Source of the DNA: an uncultured archaeon | GTDB lineage: Archaea; Asgardarchaeota; Lokiarchaeia; Sigyniarchaeales; SOKP01 | DNA length: 15,027 bases | Assembly: GCA_964525635.1 (NCBI GenBank) | Contig: CAZGJX010000100.1 | Span: forward strand, 1 to 15,027 | Direction of reading: 5' to 3' | Shown here: positions 1-15,027 of the stretch, one piece after another | How the letters are laid out: every line of letters starts with the position of its first letter | How positions within the stretch are numbered: position 1 is the stretch's first letter | Position numbers and translations under genes: made by a program | The notes under the pieces: model-generated | What the model saw: the letters and a program-made list of their open reading frames with translations, nothing else | Told to the model about the DNA's origin: nothing | The model's database searches: none

Positions 1-68
1 AACATTTTTCTTCACTGACTATGGAAGAAAAAGAAATTTTAAAATCAGAATTACTTGATTTGATATAA
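1..68 (+). CDS. 3' end of a small hypothetical protein (partial), paralog of 7214..7378
   Basis: Frame 3 reads HFSSLTMEEKEILKSELLDLI* with TAA at 66-68. It is 65/68 nt identical to the reverse complement of 7214-7281. Confidence 0.75.
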   Translation, partial: HFSSLTMEEKEILKSELLDLI

Positions 69-99
69 ATATATTTAAAAATAAAAAAAAGTGTGATAT

Positions 100-309
100 A
101 TGAGTTTATATATGTATGATGAATGTGAAGAAGAGATTAAGAAATACATTGATTTTGATAAAAATAGTAGCGAATTATATAATAACTACTATTTAAATAA
201 TCAAAAAATTGTATTAAAAATACCAATTAAGAAATATGGGAAAATTGATGTTATTCCAGAAATAGATAAATTTCAGATAGAAAACAGTGTATTTATAACA
301 TCATATTAG
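100..309 (+). CDS. hypothetical protein, 69 aa
   Basis: ORF with ATG and an SD-like GTGTGA just upstream. No recognisable motif. Confidence 0.5.
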   Translation: MSLYMYDECEEEIKKYIDFDKNSSELYNNYYLNNQKIVLKIPIKKYGKIDVIPEIDKFQIENSVFITSY

Positions 310-389
310 AAATTCTTTAATATTTCTTAGCTTTAGTTATTCCTCAATTCTTTTTAGACAATTTAAATAGAAATTAATTATTAAAAAAA

Positions 390-1316
390 TTACTTGTTTT
401 TTAATAAACTCCGTAAATAATTACAATAATTAGAAGTTATTTTTCCTCTGTAGTATGGATTTTTTCCAGTAGTTTTACGAAAGCTAATATTTGTTTTCAT
501 TTTCCAATTTTTAAATGATTTTGTTTCTGATGATCCCCATATGGCTTTCTTATCTGTTAATTCTTCAAATGTTATAATTTCTAAATTAATCTCCTTGTCT
601 ACCTTTTTATCTTTATTTTTAGATTTTAGATTCAGTAAGTAATTACGATAATTGGAAGTTATTTTTCCTCTATAGTATGGATTTTTTCCAGTAGTTTTAC
701 GAAAGTTAATATTTGTTTTTATTTTCCATTTTTTAAATGATATTGTTTCTGATGATCCCCATATAGCTTTCTTATCTGTTAATTCTTCAAATGTTATAAT
801 TTCTAAATTAATCTCCTTGTCTACCTTGCAAGCCTTATTTTCAAATTTTTGAATAATTCTCTTTTTTTGATTAAAAAATTCTATAATATCTTTGGAATTT
901 AATATTTGACCAGAAGAGTTGGTAAAATATGGACTATCTATACTATTCACTTGTATAGAAAAATCGAAAGTTCCTGCATATTTTATATCTGGACCAAAAT
1001 ATTTAGCTAATATAATAATAACATTATCTTCTTTTGAGAGATTCAGGTGATCACTTATTAATCCATCAGATTGGTAAAATGAAACTATATTAAAATCATC
1101 TATTTTATCTATAATTTTTAATTTGTGTATATCATTTATTTTTTGACTATACTCAGATTTAATTAAACCATTAATCTTAACATCCAAAGCTACCATAACA
1201 TATCCTATATTTGGTTTTAGTGTTTTTTTAATGATTTTTTTTAAAAATCTCTTAATTATTTGCCATTTTGATTTTTGTGCTATTGCAAAAATCTCTTTAG
1301 TATCTATCTTTTCCAA
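390..1316 (-). CDS. hypothetical protein with a C-terminal 74-aa tandem duplication
   Basis: 308-aa ORF, TTG start with GAGG upstream, T-run after the stop. Two copies of KVDKEINLEIITFEELTDKKAIWGSSET...TGKNPYYRGKITSNY. Confidence 0.8.
   Translation of the reverse strand: MEKIDTKEIFAIAQKSKWQIIKRFLKKIIKKTLKPNIGYVMVALDVKINGLIKSEYSQKINDIHKLKIIDKIDDFNIVSFYQSDGLISDHLNLSKEDNVIIILAKYFGPDIKYAGTFDFSIQVNSIDSPYFTNSSGQILNSKDIIEFFNQKKRIIQKFENKACKVDKEINLEIITFEELTDKKAIWGSSETISFKKWKIKTNINFRKTTGKNPYYRGKITSNYRNYLLNLKSKNKDKKVDKEINLEIITFEELTDKKAIWGSSETKSFKNWKMKTNISFRKTTGKNPYYRGKITSNYCNYLRSLLKNK
411..827. repeat. intragenic tandem repeat, 222-bp period, 2 copies
   Basis: About 411-605 aligns to about 633-827 with roughly 10 substitutions and no indels by manual alignment. 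Confidence 0.92.
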
Positions 1317-1538
1317 AATTAAAAACCTCGTAATATAAATAGAAATTATTTAAGAAGATTTATTTGATGAATTATAATGTTAACATTTTGTTAGTATGAA
1401 AATAAACTGGCAATATTAATGAAATAGCAAATAAAATTTAAATTTAGTGTGATAAATATTTCTAATTTATATAATCATTAAAGCCCACCAAAATTTAATT
1501 GAGAATAGTTGATTAATTCTATTTTGGAGTAAAATTAC

Positions 1539-1946
1539 TTAACTTTTGGCTTCATTCTTTTCTAATTCCTTCTTATCTTTTTCCAATTGTTTAATTTCTT
1601 TTAGCACAATTTTCTTTTTAGTTTTTTCTTCCTTATTAATAGCTTTTATTTTCACTGAAAATTCTTTATCCTTTTGTTTTTTTAGATTAGTTATGTCTTT
1701 TGTTAAATTTTTGGTGGAGATAGTCAATGTTTTTACTTTTTCAGTCCATTTAATTTTTTTTTGAATAGCTTCTTTAAGATCTGATAGTTCTGACTTTAGT
1801 TTATCACTTATATTACTAATTTGATTATCATATCTCTCCTTAACTTCATCCTTAGCAGAAAAAAAATTATTTTGTGCTTCTTCTTCAAGACGACTTATTT
1901 CATCTTTTTTTGCCATAATCTGGCCGTTTATAAGTTCTTTTGACAT
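1539..1946 (-). CDS. K/E-rich coiled-coil hypothetical protein, 135 aa
   Basis: Proline-free, highly charged sequence with heptad-like hydrophobic spacing. Confidence 0.75.
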   Translation of the reverse strand: MSKELINGQIMAKKDEISRLEEEAQNNFFSAKDEVKERYDNQISNISDKLKSELSDLKEAIQKKIKWTEKVKTLTISTKNLTKDITNLKKQKDKEFSVKIKAINKEEKTKKKIVLKEIKQLEKDKKELEKNEAKS

Positions 1947-2109
1947 TTTTTTTACAACAACTATTTATATAATTTTTAGATATGATTATATTATCATTTG
2001 GCAATATTTAAATATTAGTACGTGGTAATATTATTATATGTTAATAAAAATAAATTAAAAATGAATCTAAATTTAGAATATTTATAATTCTAATTAAAAA
2101 AGATTTAAT

Positions 2110-2448
2110 TTGATCATGAGCATCAATGTGTTGAGAATGACATCTAATTTATTTAAATTATTAGGAGATGTTGGTATCTTAAATATAATTTTATTATTAA
2201 AAAATCAAGAGAAGTCTTTCCAAGTAATTCAAGATGATCTAAATATAACACAATCTCATCTCTCTCATTTAATGAAAAAATTAATTGATTCAAATATTGT
2301 AATTGTTCGAAGAGACCAAAGAAAAAAAATTTATAGTATTAAAAATCATGGTATATTTAAAATTCTAAAGGAAACAAAAATTTTTCTAACAGAATTACAA
2401 AAAGAAAAAATTGAGGATTTAAAAGATTTTAGTCTTTTTGAACTTTAA
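2110..2448 (+). CDS. ArsR/SmtB-family winged-HTH transcriptional regulator
   Basis: FKLLGD...IILLL...IQDDLNITQSHLSHLMKKLIDSNIVIVRRDQRKKIYSI fits the ArsR HTH plus wing pattern. The start may be the ATG at 2116. Confidence 0.85.
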   Translation: MIMSINVLRMTSNLFKLLGDVGILNIILLLKNQEKSFQVIQDDLNITQSHLSHLMKKLIDSNIVIVRRDQRKKIYSIKNHGIFKILKETKIFLTELQKEKIEDLKDFSLFEL

Positions 2449-2567
2449 ATTGTATTAATTATTTTCAAGAAAATTATATTCAATAGAAGCTATTTAGATT
2501 TATTTTTAGAAAATTAATATAGAATATAATAAATATCTACTTAAAACAGTCTTTTGAGATAAAAAAA

Positions 2568-4781
2568 ATGAATGAGAACATACAAAATAGAAGATTAATA
2601 ATTATATCAAATAGATTACCTGTTTCTGTATCTATTGAGAAGGATGAATTAGTATATAATAGAAGTCTTGGAGGTTTAGCCATAGGTCTTGATTCATTCC
2701 ATAAAAATCATAATAGTATATGGATAGGATGGCCGGGTATTACATCAGAATTAATTGAAAACCATAAAAAAAACATTAAAAATCATTTAATTAATATATT
2801 TGATTGTTATCCTATATTTCTTACTCAAGAAGAAAGAGAGAAATATTATGAAGGATTTTGTAATAAGACAGTTTGGCCTCTCTTTCATTATTTCAGAGAA
2901 AATAGCACATTTGATGATAATTTATGGAATGTATATAAAGATGTTAACAAAAAATTTTATGAAATAATCATAGAAGTTAGCAAACCAAATGATATCATAT
3001 GGATCCAAGATTATCATCTCATGTTATTACCTAAATTAATTAGAGATCATTTTCCAAATGCAACTATTGGTTTTTTTTTGCATATTCCTTTTCCTTCTTA
3101 TGAATTATTTAGATTATTACCATGGAGAGAGGATATCCTCAAAGGTCTATTGGGTTCTGATTTAATTGGATTTCATACATATGATTATGAAAGACATTTT
3201 TTAAGTAGTGTTCATAAATTATTACATCTTGATTATACCATGAATCAACTACTTTTTCAGGGAAGAACAATCAAAATTGATTGTTTTCCAATGGGTATTG
3301 ATTATGATAGGTATAATAACAAAGCTAAAGAGTCTGGAACGAAAAATGAATTAAAAAGAATACGTGAAGAAATAGGAGATAAAAAAGTAATTTTATCAGT
3401 AGATCGAATGGATTATACAAAAGGAATTTTACAAAGATTAGATGCTTATGAATGTTTTTTAAATACTTATCCTGAATATAGAGAAAAGATCATTTTGATT
3501 TTTATTATAGCACCCTCTCGCTCAAAAGTAGAAGAATATCAAGATTTAAAAAAAGAGATTGATGAAATAGTGGGTAAAATAAATGGAAAATTTGGTAAAA
3601 TCGAATGGAATCCAATACAATATATATATCGCCCACTAAATCTTGATCAACTAGTTGTTTTTTATTTAATTTCAGATATAATTCTTATCACTCCAATACG
3701 AGATGGTATGAATCTTATTGTAAAAGAATATATTGCTTCAAAAATAGACAATAAAGGAGTACTTATTTTAAGTGAAACTACTGGAGCAGCAAAACAACTA
3801 TATGAAGCAATTATTGTTAATACAAATAATAAGAAACAGATTATAGATGCAATAAAAGAAGCATTAGAGATGCCTGAAATAGAACAAATTGAAAGAATGA
3901 AAGCTATGAAAAAAAGAATTAAAAATTACAATGTAACTGAATGGGCAGAAGATATAATTGAAAGTCTGATTCAAGTAAAAACAATTCCACAAGATAAATC
4001 TTTACGATTTTTAACAACTCAAAAAAAAGAAGAATTAATTTTAAAGTATAAAAATAGTAATAAACGATTAATATTTTTAGATTATGATGGAACATTAATA
4101 AAATTCTACAGAAATCCTAAAAATGCGAAACCAAATGATAGAATTTTATCTATAGTAAAGGATCTTGTTTCTGATAGCAGTAATATAATTTTTATAATAA
4201 GTGGAAGAGATAAACAGACTCTTTCTAAATGGTTTAAGGGTATAAACATTAATTTAGTAGCTGAACATGGATTATGGACAAAAAATCATGATGATCAATG
4301 GAAGACAATAGAATATCTTAATAATAATTGGAAAGATCAAATAAGACCTGTGTTAAGGAGATATGTCAACAGAACACCAGGATCTTTTATAGAAGAAAAA
4401 GAATTCTGTTTAGTTTGGCATTATCGAAATGTAGAATCCGATTTATCTAATATTAGATCGAAGGAATTAGTCAATTTACTTGAAAATCTTACTTCTAATG
4501 AAGAATTAACAATTCTTGAAGGAAATAAAGTTGTAGAAATAAAGAATTCTGATATAAATAAAGGTAAAGCTATCTCTCGTATTATAACTAATAATGTCTC
4601 TGATTTTACTTTGATTATAGGAGATGATACTACTGATGAAGATATGTTTGAAGTGGGATTAACTATTGATAATGCTTTTTCAATAAAAGTGGGGTATGAT
4701 AGAACTAAAGCACATTATAATCTTTTTTCGGTAGATGAATGTCTTAAATTATTGGAAGATTTAAATTCAATTAATAAATAA
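2568..4781 (+). CDS. otsAB: bifunctional trehalose-6-phosphate synthase/phosphatase (GT20 + HAD fusion, OtsA-OtsB/TPSP)
   Basis: GT20 motifs SNRLP, GGLA, WIGWPG, WPLFHY, QDYHL, HIPFP, VDRMDYTKG and RDGMNL. HAD motifs FLDYDGTL, ISGR, AEHG, LVWHYR and IGDDTTDEDMF. Confidence 0.96.
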   Translation: MNENIQNRRLIIISNRLPVSVSIEKDELVYNRSLGGLAIGLDSFHKNHNSIWIGWPGITSELIENHKKNIKNHLINIFDCYPIFLTQEEREKYYEGFCNKTVWPLFHYFRENSTFDDNLWNVYKDVNKKFYEIIIEVSKPNDIIWIQDYHLMLLPKLIRDHFPNATIGFFLHIPFPSYELFRLLPWREDILKGLLGSDLIGFHTYDYERHFLSSVHKLLHLDYTMNQLLFQGRTIKIDCFPMGIDYDRYNNKAKESGTKNELKRIREEIGDKKVILSVDRMDYTKGILQRLDAYECFLNTYPEYREKIILIFIIAPSRSKVEEYQDLKKEIDEIVGKINGKFGKIEWNPIQYIYRPLNLDQLVVFYLISDIILITPIRDGMNLIVKEYIASKIDNKGVLILSETTGAAKQLYEAIIVNTNNKKQIIDAIKEALEMPEIEQIERMKAMKKRIKNYNVTEWAEDIIESLIQVKTIPQDKSLRFLTTQKKEELILKYKNSNKRLIFLDYDGTLIKFYRNPKNAKPNDRILSIVKDLVSDSSNIIFIISGRDKQTLSKWFKGININLVAEHGLWTKNHDDQWKTIEYLNNNWKDQIRPVLRRYVNRTPGSFIEEKEFCLVWHYRNVESDLSNIRSKELVNLLENLTSNEELTILEGNKVVEIKNSDINKGKAISRIITNNVSDFTLIIGDDTTDEDMFEVGLTIDNAFSIKVGYDRTKAHYNLFSVDECLKLLEDLNSINK

Positions 4782-4813
4782 CATAATATATATAAATTTA
4801 AAAAATAAAATGA

Positions 4814-6031
4814 TTGAGTATGATGGAGAGTTTATTAGATCAATTTTCTGAAATCATTGATTATCAATATATTCATGATTTATTTGAATTATCAAGACCT
4901 TTAACTCATAAAAAAATTGTTCATATCAATTCGACAATATATGGTGGAGGTGTTGCAGAAATTTTAAATGATTTAATTATTTTGATGAATGAACTTGGGA
5001 TCAAAACAGAATGGCACCAAATTAAAGGATCAATAGAATTTTTTCAAATAACTAAAAAAATTCATAATACTCTACAAGGAGCGAAAGAAGATTTAACAAA
5101 TCATGAAAAAAGAGTATATATAGATATGAATCGAAAGAATTCAGTTTATAATCATATTGACAATATTGATTGTATAATAATCCATGATCCACAGCCTTTA
5201 CCTATTATTAATTTCTATGAAAAACGTCAACCTTGGATTTGGAGATGTCATATAGATATAACTTCTAAATATCATCCTAATTGGGAATTTCTAAAATCAA
5301 TGCTTAACCTATATGATGGAATGATTGTTTCTATGGAAAAATATAAACAAGATATTAACCTTCCACAAGAAATTATAATGCCATCAATCAATCCTTTTAA
5401 TAATAAAAATAGATTGTTAGAAGAAAAAGAAATAGAAACAATACTAAAAGAATATGAGATTCCAATTGATAAACCGATTATATCTCAAGTCTCTCGGTTT
5501 GATAAATGGAAAGATCCTATTGGAGTTGTTAATGCTTTTAAAATAATTAGAAAAGAATTTGATTGTAGACTTGTTTTATTAGGAAATATGGCACAAGATG
5601 ATCCTGAAGGATTTGAAATTTACAATGAACTAATTCAAATTGTTGAAGATAATCCAGATATTCATATTATTACTGCCGAAAATAGTATATTAGTAAATGC
5701 ATTGCAAAGAGCTTCTGAAGTTGTAATACAAAAATCAATTAGAGAAGGTTTTGGATTAACAGTTACCGAAGCATTATGGAAAGAAACACCTGTAGTTGGT
5801 GGAAATGTTGGCGGAATTCCTCTTTAAATTATTGATGGAAAAACAGGATATTTAGTCAATAATATTGATGAATGTGCTAAACGAGTTCTAAAAATTTTAA
5901 GAAATCCGAATTTAGGTAAAAAATTAGGGAAAACTGGAAAAGAACATGTAAAAAAGAACTTCTTAATCATAAGACATCTTAAGGACTATATTAATTTACT
6001 AAAAAGATACATCATTCATTATAAAACTTAA
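4814..6031 (+). pseudogene. treT: TreT-like trehalose synthase (GT4 glycosyltransferase) with an in-frame TAA at 5825-5827
   Basis: Motifs HINSTIYGGGVAEIL, IHDPQP, WIWRCHID, QVSRFDKWKDP and QKSIREGFGLTVTEALWK. The same frame continues past the stop as GGIPL*IIDGKTGYLV...GKEHVKKNFLIIRHLKDY to TAA at 6029-6031, giving 405 codons. Confidence 0.88.
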
Positions 6032-6081
6032 TTTAAAAATTAATTTACTCTTATTAAATATTTCATACATTTATTTTAATA

Positions 6082-6546
6082 TTATTTAAGAATTAAAATA
6101 TCACATGAAATATCTTTTAAAATTTTTTGAGTAGGTGAATTATTAAGTAATTTTCTTAATTTTGAACACTTTTCTTTATAACTTAGAATTACTAAATTAT
6201 TATTCTTTATTTTTAAATCGTCTTTCAAATAATTTTTAGGTGGTTTATTTAAAAGTAGTTTTGTTTTAATCTTTAATCCTTGAGACTTAAATATTTCATG
6301 AAGTGTATTTAAACTTTTAATTGCTTTATTTTTTAAAAATATTCTTATTTTTTTATATGATCTTCCAAGAAAACAACACCCATAGGAAGTTATTGGTGAA
6401 ATCATATTAATAGGATTAACATAATCCACAATAAAATATACTACAATAACTTCGCTCATGAATTGTTTTTGAATTTCAATTATTTTTTCTGCAAAATATA
6501 TAAAATCCGTAGTTTCATTAATTAATACTATAACTTTACTATAAAT
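6082..6546 (-). CDS. universal stress protein (UspA-like), divergent; probable ATT start at 6546
   Basis: The frame is open upstream of the listed ATG and reads IYSKVIVLINE...SEVIVVYFIVD, matching USP beta1-alpha1-beta2. GGTGGA lies 5 nt before the ATT. The C-terminus NLVILS...NSPTQKILKDISCDILILK is USP-like. Confidence 0.7.
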   Translation of the reverse strand: MYSKVIVLINETTDFIYFAEKIIEIQKQFMSEVIVVYFIVDYVNPINMISPITSYGCCFLGRSYKKIRIFLKNKAIKSLNTLHEIFKSQGLKIKTKLLLNKPPKNYLKDDLKIKNNNLVILSYKEKCSKLRKLLNNSPTQKILKDISCDILILK

Positions 6547-6602
6547 AATTATCCACCAATTTAAAAATATAATTAAGTTAAATATTTATACTGATTTCTC
6601 CT

Positions 6603-7178
6603 TTATTTTCTTTTGATTAATAAATACTTCATTTTGTTAATCATGTTATTTGATATTCTTGTTCTATTATTAATTATTTTTAGATTCATGGAATCAAATA
6701 ATCTATTAATTTCAATATTATCAGAATATTTAATTATGCAAAGATACCCTTTTCTTTTTAATAGATGAATATAAATAAATTGTATTGAGTGCTTGATTTT
6801 GGTTATATTTTGAGAATAATTATGGAGATTTAATATTATTATTAAATCAAATCTATTATATTTTAAAGTAAAATCAAATAAGGATTTACCTTTAAAAATT
6901 TCAAGAATAGAAGTTACATAATTCTCTTTTGATCCAAATTGTTTCTCAAAATTTATTAAATCTTTATCAATTGGACTTGTAATGTAATGATAAGCTTCAG
7001 GAAAGATTTTATTTAATCTCTTAAATACATTATTGGGTTTTCTCCCTATCAATAATATTTTTTTTATTTTACTTTTATTTTTTTTCTTAATATCTTCCAA
7101 GGAATTCAATATGGAATCATTTAATAATATCTGATTTTTATTAAAAGACTCATTTTCTTCTTTTAAGTTGGAATTCAA
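6603..7178 (-). CDS. degenerate class I SAM-methyltransferase-like protein
   Basis: KKILLIG (beta1, lacking the GxGxG motif), FDLIII (motif IV-like) and LLKRKGYLCI (LKPGG-like). TTG start with GGTGA SD. Confidence 0.5.
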   Translation of the reverse strand: MNSNLKEENESFNKNQILLNDSILNSLEDIKKKNKSKIKKILLIGRKPNNVFKRLNKIFPEAYHYITSPIDKDLINFEKQFGSKENYVTSILEIFKGKSLFDFTLKYNRFDLIIILNLHNYSQNITKIKHSIQFIYIHLLKRKGYLCIIKYSDNIEINRLFDSMNLKIINNRTRISNNMINKMKYLLIKRK

Positions 7179-7213
7179 TTATTTAAATCACCTTTTTTTT
7201 ATTTTTTAATCTA

Positions 7214-7378
7214 TTATACCAAATCAAGTAATTCTGATTTTAAAATTTCTTTTTCTTCCATAGTTAGTGAAAAAAAATGTTTTGTCTTTTCTCCTCTAAA
7301 TAATATTTTTTTTCCTTTTATGATAGGAATTGAATTTTCTAATTTTGCTCTATCTTCATTTATATCATTATCCTGCAT
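7214..7378 (-). CDS. small hypothetical protein, 54 aa (not in ORF track)
   Basis: MQDNDINEDRAKLENSIPIIKGKKILFRGEKTKHFFSLTMEEKEILKSELLDLV followed by TAA TAG. Strong SD GAGGTGA upstream and a second copy at the window start. Confidence 0.8.
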   Translation of the reverse strand: MQDNDINEDRAKLENSIPIIKGKKILFRGEKTKHFFSLTMEEKEILKSELLDLV

Positions 7379-7757
7379 TTTTATTTCACCTCTTTTTTTT
7401 AAATCAGAAATATAACTTAAGTTATAGAAATCTCATCTTATAAGAGTTATTAATTTAAAAACTAATATTTCTAAGATATTTATGTATAGAACTCGAATTT
7501 ATTCAATAATTTAGTCGTATTCTTGTAATAAATATAATATTAAATCTTTTGACAATAAGCTTTATTATTATCTAAGACAAATATATTAGGATCTCAAGCA
7601 TTTATTTATGTCAAATCATATTTAATTCCACAATATAATAATCATTTAAAATATTTAAGTATTTCACATATTGGAATCAATTTTCTGATTTTACTAATAT
7701 ATCGTTTCAATATTACACTTTCCCCTATTTTTTATTTAATTATTCAAAATTATAATT

Positions 7758-7886
7758 TCAAAAATTAAAGCTATTTTTTTTATTATTATATATTTCTCTT
7801 CCATATAATGATTCTATCCATTGATAAGATTTCAATTTGGTTAGGATATATATAAAGATCCCCAAATCAAAAATGACTAATTTCAT
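7758..7886 (-). pseudogene. possible N-terminal remnant of a HAD-family hydrolase
   Basis: 42-codon ORF beginning MKLVIFDLG, which resembles HAD motif I. Nothing recognisable follows. Confidence 0.25.
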
Positions 7887-8062
7887 ATATCAACTAAATT
7901 CTTTCAAAAATAAAATATTCTTTTAGTAATTAGATGGAAAATCTACTTTTTTTAATGGAATTTAGGATTGAAATTTAGATTTCACGCTAATAAATATGAT
8001 TAGAGATAATATTAGGATATTATTTTTTTCATTCTAAACATTTTTTAATATTTATTCTATAA

Positions 8063-8266
8063 CTAATCTTCTTTCCTTCTTATATTCCTATATAAAGATA
8101 TTCCCGCCAAAATTGTTACTATTGAAGTAATAAAAACCATTACATAACCTATTTTCATAATTTTCTCATGCCAACCTTGATACTCAGTATATAATATAGA
8201 TTCTTGAACAATTTCTATAATTAAATAAATATAATAAAATAACAACATTAAAAATATCGCCAGCAT
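8063..8266 (-). CDS. small membrane protein with 2 predicted TM helices (possibly a gene fragment)
   Basis: Two hydrophobic stretches and a basic C-terminal tail. No clear SD. Confidence 0.5.
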   Translation of the reverse strand: MLAIFLMLLFYYIYLIIEIVQESILYTEYQGWHEKIMKIGYVMVFITSIVTILAGISLYRNIRRKED

Positions 8267-8338
8267 GATTAATGTTCCAATTTTGTCGATATAGTATCAA
8301 TGCAATTATAAGAAATTATTATTACTCTTTATAAAATC

Positions 8339-9544
8339 CTACTTATTGGTCGTATTAATTCGTTTAATTACTTCCATACATGCTCTTGCGTTATGATAGG
8401 GCGTTTTCCAGAAATTTATTATATCATCTTCAACTACTATACTATTAAATTTATCAATTCTACCATTCCATTCACCATATTCACTATTAATCACATATTT
8501 TTTTATAAAATCCCAGAGTTTCAATGTATTTTCTAAATATTTTTCACTTCCAGCTACTTGCCACGCATTTACTAATCCAACCAAGGCTTCCGCTTGAGAC
8601 CACCAATGTTTATCACGATCCAACTTCCCAGTGTTATTATCATATTCATAGAAAATAGATCCATCTTCATCTATACCTTCCTTTATTGTAATATCGACCA
8701 TTTTAATAGAAATCTTTTTTACTTCTTTCAATAATTCTTTATCCCCAAGAGAATCAGCAGCTTCAGTGAGTAACCATGAACCTTCAATATCATGACCATA
8801 TGAAACCTTAGAGGATTTAACTGTCCAATCATAATCAAAAAAGAGGTTAAAATGTAATGATTTAGGATCAAGAATTTTATTCAAGAAAATCTGAACTAAA
8901 TTTTTAAGCTGTTTACCTAAAATCTCATCTTTCCAAACGTGATATAGATTAATATAGGGTTCTAAAATATGTAAATGAGTATTCATAGTTTTTGGTTCAT
9001 TAGGTTCTTTATCGCTAAGATGCATATCTTCTAAATTATGCCATTGTCTATCCAAAGCTTCGATATAACCCCCATTTGATTTATCAAAACTATGATTTTC
9101 TATTAATCTAAAAATTTCTTGAGCTTGATGAAGGCTTTTAATATTACCACTTGCTTTATAATATTCTGAAAAACCATATATACCAAAACCTTGGGCATAA
9201 ATCTGTTTTCGAGTGTTTATATGATGTCCAAGATGATCCAGTTCCCAATAAAGCCCACCATATTCTTTATCAATAAAATAATCAATTAGATATTCATAAG
9301 CTCTATTCGCTATGTTTAGTAATTCTTCTCGTTTTAATAAATTATATGCTGCAGAAAAGGTCCAAAGTATACGGGCATTAAGTATCCCTCCTTTTGAAGA
9401 ATCTTTAATTATTCTATTATTATGATCGATCTTACCATAGAATCCTCCATGTTCATAATCTAAAGAAAATTTCTGCCAATATTCCAATATTTTATCTAAT
9501 GCCCGGTCTAGTTCTGAATTTAACTCTGCTAATTTTTTCTCCAT
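8339..9544 (-). CDS. cellobiose 2-epimerase (AGE/N-acylglucosamine 2-epimerase superfamily)
   Basis: Motifs D.EHGGFYG, KGGILNARILWTFS, RKQIYAQGF.IYG, KTMNTHLHILE, SYGHDIEGSWLL, WWSQAEA and FWKTPYHNARAC. All three conserved His-containing motifs are present. Confidence 0.92.
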   Translation of the reverse strand: MEKKLAELNSELDRALDKILEYWQKFSLDYEHGGFYGKIDHNNRIIKDSSKGGILNARILWTFSAAYNLLKREELLNIANRAYEYLIDYFIDKEYGGLYWELDHLGHHINTRKQIYAQGFGIYGFSEYYKASGNIKSLHQAQEIFRLIENHSFDKSNGGYIEALDRQWHNLEDMHLSDKEPNEPKTMNTHLHILEPYINLYHVWKDEILGKQLKNLVQIFLNKILDPKSLHFNLFFDYDWTVKSSKVSYGHDIEGSWLLTEAADSLGDKELLKEVKKISIKMVDITIKEGIDEDGSIFYEYDNNTGKLDRDKHWWSQAEALVGLVNAWQVAGSEKYLENTLKLWDFIKKYVINSEYGEWNGRIDKFNSIVVEDDIINFWKTPYHNARACMEVIKRINTTNK

Positions 9545-9699
9545 AGATTAATTCAATATGATATAAAATTTATTTTTTTCACTATTTTAGAATTGTATCT
9601 ATAGAACTGAGAATATAGATTAATATTATAATTAATATGATAAATTTGAAGAAATTTAAGTGAAATTTAATAAATTAAAAATATAAGTATTAAAAAAAA

Positions 9700-10362
9700 T
9701 TAATCAATTTCAACTAATTCTGTTTTGTTTGCTTGATTTATAGCTTCTTTTAGTCTATGTTGCCAAGTATGTATCTTATCAATCTCATCAAAAACTTCCC
9801 GCTCATCAAAACCATAATCTGTATTTTCCTCAACGTTGTAGAAGTCAATGTATTCTTTTTCAATTTTATGGCCTTGTTCACTTAATGATTGTTTTGTTTT
9901 ATAAACAGGAAATATTGAACGCCATTTAAGGATTGTATTCGTGCTTTCTAACACCTCTACTCCTTTAGCTGCTCTAGGAATTGACTGAGAAGCCTCCTCT
10001 ACTTTAGGAGCAATGTCATTTTTTAATACAATTAACTCAGGGATAGTTAATTCTACCTCATCACCATTTAAATCAATTAATTTAGCCTTTGCTTTCTGAT
10101 TTGTCAAAGAAATTCTTAATGCAAGCTTCTTATCTTCATCAATTAATTCCTTGATTTTCTTTTGACATTCCTCAATAGTATAATTTCGCTCAAAATTTTT
10201 TTTTGATCCTAGAATTGGATCAAATTTTTTCTCTCCCTCAATTTCTTTTGTCTGATATTTTAGAGTCTCCCGTCCAGCAAGTTTTAAACGATTTATCCAA
10301 TTATTAAATTCATTCTCAATTTGTTTTCGACGAGAAAATCCATCTCCTAATGAAAATGTTAT
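9700..10362 (-). CDS. DIP1984-like long helical/coiled-coil protein, 220 aa, ATA start
   Basis: The frame is open for 85 codons upstream of the listed TTG at 10107, back to TGA at 10369-10371. GAGGTG (10375-10370) lies 7 nt before ATA. Motifs LGDGFSRRKQI, LALRISLTNQKA, LTIPELIVLK and EID..LKEAINQANKTELVE parallel the DIP1984-family pattern as I recall it. Confidence 0.8.
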   Translation of the reverse strand: MTFSLGDGFSRRKQIENEFNNWINRLKLAGRETLKYQTKEIEGEKKFDPILGSKKNFERNYTIEECQKKIKELIDEDKKLALRISLTNQKAKAKLIDLNGDEVELTIPELIVLKNDIAPKVEEASQSIPRAAKGVEVLESTNTILKWRSIFPVYKTKQSLSEQGHKIEKEYIDFYNVEENTDYGFDEREVFDEIDKIHTWQHRLKEAINQANKTELVEID

Positions 10363-10383
10363 TCTTCTTCACCTCTTTTATAT

Positions 10384-10583
10384 ATGGGTGTCAGTGAGGT
10401 CCTCATGGCAAGTAAGAGCCATTGGATGATTTTAAATATATCTCTTTATAAAAATTACTTTTTAATCTATACCTAATCAGGTCTACGTCAAAAGCATGAC
10501 TGATGCTTAGGTCGACTGCCTAAAGTTTTTTAACAGATATTTATCAGTTTTACATCTTACTATTCGATCCGCACTGACAACAT
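10384..10583 (-). ncRNA. putative ~200-nt structured ncRNA or 5' leader of unknown family
   Basis: Nested complementarity at 10389-10396/10572-10579 (8 bp), 10411-10417/10555-10561 (7 bp), 10438-10443/10535-10540 and 10457-10461/10522-10526. Hairpins at 10405-10422, 10471-10482, 10492-10508 and 10508-10522. Locally GC-enriched, and it begins at the expected distance from a TATA box. Confidence 0.72.
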
Positions 10584-10599
10584 TAATAATATTTTCCTA

Positions 10600-10614
10600 T
10601 ATTTAAATCTTGCG
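10600..10614 (-). promoter_or_regulatory. archaeal BRE/TATA promoter for the ncRNA-DIP1984-like unit
   Basis: The minus strand reads CGCAAGA-TTTAAATA. The TATA box (10607-10600) starts about 24-28 nt before the 5' end of the closing stem. Confidence 0.6.
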
Positions 10615-10621
10615 AATTAAA

Positions 10622-10656
10622 TGGGATTAAATTGGGAATTGGGATAAAAATGGGAA
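10622..10656. promoter_or_regulatory. tandem operator-like repeat (4x TGGGA; two 17-mers at 18-bp period)
   Basis: TGGGATTAAATTGGGAA (10622-10638) and TGGGATAAAAATGGGAA (10640-10656) are 15/17 identical and lie immediately upstream of the BRE. Confidence 0.65.
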
Positions 10657-10838
10657 AAATCTAAGAATATCCTTCAATCTATTAATAATATAATTATAAT
10701 AATTAGCTTTTTTTTAATATAAGTGAGTATCTCAAAAATGCTAAAAATGAGGATTATAGGTCCCTAACCACTATTTATCCTTACATACTTAAATAGTATT
10801 AATCTCTTATATTATTTAATAATTTTTAAGGTGATATT

Positions 10839-10961
10839 ATGAAGGATCTCGAAGATGGAAAAAATGGACTATTTGATAGCCAAAAAGTATTATTTGGAAA
10901 ATTAAAAAAAATATGTCCAAATATTCTAAAATTATTATTTTTTATTCATCAAATAAGATAG
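10839..10961 (+). CDS. short ORF (40 aa) or decayed gene start
   Basis: SD AGGTGA 4 nt before ATG, then MKDLEDGKNGLFDSQKVLFGKLKKICPNILKLLFFIHQIR*. No motif. Confidence 0.3.
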   Translation: MKDLEDGKNGLFDSQKVLFGKLKKICPNILKLLFFIHQIR

Positions 10962-11451
10962 ATTAATTGAAATAATACTATTATTCGTTCATGAGATTCC
11001 CAAGGGGATAAGAAATGATAAATTGAAGAAAAAATAATAATTAACTACAGGGTAGAGTATATTAATTATAATTAATCTTTATTGGACCGATACTATCTCT
11101 ATGCTTAGATATTTTCATGTTATAACCTGGATTTGTAAATTATAACGACAATTATTCTTTAATTAGTGCTATTTTGTTTAGTTTAAAAAATCTTTTTTGT
11201 CCAATTTTCCTTCAAAAGTAATTATCATTTTCTATCATAAAATGTTTGAATTCGATCATTTTCTCAATTTCATTTTTTTCAAATTAGCATTTGTTATAAA
11301 CAATAAATTTATATATTAGGTTCAATACAATACACTTACAAGGTTTAAATCAATAAATTAAACTAACAAAACAAAAGCAAAAATAAGTCATACCTCGGAG
11401 TAAGAAAATCTCCTTAAGATCATTTTAAATTAAATTAGGTTTAGAAAAGAT

Positions 11452-11907
11452 ATGCATGTTTATGAAGTAGGAATTATAATTGGGGGTGTTCCCGTGATAA
11501 CTGCTAATTATATAAATCCTAATGAAAGGGAAGTAGATCTAATTCATAAATGTGCATTGTTATCATGTATTTTAAATTTTGCAGATATATTAATTTCTCC
11601 TGTAGAATATTTCGAAAGCAATAAGTATTGTTTTATTTTTAAAAAAGATTCGATTACAGGATCAGATTCAGAAGAAAATGAAATTTATGCGTATTTTGTT
11701 TCAAATAAATATAAAGACTATGCTAAACATGTTAAACCCAAATATTATCCTATATTAGTGCAAATTCTAAATGAATTTAAATCAAGGTACGATGGATGGA
11801 ATTTTGCATATTCTTCTCAGTTTTTAGGTTTTAAAAATAGAATTGATTCCATTCTTAGATCATCAACAAAAACAATGGAAGAAAAAGTTGAAATGCTATT
11901 TTACTAA
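11452..11907 (+). CDS. longin-like domain protein (Asgard eukaryotic-signature type)
   Basis: beta-beta-alpha-beta-beta-beta-alpha-alpha pattern with VGIIIGGVPV, D.IHKCALLSCILNFA, ILNEFKSRY and QFLGFKNRIDSIL. This resembles the Asgard longin consensus (G.P...D..L.SG.LSAI..F...F...Y...F..F...ID). Confidence 0.7.
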   Translation: MHVYEVGIIIGGVPVITANYINPNEREVDLIHKCALLSCILNFADILISPVEYFESNKYCFIFKKDSITGSDSEENEIYAYFVSNKYKDYAKHVKPKYYPILVQILNEFKSRYDGWNFAYSSQFLGFKNRIDSILRSSTKTMEEKVEMLFY

Positions 11908-11951
11908 CCTTTCAAAATAAATCAAATTTATTTTTTTTTAAGATTTCTTTC

Positions 11952-12467
11952 TTAAATAATCCAAATAATCATAGCTATTATTATACTCAAAAGAATTAAA
12001 AGTATTGTTCCTTTCATATGGGCAATAGCATGGATAATCCTAAAATCTTTATATTCTTTATCTTTCATACCTTCAGTTCCGGGAATTATAACAAATTTAG
12101 GTGTTATTGTGCCAACAATAATCAAATCAAGAATAACTAAATCAGCGATGTTTCCAAACATAATAATTATAAAGATGTTAAGAAAAGCAGAAAAAAAATC
12201 TATTTTTCCCTTATATAGGACATTCTCTAATACTATTGTGGATATAATTGGAAAACCTAGCCCAATAAGTAAAAAGAAAATATAAATAACTATAGCTTTT
12301 TTCTTTTCTTCTTTTGTTTGAGGTAATACTTTTTCGGTAATATCCTTTGTATAATCACTGAATCCCCATACACGTGGGCTAAATCTAATCATTATAAATA
12401 ATAAATAGATAGTCAAGATAGTAGCAAAAAATAAACCATTTAATAAAATATATATCCATAGATCCAT
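11952..12467 (-). CDS. integral membrane protein (~4 TM) of unknown function
   Basis: Four hydrophobic segments plus a conserved-looking motif N..DL.ILD...GTITPKFVIIPGTEG...YKDF..H. Confidence 0.8.
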   Translation of the reverse strand: MDLWIYILLNGLFFATILTIYLLFIMIRFSPRVWGFSDYTKDITEKVLPQTKEEKKKAIVIYIFFLLIGLGFPIISTIVLENVLYKGKIDFFSAFLNIFIIIMFGNIADLVILDLIIVGTITPKFVIIPGTEGMKDKEYKDFRIIHAIAHMKGTILLILLSIIIAMIIWII

Positions 12468-12765
12468 AATTCTTTAAAAGTTTTTAGTGCCACCTAAAAT
12501 AATCATTAATATGGATAATAATATTTAAATTATAGCATATTGGAGTAATATATGAAATTAAATCAAAAAATTAAAATATTAAATTCTTATTTTAATAAGC
12601 TATTTAGAAATTTTTGAATCTAAAATAACTTTACTATCAATCATTCTTTAATATTCAATAGATTTAAATCATAATATATTTTAAATTGTGTCTAAAAAAT
12701 TCTAATTAATTATAATCATAGAGATCTCTGATTAAATTTAATAAAAATTACATTTGTAAATAATT

Positions 12766-14666
12766 TTAAGGGGATATTATTATCTCAACATTTTTCTTTT
12801 TCAAGCATTCTATAGTAGATTTCGTTGTTGAATTTAGGTTTTTTAACAATGGATTACCATCTAGACTAATTCTTCTGAGATTTTTTAACTTTCCTATTGC
12901 TTCTGGAAGTTCTGTTAGTTGATTATTACTTATATTAAAATACTCAAGGTTCCTCAATCTCCCTATTGATTCTGGAAGTCCAGTTATTTGATTATTACTT
13001 AAATAAAGCTCTTGAAGTGATATTAAGTTTCCAAATGTTTCTGGAAGCACTGTAATTTTGTTATCACTTATGTCAAAATATCTGAGGTTTTTTAAGTCTC
13101 CAAAAGTTTTTGGAAGTTTTTAATTAGATTATTGCTTAAATAAACATCCTTAAGAAATGCTAGTTTTCCTAGTGTTTCTGGAAGTACCGTTAATTTATTA
13201 CTAGATAAATAAAGTAATTGAAGTGCTGTTAATTTTTCTATAGATTTTGGAAGTTCTGTAATTTGATTTTCTTCTAAAAAAAGTTTTTTAAGTGAAGATA
13301 ATTTTTCTAATGTGTTTGGAAATTCGATTAATTGATTGCCACTTAAACCAAGTATTATAAGTGATGTTAAATTTTCTAGGTATTTTGGAAGTTCTGCTAA
13401 TCTATTACTATCTAAATGAAGCATTTGAAGTAATGTTAGTTTTCCTATTGTTTCTGGGAGCTCTCCTAACTTATTATTACTCAAATCAAAAATCCTAAGG
13501 TTTGTCAAGTTTCTAACTGATTCTGGTAAAGTTAATAACTTATTTTTCCCCAAATCCAATTGTTTAAGATTTTTTAAGTTTCCTATTGTGTCTGGCAAGG
13601 TTAATAACTTATTATTCCCCAAATCTAATTGTATGAGGCTTTTTAAATTCCCTATTGCTTCTGGAAGTTCTTTTATTTTATTGTCATACAAATTAATTCT
13701 TTGAAGTGATTTTAATTCTCCAATTTCTTCTGGAATTAATGTCAATTGATTTTCTTCTAAAAACAATTTTCTAAGAAAAGATAAATCCCCTATTGTGTTA
13801 GGAAGTTTTGTTATTTTATTGTCTCCTAATTGAAGTTTTTGTAGTGAAGTCAATTTTCCTATTGTTTTAGGAAGTTCTGTTAGTTGATTTCTATTTAAAT
13901 AAAGCTTTTGAAGTAATGACAAATTACCTATTGCTTCTGGAAGATTGATTATTTGATTATAAAATAAATTAAATATTTTAAGCGATGTTAGCCTTCCTAT
14001 TATTTCTGGAACTTCAATTAGGTTTGACCTAGATAAATCAAGTCTATTTATATTTAATTTATAGACTATATCTCTTGCTATTTGATCTCCTAAATCTACT
14101 AATTTTAGTAATATAAAATAAGACATATCTCTCGATTCATCATCTATATTTTCAAGCTGGTGCTTCAATTTTGGATTTTTATCAAGAAAGATAAAGTCAA
14201 TCTCATTGTTATCAAGATATTTGAGATATTTTTCTTGAATAAAAAAAAAGAGACAGGGTATATGTCCATAATGAAATTGTTTTACAATCTCTTCTTTAAA
14301 TACTTTTTTAGCAAGCGGATCTCCTATTTCAGCTAATTTTTTAAGGAGGGGAAATGAAAGATTTGAATGAAGTAATTTTGTATTATATTTCTGTTCATAC
14401 CATATTTGAAGATTAGAACAATGGCCCCAAAATTCAGTCTTAGGAGGGATTATAACATCTGAATTTACTGGCTGTTCTAATGAAGCATTTAATCTCTTGA
14501 CAATTTCATCAATTGAATCTGAATCATTGATAACTTTTAATTCTTTAATAAGGATTTCCAACAATAAAAATTTACATTGATTAAATCGCTTTCCGTTTAC
14601 ATAAATGATTGTTGAATTGTTTTCTAATCTTAAAGAAAGGTGTTTATTTACATAAAATTCTTTCAT
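12766..14666 (-). pseudogene. leucine-rich repeat protein (Lokiarchaeia-type N-terminal domain + 18 LRRs of 23 aa), split by a 1-nt frameshift at 13117-13121
   Basis: N-domain EFYVNKHLSLRLEN...QCKFLLL...EFWGHCSNLQ...LLHSNLSFPLLKKLAEIGDPLAKKVFKEEI. Adding one A to ATT-AAAAA-CTT-CCA joins the two listed ORFs with perfect LRR register (NNLIKKLPKTFGDLKNLRYFDISDNKITVLPETFG), giving 633 aa. Confidence 0.9.
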
Positions 14667-14840
14667 TTATTATTTTGAAAAATATTTGTATGATTATTTA
14701 CTTTTCTAACTACTATGAAATAGGTCATTTTTATAATTAACAAGTAATAGGAAACTTCATAATGATTATTCTAATAATAATAATAAACCAAGAGTCTATC
14801 TAGTTTTTATCTGTATATAATATTTATCGAATTACCAAAT

Positions 14841-14963
14841 ATAAAAAAGTGTAAATTTGGAACAATTTGGTCATGGATATATGGTTTTGATAAAAAAAAT
14901 ATATCAATTACCCCCGGAAGTCCATGGCGAAATGATTTCAAGAATTATAAATTATTTTTTTAA
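14841..14963 (+). pseudogene. C-terminal remnant resembling peptidase C45 / acyl-CoA:6-APA acyltransferase (Ntn hydrolase)
   Basis: Reads KFGTIWSWIYGFDKKNISITPGSPWRNDFKNY, similar to the FGTxWS..YD...G.P...F tail of that family. No ATG; an in-frame stop lies upstream at 14784-14786 and a T-run follows. Confidence 0.4.
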
Positions 14964-14975
14964 TTTTTTTTTTTT
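14964..14975 (+). terminator. oligo-T tract, archaeal-type terminator
   Basis: Run of 12 T directly after TAA at 14961-14963. Confidence 0.35.
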
Positions 14976-15027
14976 ATTTATAACGCATTATATTTTTAAG
15001 GTTTTTTCATGTCATTTCTTTTTTATC

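What the first reader, a model, noticed from the sequence alone, without database searches (positions are those of the whole stretch)
9700..10656. Candidate undescribed ncRNA + DIP1984-like protein module with its own regulated promoter
Seen on the minus strand, in order: tandem operator, BRE/TATA, a ~200-nt self-contained folded element, a strong SD, a 220-aa helical protein, and a T-run. Nothing else is in the unit. Recalled knowledge: the protein pattern matches DIP1984/DUF6847-like proteins, which are long helical hairpins of unknown function. Inference: the RNA and protein are co-expressed and may form a ribonucleoprotein, with the protein oligomerising on the RNA, or an autoregulatory circuit. 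I know of no described RNA family that fits, and none in Asgard archaea. Automated annotation would miss both the RNA and the N-terminal 85 aa of the protein.
Basis: partly seen in the sequence, partly recalled or inferred. Interest (0 to 1): 0.88.

Follow-up and report, generated by a model that had tools for sequence, protein, structure and literature searches.

The report
New pseudoknotted RNA with partner protein
A roughly 190-base folded RNA that is in no RNA catalogue sits next to one small protein gene of unknown function, here and in about a hundred other archaeal and bacterial loci, so the two almost certainly work together as an undescribed RNA-protein system.

Summary

The RNA is real. 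It has a closing helix, three hairpins and a six-pair pseudoknot. All six pseudoknot pairs show compensatory changes across 36 archaeal and bacterial copies. Rfam 15 has no match, and the RNA is single-copy in its genome.

The protein's N-terminal 85 residues are real. Homologs begin with Met exactly where this gene has ATA, which is why gene callers give only 135 aa. The fold resembles DIP1984 (PDB 3kdq), but the HMM scores are below threshold.

The main new result is that the RNA is not only a leader.
- In Asgard archaea it lies upstream of the gene.
- In Actinomycetota it lies just downstream.
- In most Myxococcota it lies downstream on the opposite strand.
- One archaeon carries an extra stand-alone copy with its own promoter and terminator.

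No third gene is conserved. The best reading is a two-part RNA-protein module, probably a ribonucleoprotein, of unknown function. Binding is inferred, not shown. Earlier agents of this scan reached the same reading on other genomes. I found no publication describing it.

The parts
10619..10654 (-). Operator-like tandem direct repeats (2 x 18 nt, four half-sites about 9 nt apart) just upstream of the TATA box
   Evidence: the repeat finder family D1 and TRF periods 7/10/18. Similar half-sites lie upstream of the TATA box in same-genus loci L009, L010 and L060. Function not tested.
10600..10616 (-). Archaeal promoter: TATA box 10600-10607 with a purine-rich BRE-like stretch 10608-10616
   Evidence: Read from the sequence. 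An equivalent TATA box lies about 25 nt before the closing helix in most Asgard loci.
10390..10578 (-). Structured ncRNA of 189 nt, from the first to the last base of closing helix P1
   Evidence: Found next to the homologous gene in about 100 loci. Covariation shown. Single copy in its own genome. No Rfam match.
10569..10578 (-). P1, 5' strand (pairs with 10390-10399)
   Evidence: 10 pairs, 80% of cells paired, 7 pairs with changes on both sides in 14 Asgard sequences.
10562..10568 (-). Conserved junction after P1; holds three invariant A residues of the 14-sequence alignment
   Evidence: Invariant columns A13, A17 and A18 in alignment A2. A related junction is present in the bacterial copies.
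10556..10561 (-). Pseudoknot, 5' strand (pairs with the P4 loop at 10411-10416)
   Evidence: 94% paired and 6 of 6 pairs with compensatory changes in 14 sequences. 85% paired and 6 of 6 in 36 archaeal and bacterial sequences, against 35-52% in slid controls.
10549..10554 (-). Conserved single-stranded or tight-turn motif after the pseudoknot strand
   Evidence: Nearly invariant G28, T29 and A30 in A2. Conserved in A5 and A6.
10508..10522 (-). P2 hairpin (4 pairs) whose loop and 3' side carry the most conserved sequence block of the family
   Evidence: Invariant G65 and C71. The helix itself is kept in only 62% of cells, and other lineages carry insertions.
10493..10507 (-). P3 hairpin (4 pairs, 7-nt loop)
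   Evidence: 87% paired, 3 of 4 pairs with compensatory changes.
10484..10490 (-). Conserved motif after P3. Possible second pseudoknot with the P3 loop (weak support)
   Evidence: Invariant A97 and nearly invariant G95 and T96. The proposed pairing is only 62% paired (helix 5).
10423..10483 (-). Variable AU-rich linker (60-110 nt in other loci, sometimes with extra hairpins)
   Evidence: Alignments A2 and A6.
10405..10422 (-). P4 hairpin. Its 8-nt loop (10410-10417) donates the 3' strand of the pseudoknot (10411-10416)
   Evidence: 98.6% paired in 14 sequences and 94% in 36 sequences, with two invariant G-C pairs.
10390..10399 (-). P1, 3' strand
   Evidence: See the P1 5' strand.
10369..10375 (-). 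Shine-Dalgarno sequence, 6 nt upstream of the start position
   Evidence: Read from the sequence. The same arrangement is seen in homologous loci.
10360..10362 (-). ATA codon at the exact position of the Met start codon of homologs: a near-cognate start, a start-codon mutation or a base-call error
   Evidence: Protein alignment A1. DNA of L009 and L010 has ATG there. L013 has ATC, L017 TTG and L020 GTG at the same place.
9700..10362 (-). Gene for a 220-aa DIP1984-fold protein (stop codon 9700-9702)
   Evidence: Open frame. 127 homologs. AF2 model with pLDDT 85. 3kdq is the best structural match.
10105..10107 (-). TTG used by ORF callers, giving the truncated 135-aa product
   Evidence: the ORF listing. 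P0062 in the protein collection.
9692..9699 (-). T8 run directly after the stop codon: an archaeal-type terminator signal
   Evidence: Read from the sequence.

Best explanation
The window holds a two-gene module: a stand-alone structured RNA of about 190 nt and a 220-aa protein with a DIP1984-like fold.

The RNA has a closing helix P1, conserved junctions, hairpins P2-P4 and a pseudoknot between the 5' junction and the P4 loop. RNA and protein depend on each other functionally and most likely form a ribonucleoprotein in which the protein recognises the pseudoknotted core.

In this Asgard archaeon the two genes are fused into one transcription unit: promoter, RNA, ribosome-binding site, gene, T-run. 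The RNA is therefore made as the 5' part of the mRNA. It may be cut out, or it may also let the protein feed back on its own translation.

Shown: the RNA structure, its conservation, and its strict genomic linkage to the gene with changing order and strand. Inferred: physical binding, stoichiometry, processing and any feedback. The cellular role is unknown.
For: (1) Structure. P1, P3, P4 and the pseudoknot show many compensatory changes. Over the whole structure 81% of cells are paired against 63% in shuffles and 30-43% when slid. Across domains the pseudoknot is 85% paired and P4 94% paired. G-U pairs occur on this strand only.

(2) Linkage. Among loci with a full gene and at least 350 nt on both sides, 20 of 20 Asgard-type loci and 75 of 84 others have the RNA within a few hundred bases. 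The nine undetected loci give their best weak hits, or a copy visible by eye, just downstream of the gene. The own genome has exactly one RNA and one gene. BLAST-level copies in 135 family genomes occur only where the gene is present.

(3) Independence from the mRNA leader. The RNA lies upstream on the same strand in 25 archaeal rows. It lies downstream on the same strand in all Actinomycetota, in Labilithrix and in L108/L121. It lies downstream on the opposite strand in 24 Myxococcota rows. The arrangement changed at least 3-4 times on the protein tree while the pair stayed adjacent.

(4) L013 carries a second copy with its own TATA box and a T-run terminator. Its pseudoknot covaries with respect to the first copy.

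(5) No conserved third gene.

(6) The gene is patchy, present in 17 of 400 Asgard genomes, yet the pair is kept across two domains. This fits co-inherited or co-transferred partners.
Against:
- The protein is acidic overall (pI 5.5) and has no recognisable RNA-binding domain.
- Genomic linkage alone also fits regulation of one partner by the other without a stable complex.
- The ATA start codon could mean that this particular copy is poorly translated or decaying.
Confidence: 0.62

Rival explanations
1. The element is a riboswitch or other cis-acting 5' leader that senses a ligand and controls translation of the downstream gene.
For: In all 20-25 Asgard-type loci it lies between the promoter and the ribosome-binding site. 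It has an aptamer-like architecture with a closing helix and a pseudoknot. A short tail after P1 is complementary to the core of the ribosome-binding site in many loci.
Against: In about 75 bacterial loci and in L108/L121 it lies after the gene or on the opposite strand. L013 has a stand-alone copy with its own terminator. It serves only this one gene family, with one copy per genome. The tail and the ribosome-binding site show no covariation: cognate -4.4 against non-cognate -4.8 kcal/mol, permutation p 0.81.
Confidence: 0.08
2. The RNA is only the operator of an autoregulatory loop. The protein binds its own transcript to limit its synthesis, and the RNA has no other role.
For: Co-transcription is likely both in Asgard (5' UTR) and in Actinomycetota, where the RNA starts about 8-100 nt after the stop codon. 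Weak start codons (ATA, ATC, TTG, GTG) recur in this gene.
Against: A convergent RNA gene in 24 Myxococcota rows cannot be part of the mRNA. A stand-alone terminated copy exists in L013. A 190-nt pseudoknotted fold kept across two domains is far more than known protein operators need.
Confidence: 0.12
3. The pair is a toxin-antitoxin-like or defence-type module in which the RNA neutralises or licenses the protein, as in type III systems.
For: A two-component, self-contained unit with a patchy distribution (17 of 400 Asgard genomes), presence in distant phyla and no fixed neighbours. Weak fold resemblance to uncharacterised phage proteins.
Against: The RNA is not an array of repeats. There is no match to PADLOC or PHROGs models. 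No nuclease or toxin fold was detected. Archaeal and bacterial proteins form two clean clades instead of a mixed pattern of recent transfer.
Confidence: 0.1
4. The folded region is a repeated mobile element (MITE), a known RNA gene or a chance fold.
For: Terminal inverted complementarity at the two ends. The single-sequence fold z-score is only moderate.
Against: Single copy in 4.45 Mb. No tRNA or tmRNA. No Rfam family at E up to 1 in the window or in 22 related loci. Extensive covariation.
Confidence: 0.01

Closest known systems
DIP1984 family / Pfam DUF6847 (crystal structure 3kdq, Corynebacterium diphtheriae, function unknown)
   Same: It is the best structural match to the AF2 model: VIA Z 11.6 with 150 of 152 residues aligned, and Foldseek probability 1.0. 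Weak HMM similarity covers residues 56-164.
   Different: HMM scores are far below the curated cut-offs (17.7 against 70 bits; 16.8 against 27 bits). The protein has 220 aa rather than about 150, with long beta-hairpin insertions. No RNA partner is known for DIP1984 proteins, and this was not tested here.
Pfam DUF7873 (PF25283, function unknown)
   Same: Bacterial members of this protein family score at the edge of the family threshold (22-31 bits against 27). 15 of 86 aligned homologs match weakly.
   Different: The window's protein and its Asgard relatives do not match. No literature on the family was found.
Orphan structured ncRNAs with dedicated partner proteins, such as OLE RNA with the Oap proteins or bacterial Y RNA next to Rsr/Ro (own knowledge; OLE is named in PMC12286853)
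   Same: A complex conserved RNA fold is genetically coupled to a specific protein gene. The distribution is patchy and the biochemical role is not obvious from sequence.
   Different: There is no sequence or structural homology (Rfam negative). The size and architecture differ, the partner protein is unrelated, and this pair spans archaea and bacteria.
Protein-binding autoregulatory mRNA leaders (ribosomal-protein leaders, archaeal L7Ae leader; own knowledge)
   Same: In the Asgard branch the RNA sits between the promoter and the ribosome-binding site of the gene whose product probably binds it.
   Different: In bacteria the RNA is found downstream and on the opposite strand, and one archaeon has a stand-alone copy. 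It is also much larger and more elaborate than such operators.
Type III toxin-antitoxin systems (ToxIN type; own knowledge)
   Same: A pseudoknot-forming RNA is encoded immediately beside a small protein as a self-contained two-part unit.
   Different: There are no tandem RNA repeats. The gene order is variable. No endoribonuclease fold and no defence-model hit were found.

Membership tests
DIP1984 family (NCBIfam NF038048) / Pfam DUF6847 (PF20935) | HMM score at or above the curated cut-off | tested here: not met
   17.7 bits against 70. 16.8 bits against 27. Only 7 of 86 homologs reach E 0.01.
DIP1984 family (NCBIfam NF038048) / Pfam DUF6847 (PF20935) | Fold of the solved representative (3kdq) | tested here: met
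   VIA-align Z 11.6, rmsd 4.8, 150 of 152 residues aligned, ranked first of 48,161 chains. Foldseek E 4.8e-3, probability 1.0.
Pfam DUF7873 (PF25283) | HMM score of at least 27 bits | tested here: not met
   No hit for the window protein at E up to 1, and none in the own genome or in 10 relatives. Bacterial homologs score 19-31 bits.
Any Rfam 15 RNA family | Covariance-model match | tested here: not met
   No match at E up to 1 in the window, in 10 Asgard loci or in 12 bacterial and other loci.
Riboswitch / cis-regulatory 5' leader | Located in the 5' UTR of the controlled gene throughout the family | tested here: not met
   Upstream only in the archaeal clade. In the census, 50 loci have it downstream on the same strand and 23 downstream on the opposite strand.
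Riboswitch / cis-regulatory 5' leader | Expression platform that covaries with the ribosome-binding site | tested here: inconclusive
   Complementarity exists in many loci, but cognate pairs are no better than non-cognate pairs (p 0.81).
Riboswitch / cis-regulatory 5' leader | Specific ligand binding | not testable with these tools
   Needs in-line probing or ITC.
Type III toxin-antitoxin | Antitoxin RNA made of tandem repeats processed by the toxin | tested here: not met
   TRF finds repeats only in the promoter region, none in the RNA.
Type III toxin-antitoxin | Toxin with an endoribonuclease fold, or a hit to a known defence model | tested here: inconclusive
   No such match in PDB, PADLOC or PHROGs. 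A missing match does not exclude it.
MITE / repeated element | Many copies in the genome | tested here: not met
   One copy by BLAST, by covariance model and by exhaustive nhmmer.
tRNA / tmRNA | Recognised by ARAGORN | tested here: not met
   No gene in 9600-11500.
Dedicated ncRNA-protein pair (RNP) | Strict genomic co-occurrence of the RNA and the protein gene | tested here: met
   95 of 104 loci by automatic detection, and the rest by weak hits in the expected position or by eye. The ratio is 1:1 in the own genome.
Dedicated ncRNA-protein pair (RNP) | Physical, specific binding | not testable with these tools
   Needs EMSA, RIP or structural work.

The most novel reading that the evidence does not exclude
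A previously uncatalogued ribonucleoprotein shared by Asgard archaea and several bacterial phyla. In it, a pseudoknotted RNA of about 190 nt is the specific partner, perhaps the assembly scaffold, of a two-repeat DIP1984-fold protein. This would give the first functional handle on the DIP1984/DUF6847/DUF7873 group of unknown proteins.
Probability: 0.5. Interest if true: 0.85.

Novelty: categorically new. Interest (0 to 1): 0.8.

Why it matters
Structured RNA families kept across archaea and bacteria are rare. Those with a dedicated protein partner, such as RNase P, SRP, tmRNA-SmpB and Y RNA-Ro, have all turned out to be basic cell machinery or quality-control systems.

This pair is not in Rfam. 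I found no paper on it, and its protein belongs to a set of families with a solved structure but no known function. Because cultured Nocardiopsis, Murinocardiopsis and Streptomonospora strains carry the same pair, the question becomes directly testable at the bench.

It also shows that annotation pipelines miss both the RNA and, here, 40% of the protein.

Tried and rejected
- **Full-length covariance model:** I used 5'-domain models R1 and R2 plus iterative nhmmer instead.
- **Genome-wide RNA-model search of 151 Asgard genomes:** only 27 of thousands of first-look candidates per genome were scored, so absence elsewhere cannot be concluded from it.
- **Script with typed anchor motifs:** The analysis was redone with coordinates only.
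- **Automatic P1 finder:** noisy for GC-rich bacterial loci. Boundaries were set from printed sequence.
- **Anti-Shine-Dalgarno idea:** a first test gave p 0.007 with faulty windows. The corrected test gave p 0.81, so it is dropped as unsupported.
- **K-turn at the P1 junction:** rejected by inspection, because many archaeal copies lack the required G-A pairs (read).
- **tRNA/tmRNA-like end:** rejected.
- **Second pseudoknot between the P3 loop and the following motif:** only 62% paired, left open.
- **PDB sequence search:** only a chance coiled-coil hit.
- **PHROGs and PADLOC:** nothing.
- **BFVD:** only weak matches to uncharacterised phage proteins.
- **Neighbour clustering:** no conserved third gene.
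- **Internal repeat in the protein:** only weakly supported (hhalign E 0.008 over 22 columns).

Full report
**The observation**

On the minus strand of the window the listed elements are all present.
- Two 18-nt direct repeats lie at 10619-10654.
- A TATA box lies at 10600-10607.
- A segment from 10578 to 10390 has ends that pair with each other.
- A strong Shine-Dalgarno lies at 10369-10375.
- An open frame runs to the stop at 9702-9700.
- A T8 run lies at 9692-9699.

Folded alone, the segment gives -45.1 kcal/mol with z = -2.44, which is suggestive only. It is not repeated in the 4.45-Mb genome. It is not a tRNA or tmRNA. It matches no Rfam 15 family at E up to 1.

**The protein**

The frame is open for 222 codons, but the first ATG/GTG/TTG is TTG at 10107. 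ORF callers therefore give 135 aa, and the public collection holds that truncated form (P0062).

A search found 127 homologs, nearly all of 216-227 aa, covering 97-100% of the long frame. In the alignment their initiator Met stands exactly where this gene has ATA (10362-10360), six bases after the Shine-Dalgarno. The N-terminal 85 residues are therefore real.

The start is either a near-cognate ATA, a recent ATG-to-ATA change, or a base-call error. Same-genus loci have ATG there. L013 has ATC, L017 TTG and L020 GTG at the same position.

Family assignment:
- Pfam DUF6847 and NCBIfam DIP1984 match only below threshold, at E 0.007 and 0.003.
- An AF2 model (pLDDT 85) has four long helices and beta-hairpin insertions.
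- Its best solved match is 3kdq, an uncharacterised Corynebacterium diphtheriae protein: Foldseek probability 1.0, and VIA Z 11.6 with 150 of 152 residues aligned.
- Bacterial homologs sit at the threshold of Pfam DUF7873, but the window protein does not match it.
- The protein is acidic (pI 5.5) and shows a weak internal repeat.
- No paper mentions DIP1984, DUF6847, DUF7873 or the Pfam accessions PF20935 and PF25283.

**The RNA is conserved and structured**

Upstream of every Asgard homolog with an intact flank lies the same element, about 25 nt after a TATA box. A 14-sequence alignment (A2) and RNAalifold gave a closing helix P1 and hairpins P3 and P4.

By inspection I added P2 and a six-pair pseudoknot between the junction after P1 and the loop of P4. 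Pair counting on the whole structure gave 81% of cells paired, against 63% in shuffles and 30-43% in slid controls. Results per helix:

| Helix | Cells paired | Pairs with compensatory change |
|---|---|---|
| Pseudoknot | 94% | 6 of 6 |
| P4 | 98.6% | 3 of 5 (the other two are invariant G-C pairs) |
| P3 | 87% | 3 of 4 |
| P1 | 80% | 7 of 10 |

G-U pairs fix the strand as the gene's strand.

**The RNA is not just a leader**

A covariance model of the 5' domain (R1) found the RNA in all Asgard-type loci from genomes and metagenomes. It also found hits immediately downstream of the gene in L121, L108 and a Myxococcota contig.

A rebuilt model (R2) then found the RNA about 8-100 nt after the stop codon, on the same strand, in roughly 40 actinobacterial and other loci. 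Reading the Myxococcota loci showed the RNA on the opposite strand, convergent with the gene. Iterative nhmmer confirmed this with E values down to 1e-17.

Census of loci with a full-length gene and at least 350 nt on both sides:

| Group | Loci | RNA position |
|---|---|---|
| Asgard-type | 20 of 20 | upstream, same strand (one locus has two copies) |
| Other | 50 of 84 | downstream, same strand |
| Other | 23 of 84 | downstream, opposite strand |
| Other | 2 of 84 | upstream, same strand |
| Other | 9 of 84 | not detected automatically |

The nine undetected loci give their best weak hits in the expected place just after the gene, or a copy visible by eye.

A cross-domain alignment of 36 RNAs keeps P4 at 94% paired and the pseudoknot at 85% paired, with compensatory changes at all six pairs. 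Slid controls give 35-52%.

L013 (a Helarchaeota MAG) has two tandem copies. The upstream copy has its own TATA box and is followed by T-runs, so it is a free-standing RNA gene.

**Distribution**

- The gene is present in only 17 of 400 Asgard genomes searched.
- BLAST-recognisable RNA copies in 135 genomes of the same family occur only in genomes that have the gene. The other hits are matches to the AU-rich linker.
- No third gene is conserved beside the pair in 62 loci.
- A quick maximum-likelihood tree of 118 proteins separates an archaeal clade (27 rows) from a bacterial clade (91 rows) with full support. The RNA's position changed at least three or four times while the two genes stayed adjacent.

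**Interpretation**

A riboswitch or a purely cis autoregulatory operator cannot explain an RNA that lies after the gene, on the other strand, or alone behind its own promoter. What remains is an RNA gene and a protein gene that need each other. The most economical reading is a ribonucleoprotein.

In the Asgard branch, including this window, the RNA has become the 5' part of the mRNA. This guarantees co-expression and may add feedback. I tested the obvious feedback idea, pairing of the short tail after P1 with the ribosome-binding site, and found no covariation (corrected test, p 0.81).

A toxin-antitoxin-like or defence role remains possible given the patchy distribution. It has no positive support:
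- there are no repeats in the RNA;
- there are no PADLOC or PHROGs hits;
- no nuclease fold was found.

Binding, processing and function are all inferred, because no expression data could be obtained.

**Relation to earlier work in this scan**

After I had reached this reading, the notebook of earlier findings showed that other agents had described the same RNA-protein pair from other genomes with the same conclusion (e1-5519117, e1-5469833). So the scan found this before on other DNA. I found no publication and no Rfam entry.

**Limits**

- The full-length covariance model could not be built.
- The whole-genome RNA searches scored few candidates.
- The middle of the RNA (P2, the linker and a possible second pseudoknot) is not resolved.
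- The tree is the quick version, not the finished careful search.

Noticed in passing
window 10360-10362 (-); L013:3004-3006: This gene carries non-AUG codons at the conserved start position: ATA here, ATC in L013, TTG in L017 and GTG in L020. Each sits at normal spacing from a strong Shine-Dalgarno. This may reflect deliberately weak initiation.
   Followed up: partly
L013:2432-2625 and L013:2754-2955: Two tandem copies of the RNA in a Helarchaeota MAG. The first has its own TATA box and a T-run terminator, and the second leads into the gene.
   Followed up: partly
window 10660-11450: About 770 nt of AT-rich sequence with no open frame longer than 45 codons on either strand, no Rfam hit and no copy of the RNA. 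Its purpose is unknown.
   Followed up: partly
window 12766-14666 (-): Two adjacent leucine-rich-repeat proteins (94 and 524 aa), possibly one gene interrupted between 13050 and 13092.
   Followed up: no
window 2568-5827 (+): Trehalose synthesis cluster: a fused trehalose-6-phosphate synthase/phosphatase (737 aa) followed by a TreT-type trehalose synthase. The TreT frame looks short at its C-terminus relative to the Glycos_transf_1 profile.
   Followed up: no
window 9703-10362 (-), residues 8-29 and 184-207: Weak internal repeat in the protein (hhalign E 0.008).
   Followed up: partly
AF2 model of the window protein against BFVD: Weak fold matches (E 0.01-0.1, probability up to 1.0) to uncharacterised proteins of Vibrio, Aeromonas and Acinetobacter phages. 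The fold may also occur in large phages.
   Followed up: no
L107 (Ga0209536_100424914) / P0092: One metagenomic homolog is called as a 265-aa protein carrying an RtcB domain hit. This is probably a read-through or overlap with a neighbouring RtcB gene on a short contig.
   Followed up: no
window 10202-10224 (+): A terminator-like hairpin with a T-run on the strand opposite to the gene, inside the coding region. It is probably chance in AT-rich DNA.
   Followed up: no

What the first reader, a model, noticed from the sequence alone, without database searches (positions are those of the whole stretch)
10384..10583. RNA architecture: closing stem, pseudoknot or switch helix, long AU arm and three-hairpin head with repeated CAGUC loops
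Seen in the minus-strand RNA: P1 is UGUCAGUG/CACUGACA, extended by GG/CC and AUG/CAU. The 5' AGUAAGA is complementary to UCUUACU, which is itself the loop of the hairpin AUGGC-UCUUACUU-GCCAU, so this is either a pseudoknot or two exclusive folds. An irregular arm follows (AUAUCU/AGAUAU, A5/U5, ACUUU/AAAGU). It is capped by UAGG-CAGUCGA-CCUA, AGCAU-CAGUC-AUGCU and ACCU-GAUU-AGGU. Two adjacent loops share CAGUC, suggesting repeated protein-binding sites. This many nested GC-containing helices is not expected from the AT-rich intergenic background.
Basis: seen in the sequence. Interest (0 to 1): 0.8.

Follow-up and report, generated by a model that had tools for sequence, protein, structure and literature searches.

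The report
Pseudoknotted repeat RNA partnering unknown protein
This is a real, uncatalogued RNA of about 190 bases whose ends lock together around two loose stretches of regularly spaced three-letter repeats, and it sits beside the same unknown protein gene in Asgard archaea, bacteria and a virus, which suggests an undescribed RNA-protein particle (binding untested).

Summary
It lies on the minus strand (10578-10389) behind an archaeal TATA box and ahead of a 220-aa gene with the DIP1984 fold. In 54 homologous copies P1, the pseudoknot, the 3' hairpin and the AGCAU/AUGCU hairpin are kept; on 29 aligned copies there are 215 double-change cells against 76 in shuffles. Pseudoknot and 3' hairpin coexist, so it is not a switch. 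The 'long AU arm' and the ACCU/AGGU hairpin do no better than shuffles. Those stretches are two single-stranded tracts of fixed length with GYA every 7 nt (about 6 + 8 units; sharp in bacteria, decayed here). The RNA lies upstream of the gene in most Asgard loci but downstream, even on the opposite strand with its own promoter, in bacteria, so it is a stand-alone non-coding RNA. One sediment RNA-seq contig covers the RNA and not the gene. Best reading (0.6): an oligomer of the neighbouring protein binds the heptad repeats. No Rfam family or paper found. This scan has reported the same RNA family before on other genomes.

The parts
10600..10607 (-). Archaeal TATA box (TTTAAATA); places the predicted start of transcription at or near G10578, the first base of P1
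   Evidence: strict TATA 39-41 nt before the AYCRAA motif in 11 of 29 Asgard copies; no G or C at -38, -37, -35 in 28 copies. Start site inferred, not mapped.
10389..10578 (-). The non-coding RNA, about 190 nt
   Evidence: RNA-seq contig 10390-10566
10569..10579 (-). P1 5' strand (pairs with 10399-10389; one C.U mismatch)
   Evidence: helices 1-2; pair probability 0.98
10562..10568 (-). Conserved junction motif AUCGAAU (family NYCRAAK; two invariant A); resembles a T-loop, fold untested
10555..10561 (-). Pseudoknot 5' strand AGUAAGA
   Evidence: closest relative L112 has AGUGGG with CCUACU
10514..10553 (-). Tract 1: single-stranded, fixed length (first G to last G 35-39 nt in every aligned copy), about six GYA/GYC units at 7-nt period; inner units decayed in this copy; ends in the conserved GYCYAYC box
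10492..10508 (-). Middle hairpin (A)AGCAU-CAGUC-AUGCU(U) with a near-invariant loop G at 10500
10425..10486 (-). Tract 2: single-stranded, starts with CGUA; about eight GYA units in bacterial copies, optional looped-out hairpins in others; decayed here
10405..10422 (-). 3' hairpin AUGGC-UCUUACUU-GCCAU; its loop (10417-10411) is the pseudoknot 3' strand; two invariant G-C pairs
10389..10399 (-). P1 3' strand
10369..10375 (-). Shine-Dalgarno-like GAGGTGA, 14 nt after P1 and outside the structure
   Evidence: sequence
9700..10362 (-). Partner gene, 220 aa, DUF7873/DUF6847(DIP1984)-like helical protein; starts at ATA here (ATG in most relatives), so gene callers give only the last 135 aa

Best explanation
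A stand-alone non-coding RNA that forms a particle with the protein encoded next to it. Shown by comparison: P1 ties the two ends together, and a pseudoknot docks the 5' segment into the loop of the 3' hairpin, forming a clasp; between them lie two unpaired tracts of fixed length with GYA every 7 nt, separated by one hairpin; RNA and gene stay together in three orientations. Inferred: the protein self-assembles into an oligomer, probably a ring, and its repeated surfaces each read one GYA unit, so that the RNA wraps round the oligomer (tract 1 about six sites, tract 2 about eight) as the hut RNA does on HutP. Most likely purpose (inferred, weakest step): the RNA holds the oligomer in a set size or an inactive state, as a decoy or antitoxin-like partner in a two-part accessory module. 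In Asgard archaea the RNA is the 5' end of the same transcript as the gene and is probably cut out or ends early; it may also repress translation of the gene.
For: Covariation. GYA pairs at spacing 7, 14, 21, 28 in 22 bacterial copies: 101, 70, 43, 31, z about 37, 27, 16, 12 against dinucleotide shuffles; Asgard 26 at spacing 7, z about 10; period score median 7 in the RNAs, at most 3 in 752 flanking windows. Tract lengths fixed even where the letters have decayed; extra hairpins loop out without breaking the register. Position: upstream in 29 Asgard loci (one with two tandem copies), downstream on the same strand in one Asgard, one viral and 13 bacterial loci, downstream on the opposite strand in 9 bacterial loci; three loci not used for the model also carry it (L105, L108, L109). 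Opposite-strand copies: a TAnnnT hexamer 5-8 nt before P1 in 7 of 9 and pyrimidine/U tails behind it in most (read by eye). A 177-nt contig of one sediment RNA library lies wholly inside the RNA, one letter different, with no cover of the gene (weak). Decay goes together: the frameshifted gene of G016 has an RNA with changes in P1 and in the first GYA; orphan copies at the proA locus of G022-G025, with no partner gene beside them, have lost the invariant G-C pairs or are cut short. Protein: confident model (pLDDT 88.5), best structural match 3KDQ (Z 11.1, rmsd 6.2, 150 aligned; also first in Foldseek, E 0.006); four copies score 0.62 against a best control of 0.16 (mark reached by 20 of 30 solved homo-pairs and 1 of 23 single chains; runs agree in 88% of contacts, pLDDT at least 83; may reflect likeness to 3KDQ); invariant Arg, Lys, Trp and Tyr residues (R12 K13 W22 R25 R59 Y61 R148 R188).
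Against: No experiment or model shows RNA-protein contact. A ring is not shown; four copies were folded, not a closed oligomer. The protein is net acidic (37 K+R, 42 D+E). In the window's own copy the period is barely visible (score 3, within the genome's background tail) and the gene has no standard in-frame start codon, so this copy may be decaying or mis-assembled. The repeats could be read by another host protein. No toxin, nuclease or defence signature was found and the neighbours are not conserved, so the purpose is a guess.
Confidence: 0.6

Rival explanations
1. A cis-acting autoregulatory leader: the protein binds the repeats in its own mRNA and blocks its translation or transcription, as TRAP and HutP do on their target leaders.
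For: In 29 Asgard loci the RNA is the predicted 5' end of the transcript, 8-48 nt before the start codon, with no U-rich terminator in between in this window. The HutP site has the same 7-nt triplet period in two tracts (PMC2425495).
Against: 24 copies lie downstream of the gene, 9 of them on the opposite strand; the ribosome-binding site lies outside the structure; no alternative helix overlaps it.
Confidence: 0.12
2. An RNA-antitoxin / protein-toxin pair or anti-virus module that works like type III toxin-antitoxin systems: the RNA neutralises a harmful oligomer until RNA supply fails. This is a specific version of the best explanation.
For: Two-part, self-contained module; patchy range (gene in 18 of 400 genomes of the phylum, two of them weak or partial matches); a copy on a viral contig; joint decay of gene and RNA.
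Against: No PADLOC, PHROG or Pfam toxin match; no tandem pseudoknot repeats; neighbours are housekeeping genes rather than defence islands; protein highly conserved across domains (41-50% identity), unusual for conflict effectors (own knowledge).
Confidence: 0.15
3. The clasp (P1, junction motif, pseudoknot) is itself the active part, a ribozyme or small-molecule aptamer, and the protein only carries or chaperones the RNA.
For: Invariant unpaired bases cluster in the junctions (two A after P1, loop G, first G of each tract) and two G-C pairs never vary.
Against: Few invariant bases for a catalytic core; no resemblance to any Rfam ribozyme or riboswitch; most of the length is periodic single strand.
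Confidence: 0.08
4. A conformational switch with two exclusive folds, or a chance fold in AT-rich DNA.
For: The window's own z-score is modest (-2.46) and the middle folds in many ways.
Against: Compensatory changes across archaea and bacteria; pseudoknot and hairpin share no bases and coexist in 25 of 29 copies.
Confidence: 0.03

Closest known systems
HutP hexamer with the hut terminator RNA of Bacillus subtilis (PMC2425495); likewise TRAP with the trp leader (own knowledge)
   Same: Triplets at a fixed period read by a protein oligomer; for HutP, XAG with a four-base spacer (7-nt period) in two tracts that bind two faces of the oligomer.
   Different: Triplet is GYA, 14 or so units; tracts are held in a pseudoknotted clasp; RNA is not a terminator leader and can lie downstream or antisense; the protein matches neither HutP nor TRAP by profile or fold.
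CsrB/RsmZ decoy RNAs (own knowledge)
   Same: Stand-alone RNA with many short repeated sites for one protein.
   Different: CsrB sites are GGA in hairpin loops with no strict period and no pseudoknot; CsrA is a small dimer; no fixed linkage of RNA and protein genes.
Type III toxin-antitoxin systems (ToxIN, CptIN, TenpIN; own knowledge)
   Same: Pseudoknotted RNA encoded beside one protein gene; patchy two-part module.
   Different: No tandem pseudoknot repeats, no terminator between RNA and gene here, orientation free, protein not a ToxN-type nuclease by profile or fold.
DIP1984 / DUF6847 (PDB 3KDQ) and DUF7873, for the protein
   Same: Same overall fold (Z 11.1, 150 residues aligned); weak profile matches (DUF6847 E 0.007; DUF7873 over cut-off in three bacterial relatives).
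   Different: 220 aa with a long beta-hairpin insertion against about 150 aa; below the family cut-offs; no function and no RNA partner described in the library searched.

Membership tests
Any Rfam 15 family | Match to a covariance model | tested here: not met
   No match in the element at E up to 5; none at E up to 1 in eight homologous loci
Riboswitch or other cis-regulatory leader | Always 5' of the regulated gene on the same strand | tested here: not met
   15 copies downstream on the same strand and 9 on the opposite strand
Riboswitch or other cis-regulatory leader | Mutually exclusive helices that overlap a terminator or ribosome-binding site | tested here: not met
   Pseudoknot and 3' hairpin coexist; SD lies 14 nt past P1; no terminator found there
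Riboswitch or other cis-regulatory leader | Ligand-dependent change of fold | not testable with these tools
   Needs probing
HutP/TRAP systems | Periodic single-stranded triplet repeats | tested here: met
   GYA at 7-nt period; faint in the window's own copy
HutP/TRAP systems | Protein of the HutP or TRAP family | tested here: not met
   No such Pfam or NCBIfam match; best fold match is 3KDQ
HutP/TRAP systems | Protein oligomer binds the repeats | not testable with these tools
   Only self-association was modelled
Type III toxin-antitoxin | Tandem array of short pseudoknot units upstream of the toxin gene | tested here: not met
   One pseudoknot per 190-nt RNA; no such direct repeat
Type III toxin-antitoxin | ToxN/CptN/TenpN-type endoribonuclease | tested here: not met
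   No Pfam, NCBIfam or PADLOC match
CsrB/RsmZ | GGA motifs in hairpin loops | tested here: not met
   Repeats are GYA in unpaired tracts
Y RNA with Ro60 | Ro60 gene nearby and Y RNA model match | tested here: inconclusive
   No Rfam match; no recurrent neighbour in 50 loci; Ro60 was not searched in the genome
DIP1984 family (NF038048, PF20935), for the protein | Score above the curated cut-off | tested here: not met
   17.6 against 70 bits; 16.8 against 27 bits
DIP1984 family (NF038048, PF20935), for the protein | DIP1984 fold | tested here: met
   3KDQ first in two structure searches; Z 11.1 is in the range that helical folds can reach by arrangement alone, but it covers the whole chain and agrees with the weak profile matches

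The most novel reading that the evidence does not exclude
A new class of ribonucleoprotein shared by Asgard archaea, bacteria and viruses: a pseudoknot-clasped RNA loop whose roughly 14 heptad GYA units wrap, and perhaps set the size of, a ring of DIP1984-fold subunits; the wider DIP1984 superfamily would then be a family of RNA-binding ring proteins, each with its own non-coding RNA.
Probability: 0.45. Interest if true: 0.88.

Novelty: categorically new. Interest (0 to 1): 0.78.

Why it matters
Large structured RNAs with a dedicated partner protein are rare, and almost none are known from Asgard archaea. This one gives a sharp test (one small protein, one 190-nt RNA, a triplet code that can be mutated), would assign a first function to the DIP1984/DUF7873 superfamily, whose structure has been on file since 2009 without one, and would show an RNA that may template or restrain a protein ring.

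Tried and rejected
Rfam, tRNA and tmRNA scans: nothing. Second copy in the own genome: none. G-U against A-C counts did not fix the strand of the antisense copies (alignment off by one); strand rests on motif order, GYA period and promoter signals. Sequence search of PDB, annotated phages, PADLOC and PHROGs: nothing useful. Internal two-fold repeat of the protein: BLAST E 0.03, inconclusive. Conserved neighbours such as RtcB or Ro60: none recurrent; one short contig joins an RtcB fragment to the gene. Weak model hits in G003, G060 and G129 look like chance. L110/L111 carry a distant gene with no RNA match in short flanks, unresolved. Lack of RNA-seq cover over the gene in the single run is not evidence of absence. 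Six literature searches found no description of the RNA or of an RNA partner of DIP1984; the library lacks most subscription papers. One script timed out and one stopped early.

Full report
Setting. The window is contig C100 of a 4.45-Mb genome. Close relatives of its proteins are named Promethearchaeota/Lokiarchaeota, so it is an Asgard archaeon. The finding lies in an intergenic stretch on the minus strand, behind a TATA box (10607-10600) and ahead of a 220-codon frame (10362-9700) that gene callers shorten to 135 aa because it starts with ATA.

Observation. All named complementary segments exist. The minus strand folds better than shuffles (z -2.46), the plus strand does not clearly (z -1.39). 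In the ensemble P1, GG/CC and the 3' hairpin have pair probability 0.98; the head hairpins 0.18-0.26; the arm about 0.4. No Rfam family matches.

Homologues. Searching with the neighbouring protein gave 220 relatives and loci from genomes, metagenomes and one viral contig. The same RNA stood in front of the gene in 29 distinct Asgard-type loci. Metagenomic loci are called Asgard or bacterial here by protein identity to named records and by base composition, not by a record name. On that alignment P1, the pseudoknot, the middle hairpin and the 3' hairpin covary (79% of cells paired against 59%; 215 double changes against 76; slid controls 31-47%). The closest relative changes AGUAAG/CUUACU to AGUGGG/CCUACU. 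UAGG/CCUA is kept in about half of the copies. Pseudoknot and 3' hairpin share no bases and are both intact in 25 of 29 copies; six pairs in an eight-base loop is the geometry of known kissing loops (own knowledge). So it is a pseudoknot, not a switch.

Position. After notes of this scan mentioned bacterial copies, I looked behind the genes. The RNA lies downstream on the same strand in one Asgard locus, the viral contig and 13 bacterial loci, and downstream on the opposite strand in 9 bacterial loci; one Asgard locus has two copies in tandem. The mixed alignment keeps the same helices. Three loci fetched later also carry it. Asgard copies have a TATA box at a fixed distance that puts the start of transcription at the first base of P1; seven of nine antisense copies have a TAnnnT hexamer just before P1. 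A cis-acting leader cannot explain these arrangements. In one sediment RNA library a 177-nt contig matches 10390-10566 with one difference and nothing covers the gene; this is a single run of contigs at depth 3 and only a hint of a discrete stable RNA.

Repeats. The bacterial copies show what the 'arm' is: GYA recurs every 7 nt (spacings 7, 14, 21, 28 at z about 37, 27, 16, 12), about six units before the middle hairpin and eight after it. Flanking DNA never reaches the family's median score. In Asgard copies the period is weaker (z about 10 at 7 nt), but the first tract keeps its length (36-39 nt from first to last G in all 29) and the end units keep their G. In the window only the end units remain clear (G10553, G10516, G10486). 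These z-scores come from related sequences and overstate significance.

Protein. The model is confident and matches DIP1984 (3KDQ) best in two searches, with weak profile matches to DUF6847 and DUF7873. Four copies are predicted to associate (0.62 against 0.16; 20 of 30 solved homo-pairs and 1 of 23 single chains reach the mark), which may reflect likeness to the solved structure. The gene is patchy (18 of 400 genomes), has no recurrent neighbours and no defence match. In the family-wide search every genome whose gene has its upstream flank assembled has the RNA next to it. A frameshifted gene goes with a mutated RNA (G016), and orphan RNAs left at the proA locus have lost invariant pairs.

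Mechanism. Shown by comparison: the clasp, the two unpaired periodic tracts, the tight linkage in three orientations, separate promoters. Inferred: the protein oligomer reads one GYA per repeated surface and the RNA wraps round it, as two XAG tracts with a 7-nt period bind the two faces of HutP (PMC2425495). Guessed: the RNA fixes the size of the oligomer or keeps it inactive. I give the particle 0.6, the antitoxin-like version 0.15, a purely cis leader 0.12, a catalytic or ligand-binding core 0.08.

Known systems and novelty. It works like HutP/TRAP sites or CsrB in having repeated protein sites, and like type III antitoxins in being a pseudoknotted RNA beside one gene, but it fails the defining tests of each (membership table). 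No Rfam family and no paper in the library describe it. This scan has reported the same family from other genomes; those notes are not independent support. Caveat for this copy: decayed repeats, an ATA start (the closest relative has an in-frame GTG three codons up, which is out of frame here) and two other broken genes in the window mean that it may be degenerating or carry assembly errors.

Noticed in passing
L107:1250-1500 minus (G000:C20, just behind the gene at 30623-31036): The genome's ordinary 152-aa DUF6847/DIP1984 gene is followed at once by a different structured RNA of about 220 nt with a tRNA-like arm (GGUUCGACUCC); z -2.79, no Rfam match, no match to the model of this RNA. Suggests that the superfamily pairs with RNAs more widely.
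   Followed up: partly
window 10362-10372 minus: Partner gene starts at ATA; a GTG inside the SD-like word is out of frame by one base here but in frame in the closest relative L112. Non-standard start, decay or assembly error.
   Followed up: partly
window 10620-10660 minus: Several TTCCCA(A/T)T-like direct repeats just upstream of the TATA box, also seen in the three relatives of the same genus; possible transcription-factor sites.
   Followed up: no
window 10385-10388 minus and Lokiarchaeal homologues: P1 is often followed by ACC(A/C/U), like a tRNA acceptor end (ACCA in L014 and L072, UCCA in L029); may direct 3' processing. Not seen in bacterial copies.
   Followed up: no
window 4814-5827 plus: Glycosyltransferase gene (TreT-like by context, behind a trehalose-phosphate synthase/phosphatase-like gene at 2568-4781) has an in-frame TAA with the frame continuing behind it.
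   Followed up: partly
window 12766-14666 minus: Leucine-rich-repeat gene (69-nt units) split by a frameshift near 13090.
   Followed up: partly
window 1-100 and 7184-7281: Inverted copy of about 98 nt at the contig start (92% alike); a 212-nt stretch from 7189 also occurs on contig C39 at 95%; perhaps a small mobile element.
   Followed up: partly
window 405-848: 222-nt tandem duplication (91%) inside the frame 390-1316.
   Followed up: no
L041/L104 (viral contig), upstream of the gene: tRNA-like element about 240 nt before the gene; several odd tRNA-like calls at relaxed threshold in the locus.
   Followed up: partly
L097, L098, L099, L103: Orphan, decayed copies of the RNA beside proA in one genus; G024 has both an orphan and an intact gene-linked copy.
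   Followed up: yes
L106:87-884: A short contig joins an RtcB N-terminal piece to the last 160 residues of the partner protein; single case, may be a chimera.
   Followed up: partly
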